DNA of 64,000 nucleotides, from the sequence record NC_042013.1. One strand, given 5' to 3'. The position numbers and the translations under genes were made by a program. The first letter of the stretch is position 1. Each line of letters starts with the position of its first letter. Shown here piece by piece: positions 1-64,000 of the stretch. A model generated the notes under the pieces. It was not told the DNA's origin and made no database searches. It worked only from the letters and a program-made list of their open reading frames with translations.

Positions 1-1303
1 GAACAAATGATTTCCCCGGCTCAAAAAGAATCACATTGAACAGGCGTGGAATATCAATACCAACAGCGGCAGTGCCGTATGTTGCGATAATCAAAACATC
101 ATCGTTGTCGGATGCTTGGGCATAATGTTTGTTTCTCTCTTCCACCTTAACTTTACCATTGATGAATTCAGAATTTGGTAAAAGCTTTTGTAGAGTTTCG
201 CCGGTTTCGATAAGATTAACGAGCACCAACGTATTCCCTGATTTGCGAACGGTGTCGATCATATTTGCCATATAATCAAGCTTGATATCGTCCGTAACAA
301 GGAACTTGTTTTCTTCTTTGAAATCTGCAAATTTGACATAATCAATCATCTGTAGAATATCGATATGGCAATTTGACAATACGCCCTTGTCCATCAAATC
401 TTTTGCGCGAATTTGGCCGGAAACAGGTCCAATAACGCATTCGATGATTTCTGCAAGGTATTTGTCTTTTGGAATGGTCCCTGTAAAACCCCAACGAATA
501 GGAATATCAGCGAACGCACCTGCCAGAAGATTTTTAAGTGTTGGACCAGAACTTCCATGACATTCATCAACCATCACACATACAACGTCTTTGATGAAAT
601 CTTTGAAATCGGTCTTATTGGTTTTAACTTTCTTACTCTTTCCTTTTGCAAGGACATCAAGGCTTTGCCACGTACAAATAGTATGTTGATGACCATATTC
701 TTTTCTATCACCATAAAAAACACCTACATCGAGACCGAGCATCTTGTAGTCTTTTTCGGTTTGTGTTACGAGTGATTTGTTGGGAACAATAACGATGGTT
801 CTACCGTACGTTTCGCATAGAAAACTAAGAGTCGCTGATGTAACTGTTTTTCCACCACCAGTACTAATTATCTGCGTGCTTTGTGTGTTTGAAAGGAAGT
901 TGTTAATAGCATCAACCTGATAATCACGTAAAATGATAGGTTGACCCTCGGCTGGATGGCCTTTAGGCCACACTGCATCCGGCTTGTTGTCTTTTAGATA
1001 ATTTTCATCAATTGGTTTGAAATCAAAAGTATGAGTCTTGCGATTATCCTCAATCTCAATTTCGTAACCATTATTAATGATGACAGGAAGAACACGCTCT
1101 AATGCATTTAGATAAGTTGCACCGTTTAGGTTAAACAAGCTTACGCTTCCGTCCCAATGGCCCATTCTAACTGCCATTGTGTGACGCGCATTGTACATAA
1201 TGTGTTTAACAGCCTCGTAACAATCACGTCGAGTCTTCGGGTCCAAGTTTCTAAAGAAGACGTTAACTTCGTCATCAATTATAAGTTGGGTTGTTTTTGT
1301 CAT
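1..1303 (-). CDS. uvsW: UvsW-like SF2 DNA helicase (3' end runs off window)
   Basis: Hand translation from ATG 1303: LRDYQ Q-motif, Walker A STGGGKT, DECH box, WGFTGT, ATYGTAAVGIDIP; absent from ORF track because truncated. Confidence 0.9.
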   Translation of the reverse strand, partial: MTKTTQLIIDDEVNVFFRNLDPKTRRDCYEAVKHIMYNARHTMAVRMGHWDGSVSLFNLNGATYLNALERVLPVIINNGYEIEIEDNRKTHTFDFKPIDENYLKDNKPDAVWPKGHPAEGQPIILRDYQVDAINNFLSNTQSTQIISTGGGKTVTSATLSFLCETYGRTIVIVPNKSLVTQTEKDYKMLGLDVGVFYGDRKEYGHQHTICTWQSLDVLAKGKSKKVKTNKTDFKDFIKDVVCVMVDECHGSSGPTLKNLLAGAFADIPIRWGFTGTIPKDKYLAEIIECVIGPVSGQIRAKDLMDKGVLSNCHIDILQMIDYVKFADFKEENKFLVTDDIKLDYMANMIDTVRKSGNTLVLVNLIETGETLQKLLPNSEFINGKVKVEERNKHYAQASDNDDVLIIATYGTAAVGIDIPRLFNVILFEPGKSFV

Positions 1304-1428
1304 AATATAAACCTTATTCAATATTCAATGATTATAACAAACCTCTACAAATTAAGTCAAAATTTAATTAATAAAATGGGTTGACCGTTTTCTCATTTAA
1401 TGCTACCGTTTTTTTAAAGGAGATGTTT

Positions 1429-1851
1429 ATGAGGCAGCTATTAAAAAATATCAAAAAATCTGCAATATTTTTTTATCGTCAGATATTTAAACGTAATGGC
1501 CGATTTGTTGTAAATGACACAAACGGTCTTTATATGTATGAGATTTTGAATTTTTCTGATCGTATATGGTTTGCAGACATTGGTTCAGTATTGTATTTCA
1601 AAAACGGGAAGCTTCATCGTGAAGACGGTCCCGCTGTTGATTGCGAATATGTTAAAGTTTGGTTCAAAAACGGCAAGCCGTGCAACGATAATGGCCCGTG
1701 GATTGTATTTAGTTCTGGTGTAATCATTTATTCATATCTACAGCCAAAACCATTTATGCAATTCCCCTCTGGCTTTAAACAATATCTTGATGTATATGGC
1801 AAAGATATTACCGAGCAAGAACATTTACGTGAATACAAACCTATTGATTGA
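1429..1851 (+). CDS. Hypothetical protein with KLHREDGPA-type repeats
   Basis: AAGGAG SD before ATG 1429; motifs GKLHREDGPAV and GKPCNDNGPWI. Confidence 0.65.
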   Translation: MRQLLKNIKKSAIFFYRQIFKRNGRFVVNDTNGLYMYEILNFSDRIWFADIGSVLYFKNGKLHREDGPAVDCEYVKVWFKNGKPCNDNGPWIVFSSGVIIYSYLQPKPFMQFPSGFKQYLDVYGKDITEQEHLREYKPID

Positions 1852-2845
1852 TTTCTTTTTCAACGGCGTACGGGGTAAAACTATAAGAAGAATTTATCTT
1901 CTTAAGAATGGACCGTTCCTTAGGAGTATATAACGTCGACGGTGATATTACCAATTGAAACGTATTAAATCCGCCCGCTTGCATATCAAGTATTGACTTA
2001 AAATATGTAAACTTGCTTTTGTGACTGCCTATTTCAGATGGGTTTTTGTAATGTGTTAGTTGTTTAACACGAGTTATAATATTATCGTCATACCCAATCA
2101 CAGCAATATTTATAGCTGAATCTTCATATTCTTTTACTATATTTGTTAATAATTTAATAATAAGCTTGGGGTCGTGGCTTATTAAGTTGTCACGAATAAT
2201 ATCAATCATTTGTGGTCTGTTTTTGAAAAAATCATCATCTGGTGTTGTTATATCATCGACATAATCTACCTTGTGATCATTTATTATCAAATGCAATTGA
2301 TAAGGAGAGATTCCGCATACATGAAGAAAATCTTTCGTATTTCGATCTAACGTTAATGATTGGTTTAATATAAATGATATGATTGGCTCTTTTTTGTATT
2401 TTGATAGTGTCGAAAAACTACGTAGCAAGGTAATGCGTTTGTCACACTGCACAAAACTATACGTTGTTAATTTTCCATCATCTATAACAAGATCGCAAGC
2501 TGGAACATTATATTTTGTACCAACAAAGTATTCTGGATCATCGGTTTTTGAAAATTCATTGACTTTTTTAAACCGTGTGTTTTTAAACAGTTCTTTGACT
2601 ACAGACGCATTGCTCAAGATACAAATTTTATTAAATCTGGATTCTTCCAATACTTCACCAAATGCTGCAATAGTTGCGGAGTTGGGCGAAAATGGGACAT
2701 ACAAGTGATAGTCATGAAAACGTATTGAATTTTTCATATCCTCAACCGTTATTTCTAACGGGAGTATTGGGTTTCCATTAGAAATCTCGAGGATGTTAGT
2801 TAGTAATTCTAAATTCTTAGGGGTGTTAGGAATCGTGTGTTTCAT
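1841..2845 (-). CDS. Hypothetical protein (334 aa)
   Basis: Long ORF overlapping neighbours in a co-oriented run. Confidence 0.7.
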   Translation of the reverse strand: MKHTIPNTPKNLELLTNILEISNGNPILPLEITVEDMKNSIRFHDYHLYVPFSPNSATIAAFGEVLEESRFNKICILSNASVVKELFKNTRFKKVNEFSKTDDPEYFVGTKYNVPACDLVIDDGKLTTYSFVQCDKRITLLRSFSTLSKYKKEPIISFILNQSLTLDRNTKDFLHVCGISPYQLHLIINDHKVDYVDDITTPDDDFFKNRPQMIDIIRDNLISHDPKLIIKLLTNIVKEYEDSAINIAVIGYDDNIITRVKQLTHYKNPSEIGSHKSKFTYFKSILDMQAGGFNTFQLVISPSTLYTPKERSILKKINSSYSFTPYAVEKEINQ

Positions 2846-3371
2846 CGAATCGAGCCATTTTGAATAGGTATTGTATCAGTTCTTCATTTCCATCGTCAAA
2901 CGTTATAAACTCATCGTCTATTTGATATTCTATTTTGGACGGGGTTGATAACATTCGCAGCGCGTCATATGTCACATCATTCATAGTGAAATCAAATTTC
3001 AGCACCATGTCAGATATAACATCTATATTTTTTGATGTCACCGTGATTGCGAATGAACCTAAATCTGATATATATTCTCCAGATAAATCATACGTGACTA
3101 AATTGTTTAGTTCCTCAGTCCTTGACGCTAAGTATAAAAGAAACGAGTACCTGTCTACGTGATGTATCGTATTCTGGCGAATAAGCTTATGCGTTTGACG
3201 TGAATAGCATTTATCTAAAGCTTGTGGTGATCCGTGTTTTCGTAAGATACGGGTTATGATATCTAATTGTTTTTTAGACCAGTAATCTTGATTAAGAACG
3301 TCGCTAACAAATTGACGTTCCCAATCTGACAATTGGCTAGTATCAATGTATCTAAGTTCGTCTTCAATCAT
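2826..3371 (-). CDS. Hypothetical protein (181 aa)
   Basis: ORF in co-oriented run. Confidence 0.7.
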   Translation of the reverse strand: MIEDELRYIDTSQLSDWERQFVSDVLNQDYWSKKQLDIITRILRKHGSPQALDKCYSRQTHKLIRQNTIHHVDRYSFLLYLASRTEELNNLVTYDLSGEYISDLGSFAITVTSKNIDVISDMVLKFDFTMNDVTYDALRMLSTPSKIEYQIDDEFITFDDGNEELIQYLFKMARFDETHDS

Positions 3372-3435
3372 TTGGTGGTTCCATTTAGTTTAGAACTAAA
3401 CTTTACCACCTATAATGTCATTTGATCAATATTAA

Positions 3436-4215
3436 TTATTGATCAAATTCCCAAAATTCGTTGAATGCAAGAATCGAGCATGGATCATTAGTTACCACAT
3501 TCTCCATTACCATACCATACTTTTTGCGTTCAAATTCACCGTAACGGTTTGGATGAATAATAACTGCATTATCGTGATTTTCATTATGCGACTTAACAGA
3601 TACTAGCCATCCGTTTTTGTCTTTACCACTACCATTATAAAACCAAAAAACAACCCCTTCATCAATTTTTGTATATTTGCAATCGGTGGGGATGCAGATA
3701 TCAAGAATTATGAAATTACTTCCGTATTGTTTAGATAATTCAAAAAATCTAGATCGAGGAAGGGATACCCGCTTATTTTTTACATGATTAAAATATTTCA
3801 ATGTATCACAACGGTACTCGTCATCATCAGGAGTCAGTTTCCAGAATTCATTGAAATTATTATCAACACCTCCCCAAGAAATACCATTTAACATCCAACA
3901 TATATTGTTCACAAAATCAAATGTGCCATAGTTATGATCACGAATGATTACAATATCTCTCATATCATAGAGAGTTTTAATAGGTTTCAAGCAAGTCGTA
4001 AGAAATTGATATCCGTGAGGATCAAGAATTTGGCGAGAATCCTCTAGGCGAAAAACAACCCCCTTGTTATCAAATGTCTCGTGGGGTGCACCATTCATAT
4101 CAATATCAAGGACTACAACCTCAAATCCATATTTCATGTACAAAGACAACTTTTCGCTATCATCGATATCAACAATACGATGTTTGATATGTGGAAATAT
4201 ATCAATAATAGCCAT
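3436..4215 (-). CDS. Hypothetical protein (259 aa)
   Basis: ORF abutting upstream gene. Confidence 0.7.
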   Translation of the reverse strand: MAIIDIFPHIKHRIVDIDDSEKLSLYMKYGFEVVVLDIDMNGAPHETFDNKGVVFRLEDSRQILDPHGYQFLTTCLKPIKTLYDMRDIVIIRDHNYGTFDFVNNICWMLNGISWGGVDNNFNEFWKLTPDDDEYRCDTLKYFNHVKNKRVSLPRSRFFELSKQYGSNFIILDICIPTDCKYTKIDEGVVFWFYNGSGKDKNGWLVSVKSHNENHDNAVIIHPNRYGEFERKKYGMVMENVVTNDPCSILAFNEFWEFDQ

Positions 4216-4217
4216 AA

Positions 4218-4535
4218 TTATTCAGACGTTCGAATAACGACAAGGCAATCATCAGAAAAACCATCACAAACCATGAAACGATAAAGTTCTGGCTTTTCAG
4301 TTCGAACATATTCAAGAGTATCAAAATCATTCGAGTAATAAATTGAGTACAATGGCGATCCGTCGCAATCACGGGTATGCTCACATACATAACCTCGAAT
4401 GCCGTGATGATCGGAATAGTGAAGATTAACCTCAACCAAAGTCTTAAGAGGAATTTTATGCTGAATTAGCATGTTCTTAGGGCGATCAAGTTGAGCAACG
4501 TTAATATATGTGGTCACGTCAATTATCCTTTCCAA
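4218..4535 (-). CDS. Hypothetical phage protein (RDCDGSPLY motif)
   Basis: ORF overlapping RNA ligase stop. Confidence 0.7.
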   Translation of the reverse strand: MERIIDVTTYINVAQLDRPKNMLIQHKIPLKTLVEVNLHYSDHHGIRGYVCEHTRDCDGSPLYSIYYSNDFDTLEYVRTEKPELYRFMVCDGFSDDCLVVIRTSE

Positions 4536-5208
4536 TTAATTTGTTTGGGGTCCAATTCTTGGTCCAGTGTTGATCTGTTTGAACGTGGTTTTTTCTTACA
4601 AATTTAGCTACGTTGTCTTTGAAATCAGAAACATCAAACGTTTCAACCGACGAAACCACTATACCCTCTACAGCGGTAGTGTCAATACTGTTACAAATAC
4701 TTTTGACTTTTTTCTCATCCCAAATACCACGATACAATACAGGAACAACAGTAAGATTAAGTTCTTCGGCCCAAAGCAAACATTCGTCCCAATGCAATCT
4801 ACGTGTATCATCATACACCCCGAACATTTCAAAATAGTCGGTCAAATTGTCATATGAAATAGAATGCTTAGCATATAAATTTTCACCGCATACACGTAGA
4901 GTGTCAGGGAGACGGAAAGAAACCTCCCGCCATTTCTTGATGAAAAAACTTTGATATTCTTTCCCTGTTCCATCTACACTACGTGCGTGTACATAACCAT
5001 CAGCGTATCCGGTGGTATTTTCGCCGTCGCGTTTTTCGGTAACAATAACTTCTTTACCAACAAAGGAACTACAATCTCGAAGTTTCTTATCATCCGAAGT
5101 TGCTCCTTCCGACCACGGTAAATGAAAAGTGCGCGGATAGGAATGACGTTGAATATTATTCACCTTCGACAACCGTATATTTTTCGATTTCGGATGTTTC
5201 ATTAGCAA
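4519..5208 (-). CDS. RNA ligase (ATP-dependent nucleotidyltransferase family)
   Basis: YPRTFHLPWS N-terminus, motif I TEKRDGEN, CGENLYAKHSI, VEGIVV, AKFVRKNHVQT; exact start uncertain. Confidence 0.8.
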   Translation of the reverse strand: MLMKHPKSKNIRLSKVNNIQRHSYPRTFHLPWSEGATSDDKKLRDCSSFVGKEVIVTEKRDGENTTGYADGYVHARSVDGTGKEYQSFFIKKWREVSFRLPDTLRVCGENLYAKHSISYDNLTDYFEMFGVYDDTRRLHWDECLLWAEELNLTVVPVLYRGIWDEKKVKSICNSIDTTAVEGIVVSSVETFDVSDFKDNVAKFVRKNHVQTDQHWTKNWTPNKLIGKDN

Positions 5209-5374
5209 GATTGATTACGTTCGTAAGAACATTATGATTGGCGATAGGCCCAACGGTGAACCATCCGTAATCATTCTCTGGAGTAAATTTAATGGTTGCG
5301 TGAACAACTTCAAACAGAGATGCAAAAACCTTCGCACTATCCTCAACATTGGTCTTGATAACTACGTGTGTCAC
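5156..5374 (-). CDS. Small early hypothetical protein
   Basis: GGAG SD and early promoter directly upstream; GTG start. Confidence 0.65.
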   Translation of the reverse strand: MTHVVIKTNVEDSAKVFASLFEVVHATIKFTPENDYGWFTVGPIANHNVLTNVINLANETSEIEKYTVVEGE

Positions 5375-5390
5375 CTTAGTTCTCCATTAT

Positions 5391-5434
5391 TCGTTTCGAT
5401 GATTAAGTTATATATCATCGTCAAATAAAGTCAA
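5391..5434 (-). promoter_or_regulatory. Early promoter with ATCGAAACG leader box
   Basis: TTGACT-N16-TATAAC then ATCGAAACGA and GGAG. Confidence 0.85.
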
Positions 5435-5742
5435 CACTTTATTTTGAAAATACGTTCGTCTATTCGCTTACCTTCACGATAAAAGGATTTCTTACCGGAA
5501 GCCCATATAACGGCTGGTCCATCATCACGATGTCTCTTACCTTCGTAATGATACTCTTGATTACCAAGATGATCAATGATCGCAGGCCCACCTACACGAT
5601 GTAGCTTTCCATAACGATAATATTCCACCGTCCCATTCTTCCAAACGATTGCCGGTTCGGTAGGATGGTGGAGTTTATTTTTCAAACGCCATTCTGTGCG
5701 ATTATCATAATAACGAACGGTATATTCAATATATTCTGTCAT
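5431..5742 (-). CDS. Hypothetical protein with LHRxxGPA repeats
   Basis: KLHHPTEPAIV, KLHRVGGPAII, KRHRDDGPAVI tandem repeats. Confidence 0.75.
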   Translation of the reverse strand: MTEYIEYTVRYYDNRTEWRLKNKLHHPTEPAIVWKNGTVEYYRYGKLHRVGGPAIIDHLGNQEYHYEGKRHRDDGPAVIWASGKKSFYREGKRIDERIFKIKC

Positions 5743-6062
5743 AGTTTAAAATATAACCCCTCTTTTTCACAAAATGTTGCGATAATGACTGCCGTTATAA
5801 TATCTGTTTGTGATGAAATAGTGTCTTCACCATCAACATCTAATACTACAAGGCGTTTATGATAACGATATTCTTCACAACGAGTATCATTCGTTTTAGG
5901 CCAATTATCTTCTTTTGCACTGTTATTCCAATCCCACGCTTTTTCAGCAGGTAGTTTTTTATTAAGACGTAAAGCACAATACACGGTAGTGTCAGTGACC
6001 GTATAATTTGAATAGCCATCATCTTTTTCAAACAAAAATCTACAACCAATACAACTCTTCAC
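5739..6062 (-). CDS. Cys-containing hypothetical protein
   Basis: ORF overlapping downstream start; CxxC near N-terminus. Confidence 0.65.
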   Translation of the reverse strand: MKSCIGCRFLFEKDDGYSNYTVTDTTVYCALRLNKKLPAEKAWDWNNSAKEDNWPKTNDTRCEEYRYHKRLVVLDVDGEDTISSQTDIITAVIIATFCEKEGLYFKL

Positions 6063-6120
6063 ATCTAAATCCTTTTTTGATAATCTATTTGTAATGTATT
6101 TTTTAAAAAAGTCAACAAAA

Positions 6121-6150
6121 AAGGTGATGATAGTTTCCCATCATCACCTT
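6121..6150 (-). terminator. Intrinsic terminator after tRNA
   Basis: Perfect 10-bp stem AAGGTGATGA/TCATCACCTT followed by a T-run on the minus strand. Confidence 0.8.
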
Positions 6151-6155
6151 GTTTA

Positions 6156-6280
6156 TGGTAGGCGCTGTCGGGCTCGAACCGACGACCCTCTGCTTACTGT
6201 TGCCTTAGTGGATTTGCACCACGTATCCCGTTTTGGATCAGGCCAAAGGCAGATGCTCTAACCAACTGAGCTAAGCGCCC
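6156..6280 (-). tRNA. tRNA with 48-nt anticodon-loop insertion; isotype unresolved
   Basis: Acceptor GGGCGCT/AGCGCCT, D-arm GCTC/GAGC, anticodon stem TCTGC/GCAGA enclosing 55 nt, T-arm GTCGG-TTCGAGC-CCGAC, encoded ACCA. Confidence 0.85.
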
Positions 6281-6298
6281 TTGCTTTTCAATATGTTA

Positions 6299-6327
6299 AA
6301 TATAGCAAAAGCCGTTTGCGGTGTCAA
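6299..6327 (-). promoter_or_regulatory. Sigma70-type promoter for the tRNA
   Basis: TTGACA-N17-TATATT, 18 nt upstream of tRNA 5' end. Confidence 0.7.
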
Positions 6328-6346
6328 CTATTTATTGGAAAAAAAC

Positions 6347-7009
6347 ATGTTTAAATGCGAAGAAATGTCAAAATCGGCATTTAAAAGAATGAAAATTAAA
6401 AATGATGAATATTTTTGTGTAATGTGTGATGTTAAAGGAGAATGGAACGGCAAACCATTGTCATTACACGTAGATCATATAGATGGAAATAATCGTAATA
6501 ACAAAATAGATAACTTAAGAATGTTATGCCCTAACTGTCATTCACAGACAGAAACGTATTGTGGAAATAATAATAAAAGAGGATACCACGCCGGAAATCT
6601 CAAAGTTAGTGACGAGAAGCTTTTAAAAGCTATGAAAGAAAATGTTCTACCAACGGACGCGTTGAAATCTGTAAAACTGGCCGGTGCGGGCAATTATGCT
6701 AGAATATATAAATTAGCGGAAACCCACAGTATCGAGCATATGAAAAGGAAAGAAAAGCCGGAATATTCATTTGAATGTAATCATTGCAACAATAAGGTGC
6801 ACGTCACTAATAAAAAAGATATTAAAAAATATTGTTCAATAGAGTGTTTTAGGACCAGCCGTGATAAAGATGCACCATTGACCAATATCTCAGTTAATGA
6901 AATAATTTCAAAACTTGAGGAATTTAATGGTAACTTTACACGAACTGGTCTGTTTTTCAAAGTATCTGATAATGCTATAAGAAAAAAGATAAAATCCTAT
7001 TATCCTTGA
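6347..7009 (+). CDS. Free-standing HNH homing endonuclease
   Basis: CVMC ... LHVDHIDGNNRNNKIDNLRMLCPNCHSQT; second Cys cluster CNHC...YCSIEC; start probably ATG 6347. Confidence 0.88.
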   Translation: MFKCEEMSKSAFKRMKIKNDEYFCVMCDVKGEWNGKPLSLHVDHIDGNNRNNKIDNLRMLCPNCHSQTETYCGNNNKRGYHAGNLKVSDEKLLKAMKENVLPTDALKSVKLAGAGNYARIYKLAETHSIEHMKRKEKPEYSFECNHCNNKVHVTNKKDIKKYCSIECFRTSRDKDAPLTNISVNEIISKLEEFNGNFTRTGLFFKVSDNAIRKKIKSYYP

Positions 7010-7191
7010 AACGATGCGATTGCCTCATTATCCATAAAAATAGTAATTTCGTATGGGATAGTAAGGATGTTACGATATTCTCCTACAAACAGTGAAGCGA
7101 GAGTAAGTGGATCATCAGTTCCGAATGTTGCGACTTCAACGTCTTTAAAATCAGTTTCAGCGGTACGAATTTTAACAACTGCGGTCATCAA
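7000..7191 (-). CDS. Small hypothetical protein
   Basis: ORF with GGAG SD downstream of uvsY. Confidence 0.55.
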   Translation of the reverse strand: MMTAVVKIRTAETDFKDVEVATFGTDDPLTLASLFVGEYRNILTIPYEITIFMDNEAIASFQG

Positions 7192-7253
7192 ATATCTCCT
7201 CTATTTAGTTTCTAAATTACATATATAGCAAAGAAACATAAAGTCAAGAGAAT

Positions 7254-7721
7254 TTATACAGAAAAATCTTCCATTCCACTAACTCTAAGTTTTGTAAGAT
7301 TTCCTATTTGCCACTGCTTTGCGTCAAGTCCTTTCATTATTCCCATATACGCATTACGCACAAGTGCGATTTCATTTATAAGATGATTAAGTTCAACGAC
7401 CTTTGGATCAGCATCGGCATACTTTTCAGCCTCACGTGCTGATAGTGCTTTATTATAATGTTCAAGATAGCCTTTGAATACTACACCTTTTTTCTTAGTA
7501 TGCAATATTTCTACAAATTTCAAGATAGCCTCAACCTCTTGATATTGACCAAAACGATGTTCAACAATACCGGGCAAATCTGCCGCAGCTTTTGCAACGG
7601 AACCGCTGAGTTTAACCTCGTACTTTGCATCCTGTAATTCTTGTTCGAAATACAAGATTGCATCAACAAGTGAGCTTAAATCGTCTGGATTGCTTGAAAC
7701 TTTTCTAAACCAATGATGCAT
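7254..7721 (-). CDS. uvsY: UvsY-like recombination mediator
   Basis: Helical 155-aa protein ending GLDAKQWQIGNLTKLRVSGME, resembling T4 UvsY; uvsW/uvsX/gp32 nearby. Confidence 0.7.
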   Translation of the reverse strand: MHHWFRKVSSNPDDLSSLVDAILYFEQELQDAKYEVKLSGSVAKAAADLPGIVEHRFGQYQEVEAILKFVEILHTKKKGVVFKGYLEHYNKALSAREAEKYADADPKVVELNHLINEIALVRNAYMGIMKGLDAKQWQIGNLTKLRVSGMEDFSV

Positions 7722-7768
7722 ATCTTGTATTCCTTTTTATTAATATTACCATTAACAATGGGATTATA

Positions 7769-8038
7769 TCAATAATCGTAGTCGTATTCTTCCTCTTCAT
7801 CCATTTCAGGTTCTTCACGATAATCAGCAAGAATTCTATCAAGGATAGCGTCTTCACCGTGAAGATCACTTGCCACTTCTTCTAAATCCGCGCCAGCATT
7901 CGAAAATACTTTAACAAGCTTATTAGCTACATCTTCGCGCTTGCTTGCAGATACGGAGTCTTTTACTAATTCCCAAACATTTAGGACGAGTTCTGAGTAT
8001 TCATTCATTTTTGCTTCAACCTTATTAATATAGACCAT
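7769..8038 (-). CDS. Acidic hypothetical protein
   Basis: ORF upstream of uvsY, behind TATAAATA at 8081-8088; start may be 8008. Confidence 0.65.
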   Translation of the reverse strand: MVYINKVEAKMNEYSELVLNVWELVKDSVSASKREDVANKLVKVFSNAGADLEEVASDLHGEDAILDRILADYREEPEMDEEEEYDYDY

Positions 8039-8135
8039 GATCGGTTTACTCGTTATTTAGTGAAAACCAATCTATTGACATATTTATAAATTAACATATG
8101 ATACGAGACGATTGCTATATAAAAAGGAGTGAAAC

Positions 8136-8357
8136 GTGGATTTGCACAATCTCACCATCGAACAAGTTCAAAAGATAATGGACGACGAAAAAGATTTTAG
8201 CCGTTGTATATCAATCGAATACATTGGTACTAATATGTTTGATGAAACCATTCCAAAATATAGAATGAAATGGTTTGATGAAATTGATGCAGAAGAAGTA
8301 GAAGATTCCATTATGATTTTCACGCGTGATGATGGATCACATTGGATTAGATATTGA
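8136..8357 (+). CDS. Early hypothetical protein
   Basis: AAGGAG SD; TTGACA-N16-TATGAT at 8075-8102. Confidence 0.7.
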   Translation: MDLHNLTIEQVQKIMDDEKDFSRCISIEYIGTNMFDETIPKYRMKWFDEIDAEEVEDSIMIFTRDDGSHWIRY

Positions 8358-8369
8358 AAGGAGAATAAA

Positions 8370-8852
8370 ATGGGTGCAGTTGTTAAGTTGCTTGATTTTT
8401 CTAAAGGTATTCCTACAAAAGACCATCCTGATCTGAATACCACTGACACGTATGTTATTATGCGCGAAGGTGAATATTTCGCGGTGACCCTATCTTCTGT
8501 GTGGTTTGGGTATAACATGTATGGACGTGGTATTAACGGCCAGCTTGATGTCCCCGGTACAAACGGGTGTAGAATTCAGCATATGTGGAAAGTTATTGAT
8601 AGTGCTGGCTTGCGTTCTGGAGAATCTATTTTGGAATCGGCTGGTATAGACACCGTTGCTTTTAGCAAGGATAGTGAATTGAAATTTGCTATTGATTGTA
8701 AAAATTATGCAATCAGTCACGGATTGGTTTCAAACGGTAGGAAAATCACCGAGGAATCACCTATCGAAGCTTGGATGTATAATAGCACTCTTCCTAAAAT
8801 GGAGCGCCTCGATTCCGATGATGATGATGATGATGATGATGATTGGGACTAA
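8370..8852 (+). CDS. Hypothetical protein with poly-Asp tail
   Basis: AAGGAG SD; GAT repeat encodes C-terminal Asp run. Confidence 0.75.
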   Translation: MGAVVKLLDFSKGIPTKDHPDLNTTDTYVIMREGEYFAVTLSSVWFGYNMYGRGINGQLDVPGTNGCRIQHMWKVIDSAGLRSGESILESAGIDTVAFSKDSELKFAIDCKNYAISHGLVSNGRKITEESPIEAWMYNSTLPKMERLDSDDDDDDDDDWD

Positions 8853-8854
8853 TA

Positions 8855-8880
8855 AAAAGGCGGGAATTATCCCGCCTTTT
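8855..8880. terminator. Bidirectional terminator
   Basis: AAAAGGCGGGA-atta-TCCCGCCTTTT between convergent genes. Confidence 0.85.
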
Positions 8881-9172
8881 CGGTTTTAATAATAACATCG
8901 TATGCTTTAATACCAGATGGTGAAATTCTCGAAACCTTATACTTTGTTAAATCTTTAATACGATATTGGGTAGTATCCTTGGTTTCATAATCTATAGAAA
9001 TGAAACCAACGCAATCCTCGTATAATTGACGGCATTCAATGCGTTTGTTGTTAACGGCCACTGACCATTTTTCATTGTGGATTGTAACAACATTTCTTTT
9101 TGATTCTTTGTGCCACTTATTCTTTTTGGCAAGGTTTTTGACCAGATTGCGGCTATCGTTGTTGCTTGTCAT
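8867..9172 (-). CDS. Basic hypothetical protein
   Basis: ORF; start placed at MTSNND, overlapping the methyltransferase stop. Confidence 0.55.
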   Translation of the reverse strand: MTSNNDSRNLVKNLAKKNKWHKESKRNVVTIHNEKWSVAVNNKRIECRQLYEDCVGFISIDYETKDTTQYRIKDLTKYKVSRISPSGIKAYDVIIKTEKAG

Positions 9173-9926
9173 AATAAACCTCATTATAAATTGTAATGAT
9201 CTGTTGTTTAGAAAACCACGCAACTCCACCGGAAACACTACTCAACGCGTATTTTTTCCAATCTATTTTTCGCAGTCTTTCAACTATTTCTTCACTACTA
9301 TAAAGGGTATATCCTCTATTATTCAATAATTTTTCTTTGGATGGAATGATTTTATGCGGTGCCGCACCAAATATAAACCATTCACCATTTTTAGAGAATT
9401 CGAAATCACTTGTAGTTTCTTCTTTTTTTAAGCTTTCCCGTAAATTAGTTGTATGATTTTTTATCCATATTTGAAAAACCGCTGGAACGTGATATGGTTT
9501 ACCATCCAAAAGAAATGAATCATTTGGTAACAGTATGTCTTCTACCAACGACCATTCATCAGGAAATATAGTTTGCATTGTTTTCTTTTGATACACTCTC
9601 GGTAATACAAATGCAATAATGTTTGCGTATGGTAATGAATGTGCAATGAAACCATTAGTTAATGCGTTTCTATTACCAAATGGTGGATTTCCAAATACAA
9701 CACAACCAGCAGGTGGCGTTATATCAAACCAATTGCTTTTAAGAATACCATCGTGTTCTGGTGCGATGTCGTATGCGGTACACGATATAAGAGTTGAAAA
9801 TGATCCATTACCGGCTGAAGGTTCAATCAACGGTTCATCAGAAATATATTTCTTTAAAAGATTTACACACTCTTTCGCAATACGAGGATTGGTGTAAAAC
9901 TTATCTAATTCCGATTTCATAAGCAT
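9153..9926 (-). CDS. Orphan amino-(N6A-type) DNA methyltransferase
   Basis: DKFYT, motif I IEPSAGNGSF, motif IV VFGNPPFG. Confidence 0.85.
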   Translation of the reverse strand: MLMKSELDKFYTNPRIAKECVNLLKKYISDEPLIEPSAGNGSFSTLISCTAYDIAPEHDGILKSNWFDITPPAGCVVFGNPPFGNRNALTNGFIAHSLPYANIIAFVLPRVYQKKTMQTIFPDEWSLVEDILLPNDSFLLDGKPYHVPAVFQIWIKNHTTNLRESLKKEETTSDFEFSKNGEWFIFGAAPHKIIPSKEKLLNNRGYTLYSSEEIVERLRKIDWKKYALSSVSGGVAWFSKQQIITIYNEVYYDKQQR

Positions 9927-9956
9927 CTCTTTTTTGAGATATTTAACAAAAGAGTG

Positions 9957-10009
9957 TTGACATTATTTTTTAGTAATGTATAACTTAATTATCGAAACGA
10001 ATTAAGGAG
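9957..10009 (+). promoter_or_regulatory. Early promoter with leader box
   Basis: TTGACA-N16-TATAAC, ATCGAAACGA, AAGGAG. Confidence 0.85.
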
Positions 10010-10015
10010 AATGAT

Positions 10016-10375
10016 ATGAGCTATGATGTATATGTAGGTGGTTCCGAGGAGCATCTGAATTACACCTCGAATGTTCGCAATCTGTTTTACACTCACATTC
10101 CTGATAATGGTAAGGGTGGCGGCATTCGAGAACTGCACAATACTCCTAATACAGAGGTTGTTCAGATTATGGGTAATTTCTTCCAGAGTGTTAACGAGGA
10201 ACGTCATAATTCTCGCCCTTGGGATGCACCGGAAGTGGTTGGTGAACCGGAAATGTGTGCTAAATATGATTCTCCCGGTGGTTGGGGTTCTCTGGTTGGC
10301 GCACTGGTTTTTTCGGCGCGTATTCTGGCGGAAGCTGCAAAATATCCTGACGGTGTAACTGAAGTTTCTATGTAA
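10016..10375 (+). CDS. Early hypothetical protein
   Basis: First ORF after early promoter. Confidence 0.8.
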   Translation: MSYDVYVGGSEEHLNYTSNVRNLFYTHIPDNGKGGGIRELHNTPNTEVVQIMGNFFQSVNEERHNSRPWDAPEVVGEPEMCAKYDSPGGWGSLVGALVFSARILAEAAKYPDGVTEVSM

Positions 10376-10391
10376 CAAGGAGGTGTGTGAT

Positions 10392-10709
10392 ATGAGCAAG
10401 TTTTTTGATGTATGGGTTGTAAAAGAAGTCATTGATGAATATGGCCGCGTCGGGCGCACCGTTGGTGTTTTTATCAATGAAGAAGGTGCAAAGATTGCAG
10501 CACGAAATAAAGGTTGGTGGGGTGGCGAAGGCGAGATTACCAAAAAGCCCGGTATGCTAAACCCTGTAAATCGCAAAGAAGTTATCGTTATTGATATGAT
10601 CATTGAACCTGACATTGATCTTATCGATGCAGCTAAGAAGGACCGGGCAGCGGCTATTGCCAAGCTTACCCCGCGTGAACGTGAACTACTCGGCGTAAGG
10701 GATGTATGA
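10392..10709 (+). CDS. Early hypothetical protein with C-terminal AIAKLTPRERELLG tag
   Basis: AAGGAGG SD; start MSKFF. Confidence 0.75.
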   Translation: MSKFFDVWVVKEVIDEYGRVGRTVGVFINEEGAKIAARNKGWWGGEGEITKKPGMLNPVNRKEVIVIDMIIEPDIDLIDAAKKDRAAAIAKLTPRERELLGVRDV

Positions 10710-11041
10710 ATATGGGTAATGTAGATAAGGAGATTCCGATGACATATAGCGAAAAGATGGCTGCTAATAAGCGTAATCACGACATTCGTAAGGCACACAA
10801 CATTTTTGCCAATATGAATGTTGATTTTGAAAATGATCTTGACCGTGGCGGTATTAATCCAACAGCGCTCGTTCCTGCATCGGACCACGTTTTTTTGATG
10901 AATGTATTCCAGAACTCGTACCCAATCGAGTTCGAAAATCATATGAATTATTACACCACGCAAGGCGTAGAACTTTCTTGGGGTTCGCAGTTTGATACAA
11001 AGGATGGTCCGGTTGTAGACGCTACTCTGAAAATCATCTAA
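10706..11041 (+). CDS. Early hypothetical protein
   Basis: ATGA overlap; internal AAGGAG suggests a start near 10739. Confidence 0.7.
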   Translation: MNMGNVDKEIPMTYSEKMAANKRNHDIRKAHNIFANMNVDFENDLDRGGINPTALVPASDHVFLMNVFQNSYPIEFENHMNYYTTQGVELSWGSQFDTKDGPVVDATLKII

Positions 11042-11055
11042 AAGGATATAGGGAG

Positions 11056-11370
11056 ATGCTGGTATATAGAAGTATGCTTAATTTGCATCTTAATACGATG
11101 AATCTCCCTATTACGATTGCTGATCAAGATATATCCGGTGGGTTGTGGATATGTAACAATCAAGTATCAAAATATTTGTCAACATTTATTCCATATGAAT
11201 TAGACATTTACAATAGAATTTACATGATTGTTATAGACAATGGCCTTGTTAAGATACGGAAAGAATCTTTTGTTTTTACATACGATATCTATAATTATAC
11301 TAATATTATTGAATTTATAAAAATTCTTGACGATATTCATTCAAAAGGATGCAACGCAATATGTATATAA
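11056..11370 (+). CDS. Hypothetical protein
   Basis: GGGAG SD. Confidence 0.6.
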   Translation: MLVYRSMLNLHLNTMNLPITIADQDISGGLWICNNQVSKYLSTFIPYELDIYNRIYMIVIDNGLVKIRKESFVFTYDIYNYTNIIEFIKILDDIHSKGCNAICI

Positions 11371-11651
11371 CATATTATAGCAAACATTTTATTCAAGCGA
11401 ACAATATGTCAACACCAAATGGTATTAATATCGAGTTTGGACTTTGGGGAACCAACAATGGGGTATCTGCCAACCTAACTGATCTGGTTCCCGCTAAATT
11501 CGATATGGTTGAACCCTTATACCATTTGGTCATTAAGCGCGGCCTTCTTAAAGTTAGAAGACACACTTCTGCAATGTATTATGATTATCATGTTCCACAT
11601 TTTGAAAAATTTGATGAGATTTTACAATACGTAGAAGATAAACTCTATTGA
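11349..11651 (+). CDS. Hypothetical protein, similar to 11056 ORF (VIxxGLxKxR motif)
   Basis: YMIVIDNGLVKIRK vs YHLVIKRGLLKVRR. Confidence 0.6.
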   Translation: MQRNMYITYYSKHFIQANNMSTPNGINIEFGLWGTNNGVSANLTDLVPAKFDMVEPLYHLVIKRGLLKVRRHTSAMYYDYHVPHFEKFDEILQYVEDKLY

Positions 11652-11700
11652 CATTATTTTTGAATAGAGTATAACTTAATCATCGAAACGAATTCAGGAG
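11648..11700 (+). promoter_or_regulatory. Early promoter with leader box
   Basis: TTGACA-N16-TATAAC, ATCGAAACGA, CAGGAG. Confidence 0.85.
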
Positions 11701-11707
11701 TTTTAAA

Positions 11708-11893
11708 ATGATTAAGGTTTGCCTTTCACATACGTCTTTTGACCGTCAGGTTTCTCTCCCTGCTGTTCCGCGTGTTGATGAAACGGTATCAATCGACCAC
11801 AAAGAATATCGGGTTTACAAGGTTGAACATTCGATTATGACTACCGTTGGTTCTGATGATATTGACGCTTCAATTGTCATTTACATTGTGTAA
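11708..11893 (+). CDS. Early hypothetical protein
   Basis: Follows early promoter/SD. Confidence 0.7.
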   Translation: MIKVCLSHTSFDRQVSLPAVPRVDETVSIDHKEYRVYKVEHSIMTTVGSDDIDASIVIYIV

Positions 11894-11902
11894 AGTATCG
11901 AT

Positions 11903-12139
11903 ATGCGTAACAAGTATGTTTGTGTAAAGAACATTGTTGGTGGCGAATCAATCATCGTTTTTCCTGAGATCATCGAGCACCGTGATTTCGTTGAGGGTTT
12001 TGGGCGGCACATCGTAAGTGCTGGTTTCATCGAAATGGACACGTATAATTGCCACGGTCGTTCTATTGGTCTTGGTATTCCATCACGGGGTGAAATCGAT
12101 ACGAACATTGCAATTCGTCAATTTGTTGAAAGAGAATAA
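11903..12139 (+). CDS. Early hypothetical protein
   Basis: Co-oriented ORF (VSAGFI...CHGRSIGLGIPSR). Confidence 0.7.
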   Translation: MRNKYVCVKNIVGGESIIVFPEIIEHRDFVEGFGRHIVSAGFIEMDTYNCHGRSIGLGIPSRGEIDTNIAIRQFVERE

Positions 12140-12143
12140 GTTG

Positions 12144-12196
12144 TTGACTTATTTTTTAGATGATGTATAACTACATTATCGAAGCGAATTAAGGAG
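12144..12196 (+). promoter_or_regulatory. Early promoter with variant leader box
   Basis: TTGACT-N16-TATAAC, ATCGAAGCGA, AAGGAG. Confidence 0.8.
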
Positions 12197-12202
12197 ATTC
12201 AA

Positions 12203-12496
12203 ATGGACCGTCAATATCGTGCACGTAAGTATCGTTACGCTGATGGTGTATCGTATCGTCCTAATTTATACCATTTGCATCTTTTGGATGACGATAACAT
12301 TCATACCAAAGCAATCCTCGGCGGAATGATTGTGTGTAAAAATAAAGTATTCGCATATGTTGGTCATCCAACATTGGTTCAAGAAAAAATTGAACGGATT
12401 ACTAATAGTTCTCACACGAAGCATTTCATTTGGGCAGACAACGTTGAAGGAGCGCTTAAAGCAATTAAGCCGTATCTTGAACTACAAGAGGCATAA
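12203..12496 (+). CDS. Early hypothetical protein
   Basis: Follows early promoter/SD. Confidence 0.75.
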   Translation: MDRQYRARKYRYADGVSYRPNLYHLHLLDDDNIHTKAILGGMIVCKNKVFAYVGHPTLVQEKIERITNSSHTKHFIWADNVEGALKAIKPYLELQEA

Positions 12497-12515
12497 AGCC
12501 CCCGAAGGGGCTTTA
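12494..12515. terminator. Bidirectional terminator
   Basis: TAAAGCCCC-cgaa-GGGGCTTTA between convergent genes. Confidence 0.85.
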
Positions 12516-12517
12516 TT

Positions 12518-13636
12518 TTATTCAATGATCACTCCGTCCTCGTCGTGTTCAGGTAAGGTTTCCTCAGGCAAACCAGCCTTAGCTCGTTCTTCTGCCCAAC
12601 GCTTTTCGTGCTCTGGATAATCAAGCATAATTGCGTCAAGATGCTTGCCCTTCCATTCTTTTCTGAAAAGCTTGGTTTCGGTTCCATTAACAGCAACATA
12701 CTTAAGTTTGTTGCCATCTTTGACAAGAAGACCAGCTTTTTCAAACATATCAACCAAGCCCGAATAAGGGTCCATTCCAGTTTCATATGGAATGTGAATT
12801 TCTACGCTTTCAAAAGGCTTAGCATAACGAGATTTAGCGACTTGGAACTTCGAACGAATACCAAGAACGTCTGTAACCTTGTTACCATCTTCGTCAATTT
12901 TAAGTTTAAACTTATTCATCAATGCCACGATTGATGCTGCGAAAATTGGTCCAGAACCACCGCCGATTTTGTCGGTTTTGTCGAACATATCTTGTGATGC
13001 ATACGTGTGGTTTGTTGCAATAATACCAACGTTCCATTCACCAATCATATTAACACAATTGGTAACAAGCGCTTTAAGAGCTTTAGCCTTACGGCCCATA
13101 TCACCCTTCATATCGCCGCCTTCAAACTGTGCAACGTCTGTTGGCGTCATAAGCATACCGATTGAGTCGATAACAAAAAGAACTTTCATTCTTTCTTCTT
13201 TTGGAACGTTTGCATAATCAGATTTATATGACTTCATAAAATCACTGATAATTTTTGCAACGTCATCAATCATTGCGGCATTGATCTTAAGAAGCTTATC
13301 CTCGGACGTATCAACACCAAGCGCCTCGAGCCACTCCGTATCAAGAGCATTTTCCGTATCGATTAGGATAACGAAAATCCCTTGCTTTTGAGCATTTGCA
13401 ACAATATTACCGGACACAACGAATGATTTTCCAGAACCGGATTCGCCAGCGAAAACGCTAACTTTTCCGAGTGGAATACCACGATTGAAATCACCGGAAA
13501 TTGCTTTATTTAGGGCATATGACCCTGTAGAAATCCAAGTATCTGGATCATGGAAACCAACGGAAATACCGTCTAGGCTTTTAGTAATAGATTTTCGAAA
13601 TTTTGAAATATCAAATGGCTTCATAGCTAACTCCAA
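12518..13636 (-). CDS. uvsX: RecA/UvsX recombinase
   Basis: Walker A AGESGSGKS, ILIDTENALD, FVIDSIG, DMGRKAKALK. Confidence 0.93.
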   Translation of the reverse strand: MELAMKPFDISKFRKSITKSLDGISVGFHDPDTWISTGSYALNKAISGDFNRGIPLGKVSVFAGESGSGKSFVVSGNIVANAQKQGIFVILIDTENALDTEWLEALGVDTSEDKLLKINAAMIDDVAKIISDFMKSYKSDYANVPKEERMKVLFVIDSIGMLMTPTDVAQFEGGDMKGDMGRKAKALKALVTNCVNMIGEWNVGIIATNHTYASQDMFDKTDKIGGGSGPIFAASIVALMNKFKLKIDEDGNKVTDVLGIRSKFQVAKSRYAKPFESVEIHIPYETGMDPYSGLVDMFEKAGLLVKDGNKLKYVAVNGTETKLFRKEWKGKHLDAIMLDYPEHEKRWAEERAKAGLPEETLPEHDEDGVIIE

Positions 13637-13652
13637 GCTAAATTATCAAAGT

Positions 13653-13676
13653 CATAGGGGAGATGACTCCCCTATG
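13653..13676 (-). terminator. Hairpin between gp32 and uvsX
   Basis: CATAGGGGAG-atga-CTCCCCTATG; weak T-tail. Confidence 0.55.
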
Positions 13677-13697
13677 TTATATCGGTTTAGTAAGGAA

Positions 13698-14699
13698 TTA
13701 CTTTGCTGACTGACGCGCCTTAAGCTGAGCGATAAGATCGGAAACGTCTGACTTACTACCCTTAGTTTCAGTCGTCTTAACTTCAGCAACCGTTTCAACT
13801 ACGGTTTCTTCTGCAACTTCGTCAACAGTTTCTTCAACAACTGGCTTTGTTACAGTCTTAGTCGCGGGCTTAGACACAACGTGTGTAGTCTTTGTTTCGG
13901 TCGTAGCGGAGTCATCGCTTACACCAAATGGGCGGTAGAACTTGCTCCAACGTGCTGGATCATACGCCTCACCATTAACGGATGCGTGGAACATCTCCTT
14001 AATTGCTTCGAGGTCTTCTTCAGAAGGCTTCTTCGGAAGGAAAGAACGAAGGTTATAAGGACCGTACTTTTCAAGTGCTTCACGTTCTGCCTCATTCAAT
14101 GCGCGTGATTTACGAGCCCAACCAGATGTTGTATAAGAATGCTGCGTTCCCTGAAGAGTCTTGTTGATCTTGAAGTCCGTACCGACATCAGCATCGCAAG
14201 GATAATCGAGTTCAGGGTCCATAATGGAAGTTTCGATGATCTTGTGAATCTGTGGACCGATGATGAAACGGCGAAGTGGGTTTTCAGGAACATTCTTTTC
14301 TTCAAAAGGAGAGTCTACAACGAAACCCTGATAAAGATAAGAACGCTTCTTGTAATATGTACGAGCCAAATCCTTCAAGGATTCGTCGTCCCACCAAGGG
14401 CGTGTTTCTGTGATAATAGGGCAAGGCTCCTTATACATTTCCATGCAAGGAACGGTTACGGTTACTTCGCGATCTGACTGGCCTACAATCCCTTGGAATG
14501 GAAGCTTAATAGTCAAGCGTTCAAGCCAGAAATAAGTATTGTCTTCATCAGCATCAGCTACGAAACGAACAGTTGCGGTAGTGTTTGGCTGAATTTCCCA
14601 AAAAGGATAAGATGCGTTGTCGTTGGAAGGGCGGCTCTGCGGGTCGTTCTTTGTCTTTTCTGCTGCGAGACGCTGACGGATGAGGTCCATTTTATTCAT
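13698..14699 (-). CDS. gp32: gp32-type single-stranded DNA binding protein
   Basis: ATVRFV, VTVPCMEMYKEPCPI, KRSYLYQGFV, RRFIIGPQI, GTDFKINKT; low-complexity C-terminal tail. Confidence 0.88.
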   Translation of the reverse strand: MNKMDLIRQRLAAEKTKNDPQSRPSNDNASYPFWEIQPNTTATVRFVADADEDNTYFWLERLTIKLPFQGIVGQSDREVTVTVPCMEMYKEPCPIITETRPWWDDESLKDLARTYYKKRSYLYQGFVVDSPFEEKNVPENPLRRFIIGPQIHKIIETSIMDPELDYPCDADVGTDFKINKTLQGTQHSYTTSGWARKSRALNEAEREALEKYGPYNLRSFLPKKPSEEDLEAIKEMFHASVNGEAYDPARWSKFYRPFGVSDDSATTETKTTHVVSKPATKTVTKPVVEETVDEVAEETVVETVAEVKTTETKGSKSDVSDLIAQLKARQSAK

Positions 14700-14712
14700 A
14701 ATATATTTCCTT

Positions 14713-14747
14713 AGTTGTGTAAATTGTGCTAATTGTGCTAAATTGTG
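14713..14747 (-). repeat. Four CACAA(T/C)T repeats in the gp32 leader
   Basis: Copies at 14713-19, 14722-28, 14731-37, 14741-47, abutting the AAGGA SD. Confidence 0.75.
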
Positions 14748-14923
14748 TTTTGTAGAAATTATCTACATAACTATTTATCATTTATATCAAACATCAAAAC
14801 GCTGTTTCAATATTATTTTTATAAATTTTTAGATAATTTATAAAGAAAAAGGAACCAAATAAATTATCTGGTCCCTTTATATCAAACCCTCGAGGTGGCC
14901 TGCAATATTATTTTAAATTTTAA

Positions 14924-17515
14924 TTAAAATCTTTTCACTGCATTAATAAAGTCGGTATCAACATCTCCACCAAGGGTGAAACCTGTTTGGAGTCTATCTT
15001 TAGATACTCGGTCATAGTAAGATGAAATTTTTCCATCCATAGAATCCACCAAACCTGAAATCAAATTAGTTGACGCCATAGAATTGCTAAATTCCTTACG
15101 AACGCGTGCCATAACTTGTTTCTTAAAAGTTTCATAATCTTTTTCATAAACTGAAACTTGTGGAAGAACTAATTCCAAAAAAGAATATATATCTTTAGCG
15201 GTTGATTGACCACGGTTGTATGCTTCTGTCAAATCGCCTTTGATAATTTTTTCAATTTTCTTAACGGTTGATGACTTGATACCTTTGTCATATGCAACGT
15301 CGATGCTTGGTGTTCCTTTAACATCAAAATCGCGATCTGCTGCCTCGCCAGCCATAAAAATAATGTCATCAGCGGTAGACTGGATCACCTCTTTAATTAC
15401 TTCGGGAGTGTCATCGGAGTCGATAAGAGATTTGATATCTTCAATATTTTGTGGTTTTGACAAATATTCATCAATCCAATCGGTTGCAAATGAAACAATT
15501 GTATCCTCGGACACATCTTCTCCAATATAATTCTCAAAAATATAATCGTGGTTTTCAAGAAAACCTTTGACTTTTGATCTAAACAATTCGGAAGCCTTTC
15601 CAGACAAATCAAAACGTTCAGAAATATCAAACTCGTTATGGAGGTAATGTTCGATAGAGTCAATAATTTCTTTTGATGAATATTTCATATCGTCCTGTTC
15701 AGGTGACGGACGGCCAAAATTAAAATCAGAACCGTATTTGTCAATGAAATCTCTTACATTAAAAGTAATTGAATCAGCTTTGCGTTCGTCTTCTTCAAAT
15801 CCTTTATAACCGTCTGGATTATTGTCCTCGAAAATGAAACCATGATCTTTTTCAAGAGCAGGTTTTACGTACTTATAGAATACGTTTTCAGCTTCTTCCT
15901 CGGCAGCAATTGGATTATTGTATTGACCAATATCAACAAGAAAATTAGCGATAGACGGAATAACTGCTTGAGCCTCATATCGTTTAGATTTATCTCTTGG
16001 ATCACGACCTAACCAATAATCAGTCCCGTATTCTTTAAAAAAACCATTTACGTCAAAACTCTCAAAAACAAATCCAAGTTCTTTTTCCATTGGCTTTTTG
16101 ACGAAGTTTTTGAAAATTTCGGATGCTTTACCGTGAGCGTCTTTAACTGTTTTATATCCACCAAAATCAACAAGGTACTGTGCAATAGAATCAACAACCT
16201 CGGATTTCTTTGTATGACCTACAACAAACTCCACGCCATATTGCTTAAAGAATTGCTTAACATCGAAACTGGTTTTACCTTCGACTACGGAAACATTAAC
16301 CCAACGATCAAATGCTAAAACTTCTGGAGTTTCATGTTCAAATGACAATGTACCGAAAACACCACGAATCGCTTTTACAAAATCTTCATAATGATTTGGA
16401 ATCAACGTATCAATACGATCATCTGCGTATGCTTTCATCAAACAAACAAGTGCACACGCCAAATCTTCCATTGAGTACACACCGTCAGTAAGATCGATAC
16501 CACGGGAATCAGCCTCTTGCTTTATTGCGACCAATGTATCAATCATATATTGACCGAGTTCGGGGTCGCCCTCTACGCCGTACGTCGCAATGTCTTCGTC
16601 TAATGCCTCGATAACAGCATTATGTTCCACGATGTCAACCAGCTTCTTAGTAAAGAATTGTTCGTTTGGATTTAGTTTTTCGTTGTGACGTAGTTTGTCA
16701 ACAACAGACCCAATATATTCTTTCAATGCACTATTATTCAAGTTAGAATTTACAACACGTTCTAATTCTGATGCAAATCGTAAATTATTCGAGCTAAACT
16801 TTTCTTCTTTTGCTGGCTTTACAATATGGACATCAAGTTTGTTTGAGATGATATCTTTGAAACCTTTTGCAAGATTTGTAATTTCATTAGCGTTAACGTC
16901 GCGGTCTAATCCGGTTCGTGTATTAACCCATTCAGTTGCATACTTCAAAAACACGTCACTGTTTTCTTGCAAAACCGCAGATGTAGTTTCAACAAGATAT
17001 TTCGTAGATTCGGTATATCCCTCATTACAAACGATATTATTGCCGAATACTGCAAAGTCAACTCCCTCTTTAAGGCCGAGCGATTTTGTCATATGACGCT
17101 GCAAATCGACACGTTGTGCAGCATTCGAAAGGGAGATTGTTTTAAACATTTTTGTTTCCTTGTTTTCGCTCACAATAGGTGTCGCCTGATATGCAAAATC
17201 CTTAGGCGACAACTTTTTACCATATTTACGAATATCAAAAAGAAGACCGTATTGAACCGCGATATTCCTAAGACTTGAAATTAATGAGGCAATATCTTTT
17301 GCATCAATATTGTTACCAAAATATAACGATATAAAAGAATCGTTATTGTCATCTTCCAAAACAATCATCAGTCTATCTGGAACCGCAAAAAATTTACGAG
17401 CATCCTTGGTTTTATAAATTTTATTACCTTGTTCATCAAACAAAGTTACTTTGCGACCAGAACTTTTCAATAGATTGAAAATGTCATTCGCCGCGCTACT
17501 GAACATATTAGCCAT
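14924..17515 (-). CDS. Large hypothetical (probably virion) protein with three internal repeats
   Basis: 863-aa ORF behind GGTAAATA late-type motif, directly after terL. Confidence 0.75.
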   Translation of the reverse strand: MANMFSSAANDIFNLLKSSGRKVTLFDEQGNKIYKTKDARKFFAVPDRLMIVLEDDNNDSFISLYFGNNIDAKDIASLISSLRNIAVQYGLLFDIRKYGKKLSPKDFAYQATPIVSENKETKMFKTISLSNAAQRVDLQRHMTKSLGLKEGVDFAVFGNNIVCNEGYTESTKYLVETTSAVLQENSDVFLKYATEWVNTRTGLDRDVNANEITNLAKGFKDIISNKLDVHIVKPAKEEKFSSNNLRFASELERVVNSNLNNSALKEYIGSVVDKLRHNEKLNPNEQFFTKKLVDIVEHNAVIEALDEDIATYGVEGDPELGQYMIDTLVAIKQEADSRGIDLTDGVYSMEDLACALVCLMKAYADDRIDTLIPNHYEDFVKAIRGVFGTLSFEHETPEVLAFDRWVNVSVVEGKTSFDVKQFFKQYGVEFVVGHTKKSEVVDSIAQYLVDFGGYKTVKDAHGKASEIFKNFVKKPMEKELGFVFESFDVNGFFKEYGTDYWLGRDPRDKSKRYEAQAVIPSIANFLVDIGQYNNPIAAEEEAENVFYKYVKPALEKDHGFIFEDNNPDGYKGFEEDERKADSITFNVRDFIDKYGSDFNFGRPSPEQDDMKYSSKEIIDSIEHYLHNEFDISERFDLSGKASELFRSKVKGFLENHDYIFENYIGEDVSEDTIVSFATDWIDEYLSKPQNIEDIKSLIDSDDTPEVIKEVIQSTADDIIFMAGEAADRDFDVKGTPSIDVAYDKGIKSSTVKKIEKIIKGDLTEAYNRGQSTAKDIYSFLELVLPQVSVYEKDYETFKKQVMARVRKEFSNSMASTNLISGLVDSMDGKISSYYDRVSKDRLQTGFTLGGDVDTDFINAVKRF

Positions 17516-17547
17516 TGGTTGTAATACTCCTATATTGAATATTTACC

Positions 17548-19739
<2,192 letters not shown>

Positions 19740-19741
19740 AA

Positions 19742-19777
19742 AAATACCTACATAATTTTCATATGTAGGTATTTAAC
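19742..19777 (-). promoter_or_regulatory. Late-type promoter inside a 13-bp RBS-sequestering hairpin (terL)
   Basis: GTTAAATA overlaps 5' arm AAATACCTACATA; 3' arm TATGTAGGTATTT holds SD. Confidence 0.75.
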
Positions 19778-19802
19778 AAATAATTATAATAAAAGTAGTA
19801 TT

Positions 19803-20144
19803 TTATACTTCTTTTGATGCTTTAACCTGTTCGACATATTCTCTTAATGTCTTTGGTTCCCTTGTTTCGTCAAACATGCCGATAAGATCAGTTGGTTTAA
19901 CACCAACCGCATTTGCAACGTGTGTAATTGCTTCCAGTTTATCAGTACCGTTACGATAAAACTTCTTGAAAAGTTTCTTGATATCTGATTCCGAGGTTTC
20001 AGACATCATAGGGTTATCGGCGGTGTTATTAACGTTGAATTGACGAATTACTGGCGGCGTATAGCTTGAAATACCATGATACGGTTGACCAATTTGTTTA
20101 CTATTTTCAAGTCCAGCCAAGATTTTAAGACGTTCGATATCCAT
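19803..20144 (-). CDS. Hypothetical protein (MDIERLKILAGL start)
   Basis: ORF in late cluster with AAGGA SD. Confidence 0.7.
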   Translation of the reverse strand: MDIERLKILAGLENSKQIGQPYHGISSYTPPVIRQFNVNNTADNPMMSETSESDIKKLFKKFYRNGTDKLEAITHVANAVGVKPTDLIGMFDETREPKTLREYVEQVKASKEV

Positions 20145-20156
20145 ATTAGTTAATCC

Positions 20157-22391
20157 TTATTGTGGCGTAATAAAAGTTGCACCGTCAACAGTAAACCAAG
20201 GATCGGTCGGGTTTGGTCCTGAAGCAATCAACATTCGTGGTGTTGTAATATCTATAATAATTTTACCAACAGCCTTATATTGTGTATTTATTGAATCGGT
20301 TGCATCTTCAATTTCATCAAGTTCAAATGCAGCCGTATACAAACCACCGGATGGATCAACAACGGTTCTACCACCAACGGTAAGCTGAATAGCTGGTTGA
20401 ATAGTTGTAACTCGCCCGTATTGATCAACTGTAATGTCTACCGCATTATAAGTACCCGGTGCAACTCCAAGAGTTTCCATGCCGATATTAAATACGCCTG
20501 TATCGGTTATAGGGCCACCAGTGACGACGATTCCGTTTCCTCCTAATGCCCCTACATAATTAACAGTACCGCTACCAGTGCCGCCTCCAGAGGTTGGATT
20601 CGCCCACGTTACGACTCCACCTGATATAGAAAGGACTTGTCCCTCTGTACCCATCGGCAAACGTGCTAAACCGTTTACTTGACGAACAATCATGTCACCG
20701 ATATTAGTTGTTGGATCAACCAGACCGGGATTACCAGATGATGCATTTGTAACACGTCCATACTGATCAACAGTAATCGTAGCACTGTTATAAGTACCTG
20801 CGGTTACTCCTGAATTTGCCAATGATATTGTTCTATCAGCAGAAAGATCACCGCCGCCAGTCAGACCGAAACCGGTATTGATCGCTCTTGATTGGCTAAT
20901 GGTAAGATTTTCACTAATACCAGTGATACGCCCATATGCATCTACAGATATAGTCGGGGTTCTAAATGTTCCAGAAGGTGTACCAGTTGTTCTAAGACCA
21001 ATGGTAATATCACCGCTACTTGTGATAGGGCTTCCAGCCACTTGAAGGCCGGGGCCTGCGATAATACCTACGGACGTCACCGACTGGTTAGTTGCTGGAA
21101 CCTGCCACGTTGGAACTCCATTTAAAATCGTCAATACTGAATTTGTCTGACCTGCTGGTAATCTAACAGTTGCATTCATAGAATTTCTATAAAGCATATC
21201 ACCAATAGATGTCATTGGATCAACGTAATGGCTTGCTTGACCGTTAGCAATATTAGTAATACGACCAAATCTATCTACAGTTACATTACTTAATGAATAT
21301 GAACCGGGTACAACACCAGTATCATTAAGACTAAAATCAACTGTTTTAGTTGTATCATTTGGCTGTAATAAAATTCCACCATCAGATGTTAAATTTAAAA
21401 TAGTAGTTGCAGTATTTGCAGAAATAGTAGTATTACCGATTTTAACTCCGGTAAACGTATTTTGAATATAAGATGACGGGTCTGGAATAGATACAGGTAA
21501 CCATCCAGTTCCATTGAAACCAAGAACTTGACCGTTAGTTGCTGTACCACTAACATTTGTTAGGGTTTCCAATGTAGTTGGTATAGTTGGTTTATTAATT
21601 AGAGATGTATATGAACCAGTTGTTGCTACGGGGTGTAATCCCGTTACTCTACTTGCAGTAATAGTACCTGAAACATTCGCTAAATTAATAGCACTTTCAT
21701 TTACAGTAAGAACTATATTGGTTCCAGACGAGTTTAGAGTAGTGCTGATAATAGAGTTACCGGATGCTATATTGCGAAAGTTTAACGTATTTCCGGTTTT
21801 ATCATTGAATACACCAACACCAACAGTTCCAACGTTCGCACCACCGGTAATATCTCCTATTGATGGAGGAGTTGTCAAACCAATGGTAATAGTTGAAGGG
21901 TTTTGTGTTAAAGTAAGACCTTGACCAGCAACAATATTACGAAATCTCATAATACTATTACTGTCGATTCCTTTGAATACAAGACCACCTGAATTTACTT
22001 CATTCAATCCACCTTGTACCAATACGATTGTTTCATCTGTTGGCTTCAAACTCAAACGAATTGATGACGGTGTTTCTTCTATCACAAGACCGTCACCAAT
22101 AGAGATTGACTTCAATTTAAAGTCATAAAAGCCTGTTGATCTATCTAAACCAGCAAAGATTCCCTTATCATTAGGACCAGAAATCATGTTGTCAAAACGA
22201 ATCAAATTTAGATATTCGGATGAAACGGTTGGTTCTGCAATAGACGGGTATGATGTCGTTTGCAACGTCGCAGTATTTGGAATAACAATATCTTGTGACG
22301 AAGACGGTTTTAAATAAACATCGCCAGTACCGGGTGTTATCCTGATAGTGGAAACGTCACCTTGCCCTGTTATGTTTTTTCGATTTACCAT
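20157..22391 (-). CDS. Repetitive tail fibre/structural protein
   Basis: Gly/Thr-rich; four GxYxxxxITVDxYGRIT-type units and two DPxTxxGDM...RLP..GQVL..W units. Confidence 0.75.
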   Translation of the reverse strand: MVNRKNITGQGDVSTIRITPGTGDVYLKPSSSQDIVIPNTATLQTTSYPSIAEPTVSSEYLNLIRFDNMISGPNDKGIFAGLDRSTGFYDFKLKSISIGDGLVIEETPSSIRLSLKPTDETIVLVQGGLNEVNSGGLVFKGIDSNSIMRFRNIVAGQGLTLTQNPSTITIGLTTPPSIGDITGGANVGTVGVGVFNDKTGNTLNFRNIASGNSIISTTLNSSGTNIVLTVNESAINLANVSGTITASRVTGLHPVATTGSYTSLINKPTIPTTLETLTNVSGTATNGQVLGFNGTGWLPVSIPDPSSYIQNTFTGVKIGNTTISANTATTILNLTSDGGILLQPNDTTKTVDFSLNDTGVVPGSYSLSNVTVDRFGRITNIANGQASHYVDPMTSIGDMLYRNSMNATVRLPAGQTNSVLTILNGVPTWQVPATNQSVTSVGIIAGPGLQVAGSPITSSGDITIGLRTTGTPSGTFRTPTISVDAYGRITGISENLTISQSRAINTGFGLTGGGDLSADRTISLANSGVTAGTYNSATITVDQYGRVTNASSGNPGLVDPTTNIGDMIVRQVNGLARLPMGTEGQVLSISGGVVTWANPTSGGGTGSGTVNYVGALGGNGIVVTGGPITDTGVFNIGMETLGVAPGTYNAVDITVDQYGRVTTIQPAIQLTVGGRTVVDPSGGLYTAAFELDEIEDATDSINTQYKAVGKIIIDITTPRMLIASGPNPTDPWFTVDGATFITPQ

Positions 22392-22392
22392 A

Positions 22393-23160
22393 TTATCTGT
22401 CGCCTACCAATTTAATATACTGATCTTTTGCGTCCTTGAAAGTTTTAACAACGTGACGTTGGCGATTATCAAAATTTCCATCTGGTGCCATTTCGAATGG
22501 TGGCTTAACTTCTTTAGACGTATCAATAGTGCTACCAGAAACAGTCTTTGTTCCGCCAAATTCGTCTACAAATTCGGTTGCTCTATCTGCCTTAAGGGTA
22601 TTCAGCCAAGCAAAAACAGTTGCTTTATTATTTGGGTCTTCTGCTTTTTTAGCTTGCTGATATGCAAGGTATTGTAAAAGAAGCTGATTATATTCGTTAC
22701 CAAATGCTTGCGGAATTTCACCAATGGTTTTAGCTTCAAAGCCGCTAAGAACTTCCTCGAGTTCATCTTCCACTGCTTTAACATCAATGTCAAAAGTTTC
22801 TTCTTGAAACTTCTCTCTCACTTCAAACGGGTCATTTTCAGAATGAACTTTGACATATTTTTCAAGCATTCCAAGATGCTGGCATAAATCTGCTTGGATT
22901 ACGCTCCCAAGTGCAGGACGTGATGTTGTAATTACAATCGTATATACGCAAGATGGAGGTACGTCCGAAAAGCCAATAGGATGACGTTGTAGAATGCTTC
23001 GTGTTGGCATCCCAATGCTTTCAACGTCATATTTTACAAACACCTTTTCAAGACCATCCATAATCTCCTCGTCAATCTCTTGCAAGAATTTGACGTGATA
23101 GGTGTAACATTTTTTAGATTCTGTTAAGTAATCTTGAAGAGTTTTCATCGTATTCCTCAA
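22393..23160 (-). CDS. Hypothetical late protein
   Basis: GATAAATA motif and GAGG SD upstream; start probably 23151. Confidence 0.7.
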   Translation of the reverse strand: MRNTMKTLQDYLTESKKCYTYHVKFLQEIDEEIMDGLEKVFVKYDVESIGMPTRSILQRHPIGFSDVPPSCVYTIVITTSRPALGSVIQADLCQHLGMLEKYVKVHSENDPFEVREKFQEETFDIDVKAVEDELEEVLSGFEAKTIGEIPQAFGNEYNQLLLQYLAYQQAKKAEDPNNKATVFAWLNTLKADRATEFVDEFGGTKTVSGSTIDTSKEVKPPFEMAPDGNFDNRQRHVVKTFKDAKDQYIKLVGDR

Positions 23161-23192
23161 TATAAATAGGCGGTTTAATGTATTTATCTCGT

Positions 23193-23411
23193 TTAGAAAT
23201 CTCTTACCAAATCATTGTAGCCACCAACATGTCTATTATTATAAAAAATCTGTGGTACGGTTGTTTCATTCGGTAAAACACGTTGAATTGTTTCGAAATG
23301 TTCTTTAATTTTAACATTTCTTAGTTCTACTTTTTCTTTTAAATGATTTTGAATATACTCGATTGCTTTTTGACAAAAAACACATCCATCCATTGTATAC
23401 ATAATAAACAT
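23193..23411 (-). CDS. Glutaredoxin
   Basis: CVFC active site, TVPQIF, VGGYNDL. Confidence 0.88.
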   Translation of the reverse strand: MFIMYTMDGCVFCQKAIEYIQNHLKEKVELRNVKIKEHFETIQRVLPNETTVPQIFYNNRHVGGYNDLVRDF

Positions 23412-23499
23412 TTTAATTTCCTCGTTACCATCTATATATCAGTTTGATATTGACATTAATGTGTGATAAAATATTGTATTCTATTTAAAGGGTTTTGTT

Positions 23500-23679
23500 A
23501 TGAATGATGAACAACGTGAAAAATTAAAAGAATTCATTAAAAAGCATACCGAAGAGATATGTAAAACACCGGAAAGTGCTCTTGCATATTTGGTAAAATT
23601 AGGTACGCATACTCCTGAAGGAAATCTCACACCAGAGTATGGTGGTCCACCAAGAACAACGGATGAAAAGAATGAATAA
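23500..23679 (+). CDS. Small hypothetical protein (59 aa, below ORF track cutoff)
   Basis: Hand translation MNDEQREKLKEFIKKH...DEKNE; AAGGG SD. Confidence 0.55.
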   Translation: MNDEQREKLKEFIKKHTEEICKTPESALAYLVKLGTHTPEGNLTPEYGGPPRTTDEKNE

Positions 23680-23866
23680 TGAGGAATTGAAACGCATTAA
23701 TGATGATAAAGTACATCACTCCTACACGGTGATTGCAAACATCATTCGTCAAGAAAACTATCGGCTTTATTCCGCACGTGCAGACGGACGTTGGAATGAC
23801 GCATTCCCATCACCAATCCACAAAGATTTAACAACTGCATTTCTTCAATATACCGGTGCACTTTAA
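23672..23866 (+). CDS. Small hypothetical protein
   Basis: Overlaps upstream stop; start MNNEEL. Confidence 0.55.
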   Translation: MNNEELKRINDDKVHHSYTVIANIIRQENYRLYSARADGRWNDAFPSPIHKDLTTAFLQYTGAL

Positions 23867-23879
23867 TACAAAAAATCAG

Positions 23880-23933
23880 TTGACATTATTTTTGCGTAGT
23901 GTATAACTTAATCATCGAAACGAATTAAGGAGA
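23880..23933 (+). promoter_or_regulatory. Early promoter with leader box
   Basis: TTGACA-N16-TATAAC, ATCGAAACGA, AAGGAG. Confidence 0.85.
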
Positions 23934-23940
23934 CTTTCCA

Positions 23941-24336
23941 ATGAATACTTTTGACAACGTTGCAGTAGCCGAACAGTTCGTTGGTAAGCCCCTTGGTCAA
24001 CTGATTGCAAAAGAAGAACGGAAATCCAAAACCATTTGGGTTTACGAGGGTTCTATCATTCGTTCCGAAGTTTCTAAGGCTGGCAAGGTTAAGAACTTTT
24101 TCTGGACTTGCGACGGTGGTCAGGAACTGTTCGTTCTCAAGAACAAGATGAAGACGGTAGATGGTTACAAAACCACCGTTCGGATGCAGTATGCCGAAAC
24201 CTATATGGTTGAAGTTGCTAAGGTATACAAGGGTTTCAAAAGCATCAAGGATGATAACGAACGGGGTATTCAACGTGATCGTTCCAAGGCAAATGCAATG
24301 CTTGCAAATCTTGGTGCAGCTTATCGCCTTGGTTGA
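23941..24336 (+). CDS. Early hypothetical protein
   Basis: Follows early promoter/SD. Confidence 0.8.
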   Translation: MNTFDNVAVAEQFVGKPLGQLIAKEERKSKTIWVYEGSIIRSEVSKAGKVKNFFWTCDGGQELFVLKNKMKTVDGYKTTVRMQYAETYMVEVAKVYKGFKSIKDDNERGIQRDRSKANAMLANLGAAYRLG

Positions 24337-24349
24337 TAAAAATAATCAG

Positions 24350-24403
24350 TTGACATTATTTTTGAATAATGTATAACTGAACCATCGAAACGAATGAAGG
24401 AGA
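24350..24403 (+). promoter_or_regulatory. Early promoter with leader box
   Basis: TTGACA-N16-TATAAC, ATCGAAACGA, AAGGAG. Confidence 0.85.
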
Positions 24404-24409
24404 TTTGAT

Positions 24410-24649
24410 ATGTTTGCACTTCGTAACATCCATACACAAGAATTAATCCGTTTCGATACTGATGTTGATGGATATTATTATGTTGGTTACTCCAATATGG
24501 ATGATGGTTTTTGGGTGGTTAATGACATTGCAATAGCAACAGCATTTATTACCAAAGACAACGAACCCGACATCGGTTCTTGGCTTAATCCATTTGATCG
24601 TAACCGGTTCATTGATGAACTTGAAGTAGTTGAATTGACAGTTAAGTAA
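24410..24649 (+). CDS. Early hypothetical protein
   Basis: Follows early promoter/SD. Confidence 0.75.
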   Translation: MFALRNIHTQELIRFDTDVDGYYYVGYSNMDDGFWVVNDIAIATAFITKDNEPDIGSWLNPFDRNRFIDELEVVELTVK

Positions 24650-24661
24650 AGGAGTTTTAAA

Positions 24662-24973
24662 ATGACAATTATTAAAGATGTTTGGGTTGTTCGTGAAAAA
24701 TACACCTCTGAGAACGGTAGCCCTGTCATTGGTGTTTATGATAACCACGATGCGGCAGTCAACAGGCGCAACATGGTTGCACTTAGTACAATTGAAAAAG
24801 AAAAAGGTGTTGTTGACGGTAAAAACATCCATATCATTTCTTTTACAACAACTTTCAATCAGGCAGAAGAGTCCACATTCGAGAAGCTGAGTCGCCTTTT
24901 TAAGAAACCTGCGGTTGATCTTACAACAGACGAATTGCAGTTTATTATTGATAACAAGGATGACTACGTTTAA
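24662..24973 (+). CDS. Early hypothetical protein
   Basis: AAGGAG SD. Confidence 0.75.
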   Translation: MTIIKDVWVVREKYTSENGSPVIGVYDNHDAAVNRRNMVALSTIEKEKGVVDGKNIHIISFTTTFNQAEESTFEKLSRLFKKPAVDLTTDELQFIIDNKDDYV

Positions 24974-24999
24974 CGCTAAATCAATTGTATGAAATATTA

Positions 25000-25020
25000 A
25001 AGGGCGCTTTAAGCGCCCTT
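25000..25020. terminator. Bidirectional terminator
   Basis: AAGGGCGCT-tta-AGCGCCCTT. Confidence 0.85.
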
Positions 25021-25239
25021 TTCTACGAAGGGAGATACCCATATATTTACACAAGTCTGTTTATATGTATTTTCGGTATTAACCAAACTATAACTAATCT
25101 TGTCAACGGTGTAACTTTCAACCATACTGGTGTTGGTATTTGTTACTTCTATAACTTCACCTTTACGAGGTATAGTTTCCATTTCAATACCATACCTCGG
25201 TTGATGATTCTTTATTCCACTTATCATAACAAGTGTCAT
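25009..25239 (-). CDS. Small hypothetical protein
   Basis: GAGG SD before MTLVMISG. Confidence 0.6.
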   Translation of the reverse strand: MTLVMISGIKNHQPRYGIEMETIPRKGEVIEVTNTNTSMVESYTVDKISYSLVNTENTYKQTCVNIWVSPFVEKGA

Positions 25240-25264
25240 TTTATTTCCTCTATTGTTGTTTATT

Positions 25265-25501
25265 TCATTTAAGATACTTAACCAAATCATCGTAGCCGCC
25301 GATATGCACGTCGCCGTGCCAGATTTGAGGCACTGTTCGTGCCTCGTATCCAAGTTTAGTATTCATTTCTGCCTTCTTTTCAAAAAGCGTGTCGGTAGGT
25401 TCGTCAATACGAATATCTACAAAATCTTCACCAAGAAGATCAAGAGTATCTTTTGCACGAACGCAATAACCACAACCGGACTTTGAATATACTGTGTACA
25501 T
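25265..25501 (-). CDS. Glutaredoxin (RNR-associated)
   Basis: CGYC, RTVPQIW, IGGYDDL; directly after nrdA. Confidence 0.9.
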   Translation of the reverse strand: MYTVYSKSGCGYCVRAKDTLDLLGEDFVDIRIDEPTDTLFEKKAEMNTKLGYEARTVPQIWHGDVHIGGYDDLVKYLK

Positions 25502-25513
25502 TTTTTATTCTCC

Positions 25514-27166
25514 TTAAGCTTCGCAAGATACGCAAGCGACAAGCTTACGATTCAATTCTGCGGTTGGCGATGTTGAACGCTGATAATAAAGACCCTTAAG
25601 TCCAAGCTCTTCAGCAGCGATGATCAACTTGTTAATATCCTTGATAGGGGTATCAGGATGGATCATAAGATTAAGTGACTGACCCTGATCGATGAACTTC
25701 TGGCGATCTGCTGCCTGAGTAATGACCTCAAACTGTGAAATTTCACCGAATGTTCTAAAGACCGCCTTTTCGTGTTCGGACAAGAATTCAAGATGCTGAA
25801 CTGAACCGGCCTTATTAAGAATTGATTTCCAAACGGTTTCATTATCCTTGCCCTTTTCGCCAAGAAGCTTCTTGAGGTATGGGTTGCGATACGTGAATTT
25901 ACCCTTAGCCAGAGACTTTGTATAATAGTTACTGTTTTCAGGTTCGATAGATGGAGATACCTGACCAAGAATAGCACTTGAAGACGTTGTTGGTGCAACT
26001 GCCATAGTAGTAACGTTACGCATTCCATAACCCTTAAGGAGTTCTGGTTCACCGTATTCAACAGCAAGCTTGCGTGAAGCTGCGTGTGTCTTTTCTTGAA
26101 TTGTCTTAAACATTTCAATATTAATGCGCTTAGCTTCAGCGGATTCGAAAGGTATCATCTTTGACTGGAGATAAGAATGCCAACCAAGAACACCGATACC
26201 AAGGGCGCGCTGCTCGGTTGCAAACTTGAGTGCTGCTTTCATAAATCGATTGTGACGAATCTTTTCGATGTATTCTGACATAACCGCGTCAAGGAAGTAT
26301 GTTACTACTTCTGGAAGATCGGTATCCTTCCACTCATCCCAATGCAATGCGTTCAAGGAAAGAAGGTTACAAACGAATGAGGTTTCTGCATCAGAATGAA
26401 GATAGATTTCATTGCAAAGATTGCTTGAAACGATTTCCATTCCCTTGTCTTTATAAACCTGTGGCTTGTTATCATTTACGTTGTCCTTAAAGAACAAGTA
26501 TGGATAACCCGTTTCAGAACGCTTACGAAGAATACGAAGCCAAATCTTACGCTTCTTTTTGTCGCCTTCCTTCATTTCTGCAAACCATTGACGTGAAATA
26601 CAAACACCGAGACTAAGGTGTTGAATATGATTACCTTCTTCACGACATTCAAGGAATTCCTCGATATCTGGATGCTCAACGTCAAGATATACAGCGCAAG
26701 AGCCACGGCGAACATTAGACTGGCTAATAATGTCGGTAACTTCTTGGATCATACCCATAAAGTGAACTGGACCATTAGATGTGCCACCAGCAGAGATTTC
26801 TGCCCCACGAGGACGAAGATGGCTCATATAAAGTGACGTACCAGCACCCATCTTTGTCATCATTGCGATTTCGGATGTCTTATCCAAAATAGATTCAATA
26901 TCATCTGACATAACGGAGTTGTTGCACGAAATAGGAAGGCCGCGTTCGTTTCCGAAATTTGACCAAATGGGGGATGAAAGGGATAACCAACCTTTTAAAA
27001 TATAATCTTCGATCTTGTCGGCAAAGCCGGGTTTATTCAAATACTTTTCTGCTGCTTCAGCAATTACGCGAATACGCATTTCTGCTGTTTCGCCTTCTTT
27101 AAGATATCCACGAGATAGGAATAATCTCGAGTCTTCATTAAGCCAGTACGTCATTATTTTCCTCAT
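25514..27166 (-). CDS. nrdA: Class I ribonucleotide reductase alpha subunit (short, no ATP-cone)
   Basis: LPISC, RRGSCAVYL, SSNLCNEI, VAPTTSSS, KGLYY, C-terminal CVSCEA. Confidence 0.95.
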   Translation of the reverse strand: MRKIMTYWLNEDSRLFLSRGYLKEGETAEMRIRVIAEAAEKYLNKPGFADKIEDYILKGWLSLSSPIWSNFGNERGLPISCNNSVMSDDIESILDKTSEIAMMTKMGAGTSLYMSHLRPRGAEISAGGTSNGPVHFMGMIQEVTDIISQSNVRRGSCAVYLDVEHPDIEEFLECREEGNHIQHLSLGVCISRQWFAEMKEGDKKKRKIWLRILRKRSETGYPYLFFKDNVNDNKPQVYKDKGMEIVSSNLCNEIYLHSDAETSFVCNLLSLNALHWDEWKDTDLPEVVTYFLDAVMSEYIEKIRHNRFMKAALKFATEQRALGIGVLGWHSYLQSKMIPFESAEAKRINIEMFKTIQEKTHAASRKLAVEYGEPELLKGYGMRNVTTMAVAPTTSSSAILGQVSPSIEPENSNYYTKSLAKGKFTYRNPYLKKLLGEKGKDNETVWKSILNKAGSVQHLEFLSEHEKAVFRTFGEISQFEVITQAADRQKFIDQGQSLNLMIHPDTPIKDINKLIIAAEELGLKGLYYQRSTSPTAELNRKLVACVSCEA

Positions 27167-27241
27167 ACATTTTATTAAATTTTTAATATCTGGATTATAG
27201 ACGGTATGTGAACCATACCGCCATATTTTTATTCATTAATT

Positions 27242-28240
27242 TTAAGCAAAAATATCGTCTTCGTCATCGAAGCCGAGTTCGTCCTCAGAAAAGCCTTTGC
27301 TATTCTTAGTATATTCAACAGGCTTCTGATTGAAGAAGTCTGTCATAAGATTACCGGTTGTTTCCTCATCGAACCAACGTGTTTTTACGAGTGCATCCTC
27401 GTCAATATCAAATGGTGTCCCAAAACCAATTTCGGTAAGGGATTCATTCATGCGGTTTTTGATAAACTCGCAAAGAATATTTGCATTAAGACCTACGCCA
27501 TTATAATCACCCAAAATCCAGTGAATGATCTTTGCCTCGGACTTGTATGCGTCCTGAATTTCTTTCTTAACTTTAGCTTCAAGTTCTGCATCAAATAGCT
27601 CTGGATATTCTTGACGAAGTGTGTTGATAAGTGTAATACCAACCTTTGCGTGAAGTGCTTCTTCACGAAGAGTGTAATCGGTCTGCTGTGCGGTATCCTT
27701 AAGGACGTTCTTATTACGGTTCAACCAACGGATGATATAAAACTGACTGAAAAGAGAAACATTTTCAACAAACAGCGTGAAAAGAATAAGTGAATAAACG
27801 TACTGCGCTTTCTTATCAGCATAAACTTTCTTGTTATGTTTGCGAAGGTATTCGACACGGCCTTTAAGCTCAGGAACCTTAAGGTTCTTTTCGAATGCAT
27901 CTTCCATACCAAGAACGTCAAGAAGTTTAATATATGCGCGGTTGTGAATGATTTCAGAATGGCCCATAACGCCACCGAGGTCTGCAATAGATGGATGTGG
28001 AAGATTAAGGCCGAGATTTGACCAGAACGTTTTAACCGCAATTTCAACCTGACCAACGGTTGATAGTGTCTTAGTTACAATTTCGCGTTCTTCATCAGTC
28101 AAATTAACCTTGAAATCGTGAACGTCACTCTTGAAATTAAATTCGTTTGGCGTCCAAAAAGAATTCCAGAACGCATCAATAAATGTATTAGTCCAAGGAT
28201 AAAGGTCAGGTTTACGGGAAATTTGTTCTTCGAAAAGCAT
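27242..28240 (-). CDS. nrdB: Class Ia ribonucleotide reductase beta subunit
   Basis: SEIIHNRAY (ExxH plus radical Tyr), VENVSLFSQF, REEALH, DFF. Confidence 0.95.
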   Translation of the reverse strand: MLFEEQISRKPDLYPWTNTFIDAFWNSFWTPNEFNFKSDVHDFKVNLTDEEREIVTKTLSTVGQVEIAVKTFWSNLGLNLPHPSIADLGGVMGHSEIIHNRAYIKLLDVLGMEDAFEKNLKVPELKGRVEYLRKHNKKVYADKKAQYVYSLILFTLFVENVSLFSQFYIIRWLNRNKNVLKDTAQQTDYTLREEALHAKVGITLINTLRQEYPELFDAELEAKVKKEIQDAYKSEAKIIHWILGDYNGVGLNANILCEFIKNRMNESLTEIGFGTPFDIDEDALVKTRWFDEETTGNLMTDFFNQKPVEYTKNSKGFSEDELGFDDEDDIFA

Positions 28241-28435
28241 GGTTGTTCTCTTACATAGGTTGCTAAATGATCGGGGTAAGGGTATTTATACTTCCACAAA
28301 CCGCCTTAATGAACAGATAGTACCATTAACCCCGGCTTTAATTCAAAATTTAATTGCGATTTTTTATAAATAATTTTATGAAGTGTTCACGGCGACGTAA
28401 TATAAATTCGCCTTTAAAAACAACGAGATATTATT

Positions 28436-28882
28436 ATGACAAAGCGTATTGAGGAAGTTTTAAACCTTATGCCTATTCCAGAGGTAGAGGTTGTAGAGGA
28501 AGATGACGATAGTGTTTTCACTACGTCTCCCGGTAACGACGCTTTTGATCTATTAACCCACGATAAAGAAATGGACGATCTTTATGATGTTGCGATGAGC
28601 GCCCATAAAGATATGCTTGAATTAAGTTTCAGTATGGAGCCAAAAAACGCCGGTCAGGTTCTTGAACCTGCGGCTAAAATGCTCGAGATTGCGTTAAAAG
28701 CAAGTCAGTCTAAAGTGGATTCACGTATCAAGGTCGCAAAGTCAATAATGGAGCGTGACAAGGTAAATTACGACACAAAGAAAAACGTTGATAGCGGTCT
28801 GATCGATGGGGAAACTCCAAATATTAATGGTTATGTTGCATCACGTAACGAGGTTCTAAAAAGATTGCGTCAAGCAGACTAA
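28436..28882 (+). CDS. Putative terminase small subunit
   Basis: Helical 148-aa protein with C-terminal YVASRNEVLKRL reminiscent of gp16-like tails; convergent with gp4. Confidence 0.45.
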   Translation: MTKRIEEVLNLMPIPEVEVVEEDDDSVFTTSPGNDAFDLLTHDKEMDDLYDVAMSAHKDMLELSFSMEPKNAGQVLEPAAKMLEIALKASQSKVDSRIKVAKSIMERDKVNYDTKKNVDSGLIDGETPNINGYVASRNEVLKRLRQAD

Positions 28883-29361
28883 CGCTTTCTAGGTTTACGT
28901 GCTGCTTTAGGTTTTTTAGGTTTACCATTATTTTTCGCGGTTGTATATAAATCATGTTCAGTCATGATACGAAATTTCATACCGCGTTGTTTGCAAAACA
29001 CACGTGCTGCTGCCCATTTCGCCTCATTTATCAGAACAGCCTCTTTATCGGCGCGTGATCTTGCCGCCTCTGATACAGCCTGTGAATTCGGTTTGATTTC
29101 GACAAGCTCACAGTGTTTTTTACCATTAGCGTCCATATACATAACCAAGAAATCTGGAATATATTTGTGCCATAATCCGGTGAATGGATTTTGATATGGA
29201 ATAGTTAATATCTCATATGCCCATTCGATGATTGACGGATGCTTATCACATACTTGACAAAAAGTAAGCTCCCACGCACTTCTATATTTTGGATTTGATG
29301 TCCCTTTATATTTCGATGGATTGGTAGGAACAAACACACCTGAATTAAATCGTTTTGCCAT
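28879..29361 (-). CDS. gp4: gp4-like head completion nuclease
   Basis: KYRSAWE, IIEWAYE, KYIPDF, LVEIKP, KWAAA. Confidence 0.85.
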   Translation of the reverse strand: MAKRFNSGVFVPTNPSKYKGTSNPKYRSAWELTFCQVCDKHPSIIEWAYEILTIPYQNPFTGLWHKYIPDFLVMYMDANGKKHCELVEIKPNSQAVSEAARSRADKEAVLINEAKWAAARVFCKQRGMKFRIMTEHDLYTTAKNNGKPKKPKAARKPRKR

Positions 29362-30347
29362 TAAGTAAGACCATCTACTAATCGATTTGCAATGTTTTCT
29401 TCATTTGATGCACCATTCGCATCAAATACCTGATTGCTACCGTTTGCACCAAGCAATCCATTTAACACGCTGTTGAATGAATTATTTAGTCCTGACAATC
29501 CGTCGCTTCTATTATTATCAGTGCTTGGTGATGCGGCGGCATTACCGCCATTAAACACGCTTGCAATATCAAAACCAACAGGTGCGGCATTTGCAGCCGT
29601 GTATGGTGATGAGGATGATGCAGGATATGGGCTTGACGTTTCCGGCTCATAATATCCAGCGCGATCAAGGCCCATCTCAGCTACCAAATCTGCTGGTAGT
29701 GCCTTATTATTCGCCACATAAATAAAACCTTCGTGTGCAAATTTTGTTGTAATATTTAGAGTTCCGTTGCCCTCGTCATATGACAACTCATCTAAATCCA
29801 TAGATGTTATTTTTGGATGGATAATATTAATTTGCGTGTATGTCTTGCCATATATGTAATATAATTCTATGTGTGAGAAATAATAGGAATAGTCAGGGTC
29901 TACCTGAGGAGGGATAAATCCCCAATTTCCCGCTTGTTTCATAGTATCGGACATGATATCCCAAGACCAATCAGCTACTTGATCGTGTCGAGGTTCACCA
30001 TAATAAAAACGATAATAATCATAGAACATATTAAACGCACGTTGGTCGACGGTATCGTGAAACGTTACCGAAATCTCATCGAATTCCTGCTTCTTTTGAA
30101 CAACACGTTTTTTATTGTATTGATTTAAAGTTTCAGTTTCGAAAGTAATAGATGGGCGCTTAACAGTATGTGCAAGTACACCAACTCCTTTAGTCCAATC
30201 GATTCCGCTGTCTGTATTACCAGAACCACCAGATTTCATAAAACGAACATAATAAAGGAATTTTGGTTTAGGTACTCCGTCCCAATTTGTTGAATTGAGA
30301 CGGAATGTATTTGCGGCTGTTCTGCTATCTTTTAGCATCAATGCCAC
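29361..30347 (-). CDS. gp19-fold baseplate/tail tube initiator (gp48/gp54-like)
   Basis: VKRPSITFETETLNQYNKKRVVQ, ISVTFHD, ITSMDLDELSY; follows tail tube gene. Confidence 0.65.
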   Translation of the reverse strand: MALMLKDSRTAANTFRLNSTNWDGVPKPKFLYYVRFMKSGGSGNTDSGIDWTKGVGVLAHTVKRPSITFETETLNQYNKKRVVQKKQEFDEISVTFHDTVDQRAFNMFYDYYRFYYGEPRHDQVADWSWDIMSDTMKQAGNWGFIPPQVDPDYSYYFSHIELYYIYGKTYTQINIIHPKITSMDLDELSYDEGNGTLNITTKFAHEGFIYVANNKALPADLVAEMGLDRAGYYEPETSSPYPASSSSPYTAANAAPVGFDIASVFNGGNAAASPSTDNNRSDGLSGLNNSFNSVLNGLLGANGSNQVFDANGASNEENIANRLVDGLT

Positions 30348-30358
30348 GGCTATAATCC

Positions 30359-30940
30359 TTAGATCATTACGCCAGCAATACGCTCAGGAAGAAGCGTCAT
30401 TAGGCCATCTGCCTGCGTAGCATTGTCAAAACGAATCGTCATAGTAATCGTCTGATATTCTGATTGTGAATAGTTCATATCACCATAATCGACTGACTTG
30501 AGCCAGCATCCTTCAAGTGTCCAAGCTTCAAGAACAACATCATTTCCGCCGTCCATAACTTCAATAAGAGTTACGAACTTATAGTTAGTACCGGATACGA
30601 AACCGGTCTGTTCAAAGTGGTTCAACTGCTTCTGCATCTGGTGACCAACAAGGGTTGAAACCGCGTTGGTAATGTCATCTTTGACAACCAAATCAATTGT
30701 ACCCCAAGTGTGCTTACCAGCGAACCATGCCTTTGAGTTGTAGCTGTTAACTTCGATTTCGTCGGTGTCGATATTTGGCTTTGAAACGCTTTCAACCTGC
30801 TGCGTAAGTTCCATACCACCAGCAATAGGTCCAAAGTTTACAACACGCACACGAAAGCGATAGCCGTACTTAAGCTGTAGCAAACCGCCACGGCCATTAC
30901 CACCACCCATAGGAACACCAAATTTATTAAGTGTAGCCAT
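30359..30940 (-). CDS. gp19: Tail tube protein
   Basis: YRFRV, VSKPNI, WFAGKHTWG, WTLEGCWLKSVDYGDMNY, MTIRFDNA. Confidence 0.88.
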   Translation of the reverse strand: MATLNKFGVPMGGGNGRGGLLQLKYGYRFRVRVVNFGPIAGGMELTQQVESVSKPNIDTDEIEVNSYNSKAWFAGKHTWGTIDLVVKDDITNAVSTLVGHQMQKQLNHFEQTGFVSGTNYKFVTLIEVMDGGNDVVLEAWTLEGCWLKSVDYGDMNYSQSEYQTITMTIRFDNATQADGLMTLLPERIAGVMI

Positions 30941-30947
30941 TAATATA

Positions 30948-30983
30948 AACCTCCGTTAGTATACAAGTATTTATACGGAAGTT
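30948..30983 (-). promoter_or_regulatory. TATAAATA late promoter within RBS-sequestering hairpin (tail tube)
   Basis: AACTTCCGT pairs with ACGGAGGTT (SD GGAGG); TATAAATA at 30968-30975. Confidence 0.8.
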
Positions 30984-31021
30984 GTAAATAATATTAATAA
31001 AATGATAATGAGACTAAACTT

Positions 31022-31270
31022 ATGAAACAACGTAAAATGTCTGATGCCCATAGGAAAGCGATCAGTAATTCCAAAAAAGGGAAACCTCTTGGAAAGGTAA
31101 TTTCGCGTCAAACAAAATACAAATTAGTTTCTCCTACAGGAAAAATATCATTTGTAGATTCGTATGATTTACCTAGATTTTTGAAGAATAATGGTCTTTC
31201 ATATCCAACTATGATGAGACACGTAAAATCAGAAAAAGCTCATCGGGGATGGCTAATCACCAGAATATAA
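31022..31270 (+). CDS. NUMOD3-type DNA-binding mini-protein (homing endonuclease remnant)
   Basis: RKMSDAHRKAISNSKKGK; no nuclease motif. Confidence 0.6.
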   Translation: MKQRKMSDAHRKAISNSKKGKPLGKVISRQTKYKLVSPTGKISFVDSYDLPRFLKNNGLSYPTMMRHVKSEKAHRGWLITRI

Positions 31271-31594
31271 ACGTCCCTCAACTATCATAAATTGTAATCC
31301 ATCTAATCTTTTAAGAAAATTATGTATACTCGTTTCATATACACAAACCGCAGTAATAGTATTATATGCTCTATAAGTATAATTATGGCTTACTGCAACT
31401 GAAAGCCACCTGTTATCAAAATGATAGCTAGAATCATCTACAAACACAAAACGACGCATATAGGAGCTATCTAAACGCGATATAGATATTCGATTTATGT
31501 TTCTTGTAATTTTATAATTTATAGGTTCTACCGGTAGTATATCACTAAGATTCACTACCGGAGAGCCATCATTTGAATAAATCGAATATATCAT
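31253..31594 (-). CDS. Hypothetical protein
   Basis: ATGA overlap with TROVE gene stop. Confidence 0.55.
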   Translation of the reverse strand: MIYSIYSNDGSPVVNLSDILPVEPINYKITRNINRISISRLDSSYMRRFVFVDDSSYHFDNRWLSVAVSHNYTYRAYNTITAVCVYETSIHNFLKRLDGLQFMIVEGRLYSGD

Positions 31595-33255
31595 TTTCTA
31601 AAGAAATCTGCAATTGCTGCTGGCGTATCAGGCGAAAATCCAACAAAGTCCATCATACCGCTATCTTTTGGATTAGCAATAGTAATTTCATTTGATACCA
31701 TTCCAACGACTGCAAGTTTTGTATCAACTTTAAGTCTATCCCGCATGCGATACAATGCTGCATCCGCTCTCATTGCCGTTTGATATGTTTCATTATCTGT
31801 ATACACAGAAATGTTTTCAAATGGAATTTCTTTGTCAATAGCATAAAGCATTGGCAAAGAACAATCGGTTCCACCAAATCTAAAACCAGCAATATAACGC
31901 ATTACCTGCGAAATCGTCATAGAAGGATCGATTTCCATTTCAATAATGGAACCCTTATTATGAGAATATCTCGAGGTCGTCTGGCTATAAGTCCATACGT
32001 CTTTTTTAGAATTCTTATCGTCATTGACTCCGACCGAGAACCCAATAAAAGATACATCTTTTTCAACATTGGCATTTACGAGAGCCAACGCCGCCGAAGC
32101 CGTTCTTGCGTCAAGGCCAATGATACCACCAACCTCGTGAGTAGTCATTGATCCAGAAACGTCTAATGCAATCAAACTTTTTTTACCAACCGGCGTTACA
32201 TTTGCAAATGTTTTGTAAAAACCCGTATTCAATGCTTCAGTTACTTCCTTAATAGGAACCCATTCACTTGATCCACGAGAAGACTTCCCGGCAACATAGG
32301 TCATATATGCGGCAAGCATTTTGATAGGATGAATCCTCGACTTATGCAAATATTCTTGATCGTTCAACCGCTCAATGACTTTATACGTAGCCTCTTTACT
32401 AACACCCAATAGACCAACACGAGTCATAGTTGCAATGTTTCTAACCATCGCCTCAAGGGGCATAGATTCCAACAAGGCTTCCCATACAGCGGGGTTTGTA
32501 AGATGTTCGGTAGGAATTGCCTCTCGTGGCAACTTAACGTCATTGCCGTTAATAAGCGATAGCAAACGCGGCAAATCTGCCGTTTTTGCTTGTTCGTATG
32601 CCGTTATAATATTTGGCAAATAATCGGTCAAATCTGCACGGTTGAGAACCTTCTTATCAACTTTGCCCTTAACATATGGAGTAGTACCAGAAACGGCATC
32701 CATTCCACCTACAATCCACCTGAAAATAGATTCAGTAGTTGCATTACCGGCGACAGGATGTGAAAGACGCAATGCATCTTTGTGTTTCCATCCATTACGT
32801 TCGCGATATTTAACAACCTGATATGCTAGTTGTTCAGGATTTTTAGTAGTATACCATTTTGCAACAGCTTTTCGGAGTGCTGAACCCCAACCACGATAAC
32901 CTTTAACAATTTCAAGAAATGTAAAAAGGTGAGTTGCAGTACGCGCAACTTCGTTAAGCTTCGATAAAGCATATGACCTGATCTTGTTATCATCTTGGCT
33001 TGCAGCAATAGCAAGAGCGAACAGACAATAGTCATTTTTAGACCCAAGACCAAGGGTCGAAACCTCAACGACACGGTCGATGGTTTTAACGTGATCTAGC
33101 TTAAGCAATTGAATGAGGTTGTCTGTATTCAACTTTGTCAATTCTGCACCGGTAGAATACATTGTATTATTCTCGGTTCCAAGAATCAAAAAGCGATCCA
33201 ATTTATCAAAATCATCAACAGCGTATACGTGCTTTTTATCAACCATTACCATCAC
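31591..33255 (-). CDS. rsr: Ro60/TROVE-vWA RNA-binding protein
   Basis: LDRFLILGTE, YRERNGWKHKDALRLSHP, MVRNIATMTR, SRIHP, MIDAS IALDVSGSM, GGTDCSLPM, YTDNET. Confidence 0.92.
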   Translation of the reverse strand: MMVMVDKKHVYAVDDFDKLDRFLILGTENNTMYSTGAELTKLNTDNLIQLLKLDHVKTIDRVVEVSTLGLGSKNDYCLFALAIAASQDDNKIRSYALSKLNEVARTATHLFTFLEIVKGYRGWGSALRKAVAKWYTTKNPEQLAYQVVKYRERNGWKHKDALRLSHPVAGNATTESIFRWIVGGMDAVSGTTPYVKGKVDKKVLNRADLTDYLPNIITAYEQAKTADLPRLLSLINGNDVKLPREAIPTEHLTNPAVWEALLESMPLEAMVRNIATMTRVGLLGVSKEATYKVIERLNDQEYLHKSRIHPIKMLAAYMTYVAGKSSRGSSEWVPIKEVTEALNTGFYKTFANVTPVGKKSLIALDVSGSMTTHEVGGIIGLDARTASAALALVNANVEKDVSFIGFSVGVNDDKNSKKDVWTYSQTTSRYSHNKGSIIEMEIDPSMTISQVMRYIAGFRFGGTDCSLPMLYAIDKEIPFENISVYTDNETYQTAMRADAALYRMRDRLKVDTKLAVVGMVSNEITIANPKDSGMMDFVGFSPDTPAAIADFFRK

Positions 33256-33505
33256 CTTTTAATGAGCGTAAAATTTCAAATGCCTCTTCTGGAGTTTTAA
33301 CAATATAAGTTTTCGATGATTTGTCAAGGATTATATGAATCAATCTTTTAGAAAAATATCGAACAACCCCTATACCTTCGTATCTACCATTGCCGGGATT
33401 TCTGTTTGTCCACCGATTAACTCTGTTTGATCCGTGATACGGTTCAATGTAAGGATGGGAGGATAGAATTATACCGCATTCATTATAAAATTGTTCTTTT
33501 GTCAT
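33239..33505 (-). CDS. Hypothetical protein
   Basis: Start likely MTKEQ after a terminator hairpin. Confidence 0.6.
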   Translation of the reverse strand: MTKEQFYNECGIILSSHPYIEPYHGSNRVNRWTNRNPGNGRYEGIGVVRYFSKRLIHIILDKSSKTYIVKTPEEAFEILRSLKGDGNG

Positions 33506-33531
33506 TATATTATAATATACGACAACAAAAA

Positions 33532-33557
33532 GGATAGCAACAACATTGTCGCTATCC
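33532..33557 (-). terminator. Intrinsic terminator
   Basis: GGATAGC/GCTATCC stem followed by TTTTT. Confidence 0.7.
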
Positions 33558-33564
33558 ATAGAAA

Positions 33565-33729
33565 TTATTTGAACGTTGTGAAATCCGTCTTATTCATTAT
33601 TCTAATCGCCTCCCTACGGTAAAACGCTTTTTCTTCAGACGTTAGGGGTCGAATTCCGTGACAAAAATTGTCATTGGCCGCGAGAAGATGTTTGGTTGAT
33701 ATTTTTTCACGTTCCATCTTCATCACCAT
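33565..33729 (-). CDS. 54-aa early peptide containing AANDNF
   Basis: TAATG coupling to upstream gene; hand translation MVMKMEREKISTKHLLAANDNFCHGIRPLTSEEKAFYRREAIRIMNKTDFTTFK. Confidence 0.55.
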   Translation of the reverse strand: MVMKMEREKISTKHLLAANDNFCHGIRPLTSEEKAFYRREAIRIMNKTDFTTFK

Positions 33730-34001
33730 TAATTATTGTTACGGTGATGACGCCTTGCCGCAGACCGGGCTTTACCAATAGTCTGAAACCATCCGTTATT
33801 ACGATTACCCTCGGAACCCTCGCGATAATCATCAAACGTATAAGGTCTCCAAATATCATCCGTTACAGAATATTGATACTGTACACGGTAAAAATTCATT
33901 CCCCACCGATCCGTTGTTTTTTGAATACGCATTGCCATTCGCTTACCGGGAATGATTTCAACAATTTCCTTAACATCATCCTTAGATTGATAATAAATCA
34001 T
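33729..34001 (-). CDS. Early hypothetical protein
   Basis: GGAGTG SD before MIYYQSK; early promoter upstream. Confidence 0.75.
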   Translation of the reverse strand: MIYYQSKDDVKEIVEIIPGKRMAMRIQKTTDRWGMNFYRVQYQYSVTDDIWRPYTFDDYREGSEGNRNNGWFQTIGKARSAARRHHRNNN

Positions 34002-34018
34002 TTGTTTCACTCCCTTGT

Positions 34019-34062
34019 TCGTTTCGATGTTGTAGTTATAACTCAATCAAAAATAAAGTCAA
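34019..34062 (-). promoter_or_regulatory. Early promoter with leader box
   Basis: TTGACT-N16-TATAAC, ATCGAAACGA. Confidence 0.85.
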
Positions 34063-34080
34063 CAAATTTTTCAATAAAAA

Positions 34081-34100
34081 AAGCGGCCCGAAAGCCGCTT
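34081..34100 (-). terminator. Terminator after tail sheath
   Basis: AAGCGGC/GCCGCTT stem then T-run. Confidence 0.8.
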
Positions 34101-34124
34101 CTTTTTTATCTATTCTGGTTTCAA

Positions 34125-37100
34125 TTAAGAATTAGAAACCTGTGTTGCATTACCATTATCGATATTGAACAACGTATTCAAGTCTGTTCCATATGGCGCA
34201 ATACGCAATGGAATATAAATGAATTCAACAGCCTTAGTTGGCGAGATAATCGCGTCAAGCCATAGCTCGTTACGATTAACACGATCTGGCGTATTGTTGG
34301 ACTCGTCACAAATAGTTAAGAAGTCATACAACGCTCTAAGAGCCACAAGGTTAGTCATGTAACGATCTGTTGAAATCTTGAATGCATCACGTGTATGCTT
34401 ATCATTAGGTTCAAACAAGAATGGCTTAGCAAGCGCGTCAAGATCATAACGCATCTTGTTAATAAGTCTTGCAACGTTAACACGGTCCATTGCCGTTGCG
34501 GTTGCTGAACGGGTCTTCTGTCCGAAAAGAGCCAAGCCGCGATTAGGCAAGAATGCAATAGGGTTAATCTTGTTAAGATACAACGTATCACGCTGACCTT
34601 CATTCAAGAATACTGCCTTGAATTCACCTTCTTCAGTAATGTAACCAACGTTGGTAGCATTTGTTACGAGACCACGCTGATAACCAGCAGGAGCAAACCA
34701 AGGATATGCAATGCTATCGTTATAAGCATACGTTCTAAGTGCCATAGTGGATGGTGGAACAACTACTTCAAAGCCGTCTACGTTAGTAGAATAACCCCAA
34801 GGATAGTAAACACCAACATATGGGCTGTTAGTAGTGATACCTGTTTCGCTATTTGATGCTGCACCAGAAAGTTCAACATTTGCCCAAGTCTGGATTGCTG
34901 TTGAATTTGGCTTAAGGCGCGCTGGAGTATCACCAATAATGAACGCAGTTTCTTTACGGTCGGTATTAAGCGTTACCATTTCATCGATAAGCTCAACATA
35001 ACCGGGTGTTGCCATTAGGTTGTAATAAATTGATTCCGCACGAATGTCTTCATTACTTGAAATAGTTGCACCCAATGCTCTAACGATAACCGCACGCTGT
35101 GCCTTACGGCCCATGTTTGGTGAACCGTCATTGGTATTACCAGAGATAGTAACCCAACGGCCTGCTGATGCAACTGGACCAAATGATGAGTAACCAACAT
35201 TGTATCCAGAAATTGTGAAGTTCGTATTAGGATCGAATTCACCCGCGAAATAGTTTGGACGCCATTCCTTTACGTTGTTTGTTGAATAACGTGTGTTAAA
35301 CAACAATACGCCATCTGGATACAAACGTGGGTCTGGAGCATCTGGATCAAGATAATCAGATACAAGCATATCCTCGATTGCAGTTGACGCGTCCTTAGTG
35401 CCTGCACTTGCTGCACGGGCATCTTCAAACACGATACCAAAAGGTGTAACGCTATCGCTATTATCAATCAAGCTCCAAGAACGAGTAGCTTCCTGATAAC
35501 GATAAAGTTTAGGATAGTTTTCTGTATCGCTGGTGTCAATCCATAGATCGTTCTGAACCAATGGGTTACCATTAGTCTGCGTCGTAGGTGCAGAACCTGC
35601 CAAAAGAACACCGGTAGCATTAGTGTTAAAGTTTTCAGGACGATTGCGGTATCCAACCCACTGGTCGCCATCTGCAACCATGATGTCAACGCGGAAATCA
35701 TCATTAAACCACATAGTACCTTCAACCGGAGAAGTTGACGGTGCAACTGCGCCATATGCATATACTAAATCTTCCCAAACGGAACCTGACCAACGGCGAA
35801 TTGCAAAATTAGCAATAGGTGGAACCGCACCAGTTTTGTTATAGCGAACATAAAGCGTTCCAATAGTCTTACTACCGCCAAACAATACGTCTGCTGCAAC
35901 ATCGGTTGCAAGAAGTGGTGCGGGGATAGTAATCCAAGCGCCGGAAACAGCATTGTAAAGCTTTACAGACCATTTAGAACCGTTATTGTATTCGGTTGTG
36001 TTGATCCATACTTCACCCGCTGCAACTACCTGACGACCTAAATCGTCTGTTCTACGTGGAACCTGATAGTTAGGTGCAAAACGAAGTAATTTACCAAATT
36101 TAGTAGTAATACCAATTACGGTAGCCGCTACTGAATCAGAATCGAGAACAATGTCGCCACCGAGTTTGTTAACGAGAACAACGCTACCTGCGTCAAGGAA
36201 TGCTTCAATTGCATTGCTTGTTGCATTATTTGCTGCGCCGAGTTCAGAATTGATAAAGCTAACAACGTCTGCTGGAGTAAGATCATTACCAAAAACAATG
36301 TTTACCTCAGTTGAAGGATCATTAGAAACATTAATCGTTAAAGACTGCCCATTAAGAGCAGGAACGGTTGTTGATCCAAGATTACCACCGATAGAACGAG
36401 TTGGAGTTGCTTTAGTCCAGATATCTGAACCAATTTCAAGCCAAGTCGCAATAGCGAGTGGGTCGTTAATAGTAGCAACACCACCGGGAACAATCTTCTG
36501 GTACATTGTATTACCATTGGTAATAGACACTGCAAATGATCCAGAAATACCGATAGTTGTTCTTGGAACGGTTTCTACAATTTCATTGCCATTAAGACCG
36601 ATAGATGAAAGAATTGCTGGCGTTGATCCAGTAAAATCAAATTCGTATCCTGCATTAGCAAGAAGAATTAGTCGGCTCATTCCTGAAAGCTGCAAGATGT
36701 TAGCCGTTACGCCAGTAACAGATGTTTGAATTGCAGTAACGAGTGATGCCAACGTATCCGTTGTAGCAATAGCAATAGTAGTACCGTTAATAACCAAATT
36801 ACCGGGTGTTGTTGTTACAGGCGCAGATGCATTTGGATATTCATTTGACGCAATAACGCGTGCCTGATGATCAGCAAGGCTTGTTAATACAGCAGGAGTC
36901 TGCGGAGTCCACGCGCTGTTAGGATATGTGCTTGCAACTCCTGAGAAAATACCAAACTTGGTATTTGCGGTATCAAACCAATATGTACCTGCAAGAGGTT
37001 CACCGCGTGGTTCGGAATCAGAAGGGAACAATTGTGCATAGTCTACTGAACCACGAATAACGTATGCGCGATTTGCCATACCAAGATACTGATATGTTGC

Positions 37101-37385
37101 GTGAAGACCATATTCGTTAAGTTCGTAACCGTGACGTGATGTACCATTTCGCTGATAGAATACAGGATTACCAAATGTTTGAACAAGTTCACGCTGTGAC
37201 GTGATGATGTACAATTTGTTTGCATTTTCAGGCAATGTGCCTTCAGCAATGTCAACACCATTCGGTTGAATCTTATATTCGTGAGTACCTAAAATAATCA
37301 GCGGAACAGTACCCTCGCCAGCCGTTGCGTAACCGCTTTCGTCAATCACGCTGATGTCTACGCCGGGAGAATTCAAAGTAGCCAT
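34125..37385 (-). CDS. gp18: Tail sheath protein (1086 aa, large insertions)
   Basis: SPGVDISVIDES, ITSQRELVQTFGNP, YPWFAPAGYQRG, RDTLYLNKINPI, FGQKT, DRVNVARL, FLFEPND, KAVEFIYIP. Confidence 0.93.
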   Translation of the reverse strand: MATLNSPGVDISVIDESGYATAGEGTVPLIILGTHEYKIQPNGVDIAEGTLPENANKLYIITSQRELVQTFGNPVFYQRNGTSRHGYELNEYGLHATYQYLGMANRAYVIRGSVDYAQLFPSDSEPRGEPLAGTYWFDTANTKFGIFSGVASTYPNSAWTPQTPAVLTSLADHQARVIASNEYPNASAPVTTTPGNLVINGTTIAIATTDTLASLVTAIQTSVTGVTANILQLSGMSRLILLANAGYEFDFTGSTPAILSSIGLNGNEIVETVPRTTIGISGSFAVSITNGNTMYQKIVPGGVATINDPLAIATWLEIGSDIWTKATPTRSIGGNLGSTTVPALNGQSLTINVSNDPSTEVNIVFGNDLTPADVVSFINSELGAANNATSNAIEAFLDAGSVVLVNKLGGDIVLDSDSVAATVIGITTKFGKLLRFAPNYQVPRRTDDLGRQVVAAGEVWINTTEYNNGSKWSVKLYNAVSGAWITIPAPLLATDVAADVLFGGSKTIGTLYVRYNKTGAVPPIANFAIRRWSGSVWEDLVYAYGAVAPSTSPVEGTMWFNDDFRVDIMVADGDQWVGYRNRPENFNTNATGVLLAGSAPTTQTNGNPLVQNDLWIDTSDTENYPKLYRYQEATRSWSLIDNSDSVTPFGIVFEDARAASAGTKDASTAIEDMLVSDYLDPDAPDPRLYPDGVLLFNTRYSTNNVKEWRPNYFAGEFDPNTNFTISGYNVGYSSFGPVASAGRWVTISGNTNDGSPNMGRKAQRAVIVRALGATISSNEDIRAESIYYNLMATPGYVELIDEMVTLNTDRKETAFIIGDTPARLKPNSTAIQTWANVELSGAASNSETGITTNSPYVGVYYPWGYSTNVDGFEVVVPPSTMALRTYAYNDSIAYPWFAPAGYQRGLVTNATNVGYITEEGEFKAVFLNEGQRDTLYLNKINPIAFLPNRGLALFGQKTRSATATAMDRVNVARLINKMRYDLDALAKPFLFEPNDKHTRDAFKISTDRYMTNLVALRALYDFLTICDESNNTPDRVNRNELWLDAIISPTKAVEFIYIPLRIAPYGTDLNTLFNIDNGNATQVSNS

Positions 37386-37386
37386 T

Positions 37387-37464
37387 ATATAACCCCATGT
37401 TTAAGATAAATTCGTATTGGGCAAAGAAAGCCCGTTTCAAGTATTTATCTCAGAGGGGTTATAT
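37387..37464 (-). promoter_or_regulatory. Late promoter within nested RBS-sequestering structure (tail sheath)
   Basis: ATATAACCCC/GGGGTTATAT, AGATAAAT/ATTTATCT, GGGC/GCCC; GATAAATA at 37442-37449. Confidence 0.75.
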
Positions 37465-37485
37465 GAGGCGGTTTTTTACCAATAA

Positions 37486-38043
37486 TTAGAAATCAAACAT
37501 AGATATTAAAACTTTTTCAAGCTGCTCGTCAGAAACATCTCTACTTCCTACACCTGCCCATACACCAGTAGGAGCAGGAACTTTTGTTATTTTCTGCCAA
37601 CAAGAACTGGTATACATGTACCAATTATCATCATTTAGATTATAAAGAAACATCGAATTACATAGTTCATCGAAAATATCAATGAACATTTGAACTGCCC
37701 ACGCAGTGCCACCTTCAACCGTTCCTTTTTCAACATTTAATTTGGCGATTGCATATAACTTATCGCTACCGTTAATTTGATACCAATTCCGGCGAAGGAG
37801 ATTATTAACGTGTTCGCTTTTTGATGGATATGACCTTTTTAATGTTTTATTAGCTTTTTGCAAAGCTTCCTCAGACATAGACAATTCATCATCGCTTAAA
37901 ATCACAACTCTTGAGCAAGAAGTCTTATGACCTTTGAACGAATAGTTAATAACGTGATGACCTATTCCAAATGCATATGCATTCCAGAAAGTATCAGCGC
38001 CTGTTGCCCCACCAGAAATACATACACCATTTTCACTATTCAT
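37486..38043 (-). CDS. SLOG-like nucleotide-binding protein
   Basis: CISGGATGAD, LLRRNWYQI, VEGGTAWAV. Confidence 0.55.
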   Translation of the reverse strand: MNSENGVCISGGATGADTFWNAYAFGIGHHVINYSFKGHKTSCSRVVILSDDELSMSEEALQKANKTLKRSYPSKSEHVNNLLRRNWYQINGSDKLYAIAKLNVEKGTVEGGTAWAVQMFIDIFDELCNSMFLYNLNDDNWYMYTSSCWQKITKVPAPTGVWAGVGSRDVSDEQLEKVLISMFDF

Positions 38044-38684
38044 AAAAGCAACTCCAACTTAGAATACAACGAATCTATTGTATCATCATTTGTCAACACT
38101 TCGTCAAAATCGTATCCAATCCACGACCATTCAGACGGATGAACACCAGTAGAAAGCATTATCTTATTTGCATTGTAATCACCGGTATTCGCTAACAATG
38201 CGGTTTCATACCAATCAGGTTCTTCGCCTTTTTTAATGCGAATGATTTTTCCATTCTTTTTGCGAATAGCATTTAATTCATTAAAAAATCTACCGTCAGT
38301 TATCACCACATCACTATTGTAATTTTCAATTCGGCGTTCTAATGATTTTATCCAAAGGCCATCATCAAAATGTTTTCTAACTAAATCTGTCCCGAATAAT
38401 TGCATTGCCGCTCTCGGCGTAAACCGTTCGGACACAAACCTATATGGAGAATTAATCCAATCTAACTCATTTTCCCACCATATATCAGGTTCGTTTCTCC
38501 ACGCTCTTGATGAAGGTGTGTTACCTTCTATCATTTCTCTATCCCATCCAAAAATTGCACATACACAATCTTTAACGGGAGAAGCAAAAGAATCTTGCTT
38601 ATAATCGTGGTAATGTGTAAAAAAATCCCCTGCTGTATTTTTTCCGCTACCAATAAACCCAACAATTCCAACAATATTTTTCAT
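38040..38684 (-). CDS. gp1: Deoxynucleoside monophosphate kinase
   Basis: GFIGSGKNT, SFASPVKD, TPRAAMQLFGTD, VVITDGRFFNE, HPSE. Confidence 0.9.
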   Translation of the reverse strand: MKNIVGIVGFIGSGKNTAGDFFTHYHDYKQDSFASPVKDCVCAIFGWDREMIEGNTPSSRAWRNEPDIWWENELDWINSPYRFVSERFTPRAAMQLFGTDLVRKHFDDGLWIKSLERRIENYNSDVVITDGRFFNELNAIRKKNGKIIRIKKGEEPDWYETALLANTGDYNANKIMLSTGVHPSEWSWIGYDFDEVLTNDDTIDSLYSKLELLL

Positions 38685-38752
38685 ATCGGTATTCTCTATA
38701 TTTTTAACTATATACAGAGAATACCAAAATCAAGGTTAATTATTCAATATTT

Positions 38753-40426
38753 TTATCTCCACTTGTTAACAATAGGATAGCGTCTATCCTTATTAAACAA
38801 ATGATTGGAGATTCGTGTGCCAATTGCTGTTTGTCGACGTTTGCCTTCAGCGCTGTAAATGAGATTGTTGATACGAACAACAACGTCCCTATCATTTCCC
38901 AATGCAACAACCTCATCAACCGATTTATTTCGATCAATTAGATTACGAAGGATTTCGTCCAACACCGGATAAGGAGGTAGCGAATCCTCATCCTTTTGAT
39001 CTGGCCTAAGTTCAGCCGATGGTGGTTTGCTGATAATAGATTCAGGAATAATTTCAATATCACCTTTACCCAAAAATCCAAGACCATCAACCTCGGTTTG
39101 TGTAATAGAATTCCTCCATCGTGCTACCTCAAACAAATATGATTTGTAATAATCTTGAATAGGATTATATGCACCACAAGAATCACCATAAAGAGTAAAA
39201 TACCCAACGCTCGTTTCAGAACGATTTCCTGTAGTAAGAACCATAGACCCTTCTTGGTTACTAATACTCATTAGAATTACACCGCGAGCACGCGCTTGAA
39301 TATTTTCATCAGCAGTCCCGGTCAAACTGGTTTTTAGTAGTTCAACGTTTTCTGCCTCATACGTTTCGTCATAAACACGTGTCCAACGATATGCTGCTCG
39401 TAGTGATTCTACAACCGGCTCGATATCAATCATCCTGAATGGTGCACAAAGACGCTTTGCCCCCTCAAGGGCGTCCGATTTAGAATGCTCAGATGAGTAT
39501 CCAGATGGGAGAGAAACCAATGTCACATTTTCCGGCCCAAAAGCGTCAACCGCCATTGCAGCAACAATACCGGAATCTACGCCACCAGAATAACCAAGAA
39601 CTGCTTTTTTAACACCTTGTTTGTGAAAAAAGTCTCGTAGGCCGAGAACGGATGCTTGGTAATTAGTTTGACGATCATCAACATCAGGGAATGGGTTGTT
39701 ATTGTCAAAATCTAAAACAAAAGAACCCTCGGCAAAAAGAGGCGTATGATCACGAACGCAACCATCATACAAAAATGATCCCCCGTCAAAAACGATATGA
39801 TCTTGACCTCCTACAATTGTCGCATACACAATTGGAATTCCGGTTTCATCAAATCTTTTTTTACAGACGTCCACTCTAACAGAAACTTTATCCTGCTCAT
39901 ATGGTGATCCATTGATTGAAACAATCAATGTCGCCCCTTGGCGTTTGTGTTCTGCAATTACGTCAGGATGCCACGTATCCTCACATACCACAATGCCTAC
40001 TTTTTCATTACCAATAGAAATAGTTCGAATGTCTTTCAGTTCGCCGCGCTTAAACGTCCTAATTTCATCAAATACGTAACCATTCGCCCGCATATGCTTT
40101 CTATTCATAACCAAAATAGACCCATTATGTGAGGCAACACCTACGTTGTATGCACCAACTTGGGCTTTTTCAATAGAACCAAAAATAATGGGTGTTTTCA
40201 AATGTGCGGTTTCGCGAACAAAACGCGCCGTTTCTTTCTCGGCAGCGTCTACAAAATCTTGCCTAAAAAGCAAATCTTCTGGAAGATAACCAACGGTGGC
40301 GCATTCACCAAATACGATCAGGTCAGACTTACCGTCAGCAGATGCCGCCAATGAAATCATGTTGTTTACGTTATTAACAATATCACCAACTACAGGATTA
40401 AAGTTGATCGTCGTTATCTTCATCAT
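38753..40426 (-). CDS. nadE: Glutamine-dependent NAD+ synthetase
   Basis: Nitrilase triad E(FGEC)-K(RKHM)-C(VCEDTW); SGGVDS, ENIQARARG, TGNRSE, PSAELRPDQKDED. Confidence 0.93.
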   Translation of the reverse strand: MMKITTINFNPVVGDIVNNVNNMISLAASADGKSDLIVFGECATVGYLPEDLLFRQDFVDAAEKETARFVRETAHLKTPIIFGSIEKAQVGAYNVGVASHNGSILVMNRKHMRANGYVFDEIRTFKRGELKDIRTISIGNEKVGIVVCEDTWHPDVIAEHKRQGATLIVSINGSPYEQDKVSVRVDVCKKRFDETGIPIVYATIVGGQDHIVFDGGSFLYDGCVRDHTPLFAEGSFVLDFDNNNPFPDVDDRQTNYQASVLGLRDFFHKQGVKKAVLGYSGGVDSGIVAAMAVDAFGPENVTLVSLPSGYSSEHSKSDALEGAKRLCAPFRMIDIEPVVESLRAAYRWTRVYDETYEAENVELLKTSLTGTADENIQARARGVILMSISNQEGSMVLTTGNRSETSVGYFTLYGDSCGAYNPIQDYYKSYLFEVARWRNSITQTEVDGLGFLGKGDIEIIPESIISKPPSAELRPDQKDEDSLPPYPVLDEILRNLIDRNKSVDEVVALGNDRDVVVRINNLIYSAEGKRRQTAIGTRISNHLFNKDRRYPIVNKWR

Positions 40427-40853
40427 TACGTCCTTCCATTAACACGTCCATTAAGGCGATATCCTCAATACCTAGAGCTTTTATATCATCAATATTAAGT
40501 TTGCGCAATGCGTGGCTTTTTCGTTTTATTAACATTTCATCAACATAAGTGTCGATAGGGTCAATCGTAATCGTTAATTTCACTTCGCCATAGTAAATAG
40601 GCGTGAATTTAAGACTATGAGAAGCCAAGCTATCTCTGACCACCCGCTCCTTTTTCAAAACCTCACTCTCAGTAATAGTTGTTGCCTCATTAACGCTTTC
40701 AACAACACGCGCTGAGTAATACGACACAGCTAATGGGCATAAAAATTTTCCATCTTTTCTTGGAAGAAAATCAACATCGACGTGATCTACGTTTAACTTG
40801 TAGAGTTCGTCTTCGTCCAATAAAATATATAAGATTTTTTTACTTACTTCCAT
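40398..40853 (-). CDS. Hypothetical protein with C-terminal ALRKLNIDDIKALG tag
   Basis: Overlapping run of four genes. Confidence 0.7.
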   Translation of the reverse strand: MEVSKKILYILLDEDELYKLNVDHVDVDFLPRKDGKFLCPLAVSYYSARVVESVNEATTITESEVLKKERVVRDSLASHSLKFTPIYYGEVKLTITIDPIDTYVDEMLIKRKSHALRKLNIDDIKALGIEDIALMDVLMEGRNDEDNDDQL

Positions 40854-41316
40854 TTTTTGACAACTCCCTTGCTAATTTAAGATCGTCTATCCCAAGTATT
40901 GAACATTCAGTTATAGTCAAACCATCTAATAGCATATTACGCATTGGCTCGTGAATTTGATGAGAAATATCTACATAATCATTCGGGCGGTCATGAAACC
41001 ACGTTACATATTGCAACATAATTTTTTCTACCTCAAATGATCGATTAATTCTCCGAGAAATTTTCAAAAAAACTTCAGGGCTGTCAAATTTTGTATAACG
41101 TCCAAACCCCGGATATAATAAACATTTAACATCACCACCAGCGGTAAGTATCGGAAATAATGTTATCATTTCCTCACCGTTTTCCTCAAAACGATATAGC
41201 TTACGACCAGTATCTGATATTAATTGTGTGTCATCACCTAGATTTAGATGCTTTGTATCTTCAGGCTTCACATTAATAATGTAAATATTTTCGGAATATT
41301 CTTTATAACGTCTCAT
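40840..41316 (-). CDS. Hypothetical protein with C-terminal LDGLTITECSILG tag
   Basis: ATGA overlap. Confidence 0.7.
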   Translation of the reverse strand: MRRYKEYSENIYIINVKPEDTKHLNLGDDTQLISDTGRKLYRFEENGEEMITLFPILTAGGDVKCLLYPGFGRYTKFDSPEVFLKISRRINRSFEVEKIMLQYVTWFHDRPNDYVDISHQIHEPMRNMLLDGLTITECSILGIDDLKLARELSKNGSK

Positions 41317-41780
41317 TTTTTACTCAATTCTCTGGCTAGTTTCAAATCCTCAAGTCCAAGTAACTTACTATCGTATATCGTCAAACCGTCAATAATTGTG
41401 TTTTTTCGATAATCATCAATATCTCCATATGCATCATCAACAGAAATATTAAAATTAAAAAAGCCAACCCCTATTTCAAAGTCTTCGTTTCGAAGGTGAC
41501 TTTTTATTAACCTATGTGCGGATGTAACATATTCAGAAAGTTCTTCGTTATTAATTTTTTCAGATACAGATGAATCATTCCAACTATGGCTTACATAAAC
41601 CCGTGTTTCGGAGGTATCAGGTTTCAAAAAAATTATGTAAAATTTTTCTGTACCAATCATAGTACTCAAATGATTGGCTTGTTGTTTTGTAATGGCCTCG
41701 ATATACTTTTCTGGAATCTTAGCATAAATGTATTTCTTTCGATGGGTGATTTTCATGTTAGTTGTCTCCAGAAATAGCAT
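41313..41780 (-). CDS. Hypothetical protein with C-terminal IDGLTIYDSKLLG tag
   Basis: Overlapping run. Confidence 0.7.
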   Translation of the reverse strand: MLFLETTNMKITHRKKYIYAKIPEKYIEAITKQQANHLSTMIGTEKFYIIFLKPDTSETRVYVSHSWNDSSVSEKINNEELSEYVTSAHRLIKSHLRNEDFEIGVGFFNFNISVDDAYGDIDDYRKNTIIDGLTIYDSKLLGLEDLKLARELSKK

Positions 41781-42252
41781 ATTTCAACTTATGACTAACA
41801 ATTCCGAGTAGCTCACATTCTTCGACCGTCAATTTTGAAACGGCGTGACGAATTGTTTCTTCCTCAATGGTGTCAGTAATAACCGTAATTTTTGGGGTAT
41901 ATTCTATCCACATTAATTCTACTTTATACGGTTTTGTATAAGGTACGTACTCATCTTCTTTTTCAAATGAAATATTTTTTTCAATGAAGTCAGTTATTTC
42001 AACTTTCATTCTACCCAATTCTTCGTCGGTAAAATCTTCGTGTAGGTAGCAAACCTCGGGGGATTCACTCAATAAAAATGAATCTTCATTAACTTTAATA
42101 AAGCAAATATATTCTGTGTTATCACTAGTCATATATAAATTAAAATCGTCAAATGGCTCGTGTTCCCAACATTCCCCTGCGAAACTCGCTCCAACCAACA
42201 ATGACACGCCAAAACATTTGAAATTAATAGGGTTATGACTATATTTTTCCAT
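41758..42252 (-). CDS. Hypothetical protein with C-terminal VSKLTVEECELLG tag
   Basis: First gene of run, behind a sigma70 promoter. Confidence 0.7.
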   Translation of the reverse strand: MEKYSHNPINFKCFGVSLLVGASFAGECWEHEPFDDFNLYMTSDNTEYICFIKVNEDSFLLSESPEVCYLHEDFTDEELGRMKVEITDFIEKNISFEKEDEYVPYTKPYKVELMWIEYTPKITVITDTIEEETIRHAVSKLTVEECELLGIVSHKLKYAISGDN

Positions 42253-42255
42253 GAA

Positions 42256-42310
42256 AAAACTCCGTACCTTTGGAATACGGAGTTTTATAATATTGTACGG
42301 GTTATGTCAA
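42256..42310 (-). promoter_or_regulatory. Sigma70 promoter overlapping terminator/RBS hairpin
   Basis: TTGACA-N17-TAAAAC; stem AAAACTCCGTA/TACGGAGTTTT carries GGAG SD. Confidence 0.65.
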
Positions 42311-42319
42311 GTAGGTAGA

Positions 42320-43693
42320 TTATAGGAAAATTCTCCAGTATCCCGGTGGGTATTTTTTGTTAACAGCATATTCCCAAACACCCTTTACAAACTTGTATTG
42401 TATACCAGACTGCAAGTTTAGAATGAATTGAACGTTTTCTTCCTCTGATGCATCAAATATCTTAACCCATTTTGTTCCATCAAACACAATGATATCATTT
42501 GCGTCTGCGGTCAAATCTCCCCAAATGTTACTCGGACGGATTTCACCAACAATGATATATCTATCACCCAAGGTCGGCAATGGTAGACCAGTTCCGAGAT
42601 ATGTTTTATTTGGATCGATGACTCCTTTAACATTAGGTAGGGTATTAGAAGGCAATGACATAGGATCAACTGCCCACGAAATTTTGTTAGGTTCATTTGG
42701 ATCAAGTTCAAACGTACCAACGATATCCGTTTCAAAATCCTCAATAAATTCTGATGTTTTAAGTCGTATTTGTGAAATACCCGGTCGTAACGTACCATAA
42801 TCTTCAATTAAAGCATTCCAGTCATGCAACAAACCGCCGTCAGTTTTCAAGCTACCATATGCACCAAGAAGCGTAATTTTACTATTATCAACAGAGATAA
42901 GGTGATTGCCGGGGGTTACAATGATTCTGCTTAATAAATCAGATTCAGACCAATACATTGCCGCCGTCTGTGGATCACTGTTTTCTCTAACAAGAGCCTC
43001 ATCCATATGATTAATATTAGTGACAATTTGCTCAATAATATTATATTTCATAATCTTAGCAGGCGGATTAATCCAAATAGGAACATTGAATGTTAGAACA
43101 GATGAATCGACGGTTGTTGTAGTATCACCGATAGGGATTGATCTTGAAGACCAAAGGGTGTCTGTTAATTCAACAATAGTCAATGATGACCAATCAACCG
43201 CGTTTGTATTGGATTGAATGTCGATAGATGGATTGAAAAGAACCAACAACTGTTCCATAATCTGATGCTTTTGATTATCGTTTGTTGTCCATATTTCAAC
43301 TTTCATAGTCATGTCGTATGCAACTGGCATAAAACGTTTGGCAGAATATGTAGCACCGCGTGTTTTAAGATACGAATTATTCATCGCATCATATTCACGT
43401 TCCACTATATCAACCTGATCGATATGATTAGGGGTCTGACGCCTATTTGGACTTACTGACAAATTATCAATATAGGCCGTTATTTGGGGGAACGACACTG
43501 CGGTGTTAGACGAGTTGTTACTTAAGATAGCACCTACAAGTGCATCTTTCAAAGCAAATTTTGCCGGTATCTTTTTCAAAACCGGATTACCGTCAGAATC
43601 GTTTCTAACAGAATAATGGATACTTTGAAAAATACGCAAGAATTGCAACATATAGTTACGTATTTGACCATCATAAAAATAATCTAATGCCAT
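42320..43693 (-). CDS. gp15: Tail terminator / sheath stabiliser with C-terminal extension
   Basis: YFYDGQIRNYMLQF, MPVAYDMTMKVEIWT, QIMEQLLVLFNPS, LTFNVPIWI. Confidence 0.8.
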   Translation of the reverse strand: MALDYFYDGQIRNYMLQFLRIFQSIHYSVRNDSDGNPVLKKIPAKFALKDALVGAILSNNSSNTAVSFPQITAYIDNLSVSPNRRQTPNHIDQVDIVEREYDAMNNSYLKTRGATYSAKRFMPVAYDMTMKVEIWTTNDNQKHQIMEQLLVLFNPSIDIQSNTNAVDWSSLTIVELTDTLWSSRSIPIGDTTTTVDSSVLTFNVPIWINPPAKIMKYNIIEQIVTNINHMDEALVRENSDPQTAAMYWSESDLLSRIIVTPGNHLISVDNSKITLLGAYGSLKTDGGLLHDWNALIEDYGTLRPGISQIRLKTSEFIEDFETDIVGTFELDPNEPNKISWAVDPMSLPSNTLPNVKGVIDPNKTYLGTGLPLPTLGDRYIIVGEIRPSNIWGDLTADANDIIVFDGTKWVKIFDASEEENVQFILNLQSGIQYKFVKGVWEYAVNKKYPPGYWRIFL

Positions 43694-44142
43694 TAGAAAT
43701 TAAGCTTTCCTGTTTCAAATAATTTAGCTTCAGATTCACGACGACGAACAAGACCGGCCATTACTTTACCGTTTGCCTTGTTCCATCGTCTGATTTGATC
43801 TGGAACAAGTTTATAATTACCCGCATTTAGTTGTGTCAAAAGCGTACTATTTGCAAAATTAGTAGGTCCAAGATTATAAACAAATGAAACCAATGCATCA
43901 AACTGTGATTGCGTCAATTTTACTTTAACAAGTCTATCTATATCTTTTTCAAATTTTGCAACGTCTGCACGCAACATGGATTCAGCTTGCGATTCGGTTA
44001 TTTTCATTCCTTGCTTTACGCCTGCGGTTGAACCATATCCGATAGTCCACGGGGTACTACCGGTTGCTGGATCGGGATAAGCTGTTAGTTTCAACCCTTC
44101 GTAGTGTTTGATAAGATCAAACCCTGCTTTACTAGTTTTCAT
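43693..44142 (-). CDS. GH24 lysozyme/endolysin
   Basis: E-G-L-x-L-x-A-Y-x-D, WTIGYG, QFDALVSFVYNLG, GLVRRRESE. Confidence 0.92.
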   Translation of the reverse strand: MKTSKAGFDLIKHYEGLKLTAYPDPATGSTPWTIGYGSTAGVKQGMKITESQAESMLRADVAKFEKDIDRLVKVKLTQSQFDALVSFVYNLGPTNFANSTLLTQLNAGNYKLVPDQIRRWNKANGKVMAGLVRRRESEAKLFETGKLNF

Positions 44143-44173
44143 AATAGTTCTCCAATTTATACTATTATTTAAC
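44141..44173 (-). promoter_or_regulatory. Late promoter in start-codon-sequestering hairpin (lysozyme)
   Basis: GTTAAATA overlaps ATAATAGT, which pairs with ACTATTAT(G); SD GGAG in loop. Confidence 0.65.
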
Positions 44174-45278
44174 TTTCATCAGGCTTTTTATAAGCTGCGA
44201 CTTTGGAAATAGCTTGTTTAGATTTTACAATCTTTCCATCAATTTCAACTTCACAGTCGTTATTAATAAACTTTTCAAGCAATCTATGTGCCGATACCCA
44301 TACAGGACGCATATCCGCCTCGAGACGACGCCATACTGGCCCGACTCGCTTGTAAAGAACGTGTGGGGTAAAATCGGTTCGTAAGAACCATGATCCTTCT
44401 GGAGGAAAGTTAGGAAACACAGAACCAGAACCTAACAACTCTGCACCATTTGGCGGAATTCCGTCTGCCGAGAATACGCTTGGTATTTGCGATGTAAATT
44501 CGTCGCCGGGTACAATATAGAATTGCTGAGTTTCAAAATTTCTACGATCAACATTCGCAGCCGCTGCTGCTTCCAACTCATCACTAATTTTGATATTGTT
44601 GTTATAATCGCTAATGATATCTCCAAGCGTAGGGCCATCACCACCATCTGTACCCTCTACAGGGTCACCATTACCATCCAGAATCGGTTGATCAAGGATA
44701 TCCTCATATTCATCGCTTGCAGTAATTGGCTTCGCTTTAACACGATACAGATGTGGAAACCACGTTGGTGAAAAACCTTCAGCAGGTCGGGTGATTTCAG
44801 TTATGACATAATACTTATTAACGGCTGGCATATTTTCGCCAAGAAGAGCATCGTCACGCAAATGTGGTAATTCCATAACATCTCCCGCCATTAATTTTCT
44901 ACCCAAACGGCGAATAGAATCATTAATATGAAATGTCATAAAAATAGTATCGGCCTCAAGATATACCGCAAATTGACTAAGGGTGAATTCCATATCTTGT
45001 ACGTTATGAACACCAAGTAATTCATAAATGTGCTTGTCATATTTTCTATCACGGTTTTCAAGAAACAAAATATCTTGAATAAAGGTAGGATCAAGACCAT
45101 CATTTTGAGGTAATGTAGGATCAGAGCCATCGCCGCCCACAGCGCCTAGATACTTATGCAAATACACGCTTGTAGCGCCCATAGCAAACATTTCACTAAT
45201 GGTATTATCAAAGAAATTATAATCATTCTTTTTACGTGGATTCCACAAGGACATATGCGTCATATTACAAAACCTCAT
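44169..45278 (-). CDS. gp14: Neck protein (gp14-like)
   Basis: IQDILFLENRDRKYD, FTLSQFAVYL, FMTFHIND, GDVMELPHL, WFPHLYRVKA. Confidence 0.75.
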   Translation of the reverse strand: MRFCNMTHMSLWNPRKKNDYNFFDNTISEMFAMGATSVYLHKYLGAVGGDGSDPTLPQNDGLDPTFIQDILFLENRDRKYDKHIYELLGVHNVQDMEFTLSQFAVYLEADTIFMTFHINDSIRRLGRKLMAGDVMELPHLRDDALLGENMPAVNKYYVITEITRPAEGFSPTWFPHLYRVKAKPITASDEYEDILDQPILDGNGDPVEGTDGGDGPTLGDIISDYNNNIKISDELEAAAAANVDRRNFETQQFYIVPGDEFTSQIPSVFSADGIPPNGAELLGSGSVFPNFPPEGSWFLRTDFTPHVLYKRVGPVWRRLEADMRPVWVSAHRLLEKFINNDCEVEIDGKIVKSKQAISKVAAYKKPDES

Positions 45279-45331
45279 TTGTATTCATAGATATTTACCG
45301 TTAAATACATTAGATTGTTTGGAGAAATTTT

Positions 45332-46102
45332 ATGTCTATTCCTGCACCGATTACATCCCAAAGTTTACGTGCTAAACTTACAAAAGAAATACGTTTGATG
45401 CTTGGCGGAAACATTATCGATCTGGAATTAACTCCTGATCATTATGAATTTGCTATTGATTCTGCTATTGACAGATACCGTCAGCGAAGTTCAAATAGTG
45501 CAGAAGATCGTGCCGCTTTTCTTGAGCTTCAACCTGAACAAACGGAATATATTCTACCATCAGAAATCATAGGGGTTAAACAAATTTATCGCCAAGGAAC
45601 GACCGGTGTTGCGTCTGGAACAGGGGCTGCGTTTGATCCATTTGGTGCAGCATTTATCAACCAAACCGCCGTTGGTCTTTCAGGTGGTACTGGTAGCCTA
45701 TTAACATATGAATTATATTCAGATTTTCTTGATACCGTAGGTAAAATGTTTGGTTATTGGGTTAATTTTACATTCAATCCACAAAATCATCGTTTGACTA
45801 TCATTAGAAATATTCGTGGTAAAGAAACGGTTTTGCTCCAAGTTTATATGTTAAAACCTGAAGAAATGCTATTAACAGATATCTATTCCAAACCGTGGAT
45901 TCGTGATTATGCTATTGCCAAGTGTAAAGTAATGATTGGCGAGGCACGTGGTAAATTTTCGACTATCGTTGGTCCACAAGGCGGTTCAACGCTTAATGGT
46001 CCTGAAATGAAAGCTGAAGGTTTGGCTGAAATGGAACGCCTTGAACAAGAAATTCTTAAACAAATCGACCAAGATACTGGTTGGGGTTTCGTTATTGGCT
46101 AA
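45332..46102 (+). CDS. gp13: Neck protein (gp13-like)
   Basis: LMLGGNIIDLELTPDH, PWIRDYAIAKCK, GEARGKF, TLNG. Confidence 0.85.
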   Translation: MSIPAPITSQSLRAKLTKEIRLMLGGNIIDLELTPDHYEFAIDSAIDRYRQRSSNSAEDRAAFLELQPEQTEYILPSEIIGVKQIYRQGTTGVASGTGAAFDPFGAAFINQTAVGLSGGTGSLLTYELYSDFLDTVGKMFGYWVNFTFNPQNHRLTIIRNIRGKETVLLQVYMLKPEEMLLTDIYSKPWIRDYAIAKCKVMIGEARGKFSTIVGPQGGSTLNGPEMKAEGLAEMERLEQEILKQIDQDTGWGFVIG

Positions 46103-46110
46103 TTAGCCTA

Positions 46111-46173
46111 TTGACTTTGCATAAACAACCTTTTACATTGCCTCGTATGTGAAAACAGCACGAGGCATTTTTT
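46111..46173 (+). promoter_or_regulatory. Sigma70 promoter overlapping terminator/RBS hairpin
   Basis: TTGACT-N17-TACATT; stem TGCCTCGT/ACGAGGCA plus T-run, GAGG SD in 3' arm. Confidence 0.65.
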
Positions 46174-46353
46174 ATGAGGGAATTATACAATCGATATATT
46201 GAGCGTATCATTGACGTTCTTCAAGCCGATTACCACCTTGTCAACAAGGAGGCTGTTTCTCTTTGTTCCTCACAAGAGGAATTGATTACTAATTTTTACA
46301 AATCAAGAACCTCCTATATTGAGGTTGCTCATATTCTGGTAGGAAAACAATGA
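46174..46353 (+). CDS. Small hypothetical protein (59 aa, below ORF track cutoff)
   Basis: Hand translation MRELYNRYIERIID...ILVGKQ; ATGA overlap with next gene. Confidence 0.6.
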   Translation: MRELYNRYIERIIDVLQADYHLVNKEAVSLCSSQEELITNFYKSRTSYIEVAHILVGKQ

Positions 46354-46775
46354 TTTCCAATAATGTAAAAGACTATTACGACGAGTCCTATCAGTTGATG
46401 CGGGTTCTCAAATCAAATCCAAAGTACGCGTCTTTTTTGAAAGAAAAAATTGAGGTTGCATCAAAAATCGATGGTGCGGTTTTTATGCCGGAACACCTGA
46501 TTAATCTTAATGAAGTTTTTATTGTTGGAACAATGAAAGACAGCAAATCTTTCAATGTTAACATAAAATCTGGCAGGCCACGCTTATATACTATCGACAC
46601 TAATATTCGAATTGATAATATAAATGAACTCGAAAGGCTAGAACTTAATATGATAGGCTTTTTTGTTCTTACAGGAAACGGTTTCGGGCCTTCCATATCA
46701 AAAGAAATTGCCTTTATATCAAAAAATAAAGCTATCAAATACGCAACACGTGAAATGGAGAAATTTAATGCCTAA
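46350..46775 (+). CDS. Hypothetical protein
   Basis: Coupled ORF. Confidence 0.65.
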   Translation: MISNNVKDYYDESYQLMRVLKSNPKYASFLKEKIEVASKIDGAVFMPEHLINLNEVFIVGTMKDSKSFNVNIKSGRPRLYTIDTNIRIDNINELERLELNMIGFFVLTGNGFGPSISKEIAFISKNKAIKYATREMEKFNA

Positions 46776-47187
46776 TTATCTTTATATTCTTTGTCGAAAT
46801 GACATGGCATCGATGGGGGCCGGAAAAACGATTGCACAAGGTGCTCACGTTGCCAACGATTTCATGTGGAAAGAAATCCACATTCCGTGGACAGAGAAAA
46901 AAGTTAATACTGAATTGATGGAATGGGTCGCTGAGGCTGGTGCATTCGGAACAACTATTACACTGTCCGCGAATGTAAATGAAATTAACGAATGCGTAAG
47001 ACTTGCAAAAGAATATGGTTTTATTGCTGGAATTACAGTTGATCCAGAATATCATATCAAGGACGGCGAAACGTGGCATATTGTGCCAAACGTTATTACA
47101 GGTGCTTATGTATTTGGTGACAAAGAAAAGCTCAAGGGTGTTCTTAGCAACCTTGAGCTAGTTTCGAATGAGCCTATTAGTAAGTGA
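46768..47187 (+). CDS. Pth2-family peptidyl-tRNA hydrolase-like protein
   Basis: YILCRNDMASMGAGKTIAQGAHVA, W...GTTITL; GGAG SD. Confidence 0.7.
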   Translation: MPNYLYILCRNDMASMGAGKTIAQGAHVANDFMWKEIHIPWTEKKVNTELMEWVAEAGAFGTTITLSANVNEINECVRLAKEYGFIAGITVDPEYHIKDGETWHIVPNVITGAYVFGDKEKLKGVLSNLELVSNEPISK

Positions 47188-47436
47188 TTATCTCTTTTTA
47201 AGATGAAGGCGGCTGTCTGCAAACAACAGGCGGTCGCCGTATCTTGCTCTAAAGAAAGCGCGAATATCTTTTCTAAGTGCGTCCTTTCTTACGAGATCAA
47301 TCTGCTGGCTGGCGGCAAGAACGTTTAGAACTTTTTTGATTGCGGCATCCTTGTCGGCAACTCTGCCAAGAAAGAATGCTAGGTACTTCTGCCAGTCGTT
47401 TCGCTTCAACATATTAACGATAACTGCGTGTGCCAT
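47188..47436 (-). CDS. Small basic hypothetical protein
   Basis: AAGGAG SD; stop abuts convergent gene. Confidence 0.65.
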   Translation of the reverse strand: MAHAVIVNMLKRNDWQKYLAFFLGRVADKDAAIKKVLNVLAASQQIDLVRKDALRKDIRAFFRARYGDRLLFADSRLHLKKR

Positions 47437-47560
47437 ATTCGCGGCTCCTTTCTTTCTATAGATATAATACCGGATAATTTAAAAATGTCAACTCTTTTTT
47501 ATGGTATTGACATTATTGCGTTTTATTGTATTATCTCTTGAAATTTAACAGGAGAACATT

Positions 47561-47959
47561 GTGGCGATTTATAAATTCTTTAGAGAGATATGGGACACCA
47601 GTAGTGATTATGGTGGATTTTGGGAATCCGACTATTTTTCCGAAAAATATTTTGATACAACTGAAGATGAAATAATCGCTTATACAAAGAAGGAAAATGA
47701 TCGTATCGTTCTTAAGAGAACGAATGAATTAGTAGAAGCCATTGACGTCCTCAAATCATCAGATAAAGATAATCTGACTATTGAAAATGAAATTAAAAAA
47801 CTATTAAAAGAGTTGATCCATATTGAATACACGCCGTTCGAAAAAATGGACAGCTTTGGCTGGAAAACAGTAATGAAAGAACAATTTGTATACGAGAAGT
47901 TGGAAGTTTTCACTCTCGAAAGACGTAGGGACAATAATTTCCATTCAAAAAAGGTATGA
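47561..47959 (+). CDS. Early hypothetical protein
   Basis: TTGACA-N16-TATTAT and CAGGAG upstream. Confidence 0.7.
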   Translation: MAIYKFFREIWDTSSDYGGFWESDYFSEKYFDTTEDEIIAYTKKENDRIVLKRTNELVEAIDVLKSSDKDNLTIENEIKKLLKELIHIEYTPFEKMDSFGWKTVMKEQFVYEKLEVFTLERRRDNNFHSKKV

Positions 47960-47962
47960 TTA

Positions 47963-48661
47963 ATGAAAAAAACATTCGTAAAAACGGTCGTCACCACTAC
48001 GGAGGTTGTAGCTGTTCCTATTGATGGAACAGATGAATTTGTTATTGTATACACTAACAATATCGAAGATCAAACTATTAATCAGTTTATCATGAAAACT
48101 TCCGATTTTGAAAACTCGGAAACAGCGGCTGATATTAAAAGCTACAAGTTTAAAATGCCGCACCAAATGAAACAAAACAAGTATCATTCATATTATTTCA
48201 TTGTTACTAAACAGTGGATGGATGAATACAAAAAAGAAGGTCGAGTGCCGAATATCAAATCGAGATATTTAACTTTTGGCGCACCATTGGCGTCTGATGA
48301 GTTCATTATCGGATATTCCCCTGCCGATAGTACCTTTTGCTATTTCGAAGGATCATACATTAATCATCCAATCATGGACTCGTATCTCAGCCGTGATTAT
48401 GACATCTATTCTATTCTTGAAAATGAAAAAAATAATCCAATGCTAATTTTTGGTGGATCGAATAGCTGGTCATCAGGAATTTATAACGTCCCCGGCAACG
48501 GTCCTACGTTAACGTTGGGTTTCAATCTTTCAGATGACTTATTTGAAAGATATATTCTAAGTGGTAGTTGGTATGAGAAAACGACGTTTTTGAAAAACAA
48601 TACCATTCTTGGTAAATATGAGCGTCCAGATGATTATCACGAAAATGAAGTGGATTACTAA
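47963..48661 (+). CDS. Hypothetical protein
   Basis: Co-oriented ORF. Confidence 0.7.
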   Translation: MKKTFVKTVVTTTEVVAVPIDGTDEFVIVYTNNIEDQTINQFIMKTSDFENSETAADIKSYKFKMPHQMKQNKYHSYYFIVTKQWMDEYKKEGRVPNIKSRYLTFGAPLASDEFIIGYSPADSTFCYFEGSYINHPIMDSYLSRDYDIYSILENEKNNPMLIFGGSNSWSSGIYNVPGNGPTLTLGFNLSDDLFERYILSGSWYEKTTFLKNNTILGKYERPDDYHENEVDY

Positions 48662-49083
48662 TGAAAGAGTGGAAATTTAGACAAGAACTTTTTCATCGTC
48701 TTAACCCGGTTACACCTGACATGTATGGGCCGGATGATATCGAAATGATGAAATCAACCTCATCTAACAATATCATTGCGGTTGTTTCTCGATATATGCA
48801 AGGATGGGTTCCTGAAAAAGTTATATATCCTGCTAAAAGTTATTTCGTTGCTATTGTTTATGCGCGTCTTCTTCGAGACCATTTTGGTGAAAATCCATAT
48901 GTTGTTTTAAATGATGTCGATTTACTACATCAAAATGATCCTTATTTTATTCCATATGATGATGCTATTCATATTTACGACGCGATATTAGACACTTTTG
49001 GTTGGGATTTCGACCTTACCCTCGGTGAAATCCCTGACGTTCAAAACTATTTTAACGAGGAATTTCAAATCAATTCCAAGTGA
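48661..49083 (+). CDS. Hypothetical protein (YPAKSYFVA...NDPYF)
   Basis: TAATG coupling. Confidence 0.75.
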   Translation: MKEWKFRQELFHRLNPVTPDMYGPDDIEMMKSTSSNNIIAVVSRYMQGWVPEKVIYPAKSYFVAIVYARLLRDHFGENPYVVLNDVDLLHQNDPYFIPYDDAIHIYDAILDTFGWDFDLTLGEIPDVQNYFNEEFQINSK

Positions 49084-49769
49084 TTTAGTTCCTTATCATT
49101 CCAATAAACATAGCGTTTAATACGAACAACCTCGCGGGTAATTTGGTCAACTGTCATACAATATCCGCGATGTGTTGGGGTGAAATCCTCATCATATTCT
49201 GGATACAAATCACCATAAAATTTACGCATCAATTCTCGGTCTGGATGAATAAAATAAAAGTCCGCGTAATTGCGTCGATAATCACGCGTCATATGAACTC
49301 CAACACCAAATGACTTTCCAAAATATATACCAGAAGGAAGTTCTTCAGGTAAAAGATATTTTTCAAAATCAGCGTCACAAACTTTTGCAAACGATTCACC
49401 AGTAACCGTATCATATTTTATAGTATACTCTAATTCAAGAGACGAATCTTTACCCTTCGTCGCTAATTTCATGTCCATAGGGATAATGTATCGTTCCCGA
49501 ACTGAGTCGTCAGGGGAAACGGTATAACTAATCACAATAGTTTCATTCGCGTAAGTGATGCCATCAGCCGGATGTATGCTAATGATGTCGTGCGGATTGA
49601 TTAGATCGTGATTTGCCGTTGGCACAAGTTCAATAAGTTTTGCCTTTAGCAATTGAATATATGGATCATTGGTAACACGCCATCCCTCCTCGACAATCCC
49701 ATTATTGTCGATTTGATATTCGGCTAATAAATGTTTCATATATGGATTGAAAATGTTCGTCAGGGACAT
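49065..49769 (-). CDS. Hypothetical protein
   Basis: GGAG SD inside hairpin 49775-49800. Confidence 0.7.
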   Translation of the reverse strand: MSLTNIFNPYMKHLLAEYQIDNNGIVEEGWRVTNDPYIQLLKAKLIELVPTANHDLINPHDIISIHPADGITYANETIVISYTVSPDDSVRERYIIPMDMKLATKGKDSSLELEYTIKYDTVTGESFAKVCDADFEKYLLPEELPSGIYFGKSFGVGVHMTRDYRRNYADFYFIHPDRELMRKFYGDLYPEYDEDFTPTHRGYCMTVDQITREVVRIKRYVYWNDKELNHLELI

Positions 49770-49774
49770 AAAAA

Positions 49775-49807
49775 ATCTCCGTAAAATCGATTACGGAGAT
49801 CATAACA
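49775..49807 (-). promoter_or_regulatory. Extended -10 promoter overlapping terminator/RBS hairpin
   Basis: TGTTATGAT; stem ATCTCCGTAA/TTACGGAGAT plus T-run. Confidence 0.55.
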
Positions 49808-49812
49808 TATTA

Positions 49813-49986
49813 TCAATCAAAAAGGGTATTATTTTTATATTTCTCAATTATTTCAGCATCAATGTCTTTATTCGATTTGATCGTTTTTGCAACAACCTTA
49901 TGCTTCACCGCTGCAATACGCATTTTTTCGTGAAGAACAAGAGCATTTGCAACGTTTCTTTTAACTGCGGTGAATTTAGTGCTCAT
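49813..49986 (-). CDS. Small basic protein (57 aa, below cutoff)
   Basis: AAGGAG SD; MSTKFTAVKRNVANAL...NTLFD. Confidence 0.65.
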   Translation of the reverse strand: MSTKFTAVKRNVANALVLHEKMRIAAVKHKVVAKTIKSNKDIDAEIIEKYKNNTLFD

Positions 49987-50043
49987 AGGTATCTCCTTGT
50001 TCCAATAATAGTTTTATAAACTATTATGAAATAATGTCAACAC

Positions 50044-50478
50044 TTATTTTACAACTACAACGTTTTTGAAACCTTTATTCAAGATATAATTACTCATCGT
50101 GGGCGTATCATTAAAAAGAACGATTGTTACCCGGTCTTTAATATTTTCAAGGGTTTCAATACCATACATATAACCGTCACTTAGGATTACTAGTTCCTCA
50201 TCTTCCATTAGATTAGCTACAACGACACTGATGTCAGTGCCACCGCCGACCATTCCGGTATGAATAGTTTTGTAATTGGAAATATTCTCTTCGGTTACAG
50301 TAGTAATATAATGGAAGGAATGATCGAAATTTGCAATACGCGCATTATAGCCGCTAATATCTTTAAGATTTTCTTCAATCATCGTCTTCATTTGTTCAAA
50401 CAACACCTCTGGAATACCTCCAGATACGTCCGTCGCGATTAGATAATTAGTGCTATTTTCCAAACCAAAATCGATCAT
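50044..50478 (-). CDS. Stand-alone vWA-like protein
   Basis: IATDVSGG, GGGTD, VILSDGY (MIDAS-like). Confidence 0.6.
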   Translation of the reverse strand: MIDFGLENSTNYLIATDVSGGIPEVLFEQMKTMIEENLKDISGYNARIANFDHSFHYITTVTEENISNYKTIHTGMVGGGTDISVVVANLMEDEELVILSDGYMYGIETLENIKDRVTIVLFNDTPTMSNYILNKGFKNVVVVK

Positions 50479-50538
50479 TTGTTTCTCCGTTAAGTTATAA
50501 TTTTTACTGTATACTAAAAATCCAACATATTCAATGAT

Positions 50539-50781
50539 TTATTTTCGATATTTTGATTTAGATGGTTGGAAGACATCAACAAGTTTGCCCTCATCAAGTT
50601 TCCCTAGTTCAAACTCAAGTACAATATATCGATGGTAGTCGTAAAACGGTGTGCCGCATTCGTGCTTTTGTTTACGATATTCAGTTCTTGCTTTAATAGC
50701 GTCATTCAATGACGGGAATATCCCTAATTCATATTGATCGTCATATTCTTCATCAGCACGTAAAAGAAAAACACTCGTCAT
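50539..50781 (-). CDS. Small hypothetical protein
   Basis: AAGG SD. Confidence 0.65.
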   Translation of the reverse strand: MTSVFLLRADEEYDDQYELGIFPSLNDAIKARTEYRKQKHECGTPFYDYHRYIVLEFELGKLDEGKLVDVFQPSKSKYRK

Positions 50782-50812
50782 AGTATTACCTTTCGTTAGT
50801 TTCTATAAAAAC

Positions 50813-50837
50813 AAAAAAGCCACCCTAGAGAGGTGGC
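50813..50837 (-). terminator. Terminator after tRNA-Leu
   Basis: GCCACC/GGTGGC stem followed by TTTTTT. Confidence 0.8.
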
Positions 50838-50847
50838 GGCTTTTTCG

Positions 50848-50884
50848 GAACTGATACCGGAGTGATCGAAACGAGGTATCGTTC
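50848..50884 (-). ncRNA. Candidate tRNA-trailer hairpin RNA with loop antisense to the early leader box
   Basis: GAAC-GATACC-[TCGTTTCGATCACTCC]-GGTATC-A-GTTC. Confidence 0.45.
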
Positions 50885-50889
50885 TAATT

Positions 50890-51251
50890 TGGTGTCCCCG
50901 ACCGGAGTCGAACCGGTACTCATTAAGAAACGGATTTTCATACCACTATAGCTTTCGCTACCAAATTTCTTTGTTTGTGGTCTGGACTATACCTTGAACA
51001 TATAGGAATTTACCGTGCGCGTTAATCGCTCTTGCGGGCTTTTCATCCGCGTCGTTTCCTACTTAGTTCCGAACCGTCTAGTCTCTACACCTTCAACGGA
51101 TTTCTCCGAAGCTTGGCTCGGTATTAGCAGTTTGAATTTCTTCAAGTTAAGCCTTCACCGAATTTGATTCGTTCTACTTTAAAGCTTTCGCTTTAAGCAC
51201 TCAAATTTTAATCCATAAGTCCGTCGCGTCTACCAATTCCGCCACGGGGAC
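50890..51251 (-). tRNA. trnL-UAA: tRNA-Leu(UAA) interrupted by a group I intron
   Basis: 5' exon 51251-51217 ends GGACTT; 3' exon 50938-50890 starts AAAATCCGT; spliced loop CT-TAA-AA; class II variable arm; CCA. Confidence 0.92.
50939..51216 (-). mobile_element. Group I intron (IC3-like), 278 nt, no ORF
   Basis: P1 ACUU/GAGU with U-G at splice site; AAATTCGGTGAA, AATACCGAGC, GTAGAGACTA, AAGGTATAGTCC; P3 CGAATC/GGTTCG; terminal G. Confidence 0.92.
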
Positions 51252-51261
51252 ATATTTCTAT

Positions 51262-51546
51262 TTACATCGTTGTATAAAGTCCTGTCTCTCTTTCAAAAAC
51301 TTCTTTTAGATTTTCTGCCTGAATCCCCTCAATCGTCTTTACCACTTTGTATTCCATTTTTCGAATTTTTCCAAATTCAATTACGTATTCGTCGTTTACA
51401 AGCCGAATGATCATTTTCGATGCATTCAAATTGTTCTTCGTTGTTTTGAACTGAACATAGTTGTTACCGATTAGTTCTTGACGAAAACCTGTCATTACGT
51501 AAAAAGCTTTACCGCCAAGGTGTGCATTAAGCTGATTAACGTCCAA
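51262..51546 (-). CDS. Early hypothetical protein
   Basis: Behind early promoter; TTG start with GGAG SD. Confidence 0.75.
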   Translation of the reverse strand: MDVNQLNAHLGGKAFYVMTGFRQELIGNNYVQFKTTKNNLNASKMIIRLVNDEYVIEFGKIRKMEYKVVKTIEGIQAENLKEVFERETGLYTTM

Positions 51547-51563
51547 TTTGGTAACTCCTATGT

Positions 51564-51608
51564 CCGTTTCGATGATTAAGTTATATCAAAAGGTTACGTT
51601 CGTGTCAA
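51564..51608 (-). promoter_or_regulatory. Early promoter with leader box
   Basis: TTGACA-N17-TATAAC, ATCGAAACGG. Confidence 0.8.
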
Positions 51609-51617
51609 CTGGTTTTT

Positions 51618-51839
51618 TTAAATAGTTGTCATATTTCCTTCGGCGTCAATTACGCAAGCGGCAGTGCCGTCCAGAACGGTAGAATGATCGAAAAGTCCGC
51701 GCATAGTTACGCCATATTCATTAGGGTTGCGATAATCAACATAAAGAACGTATTCCTTATCTGGATGCATCTTAGCAACTGACTTTGCTGCGGCGAGGGC
51801 GGTTGCAAATCCTTCAGTGGTGCGTGGGTAATTAGCCAT
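51618..51839 (-). CDS. Early hypothetical protein
   Basis: AAGGAG SD. Confidence 0.7.
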   Translation of the reverse strand: MANYPRTTEGFATALAAAKSVAKMHPDKEYVLYVDYRNPNEYGVTMRGLFDHSTVLDGTAACVIDAEGNMTTI

Positions 51840-51850
51840 TTATAATCTCC

Positions 51851-52102
51851 TTATGCTGCTACAATTTCATTGTAGGTGGTGTGCCAGTATTCGGTGCGCT
51901 TATGATTATTACCAAGAAGAACCCGTTCGAACTGAAAGTCGTCATTGACGAGATTTGGCAATTCTTTTACCACTTGATGCTTCATACGTGCAGGAATGTT
52001 ACCAATGAAATAATGGGTAGTGACTTCAAACGGCTTACCGCCAAGAATTTTAGTTTCGGTAGAAACCTTTGCATTCTTTTTCATCCAAGCGATTGCTGAC
52101 AT
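51851..52102 (-). CDS. Early hypothetical protein
   Basis: AAGGAG SD before MSAIAW. Confidence 0.7.
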   Translation of the reverse strand: MSAIAWMKKNAKVSTETKILGGKPFEVTTHYFIGNIPARMKHQVVKELPNLVNDDFQFERVLLGNNHKRTEYWHTTYNEIVAA

Positions 52103-52119
52103 TTGAAAGTCTCCTTCGT

Positions 52120-52163
52120 TCGTTTCGATGATTAAGTTATACACTATTCAAAAATAAAGTCAA
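52120..52163 (-). promoter_or_regulatory. Early promoter with leader box
   Basis: TTGACT-N16-TATAAC, ATCGAAACGA. Confidence 0.85.
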
Positions 52164-52172
52164 CACATTATT

Positions 52173-52409
52173 TTAATAATAATACATTGGATTATCAGAA
52201 AACCATTGCGCGAACCGAGCATAATCTCGTTCGTTTTCAATCAAACGACTACGATAATCAGCAATGATATCAGATGGAATGAAACATTGTGTTTCAAACA
52301 GACGCTTGAAATCCAAACCACAATTATCAATATCACCGAATTCCGAGGTCGGCCAGATGTCACGAACCTCGTTCATCCATTTGGTGAATTCAAGATTTTC
52401 AACGGTCAT
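52173..52409 (-). CDS. Early hypothetical protein
   Basis: Follows early promoter/SD. Confidence 0.75.
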   Translation of the reverse strand: MTVENLEFTKWMNEVRDIWPTSEFGDIDNCGLDFKRLFETQCFIPSDIIADYRSRLIENERDYARFAQWFSDNPMYYY

Positions 52410-52423
52410 AACAATCTCCTATA

Positions 52424-52467
52424 ACGTTTCGATGATGTAGTTATACACCATCGAAAAATAATGTCAA
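52424..52467 (-). promoter_or_regulatory. Early promoter with leader box
   Basis: TTGACA-N16-TATAAC, ATCGAAACGT. Confidence 0.85.
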
Positions 52468-52482
52468 CACATTATTTGAGAT

Positions 52483-52659
52483 TTAAATAACAAATTCCTC
52501 CAGATTTCGAATCTTCAAACGAACCTGACTCATAAGTTCGCGCAACTCTCTAACCTCCCCATCATCTTTAAGGGATGCGAGTTTATACAATGTATTGTCG
52601 AAATTACTAACCGTTTTCTTGAGTTCGTCAACGATTACCAATACGTCTTTCGTATTCAT
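52483..52659 (-). CDS. Small coiled-coil protein
   Basis: AAGGAG SD before MNTKDV. Confidence 0.6.
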   Translation of the reverse strand: MNTKDVLVIVDELKKTVSNFDNTLYKLASLKDDGEVRELRELMSQVRLKIRNLEEFVI

Positions 52660-52675
52660 TATGAACTCCTTAATA

Positions 52676-52879
52676 CTAGAAATTTTCAACTCTAAGACAA
52701 GAAAACTGATTAACTTGCAACATTCTTGGTTGGTTTCCACTAACATATTGCATATCATTCAGCATTTCAACGGCGGCGGCTTTACATTTTTCTTTTGTAG
52801 GCCACGACGCACCTGTAATTTCTGTTGCATTTCCATTACCGGAACCGGACAATGCGATAATAAGAATGAATTTTTCCAT
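52676..52879 (-). CDS. Small hypothetical protein with hydrophobic N-terminus
   Basis: AAGGAG SD. Confidence 0.65.
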   Translation of the reverse strand: MEKFILIIALSGSGNGNATEITGASWPTKEKCKAAAVEMLNDMQYVSGNQPRMLQVNQFSCLRVENF

Positions 52880-53019
52880 TTATGTTCTCCTTGTAAAAAT
52901 GTCGTCAATCGTGTGAAACTCAAAACGGAATAGCTAATATCCGCCGTGAAGTTGCTATTTTCACTGATTTCTGCAAGTAGGAGTAACTAACCGGTACTAC
53001 TCACGATTGACGACAAAGG

Positions 53020-53226
53020 TTAAAAGTTATGACCGATATAATTATCTTCAAGAGAAACAATAGATACCAGATGATACGTTACAGTTTCTTCTGTAATCGG
53101 TGGTAAAAACAATGGTTCTTTTTCAAGTTCCAATGTTGGTCGCGTTACATAGAATGCAATAACATTACGCTTAAAACATCCGCCAAGGGATTGAAAATCG
53201 TAATATTTAGAAGTGTAAATTCTCAT
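53020..53226 (-). CDS. Small hypothetical protein
   Basis: Abuts upstream stop. Confidence 0.5.
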   Translation of the reverse strand: MRIYTSKYYDFQSLGGCFKRNVIAFYVTRPTLELEKEPLFLPPITEETVTYHLVSIVSLEDNYIGHNF

Positions 53227-53553
53227 TCAAAACCGACCTTCGAAATCGAGACCATCCAAACGTTCAATGAAAATTTCCCAACCACCATGAACGTTTTTCC
53301 AATCAGAAAGTCTATCTTTGGATCGAGTATGCCAGTTATTGTGGAGAGATACAAGATCGAAAACAAAAGAATCGTCATCGAACGCGGTAACATCCTTGTA
53401 ACGGTCGGTAATTTCGGAACGTTCAAGATCAACCATTACCGTACCGGATTTATAAAATCCGCCAATTTCAAACTTATGTTCGCCTACAACTGTTACCGGA
53501 ATACCACATTCGGCCATTGCACCGAAAACTTTAAGTGCTTTAAGAGCGTCCAT
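53227..53553 (-). CDS. Early hypothetical protein
   Basis: Follows early promoter/SD. Confidence 0.75.
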   Translation of the reverse strand: MDALKALKVFGAMAECGIPVTVVGEHKFEIGGFYKSGTVMVDLERSEITDRYKDVTAFDDDSFVFDLVSLHNNWHTRSKDRLSDWKNVHGGWEIFIERLDGLDFEGRF

Positions 53554-53570
53554 TTGAAATCTCCTTCATT

Positions 53571-53613
53571 TGTTTCGATGATTAAGTTATACACCATTAA
53601 AAAATAATGTCAA
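53571..53613 (-). promoter_or_regulatory. Early promoter with leader box
   Basis: TTGACA-N16-TATAAC, ATCGAAACA. Confidence 0.8.
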
Positions 53614-53620
53614 GGGATTG

Positions 53621-53941
53621 TTACCACATTTTGATTTTAATTTCACCGCGTTTGATGAAATCAAGTCGAACGCCTTGCTCTTTTAATGCATCGTATAGTT
53701 CACCAAAAACACCCGTATCTGTGTTAATGGATTGCTCTTCAAAAATGATATCATATAGCATATAATCAACATACATAATATCACTTTCGTGTTCGGTAAT
53801 CATCCGTTCGATGTGTTTACGTACCTCGTGGAAAAAATAATAAATATCTGGATGTTCTTTTTCTGATTGACGAGCACGATGACGTTGAACCAGAGTTAGC
53901 TTGAGATTCTTCGATTCATATGGAAAGGTAATCATGTCCAT
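53621..53941 (-). CDS. Early hypothetical protein
   Basis: AAGGAG SD; TTGACT-N16-TATAAC at 53973-54000 lacking the leader box. Confidence 0.7.
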   Translation of the reverse strand: MDMITFPYESKNLKLTLVQRHRARQSEKEHPDIYYFFHEVRKHIERMITEHESDIMYVDYMLYDIIFEEQSINTDTGVFGELYDALKEQGVRLDFIKRGEIKIKMW

Positions 53942-53996
53942 CTTGGTTCTCCTTTAATTTTCATTTAATGGCGTTATACCCCATTAAAAAATAAAG

Positions 53997-54911
53997 TCAA
54001 CCAATTATTTCGTTTTTATACCAATCCACTAAATGTTTGAAGCCATTACAAGAATTTGTCAAATCTTTAACGTCGCGCAAATGTTCGCTAAGACATTTCC
54101 CAAAATATTCACAGCCATTACAAAAATCATTTTTAGAAACGCGTTCTTTTTCGATAAGTGTCCAATTCTCATATTCTGAAAATGTTTCCATTTCCAAGAA
54201 ATATTCGTTATCGTTTTCATCAAATTCCAATACACCAAATTTGCCGGTCGGTGTTATATATACGTGGTCATCTGAAAAGCTATGCGCAAGTCCGTCAATA
54301 ACGTCCTCGATTAAGAATTCATTTACAAATTCAAAATTTTTAGGAATTTCGCTAACTATCCATTTTTTAACGAATTCTTCAAAATCAGAAAAAGAAACGT
54401 CATCAACATTTGCTTGATTGGTACTATAAGGCTTTATTTCAACTGCTTTCAACCTGCTAAACAAATTCAATTCGTTTATCATATTGTCAACATCGAATGT
54501 TATTAATTCTTTTCCTGCAAGCATAAGAATGGAAAAATCTTTATCAAGCATAAGCATGTTGTTACGAACGCTTGCGCTTGCTTGGCGTGCAGTGAAATCG
54601 TAGCTAACAGAAAGATCGACATCATCATCAAGAAAGCCGGGATGAATTCGAGATAGATTTGTAATAACGTTTATAACGCCGCTATAATGCTTGCGGATAA
54701 CGTTCTTCATATCGTACCATTGATGTTCTTTAAGCAACCCAACCTCGCCACCGTATAGGTCTATGGCCGTTATATGGCCTATCTCAGCAAGACGTTTGTC
54801 CAACAAATCAAAATCTATAACTTTAGTATCGGCCAATTGCTTTTCTGTTAGATAGCAAAAGCTGCACCTGAAATTACACCAGTAAAGGGGGTTTAATGAG
54901 ACTTTGGTCAT
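53997..54911 (-). CDS. Radical SAM protein 4 (partial SPASM)
   Basis: CNFRCSFC; YGGEVG; C-terminal CNGCEYFGKC...C. Confidence 0.9.
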   Translation of the reverse strand: MTKVSLNPLYWCNFRCSFCYLTEKQLADTKVIDFDLLDKRLAEIGHITAIDLYGGEVGLLKEHQWYDMKNVIRKHYSGVINVITNLSRIHPGFLDDDVDLSVSYDFTARQASASVRNNMLMLDKDFSILMLAGKELITFDVDNMINELNLFSRLKAVEIKPYSTNQANVDDVSFSDFEEFVKKWIVSEIPKNFEFVNEFLIEDVIDGLAHSFSDDHVYITPTGKFGVLEFDENDNEYFLEMETFSEYENWTLIEKERVSKNDFCNGCEYFGKCLSEHLRDVKDLTNSCNGFKHLVDWYKNEIIG

Positions 54912-56014
54912 AGTCCATTCAATTCCAAAATGTCTGATGCGAGTGTTTTCATTAGTTTACAATGATCCTCAACTACGTTTGCGGCTTTTAAATCTTTTAC
55001 GGTTTTTCGGCAACCATTACAAATTGCAAACATTGGGCATCCGTAACATTCGTGTTTCATAGAATCGAGTTCAAAGTCTTCCTGTAGGGGTTTAAAGAAT
55101 GCACCATTCATTTCAGCGTCAAAGTCGATAGCCTTGTCCATATCGTCGCCAAATGCACCGCAACTATAGTACCCACCCTCTGGCTGAAGAGTTCTAATAC
55201 CCTCATCACAAGTTCTGTTCTGCGGGCAAATGGTGGCAAAACCACCAAGTCTCTTTCTCATCTGTTTGGTGTTAAATTCCCAATCAGATAGACCTTGCTT
55301 TGCAATATCCACGTATATTTTGTAAATCTTTGATAATTGATATGGTTTACCTTCTTGACCCATTTTATGACCAGTGCGCGGGTCGACAACAACCGGACCT
55401 GAGGCCATTGCATAGTTCAACTTACATTCAACCCCAATTTTTGTACCGTCTTCAAGAATTCTTGCGGGTTGATCATTACTCATTTTCTTAGCAAGGATCA
55501 CATTGTCAATTGCTAAATGTTCATTCTCATCTGTAATAACACTAATAAAGTCAGGGCGATATCCAACATGTTCAAGCATCGCATCCGATACTTTCCACAG
55601 GTCATCTTCGGTGAACAAACTAAGGTCACCTTTAACTCTCCCCGGCCCATAATTAAACGAGGTGTTAACGCCAACACGCCTATTTTTAAACAAATCTTTC
55701 CATTTATTAGGGTTCTTATAAAAAGGCCACAAATTTGATGTAAAGCTAATACTGGTGTCGTCGTATCCATTTGTATCCAAATGGTCAATAATCTTCCAAT
55801 AATATTCAGGTTGGACCATTAATGGATCACCACCATTAACGATAATTGTCTTGGTATCGGGGAATCGCTCAAGGAATCTAAAAATGTCGTTGATATCAAG
55901 TGTTGCCGCATTATTTGCAGATAATTTCGTGCTACTACAAAACGTGCATTTGAAATTGCATGCAACCGTGATTTTTGTTATCAAATCCACTTTTTCAATC
56001 CTCGTATGTTTCAA
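54908..56014 (-). CDS. Radical SAM/SPASM protein 3
   Basis: CNFKCTFC; NGGDPL; C...C...GGYYSC, CYGCPMFAICNGC...C. Confidence 0.92.
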   Translation of the reverse strand: MKHTRIEKVDLITKITVACNFKCTFCSSTKLSANNAATLDINDIFRFLERFPDTKTIIVNGGDPLMVQPEYYWKIIDHLDTNGYDDTSISFTSNLWPFYKNPNKWKDLFKNRRVGVNTSFNYGPGRVKGDLSLFTEDDLWKVSDAMLEHVGYRPDFISVITDENEHLAIDNVILAKKMSNDQPARILEDGTKIGVECKLNYAMASGPVVVDPRTGHKMGQEGKPYQLSKIYKIYVDIAKQGLSDWEFNTKQMRKRLGGFATICPQNRTCDEGIRTLQPEGGYYSCGAFGDDMDKAIDFDAEMNGAFFKPLQEDFELDSMKHECYGCPMFAICNGCRKTVKDLKAANVVEDHCKLMKTLASDILELNGL

Positions 56015-56897
56015 TTTTCTTTAGTATTTTAGCATTTTTTATAGAACCTAACAAGCCCTTTACCGCGTCACTTGATGAGGTGAATGCTATTCTTTTATTT
56101 GCATTGGAATTTATCAATCGTCCAACGGGTATCAAACCGATGGTTTTAATAGCGTGATCATATCTAAATTTTGGATTAAGATAGTCAATTTCTTTTTTAT
56201 ATTTTATTAGATTTTCAACTACCCTACCATGAATTGCGGTATGCTCATCAAAAAATGGTATCTCGAAACCTGCACTTAAAAATGATGGCAGACCAAACTC
56301 GTCTTTCACAATTGCCGTTTTTATGTCATCGATATTAGAATCTGATAAGAATGAATACGGGCGCTTTTCGTACATAGGCGTTGCATAGATATGCCCGTAC
56401 TGAATATCGTGAGTTATATAATCAATCCAGCTTTCTTCGAATTCAACAATGGTTTTATGGTTAAAACGAATTGTACCAAATACTGATTCGTTTGATCTTA
56501 CTTTTTTATCTTTACCATTATGAATCCAGAAACCGATATGTTTAAGTTCCTCTATTAACGGCAGTAAATTCATATCCGCTATAGGTGCGCTAGTAAATGT
56601 ATTCATAACGTGTGACAAAACAGCATTAATAACAGCGGGTGTTATTTTTTTATAATTAGTTCCCAATGCTTTGTGTGTTATGTTTAGATTATGTAATTGT
56701 CCACGAATATTGTTCCATATACGTTCGGCGTCCGAATCACAATCACAAAAATAAGTATCCACTGGATTTGATATTTCCATATCAAATCGCGTAATTGCGG
56801 CTTGCCATGCTTTGGCTGGAGGCGTATCCAAAAATTCCCAATCAAGCCTCTCGGACATATTAAGCCCGCAATCAAACATTGCGCTAATTTGCGTCAT
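55995..56897 (-). CDS. Hypothetical protein in rSAM operon
   Basis: Overlaps/abuts both neighbours. Confidence 0.75.
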   Translation of the reverse strand: MTQISAMFDCGLNMSERLDWEFLDTPPAKAWQAAITRFDMEISNPVDTYFCDCDSDAERIWNNIRGQLHNLNITHKALGTNYKKITPAVINAVLSHVMNTFTSAPIADMNLLPLIEELKHIGFWIHNGKDKKVRSNESVFGTIRFNHKTIVEFEESWIDYITHDIQYGHIYATPMYEKRPYSFLSDSNIDDIKTAIVKDEFGLPSFLSAGFEIPFFDEHTAIHGRVVENLIKYKKEIDYLNPKFRYDHAIKTIGLIPVGRLINSNANKRIAFTSSSDAVKGLLGSIKNAKILKKIETYED

Positions 56898-56898
56898 A

Positions 56899-57237
56899 TC
56901 ACAATTCCTTAAAATATTCGGTGCTTAGCTCGAGCAATTCTTCATCGGAGAGAACAGTGTCAAACATATGATACTTAATTCTGTTGGCGTACTGTATTAG
57001 AATAGTCGAAAGATCAACAGACGTTTTTGCATATTCGGTGTCTATAGTAAGACCGTCTGTTACAAAAATATGTATATGATAAAATTGAATATTGGGTTTT
57101 CTTTTTATCCAAATATACGTGTTTGATTTACTTGAATACAAAAACGAAACGTTATCGTCGGGATAAGATGTTTTAAATCCTATGCGTTCTGCTTTTTGTT
57201 CCAATGATCTTACTGTCGAATTATCATAGTCGTGCAT
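56899..57237 (-). CDS. Hypothetical protein in rSAM operon
   Basis: Overlaps upstream rSAM gene. Confidence 0.65.
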   Translation of the reverse strand: MHDYDNSTVRSLEQKAERIGFKTSYPDDNVSFLYSSKSNTYIWIKRKPNIQFYHIHIFVTDGLTIDTEYAKTSVDLSTILIQYANRIKYHMFDTVLSDEELLELSTEYFKEL

Positions 57238-58327
57238 TTACGATATCTATCTCCGCGTGAACTGGCTTCATCCAGCAATCGTTCATAGTTCTTGACGGGC
57301 CATTGAAATGTTGTTGTAGAAAACAACCAAGACCACATCTGTCGAAATATTTACAGTTTGGACAATCCATCTTCGTTACGAACTTAGATTCAATTTCACC
57401 TGCGGTTTCTGGCGCTTGTTCTTTGTGCGATTGATTAAGTAAAATAGTACAACGTCCTGCTGTTGAATCTGGCATAATAGTATACGTACTTTGGCAAGAC
57501 ATTGCATTGTAATGATTTCCCATCCATTCTCGCACGGGGCTTACATTTGGATAGTTGTTGATCAAATAAACGAACATATCTTTCAATTGATGATCTTTTG
57601 GCGCATTCAAATCAAAATTTTTCTCTGGAGTATAGTAATCAAAAAACACATCAAAGTTTTCGTAAATATAATCGAAATACTTAACGTCTCCATTTAAAAA
57701 CTTTTCAATATTTGGCTTAGTAAGAATTACATTAACCGTTCCGATATACTCTTTATATATTTCAAGATTTCGTCTGAATACTTCCAACGTTTCTTTGTTA
57801 AATCTTGAATGAGGATCAAATGACGTTCCAATAGTCGCGGTTATACCCTCGAGTTTCAAATCGTTCATAAATTTTATAATTCGATCTGTTTTCTCGTGAA
57901 CAAGATTGCTAATGAAACCAAACTTAATAGTTTCATTATTTTCTATTGCCCAATGGTAGATTCTTCTGGTCAATACCAGATAACGTTCCATTATACTATC
58001 ATCAAAAATGTCTTGGAATATTTCACCGCCCATTATGTTAACGGTAAAAGTTTCTTTTCTCATTTTTTTAAGAAGAGTAATAGCATTAACAACGGTGTCA
58101 AACTTATCCTCAATGGTATCAAATCCAAACATACTATCGTGATCTTGATTGCAAAACTTACAAGTAAGATTGCAACTTTCGAAAAGAGTAAGAATTATTT
58201 CGCCATTTGTCGAACGTTTCTTTTTCAACACTGTTTCGGCAAAGGATACTTCTTTTTGTGTCTTTTCGGGTAAAGAATTATAAAGAGTTATGGACCCTTT
58301 GCCAAAAACATATTCACTCATTTTCAA
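57224..58327 (-). CDS. Radical SAM/SPASM protein 2
   Basis: CNLTCKFC; MGGEIF; SCQ...GRC, CPNCKYFDRCGLGC...C. Confidence 0.92.
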   Translation of the reverse strand: MKMSEYVFGKGSITLYNSLPEKTQKEVSFAETVLKKKRSTNGEIILTLFESCNLTCKFCNQDHDSMFGFDTIEDKFDTVVNAITLLKKMRKETFTVNIMGGEIFQDIFDDSIMERYLVLTRRIYHWAIENNETIKFGFISNLVHEKTDRIIKFMNDLKLEGITATIGTSFDPHSRFNKETLEVFRRNLEIYKEYIGTVNVILTKPNIEKFLNGDVKYFDYIYENFDVFFDYYTPEKNFDLNAPKDHQLKDMFVYLINNYPNVSPVREWMGNHYNAMSCQSTYTIMPDSTAGRCTILLNQSHKEQAPETAGEIESKFVTKMDCPNCKYFDRCGLGCFLQQHFNGPSRTMNDCWMKPVHAEIDIVNARL

Positions 58328-59117
58328 TTTTTTCCAGAATTACTCTTTGGGCTTCGATCAAATCTTTATCCGCATCTTCAAGGGTGTAATCGCTTGTTCC
58401 GATGTAATCAAATGCGGCAACCAGCGGATTTCCACTTACTACGAAGTAATCATATAAGCATTTCGAACCATACATGAATTCTTCAAACTGTTTTGTAAAA
58501 TAATGGAATTCGACACCGGGGACGGAATAAAAGATTTCCATAAACAAAGTATTTGAAAACAAATGAACAAAATTCGATCCAAATTCATTAGCATTGTCAA
58601 TGTTGTTAACAGTATCTTTTGGATCACCGAAAGCTTCAACATACGCAAGTGATGTGTACATTGCAAAAACAACCATAGAATCCATAAGAACACGATGTTT
58701 GTGAACCAAATGATGGTTCTGTTCTATAAATTCTGCAATTTCTTCTGTTGAAAGATATGGTTTATCGAAACATTTATTATAGGTATCAATACCTTTCGAC
58801 ATACACAACACTGAAGCAAATGCATTACTTAGTACAGGAATAGGCGCAATGGTGCGAGTTTCAATATACTCTTTAAGTAATGTAAATCGTTCCTCTTTTG
58901 ACGTTGCGTCGGTAATTGAAAGATCGCAATCAATCTGCAAATTACCAACGTACGTTAAGAATTTTTTATCTTTGAATAGACTGTTATCATAATCGATTAA
59001 GAAAACGATATCTGGATTTGAAAATTTTTCGCGTAACAAATCAATGTCAATAGGCGCGATAGTCTTTCTAATATCTTCATCTTTAACGCTATAGATATCA
59101 ATCATTTTATTCTCCAA
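58314..59117 (-). CDS. Hypothetical protein in rSAM operon
   Basis: Starts immediately after substrate gene stop. Confidence 0.8.
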   Translation of the reverse strand: MENKMIDIYSVKDEDIRKTIAPIDIDLLREKFSNPDIVFLIDYDNSLFKDKKFLTYVGNLQIDCDLSITDATSKEERFTLLKEYIETRTIAPIPVLSNAFASVLCMSKGIDTYNKCFDKPYLSTEEIAEFIEQNHHLVHKHRVLMDSMVVFAMYTSLAYVEAFGDPKDTVNNIDNANEFGSNFVHLFSNTLFMEIFYSVPGVEFHYFTKQFEEFMYGSKCLYDYFVVSGNPLVAAFDYIGTSDYTLEDADKDLIEAQRVILEKIENE

Positions 59118-60008
59118 TTAACGGCGTGAACGACTATTGTGGCAAGATGCGTGACAGGACGAATGGCAAAAATCAACGCCGATACTTGCAGTAACGTTTG
59201 CTGACTGATACCACATATTCTTCATACGGTCGAATACTGTTACAAGCCCATCTGCGGAAATGTATTTTCCAACTTGCTGTCCGTTAGAACTTGGTCCAGA
59301 AATAGGATCGCCAAAAACGGTGTTCAAGATAGCAACATATTCTGGAGCAGACCTAAAAGGCTCAGCCATAGAACCATAGTCGCGGGTATTTAGGAAAATA
59401 CCATAAGTGTACCATTCAGTAATATCACCCATATTATATCCGTTAAATGGCATAACTTTACCATTAAACGTTGTTGGATATGATTTTGAATTAAACGGTT
59501 GGTTAGTTGTCGCGAAACGAGCAATGAAGTTAATAACACGAACACGCGACATGATACTCGTATAATTCGCTACAGCATTTGCAACTGAACTAGGATTAGA
59601 TGTACTGATAACAGAGTTAGGAGGATTATCCTGATTAACTTCTGCGAATACTGTTTGACCCTCAATAACTTGGCCTGCGGTCTGTGGTACTTGCCCGCCA
59701 TTAGGAATATCAACACTAGGCGGTCCAAATGCAGCAGGGATAGAGCCAACATTTCGTGCCGCGCCGAAATCACCACCGGGGCTTTGTGGCATAAAGCCAC
59801 CACCACCGGGTGTTGCGTTCATAGGATCATATACGTATACACCAATTAGTGACTGATCGCTAATAGTAGGAACATTGTCACGATGCCACCTGATGGAAGA
59901 GTTTACTTGATTGACAAACCCCTCTCTGAATTTTCCAAGAATATCATCTAATGCGCCGCCAGATGTTTCGCGTGCACGAATTAGCTCTCCTCTGGTTGGA
60001 TTTGCCAT
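59118..60008 (-). CDS. Gly/Pro-rich protein ending (CHxS)3-RSRR; candidate rSAM substrate
   Basis: C-terminus FCHSSCHASCHNSRSRR; GGAGG SD. Confidence 0.85.
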   Translation of the reverse strand: MANPTRGELIRARETSGGALDDILGKFREGFVNQVNSSIRWHRDNVPTISDQSLIGVYVYDPMNATPGGGGFMPQSPGGDFGAARNVGSIPAAFGPPSVDIPNGGQVPQTAGQVIEGQTVFAEVNQDNPPNSVISTSNPSSVANAVANYTSIMSRVRVINFIARFATTNQPFNSKSYPTTFNGKVMPFNGYNMGDITEWYTYGIFLNTRDYGSMAEPFRSAPEYVAILNTVFGDPISGPSSNGQQVGKYISADGLVTVFDRMKNMWYQSANVTASIGVDFCHSSCHASCHNSRSRR

Positions 60009-60010
60009 AT

Positions 60011-61069
60011 TTAGTCCTCCTTCAAGAACATTTCAAACAGTTCATAATTATTTATGGTCTTCAAATGCTTAATCATGCTCTTTGGACTCGCGCATACATT
60101 ACCTTGCCATAGCATTTGCTGACAATCCCCGTTACAAATATCAAAAACAGGGCAATGATAACAAGCAGGATTACGAAATGCTTCGCACGCAATCTTTTTC
60201 ATTCTACCGGGATTATAAAGAAGCGTATTAATATCATCGTCAAGGTGGCCGTAATTATTGATTGGTGCATCATTAGGACATCCTCCAATCGATCCATCTG
60301 GATTGATAGTGAACATTTTGGTTTCACAATTTCTGCAAAAAACGCCACCGGTATGACCTCGATTGAATTTCTCAAGGATGCCATTCATAAAGACATTTTT
60401 AGGAGCCCATTCCCAAGCTTTTGTTTCAACAGATTGGTGCCACATTTTAAGGAACCATTCATCCATTTCAATGTTTGACGGGAATACATTTTGACTACCA
60501 ACAGCATTACCGTGGGGTGTAATACGTTCCAGTGATACCCATTTAACCCCTAGTTCTGCTGCCATTCTAAATAGTTCGATTGGTTCCTTTTGAATGGTTT
60601 TCTTACTCAACGAAACCATTAAGGTAACCTCAAATCCCTCATCAACAAGTGTCTTTAGATTTTTTCTCCAAAGTGATTCTTGCTTCTCATTTTCAAATCG
60701 AATTCCGTCATCCCAACTGGTTGCAATATATGGAAACATTGCTTCTTTCATAAATTCCAATTTTTCATCATCGAGAGTATATGTTAAGTTTGTACAAGCT
60801 GCCCAACGCATATTAGGGAATAAATCTTTACATTCATTCCAAACTTTTCTCATATCTGCAACGGGCGCAAGAAATGGTTCACCGCCGTGAAATTCAACGG
60901 TAACGTGACGCAATGTTGGTTGTGCGTGATGTAAACGTTTAAACCAATCAATTGTTTTATCTGGATCAAAATATATCTTTTTTCCAAATCTGCCGGATGT
61001 AAAACAATGTGCACAATTCAATTGGCAAGTTTCGGTTGTTTTAAGATATATCTGCAATTCTTTAAGCAT
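60011..61069 (-). CDS. Radical SAM/SPASM protein 1
   Basis: CQLNCAHC; FHGGEPF; CRNC...GSIGGC, CYHCPVFDICNGDC...C. Confidence 0.93.
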   Translation of the reverse strand: MLKELQIYLKTTETCQLNCAHCFTSGRFGKKIYFDPDKTIDWFKRLHHAQPTLRHVTVEFHGGEPFLAPVADMRKVWNECKDLFPNMRWAACTNLTYTLDDEKLEFMKEAMFPYIATSWDDGIRFENEKQESLWRKNLKTLVDEGFEVTLMVSLSKKTIQKEPIELFRMAAELGVKWVSLERITPHGNAVGSQNVFPSNIEMDEWFLKMWHQSVETKAWEWAPKNVFMNGILEKFNRGHTGGVFCRNCETKMFTINPDGSIGGCPNDAPINNYGHLDDDINTLLYNPGRMKKIACEAFRNPACYHCPVFDICNGDCQQMLWQGNVCASPKSMIKHLKTINNYELFEMFLKED

Positions 61070-61646
61070 ATCGTTCTTCCACGTTCCAAAAATTATAATA
61101 GCCGAAACTCAGCATAACGGTATCTGTTATGTTGGTTGCACAATGACGAATGCCGTTTGGCATATATAACCAATCGCCTTCATTTAACATATGAACGCCC
61201 GTTTCTGTTTCCATTTTTTTAGTACCGGAAACCATATAACAGAATACATCCGAATCGTCGTCGTGCCATCCAAACGATCCTTTACCGGCAAAACCCACAA
61301 ACATATGAACATTACAGGGTTTACTATTTAGCCGTGATATATCTTGCGCTAAGGAAAATATTTCTTCAGAATAAGTTTCCATATTTTCAACTTTAATAGG
61401 AAAACCTGAATTCATAGAATCGGAGATAAACCCTAATTGGTTCATAAGGCCATTTTTATCTTGGATATTATAACTTCTATCAAATGAGCCATCGTCATTG
61501 AGAGTAATGATTTTAACATAATCATAATCAATTGCTTTAGAATTCATCATCGCTGATGATATTGTTTTATCAATAGCAACTGGATAATTGAATTGGTAGC
61601 TTTCAAATTTGTCTAAAACGGTACGCGTTAAGAATTGAGAAATCAT
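61062..61646 (-). CDS. JmjC/cupin-like Fe(II)/2OG oxygenase
   Basis: FGWHDDDSDVF (HxD), GTKK, GDWLYMPNGIRHCA (distal His). Confidence 0.82.
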   Translation of the reverse strand: MISQFLTRTVLDKFESYQFNYPVAIDKTISSAMMNSKAIDYDYVKIITLNDDGSFDRSYNIQDKNGLMNQLGFISDSMNSGFPIKVENMETYSEEIFSLAQDISRLNSKPCNVHMFVGFAGKGSFGWHDDDSDVFCYMVSGTKKMETETGVHMLNEGDWLYMPNGIRHCATNITDTVMLSFGYYNFWNVEERYA

Positions 61647-61712
61647 GTTATTAGTTCCAAGTTATAAATTGAACGTACCATTGATTTATAAGGATTTCAA
61701 TAAAATAATGTG

Positions 61713-61764
61713 TTGACATTATTTTTGAATAGTGTATAACTGAAACATCGAAACGTTGAAGGAG
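61713..61764 (+). promoter_or_regulatory. Early promoter with leader box (repeat copy 1)
   Basis: TTGACA-N16-TATAAC, ATCGAAACG, AAGGAG. Confidence 0.85.
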
Positions 61765-61771
61765 CTTTCAT

Positions 61772-62035
61772 ATGATATTTATCGTTGAATTTACCGATTC
61801 ATTTTCGGACATTAACGGTGAAATTAGAAAAGTTTTCACGGTTGACGCTACAGCGGCAAGTGTAATAAAATCTGAGGTGACTGCTATTTATCAAAAAATG
61901 TTTGACGGATACACTAATGGTCGAGTAATGAATGAAATTATTTGGAACGATTGTAAGTTTGAAACCAACGCATTTATTAATGGAGGAATTACGGTTGTGA
62001 TTACTCCTATTGGCGATTGGCCTAACATGTCTTGA
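61772..62035 (+). CDS. Early hypothetical protein
   Basis: Follows early promoter/SD. Confidence 0.75.
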   Translation: MIFIVEFTDSFSDINGEIRKVFTVDATAASVIKSEVTAIYQKMFDGYTNGRVMNEIIWNDCKFETNAFINGGITVVITPIGDWPNMS

Positions 62036-62083
62036 CATTATTTTTGAATAGTGTATAACTGAATCATCGAAACGTTGAAGGAG
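62032..62083 (+). promoter_or_regulatory. Early promoter with leader box (repeat copy 2)
   Basis: 51 of 52 nt identical to 61713-61764. Confidence 0.85.
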
Positions 62084-62091
62084 ATTTAAAA

Positions 62092-62274
62092 ATGGAAAAT
62101 GAAGCTAATACCGTTTGCAAGTTGTACCCTCGTTACGATAATTGTGCAAAATTTGCGGCCAAAATTGAAATGGCAAAGCCTGAAGAACGTCTTTCTCTGA
62201 TCTATCAGTACGTCAAAACTAACAAAATAGGTCTTGGTGTTTTTACTAAGATGATCAGCGACTACGTAAAGTAA
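62092..62274 (+). CDS. Early hypothetical protein
   Basis: Follows early promoter/SD. Confidence 0.7.
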   Translation: MENEANTVCKLYPRYDNCAKFAAKIEMAKPEERLSLIYQYVKTNKIGLGVFTKMISDYVK

Positions 62275-62309
62275 TTTATATAAAATATAATAACATTAAG
62301 GAGAACGGT

Positions 62310-62600
62310 ATGAGTCGCGGAAAATATAGCCCGAATTGCCCACACGCGGGTGATCGTTCGTATGAATACAAGTATAATGCGGATAAACAAATTCCTCCTG
62401 AATTTGATCCAAAAACTGATGTCTACAACGAGCGCCTACATTTCGGTGATTACGATTCGGAAGGTTTTGATAGATACGGTTATTCGTCTTTTGACAGCGA
62501 CGGCAAGTTCGTTGGATTGGGTAACGGTGTTGATCGTAACGGATATACCGAAATGGACTATCTCACAATGTCGGACGACGAATTTTTCTACCACCTCTGA
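62310..62600 (+). CDS. Hypothetical protein with G(F/Y)DRxGY repeats
   Basis: AAGGAG SD; EGFDRYGY, NGVDRNGY. Confidence 0.75.
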   Translation: MSRGKYSPNCPHAGDRSYEYKYNADKQIPPEFDPKTDVYNERLHFGDYDSEGFDRYGYSSFDSDGKFVGLGNGVDRNGYTEMDYLTMSDDEFFYHL

Positions 62601-62607
62601 TTATAAA

Positions 62608-62630
62608 AAAGGGCGCTTAAAGCGCCCTTT
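62608..62630. terminator. Bidirectional terminator
   Basis: AAAGGGCGCT-taa-AGCGCCCTTT. Confidence 0.85.
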
Positions 62631-62632
62631 TG

Positions 62633-64000
62633 TTATTTGGATTTAACCGATGAAAGTACAAGACCAACTTCCTCAGTTTCCTTATCTTCAAGTGCTCGCC
62701 CTACAACCAAGGATTCCTTAATGTCCTCAAGGTATCCACGGTATGCAACCGCAACACCGGGGGTTGAACTTAGTACAAGGCGTTCACCCTTAACTACCGT
62801 TCCAACAACTTTAACAGGAACTCGACCTGTAAGTGCAACAGGAAGTGTTACACCTGATTTAGGATGTGAGTTAAGCAAGAAACCGGGCTTTGTAGAAATT
62901 ACGCCAAAATAACGCGTATCATCATGACCGTTAGTAATTGTAATTTCCGCTGAACCACCGATAGAAACAAGCGTACCTGCCTCATACTTTTCGTCTGCAT
63001 AATAATTTTCTGCCAAGTCAGCATATCGTGCTTTCGTTACTTCACCGTCAAACACGTTTGCATAGATAGTACCCCAACGCTGCGCGTTGTTACCCATATC
63101 AAACTGACCAGCAGGAACTGATGATGCGTCCAATGGAACAAAGTTATTTTTAATTTGTTCTTCGATAACCTCTTCAACAACGTCTCTCGAGATATCTTTA
63201 ATAGAATCTTGACCAGCCTGCGAGAACGAATATGTCCAAGTATATTCATTTGCACCTGTTGCTGCAAAATCAGTTAGATCACCAGAAAGAACGCCTGCTG
63301 CTGTAATCTTTTTACCGTTTGCAAACATTTCTGCTTTTTCAGCGTAATCTGTTTTTTCTGCATAAGTTGCACGTCCGTGTAGATTGATAGTAGCAATATC
63401 GTCTTGACCATCAGGGTCGCTATCGCCAGCGTAAAAATGCTTGGAGAAAATATAGCGCCATTTACTTTCAGTCGTACCAAGATCAAAAACGTTATCTGTT
63501 CCAACCGGGAAATCTGACTGGTCGCGGCGAAGGAATGCGGTAGAGTCCAAACCGTCAAGGGTTTCAGAATCGAATGCAATACCATTCATTTTCATGCCGA
63601 GAAGATGGTTCATGTTCAAACCGGCTGTAAGAACGGTCGAACCTGATTGTCCCGGTTCGTTAGTGTATGTCAAAAAGTCCATATCATCGATTTTGGAATC
63701 TTCAATATCGAAAGGTTCATTTGTCCAAACTGCAACGAGGTCGCCATTAATAACAATTTTAAGAACGTCTACACTCTGACCTGACTGATTAACAATAGTT
63801 GTATACTGCGTATAGTTATTGTCTGTTTTGCTTCCAACTGGACCAACAAGTACCCAACCATTAGGAACAAGCGACTCATCCGCACGTTTTAGATTAGGAG
63901 GGAATGTTCCAGTATTTGCCAAGGTAGCATCGTATGCCATCAACTGACGTTCAGGAAGCATCCACCACAAATCACCCTCTTGTGGGTCTGGTGGAGGGTT
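62633..64000 (-). CDS. Tail fibre-like structural protein with C-terminal chaperone/autoprotease-like domain (5' end off window)
   Basis: Frame open to window edge (NPPPDPQEGDLWWM); RYADLAENY, GVISTKPGFLLN, PVALTGRVPVKV. Confidence 0.75.
   Translation of the reverse strand, partial: NPPPDPQEGDLWWMLPERQLMAYDATLANTGTFPPNLKRADESLVPNGWVLVGPVGSKTDNNYTQYTTIVNQSGQSVDVLKIVINGDLVAVWTNEPFDIEDSKIDDMDFLTYTNEPGQSGSTVLTAGLNMNHLLGMKMNGIAFDSETLDGLDSTAFLRRDQSDFPVGTDNVFDLGTTESKWRYIFSKHFYAGDSDPDGQDDIATINLHGRATYAEKTDYAEKAEMFANGKKITAAGVLSGDLTDFAATGANEYTWTYSFSQAGQDSIKDISRDVVEEVIEEQIKNNFVPLDASSVPAGQFDMGNNAQRWGTIYANVFDGEVTKARYADLAENYYADEKYEAGTLVSIGGSAEITITNGHDDTRYFGVISTKPGFLLNSHPKSGVTLPVALTGRVPVKVVGTVVKGERLVLSSTPGVAVAYRGYLEDIKESLVVGRALEDKETEEVGLVLSSVKSK

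What the first reader, a model, noticed from the sequence alone, without database searches (positions are those of the whole stretch)
59121..59168. C-terminal core CHSS-CHAS-CHNS-RSRR on a 280-aa carrier
All three Cys and three of the four His of the 296-aa protein lie in the last 16 residues, with strict 4-residue periodicity. The motif merges two known rSAM substrate grammars: SCIFF/ranthipeptide-like CxxS-C spacing (thioethers) and His-Xaa-Ser triplets (Hxs systems, cyclophane-type). Three repeats and several maturases suggest site-specific division of labour. The very long Gly/Pro-rich leader looks structural rather than like a typical RiPP leader, and RSRR may be a protease or binding signal.
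Basis: partly seen in the sequence, partly recalled or inferred. Interest (0 to 1): 0.85.

Follow-up and report, generated by a model that had tools for sequence, protein, structure and literature searches.

The report
Radical-SAM-tagged phage tail-module virion protein
A virion protein of the giant Agrobacterium phage Atu_ph07 ends in an invariant 16-residue Cys-His-x-Ser ×3 + RSRR tail. The same tail occurs on hundreds of phage and predatory-bacterium proteins, always beside a set of radical-SAM enzymes, so it looks like an undescribed enzymatic modification built into a virus particle.

Summary
The 296-aa ORF at 59118-60008(-) is Atu_ph07 gp170 and ends in CHSS-CHAS-CHNS-RSRR.

The tail, C-H-x-S ×3 followed by R-[G/S]-R-R-stop, is invariant in 157 unique proteins recovered by a scan that required the Cys, His and Arg codons. 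A profile search that required nothing of the kind gives 535 clusters. The tail sits on at least two carrier families with no detectable homology in their bodies.

In 136 of 148 loci, ORFs with a radical-SAM signature lie within 8 kb. The exceptions are cut-off stretches. The cassette holds four distinct radical-SAM lineages (gp171, gp168, gp165, gp164), a JmjC-like cupin (gp172) and a novel-fold protein (gp169). It lies directly after tail-fibre genes.

Published proteomics finds gp170 in the virion, most abundant in the top gel slice although it weighs 31.9 kDa. None of the enzymes was found there.

Best reading: the tail is the substrate of the radical-SAM set, and the folded body is a tail-module structural protein. 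The chemistry is unresolved. No enzyme or substrate reaches the curated cut-off of the SCIFF, Hxs, CXXX-repeat or sulfatase-maturase families.

I found no description of this system in the literature searched. I rate it a new variant of radical-SAM protein maturation, of high interest.

The parts
59121..59168 (-). Codons for the C-terminal tail CHSS-CHAS-CHNS-RSRR of gp170, the proposed modification site (core)
   Evidence: Direct reading. The logo of 157 unique homologues is hydrophobic-C-H-[SAT]-S-C-H-[STYG]-S-C-H-[GST]-S-R-[G>S]-R-R-stop. Codon usage shows selection at the amino-acid level.
59118..60008 (-). gp170 (YP_009611835), 296 aa, 31.89 kDa: the carrier, a virion protein with a novel alpha/beta body
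   Evidence: 100% identical to Atu_ph07. In the virion proteome, bands 1-9, most abundant in band 1. AF2 model pLDDT 68.6, pTM 0.69, tail residues 287-296 below 50. No PDB fold match; in BFVD it matches only itself and short homologues. The N-terminus MANP is conserved in 16 homologues.
60011..61069 (-). gp171, rSAM/SPASM enzyme, always immediately upstream of the carrier gene and the best-conserved enzyme of the set
   Evidence: CxxxCxxC at residue 15 with no N-terminal RRE domain; Cx9-15Gx4C and CxxCx5Cx3C SPASM motifs. Pfam Radical_SAM; NCBIfam SPASM domain 30 bits against a cut-off of 27. phrog_1802. The family profile matches ChlB (N-terminal part, 1.6e-9) and anSME over its full length (8e-9) in the PDB.
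61062..61646 (-). gp172, JmjC-like cupin (probable Fe/2OG-type oxygenase), first gene of the cassette
   Evidence: Pfam JmjC_2 33.8 bits (cut-off 22) and Cupin_2 28.5 bits (cut-off 27.2). phrog_4992. Orthologues stand at the same position in other loci. It overlaps the gp171 start by 8 nt.
58314..59117 (-). gp169, a conserved non-rSAM partner with a novel fold, immediately downstream of the carrier
   Evidence: phrog_20767. Found in most loci. The twin-class counterpart matches the gp169 family built without twin sequences: hhalign 100%, E 2e-51. AF2 pLDDT 92, pTM 0.87, no PDB fold match. RefSeq starts this gene 12 nt further in.
57224..58327 (-). gp168, rSAM/SPASM enzyme
   Evidence: CNLTCKFC at residue 52; CxxCx5Cx3C at residue 322. 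Pfam Radical_SAM 30.9 bits. It has its own orthologue in L003 (43% identity) and in Phosso (56%). The family profile has no PDB relative at 1e-3.
56899..57237 (-). gp167, 112 aa, lineage-specific ORF inside the cassette
   Evidence: No family hits. Its only sequence match among the fetched loci is the Atu_ph07 copy itself; the Phosso locus has an ORF of similar size at the same position.
55995..56897 (-). gp166, 300 aa, lineage-specific ORF inside the cassette
   Evidence: No family hits. 28% identical to the Phosso ORF. Not homologous to the ~360-aa phrog_36207-like protein that occupies this kind of place in 79 other loci.
54908..56014 (-). gp165, rSAM/SPASM enzyme
   Evidence: CNFKCTFC at residue 19; full SPASM Cys pattern. 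63% identical to its L003 orthologue. The family profile matches anSME over its full length, 9e-6.
53997..54911 (-). gp164, rSAM enzyme with only four C-terminal Cys (room for one auxiliary cluster); the RefSeq model is truncated
   Evidence: CNFRCSFC at residue 12; Cys 264, 267, 273 and 288. Orthologues of 306-307 aa confirm the long start. The family profile matches the peptide epimerase YydG, 4.5e-9, over its N-terminal 125 residues. RefSeq annotates only 714 nt as 'hypothetical protein'.
62633..64000 (-). 3' part of gp176, a tail-fibre-like virion protein encoded just upstream of the cassette. It runs past the window end (607 aa in RefSeq).
   Evidence: In the virion proteome, 14 peptides. 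Its C-terminal ~150 aa hit phrog_19602 (tail fibre), phrog_22593 and phrog_6427. The fibre genes upstream of the cassette in L003 and L100 hit the same three families.

Best explanation
gp170 is a structural protein of the tail-fibre / host-recognition module. Its flexible 16-residue C-terminus, (C-H-x-S)3-R-x-R-R, is the dedicated substrate of the maturation cassette that surrounds its gene.

Proposed sequence of events:
1. The cassette is transcribed as one unit (gp172 to gp164, same strand, overlapping or abutting genes).
2. The folded body of gp170 takes the place of a RiPP leader peptide.
3. gp169, the one non-rSAM protein found in both carrier families, probably holds or presents the tail.
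4. Four different radical-SAM enzymes then act on the tail. Three are SPASM enzymes with two auxiliary clusters (gp171, gp168, gp165). One has a single auxiliary-cluster motif and looks YydG-like (gp164).
5. A JmjC-type cupin oxygenase (gp172) adds or finishes a step.

My best guess for the chemistry is several intrachain modifications:
- His-to-Ser carbon-carbon cyclophanes on each H-x-S triad;
- thioether or oxidative chemistry on each Cys;
- possibly an epimerisation.

Together these would turn the tail into a small rigid polycyclic knot that ends in a basic R-x-R-R. The modified protein is built into the virion. There it either locks the protein into the fibre assembly or meets the host envelope.

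Shown: the motif, its conservation, its linkage to the enzymes, its place next to fibre genes, and the virion location with anomalous gel migration.

Inferred: that the tail is the substrate, which residues are changed, the chemistry, and the biological role.
For: (1) Invariance of the tail against divergent bodies. The long family is 35-42% identical in the body, and the short family aligns only over the last ~80 residues. The 124-140-aa 'twin' family shows no body homology to the rest (hhalign probability 12%). All end in the same tail.

(2) Linkage. 136 of 148 loci have rSAM-signature ORFs within 8 kb, and the exceptions are short or edge-cut stretches. The carrier gene sits between gp171-type rSAM and gp169-type genes in phages of Agrobacterium, Sinorhizobium, Ralstonia, Burkholderia and Pseudomonas and in metagenomic contigs. 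Each of the four rSAMs has its own orthologue at 43-63% identity in a contig whose carrier shares only the tail region.

(3) Enzyme type. These are SPASM/peptide-maturase-like rSAMs. The profiles find anSME over its full length, the triceptide synthase ChlB and the peptide epimerase YydG as the nearest solved structures. gp171 has no RRE domain, like anSME, which acts on whole proteins.

(4) Grammar. In each repeat only position +2 varies. That is the aromatic-X-X3 pattern of three-residue cyclophanes, for which His-C2 to C-beta links are proven on HTK, HAA and HNR motifs (PMC11499958).

(5) Precedent. rSAM enzymes mature whole proteins with HxS repeats (HxsA, PMC13128918) and install thioethers on Cys-rich proteins (CrpA/CrpC, PMC13692751).

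(6) Virion evidence. gp170 was detected with 8 peptides and was most abundant in gel band 1, where proteins of 75-139 kDa peak (plus two small proteins seen with 1-2 peptides), whereas most 29-32 kDa proteins peak in bands 7-8. None of gp164-169, gp171 or gp172 was detected.

(7) Location in host-recognition modules. Fibre genes lie upstream in three classes. An independent paper notes radical-SAM cassettes in the host recognition cluster of pelagimyophages (PMC7029224).
Against: - There is no direct chemical evidence of any modification. The published proteomics does not report the C-terminal peptide.
- All similarities to characterised maturases are far below family cut-offs, so the chemistry cannot be read from homology.
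- The profile hits to ChlB and YydG cover only the common rSAM core, about 100-125 residues.
- Cys/His-rich tails can simply bind metal.
- The anomalous gel migration could come from SDS-resistant oligomers or aggregation, and many proteins in that table smear over many bands.
- The number of rSAM genes varies among loci, so not all need act on the tail.
- An invariant tail argues against it being the host-specific receptor-binding element.
Confidence: 0.72

Rival explanations
1. The tail is an unmodified metal-binding site. Three Cys and three His (nine of each in a trimer) would coordinate Zn, Fe, Cu or Ni at the end of a fibre-associated protein, as His and Cys do in other phage tail tips and PAAR proteins. 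The neighbouring rSAM enzymes would do something else.
For: All Cys and nearly all His of the protein are concentrated in the tail. 115 of 157 carriers have no other Cys. The gene lies next to tail-fibre genes. From general knowledge, metal sites built from HxH motifs occur in T4 gp37 and in P2/phi92 spike tips, and PAAR proteins bind Zn through His and Cys.
Against: Ser at +3 is as invariant as Cys and His (156/157, 156/157, 144/157), and the third column was left free by the scan. Ser is a poor metal ligand. The R-x-R-R end is invariant as well. The near-universal sandwiching of the gene between rSAM genes across unrelated carriers would be left unexplained. Metal binding and modification do not exclude each other, since substrate Cys can ligate an auxiliary cluster during catalysis.
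Confidence: 0.12
2. The anSME-like enzymes oxidise Cys and/or Ser of the tail to formylglycine. The resulting aldehydes react with neighbouring nucleophiles and cross-link gp170 covalently to itself or to fibre proteins. That would explain the high-molecular-weight form.
For: The family profiles of gp171 and gp165 align over their full length with the anaerobic sulfatase-maturating enzyme (8e-9 and 9e-6), and NCBIfam shows anSME among the top weak hits. anSME acts on Cys or Ser of whole proteins and has no RRE. The last repeat, C-H-x-S-R, resembles C-x-P-S-R. gp170 peaks in the top gel band.
Against: The sulfatase signature needs Pro or Ala at +2. Here +2 of the last repeat is G, S or T, Ala in 5 of 157 and never Pro. 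Scores are a tenth of the TIGR03942 cut-off (35.9 against 349). Four or more rSAMs are more than this reaction needs. Schiff-base links would not normally survive boiling in SDS.
Confidence: 0.08
3. The carrier is a scaffold from whose C-terminus a small molecule (a cofactor or metallophore) is made and released, as with PqqA or MftA. The protein found in the virion would be a by-product.
For: The enzyme set is large: rSAMs, a cupin and, in other loci, 2OG oxygenases. The core lies at the C-terminus, as in mycofactocin. One bacterial locus has an ABC transporter right after the gp169-like gene (L150).
Against: No peptidase belongs to the conserved core. Carriers have 126-319 aa with folded bodies. 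gp170 is a well-supported virion component. The cassette sits in structural/fibre modules.
Confidence: 0.04

Closest known systems
HXS anti-phage system (HxsA effector with His-Xaa-Ser repeats, rSAM maturases HxsB/HxsC, HxsD; Li et al. 2026, PMC13128918)
   Same: A whole protein, not a short peptide, carries tandem H-x-S triads next to basic residues. It is matured by more than one rSAM enzyme plus a small non-rSAM partner. His and Ser of the modified triad are essential there. Both systems act at the phage-envelope interface.
   Different: [quoted passage not shown] Here the carrier is a phage virion protein with exactly three C-H-x-S units at the extreme C-terminus. gp171 scores 32 bits against HxsB (cut-off 370) and gp165 scores 24.7 bits against HxsC (cut-off 268). 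No HxsA or HxsD model is hit.
Triceptides: three-residue cyclophane RiPPs made by rSAM/SPASM 3-CyFEs (HtkB, HaaB, YhhB, ChlB; PMC11499958)
   Same: The aromatic-X-X3 grammar with a variable middle residue. His-C2 to C-beta links are proven for HTK, HAA and HNR motifs. Motifs come in tandem. ChlB is the best PDB hit of the gp171 family profile.
   Different: Triceptide precursors are short leader-core peptides. No triceptide motif has an invariant Cys before each His. NCBIfam cyclophane-synthase models (XyeB, YhhB, FxsB, AmcB) are hit at only 22-27 bits against cut-offs of 370-450. The ChlB match covers only the first ~100 residues.
Thioether-forming rSAM/SPASM systems: SCIFF/CteB, ranthipeptide PapB, sactipeptides, QhpD, CXXX-repeat family, and protein-level CrpA/CrpC (PMC13692751)
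   Same: Regularly spaced Cys in the substrate. SPASM enzymes with two auxiliary clusters. PapB and DynA are the best NCBIfam hits of gp171 (44-45 bits). CrpC shows that such enzymes can cross-link proteins.
   Different: All scores are far below the cut-offs: PapB 43.8 against 340, SCIFF maturase 20.6 against 425, CXXX-repeat maturase 18.2 against 350. The SCIFF peptide has about 45 aa with six Cys. No known member has the C-H-x-S unit or four paralogous maturases.
Anaerobic sulfatase-maturating enzyme (anSME)
   Same: A compact ~350-370-aa rSAM + SPASM architecture without an RRE, acting on Cys or Ser in a short motif of a full-length protein. It is the only solved structure that aligns over the full length with the gp171 and gp165 family profiles.
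   Different: The substrate motif C/S-x-P/A-x-R is not present. The score is 35.9 bits against a cut-off of 349. No sulfatase is encoded here.

Membership tests
His-Xaa-Ser (Hxs/HXS) system | Substrate matches the HxsA repeat-protein model, with tandem H-x-S repeats | tested here: not met
   gp170 and three other carriers give no NCBIfam hit at E<=0.01 or 0.001. H-x-S triads are present, but each is preceded by an invariant Cys and there are three, at the C-terminus.
His-Xaa-Ser (Hxs/HXS) system | Paired maturases HxsB (TIGR03978) and HxsC (TIGR03977) above their curated cut-offs | tested here: not met
   gp171 against HxsB: 32.4 bits, cut-off 370. gp165 against HxsC: 24.7 bits, cut-off 267.9.
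His-Xaa-Ser (Hxs/HXS) system | HxsD partner protein | tested here: not met
   No NCBIfam hit for gp166, gp167 or gp169. gp169 may be a functional analogue, but it has a fold with no PDB relative.
SCIFF / ranthipeptide (CteB, PapB) | Short (~45 aa) six-Cys precursor, with a maturase above the cut-off of TIGR03974 or NF047865 | tested here: not met
   The carrier has 296 aa and three Cys. gp171 against PapB: 43.8 bits, cut-off 340. Against the SCIFF maturase: 20.6 bits, cut-off 425.
SCIFF / ranthipeptide (CteB, PapB) | Cys-to-carbon thioether cross-links in the product | not testable with these tools
   Needs mass spectrometry and alkylation of the tail peptide.
CXXX-repeat peptide / maturase family (TIGR04115) | Maturase above the cut-off, with a tandem C-x-x-x repeat target | tested here: not met
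   gp168 against TIGR04115: 18.2 bits, cut-off 350. The C-x3 periodicity is present (three units).
Triceptide (3-residue cyclophane) systems | Aromatic-X-X3 motifs in the substrate | tested here: met
   Three H-x-S triads with invariant H and S and a variable middle residue. His-based triads are established substrates.
Triceptide (3-residue cyclophane) systems | Maturase belongs to a curated cyclophane-synthase family (XyeB, YhhB, FxsB, AmcB, DarE, DynA) | tested here: not met
   Best score is 45.2 bits against DynA, cut-off 450. The others score 22-38 bits against cut-offs of 370-650. The PDB profile hit to ChlB covers only residues 8-107.
Triceptide (3-residue cyclophane) systems | Aromatic C to C-beta cross-link (-2 Da per triad) | not testable with these tools
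   Needs MS/NMR of the modified tail.
Anaerobic sulfatase maturase (anSME) | Substrate motif C/S-x-P/A-x-R | tested here: not met
   The last repeat is C-H-[G/S/T]-S-R. Ala at +2 occurs in 5 of 157 and Pro in none. Repeats 1 and 2 end in Cys, not Arg.
Anaerobic sulfatase maturase (anSME) | Enzyme above the TIGR03942 cut-off | tested here: not met
   gp171 scores 35.9 bits and gp165 32.5 bits against a cut-off of 349.45. The architecture (rSAM + SPASM, no RRE) is shared.
Radical SAM / SPASM superfamily (enzymes only) | CxxxCxxC cluster motif plus a C-terminal SPASM Cys pattern | tested here: met
   All four enzymes have CxxxCxxC. gp171, gp168 and gp165 have CxxCx5Cx2-3C plus upstream Cys. gp164 has only four C-terminal Cys. 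Pfam Radical_SAM is above its cut-off for gp168 and gp171. The SPASM domain model is above its cut-off for gp171.

The most novel reading that the evidence does not exclude
Phages, and apparently predatory Bdellovibrionota, use a dedicated multi-enzyme radical-SAM pathway to build a RiPP-like polycyclic or metal-binding 'knot' onto the C-terminus of a fibre-module protein. This knot is a functional part of the infection apparatus: a covalent or ultra-stable lock of the fibre assembly, or a generic envelope-engaging tip. It would be the first radical-SAM-made cross-linked moiety known in a virus particle, on a portable tag that moves between unrelated carrier proteins.
Probability: 0.3. Interest if true: 0.92.

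Novelty: new variant of a known kind. Interest (0 to 1): 0.8.

Why it matters
Radical-SAM maturation is known for small peptides (RiPPs), for a few enzymes and cofactors and, very recently, for one bacterial anti-phage effector. A structural protein of a virion as the substrate would be new.

The system is also not a curiosity of one phage:
- A profile search finds 535 clusters at 50% identity.
- It occurs in jumbo phages of several plant-associated and clinical hosts, and in marine and freshwater viral contigs.
- It occurs in genome bins of Bdellovibrionota.

The system sits in the host-recognition module, the part of phage genomes that decides adsorption and host range. Earlier papers listed 'radical SAM cassettes' there without any explanation.

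The finding supplies a defined 16-residue substrate, a defined enzyme set and cultured phages. The chemistry and its role in infection can therefore be tested directly. The invariant tag plus its enzymes might also serve as a tool for installing cross-links on proteins of choice.

Tried and rejected
- Fold of the carrier. The AF2 model (pTM 0.69) has no PDB match with E<=0.001. In BFVD it finds only itself and short homologues. No function could be read from the fold.
- Fold of gp169. The model is confident (pLDDT 92), but the best PDB E-value is 0.3, and the sequence profile finds nothing in the PDB.
- Single-sequence PDB searches with gp171, gp165, gp168 and gp169 gave nothing useful. Only family profiles gave hits.
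- PADLOC. Only generic rSAM-core similarity to viperins (19-33 bits); no defence-system membership.
- NCBIfam on short and twin carriers, gp169-like and ~360-aa partners, and twin-class rSAMs: no hits at 1e-3.
- tblastn of a short and a twin carrier against isolated phages: no match. BLAST's low-complexity filter also hides the tail.
- T4-type late promoter. There is no TATAAATA near the cassette. A 7-of-8 match, TATAAATC, lies about 40 nt upstream of gp172, and the motif is not enriched in the window. I draw no conclusion.
- Sigma-70 promoter and terminator scans are at chance level.
- One-to-one orthology between twin-class rSAMs and the four Atu_ph07 lineages. Only two of five show over 90% hhalign probability, both to the gp164 family. 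I rejected a strict four-role model for all classes.
- gp166/gp167 as equivalents of the widespread ~360-aa partner: rejected (hhalign probability <1%).
- Literature searches for the motif string were swamped by unrelated words. Searches for phage or viral RiPP, or phage-encoded radical SAM, found nothing relevant.
Full report
**Where the window comes from.** Window 53900-61700 is 100% identical to Agrobacterium phage Atu_ph07 (NC_042013 / MF403008, 490 kb, a Rak2-related jumbo myovirus), record positions 115900-123700. The ORF in question, 59118-60008(-), is gp170 (YP_009611835), annotated 'hypothetical protein'.

**The observation.**
- The last 16 codons (59121-59168, minus strand) read CHSS-CHAS-CHNS-RSRR, followed by TAA.
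- The protein has three Cys (281, 285, 289) and four His (42, 282, 286, 290).
- The motif occurs once in the six-frame translation of the window.

**Conservation.**
- A word-index homology search gave 16 full-length relatives (296-319 aa, 34-42% identity) and 13 shorter ones (187-214 aa) that align only over the last 16-31% of gp170. All end in C-H-x-S-C-H-x-S-C-H-x-S-R-[S/G]-R-R.
It found 27 in one-genome-per-species bacterial and archaeal contigs.
- Over 157 unique proteins the logo is: hydrophobic, C, H, [S/A/T], S, C, H, [S/T/Y/G], S, C, H, [G/S/T], S, R, [G>S], R, R, stop.
- The pattern forced C, H and R and fixed Ser-type codons at two of the three Ser columns; the third Ser column is 144 of 157 and was not forced. 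115 of 157 carriers have no other Cys. 156 have exactly three repeats.
- Both synonymous codons of Cys and His are used about equally. Ser uses AGY and TCN codons at the same column. The constraint is therefore on the protein.
- A profile search that imposes no motif, over 1.84 billion representatives, gave 535 hits at E<=1e-3 and 178 at E<=1e-10. 133 of the 147 best newly returned hits end in the strict motif. The rest are near variants such as ...CHSSGRGRR or C-H-S-N-H-S-N-T-C-H-S-S-R-S-R-R.

**The tail is portable.**
- Carrier lengths cluster at about 126-140 aa (often two tandem paralogues), 177-206, 257 and 296-319 aa.
- With the tail removed, the bodies fall into one group of 95 sequences (including gp170 and the short forms) and one of 49 'twin' sequences. 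hhalign finds no homology between the two groups (probability 12%).
- The Gly/Pro-rich stretch of gp170 is an insertion peculiar to the long subfamily.

**Linkage to radical-SAM genes.**
- In the window the gene lies in a same-strand array with overlapping or abutting genes: gp172 (JmjC/cupin), gp171 (rSAM/SPASM), gp170, gp169, gp168 (rSAM/SPASM), gp167, gp166, gp165 (rSAM/SPASM), gp164 (rSAM).
- These four are the only ORFs of at least 150 aa in the 64-kb window with an N-terminal CxxxCxxC.
- The same order recurs in Sinorhizobium phage Phosso, Ralstonia phage RSL2 and Pseudomonas phage pPa_SNUABM_DT01, and a 91-kb metagenomic contig. gp171 relatives also occur in RSF1 and in Burkholderia phages FLC6, FLC8 and SURPRISE13; I did not read their loci.
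- In that metagenomic contig each of the four rSAMs has its own orthologue (43-63% identity), while the carrier shares only its last 84 residues.
- Of 148 loci other than Atu_ph07 that hold a tail-bearing ORF, 136 have at least one rSAM-signature ORF within 8 kb. Nearly all of the 12 exceptions are fetched stretches of 1-4 kb or have the gene at their edge; one (L085) has flank on the expected side but no gp171-type ORF.
- The twin class was first missed by phmmer. It has four to five very divergent CxxxCxxC proteins directly downstream.

**Other partners.**
- gp169 is the one non-rSAM protein detected in both carrier classes. The twin-class 245-278-aa protein matches a gp169 family profile built without twin sequences at hhalign probability 100%, E 2e-51.
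- Its AF2 model is confident (pLDDT 92) but has no relative among solved structures.
- A ~360-aa protein (phrog_36207-like) accompanies the cassette in 79 loci. It is absent from Atu_ph07 and Phosso, which have gp166 and gp167 instead.
- Cupins and 2OG-Fe(II) oxygenases are frequent extras.

**What the enzymes look like.**
- gp171, gp168 and gp165 have full SPASM Cys patterns. gp164 has only four C-terminal Cys.
- None reaches a tenth of the curated cut-off of any NCBIfam maturase family. The best hits are DynA at 45 bits (cut-off 450), PapB at 44 (340), DarE at 38 (650), anSME at 36 (349) and HxsB at 32 (370).
- Family profiles against the PDB gave the following. gp171: ChlB (a triceptide synthase, N-terminal 100 residues, 1.6e-9) and anSME over the full length (8e-9). 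gp165: anSME over the full length (9e-6). gp164: the peptide epimerase YydG (N-terminal 125 residues, 4.5e-9). gp168: nothing.
- gp171 starts directly with the rSAM core and has no RRE domain. It shares this with anSME, an enzyme that works on whole proteins.
- These are leads to chemistry, not assignments.

**The carrier is a virion protein.**
- Attai et al. 2018 (PMC6102473) analysed Atu_ph07 virions by SDS-PAGE and ESI-MS/MS. Their Table S5 lists gp170 at 31.89 kDa, which is the mass I compute for this ORF.
- It was seen with 8 unique peptides and 35% coverage, in bands 1-9, most abundant in band 1.
- Band 1 is the top of the gel. The other well-supported proteins that peak there have 75-139 kDa, whereas most proteins of 29-32 kDa peak in bands 7-8.
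- gp170 is the only small protein with good peptide support that peaks there. None of gp164-169, gp171 or gp172 is in the list.
- So the carrier is built into the particle, the enzymes are not, and part of the carrier runs as a heat- and SDS-stable species of high apparent mass.
- This fits covalent cross-linking or a very stable oligomer, but does not prove either. Many proteins in that table smear over many bands.

**Genomic setting.**
- The gene upstream of the cassette, gp176, is a virion protein with 14 peptides. Its C-terminal ~150 residues hit tail-fibre PHROGs (19602, 22593, 6427).
- The same three families are hit by the fibre genes immediately upstream of the cassette in a short-class locus (L003) and a twin-class locus (L100). 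Two of these proteins give sub-threshold matches to the Peptidase_G2 intramolecular-chaperone domain.
- RSL2 and DT01 have baseplate, spike and fibre genes at the same place.
- Papers on Atu_ph07, RSL2-like, FLC6 and SURPRISE13 phages merely list the genes.

**Bacterial genomes.**
- 16 of the 27 genome-collection hits are genome bins of Bdellovibrionota, on contigs up to 1.29 Mb. All of these loci also hold rSAM-signature ORFs, several of them all four Atu-type lineages plus gp169.
- In one of them a T4 gp37-like distal-fibre ORF lies next to the cassette.
- I could not tell whether these loci are prophages or chromosomal fibre loci of the predators.

**How it most likely works.**
- The combination points to the tail as the substrate and the body as the functional and docking part. 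That combination is an invariant tail on unrelated bodies, a gene sandwiched between peptide-maturase-type rSAM enzymes, and a universal partner protein (gp169).
- In each repeat only position +2 varies. This is the aromatic-X-X3 grammar of three-residue cyclophanes, for which His-C2 to C-beta links are established (PMC11499958). H-x-S triads of a whole protein are matured by rSAMs in the bacterial HXS defence system (PMC13128918).
- The equally invariant Cys calls for a second chemistry: thioether formation as in sacti- and ranthipeptides and the protein CrpA, or oxidation as by anSME.
- A YydG-like fourth enzyme suggests an epimerisation.
- I therefore favour several different modifications of one tail over one enzyme per repeat. 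The number of rSAM genes varies between loci (four to six in the isolate and twin-class loci read in detail) while the repeat number stays at three.
- The biological role is inferred only. Because the tail is invariant while hosts and bodies vary, it is unlikely to be the host-specific receptor-binding element. A generic role is more plausible: locking the protein into the fibre, binding a metal, or engaging a common envelope feature through the rigid basic end.

**Rivals.** These are a plain metal site, formylglycine-based cross-linking and a released small molecule. They are set out in the Rival explanations section with what would refute each.

**Comparison with what is known, and novelty.**
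- The system works like rSAM-dependent peptide or protein maturation and shares grammar with the Hxs, triceptide and thioether systems. It fails every testable membership criterion of those families except the presence of aromatic-X-X3 triads and the generic rSAM/SPASM signatures.
- I found no paper that describes the tail, its carriers, or a substrate for these phage rSAM cassettes. The library does not hold most subscription journals.
- I class it as a new variant of a known kind. It is new in its substrate (a virion structural protein), in its invariant portable tag, in its multi-rSAM enzyme set and in its distribution.

Noticed in passing
window 53997-54911 (-): The RefSeq model of gp164 (record 115997-116710, 'hypothetical protein') starts 201 nt too far in and so lacks the CNFRCSFC radical-SAM motif. 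The full ORF (304 aa, ATG overlapping the gp165 stop) matches 306-307-aa orthologues at 52-68% identity. RefSeq therefore shows three radical-SAM genes where there are four.
   Followed up: yes
PMC6102473 Table S5; gp170 = window 59118-60008: gp170 (31.9 kDa) is most abundant in the top gel slice (band 1) of boiled, SDS-treated virions. Most proteins of 29-32 kDa peak in bands 7-8. The only other small proteins peaking in band 1 (gp321, gp616) rest on 1-2 peptides.
   Followed up: partly
L127-L153 (genome-contig hits), e.g. L138 (1.29-Mb contig), L144, L146, L131:6610-7614: 16 of 27 bacterial-genome hits for the tail pattern are genome bins of Bdellovibrionota (Bdellovibrio, Bacteriovoracaceae, Halobacteriovoraceae, Pseudobdellovibrionaceae). 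These loci also hold rSAM-signature ORFs, several of them the four Atu-type rSAM lineages and gp169. One lies next to a T4 gp37-like distal tail-fibre ORF. Whether they are prophages or the predators' own fibre loci is open.
   Followed up: partly
L100:5682-6445, L068:4689-5452, L038:6046-6857 and about 25 other IMG/VR loci: A second carrier class consists of two tandem paralogues of 124-140 aa, each with the same tail. They follow collagen-like or long fibre genes and precede four to five rSAM-signature proteins. These proteins are so divergent that NCBIfam gives no hit at 1e-3. No isolated phage in the collection has this class.
   Followed up: partly
window 62633-64000 (gp176); L003:7478-8488; L100:6447-7610: The fibre genes just upstream of the cassette in three different classes share a C-terminal ~130-150-aa domain (phrog_19602, phrog_22593, phrog_6427). 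L003 and L100 give sub-threshold Pfam Peptidase_G2 intramolecular-chaperone matches (21.5 and 24.1 bits against a cut-off of 25). This fibre may be the partner of the tail-bearing protein.
   Followed up: partly
L003:11273-12337, L138:4380-5474, L132:3691-4728 and 79 loci in all: A ~360-aa protein (phrog_36207-like, no Pfam or NCBIfam hit) is a frequent member of the cassette. It is missing from Atu_ph07 and Phosso, which carry the unrelated gp166 and gp167 instead.
   Followed up: yes
P0115, P0118, P0080, P0148, P0160, P0041, P0044: Natural variants of the tail exist. In some the middle repeat lacks Cys (C-H-S-N-H-S-N-T-C-H-S-S-R-S-R-R). Others have one extra residue before the basic end (…CHSSGRGRR). 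Two proteins of 410-420 aa continue for 10-25 residues after the third repeat without the RxRR end. These are ready-made mutants for testing which residues matter.
   Followed up: no
L150:4486-6222: In one unclassified bacterial genome bin (228-kb contig) a 578-aa ABC transporter (phrog_293, 1e-111) directly follows the gp169-like gene. This hints that in some cellular contexts the product could be exported.
   Followed up: no
window 61684-61691 (-): TATAAATC, a 7-of-8 match to the T4-type late promoter TATAAATA, lies about 40 nt upstream of the gp172 start. Atu_ph07 encodes a gp55-like late sigma factor according to PMC6102473. The motif is not enriched in the window, so this may be chance.
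   Followed up: partly
window 62607-62631: A strong hairpin (11 pairs, 6 G-C; AAAAGGGCGCTTAAAGCGCCCTTTT) followed by a T-rich run lies between the convergent genes gp175 (+) and gp176 (-). It is probably a bidirectional terminator.
   Followed up: no
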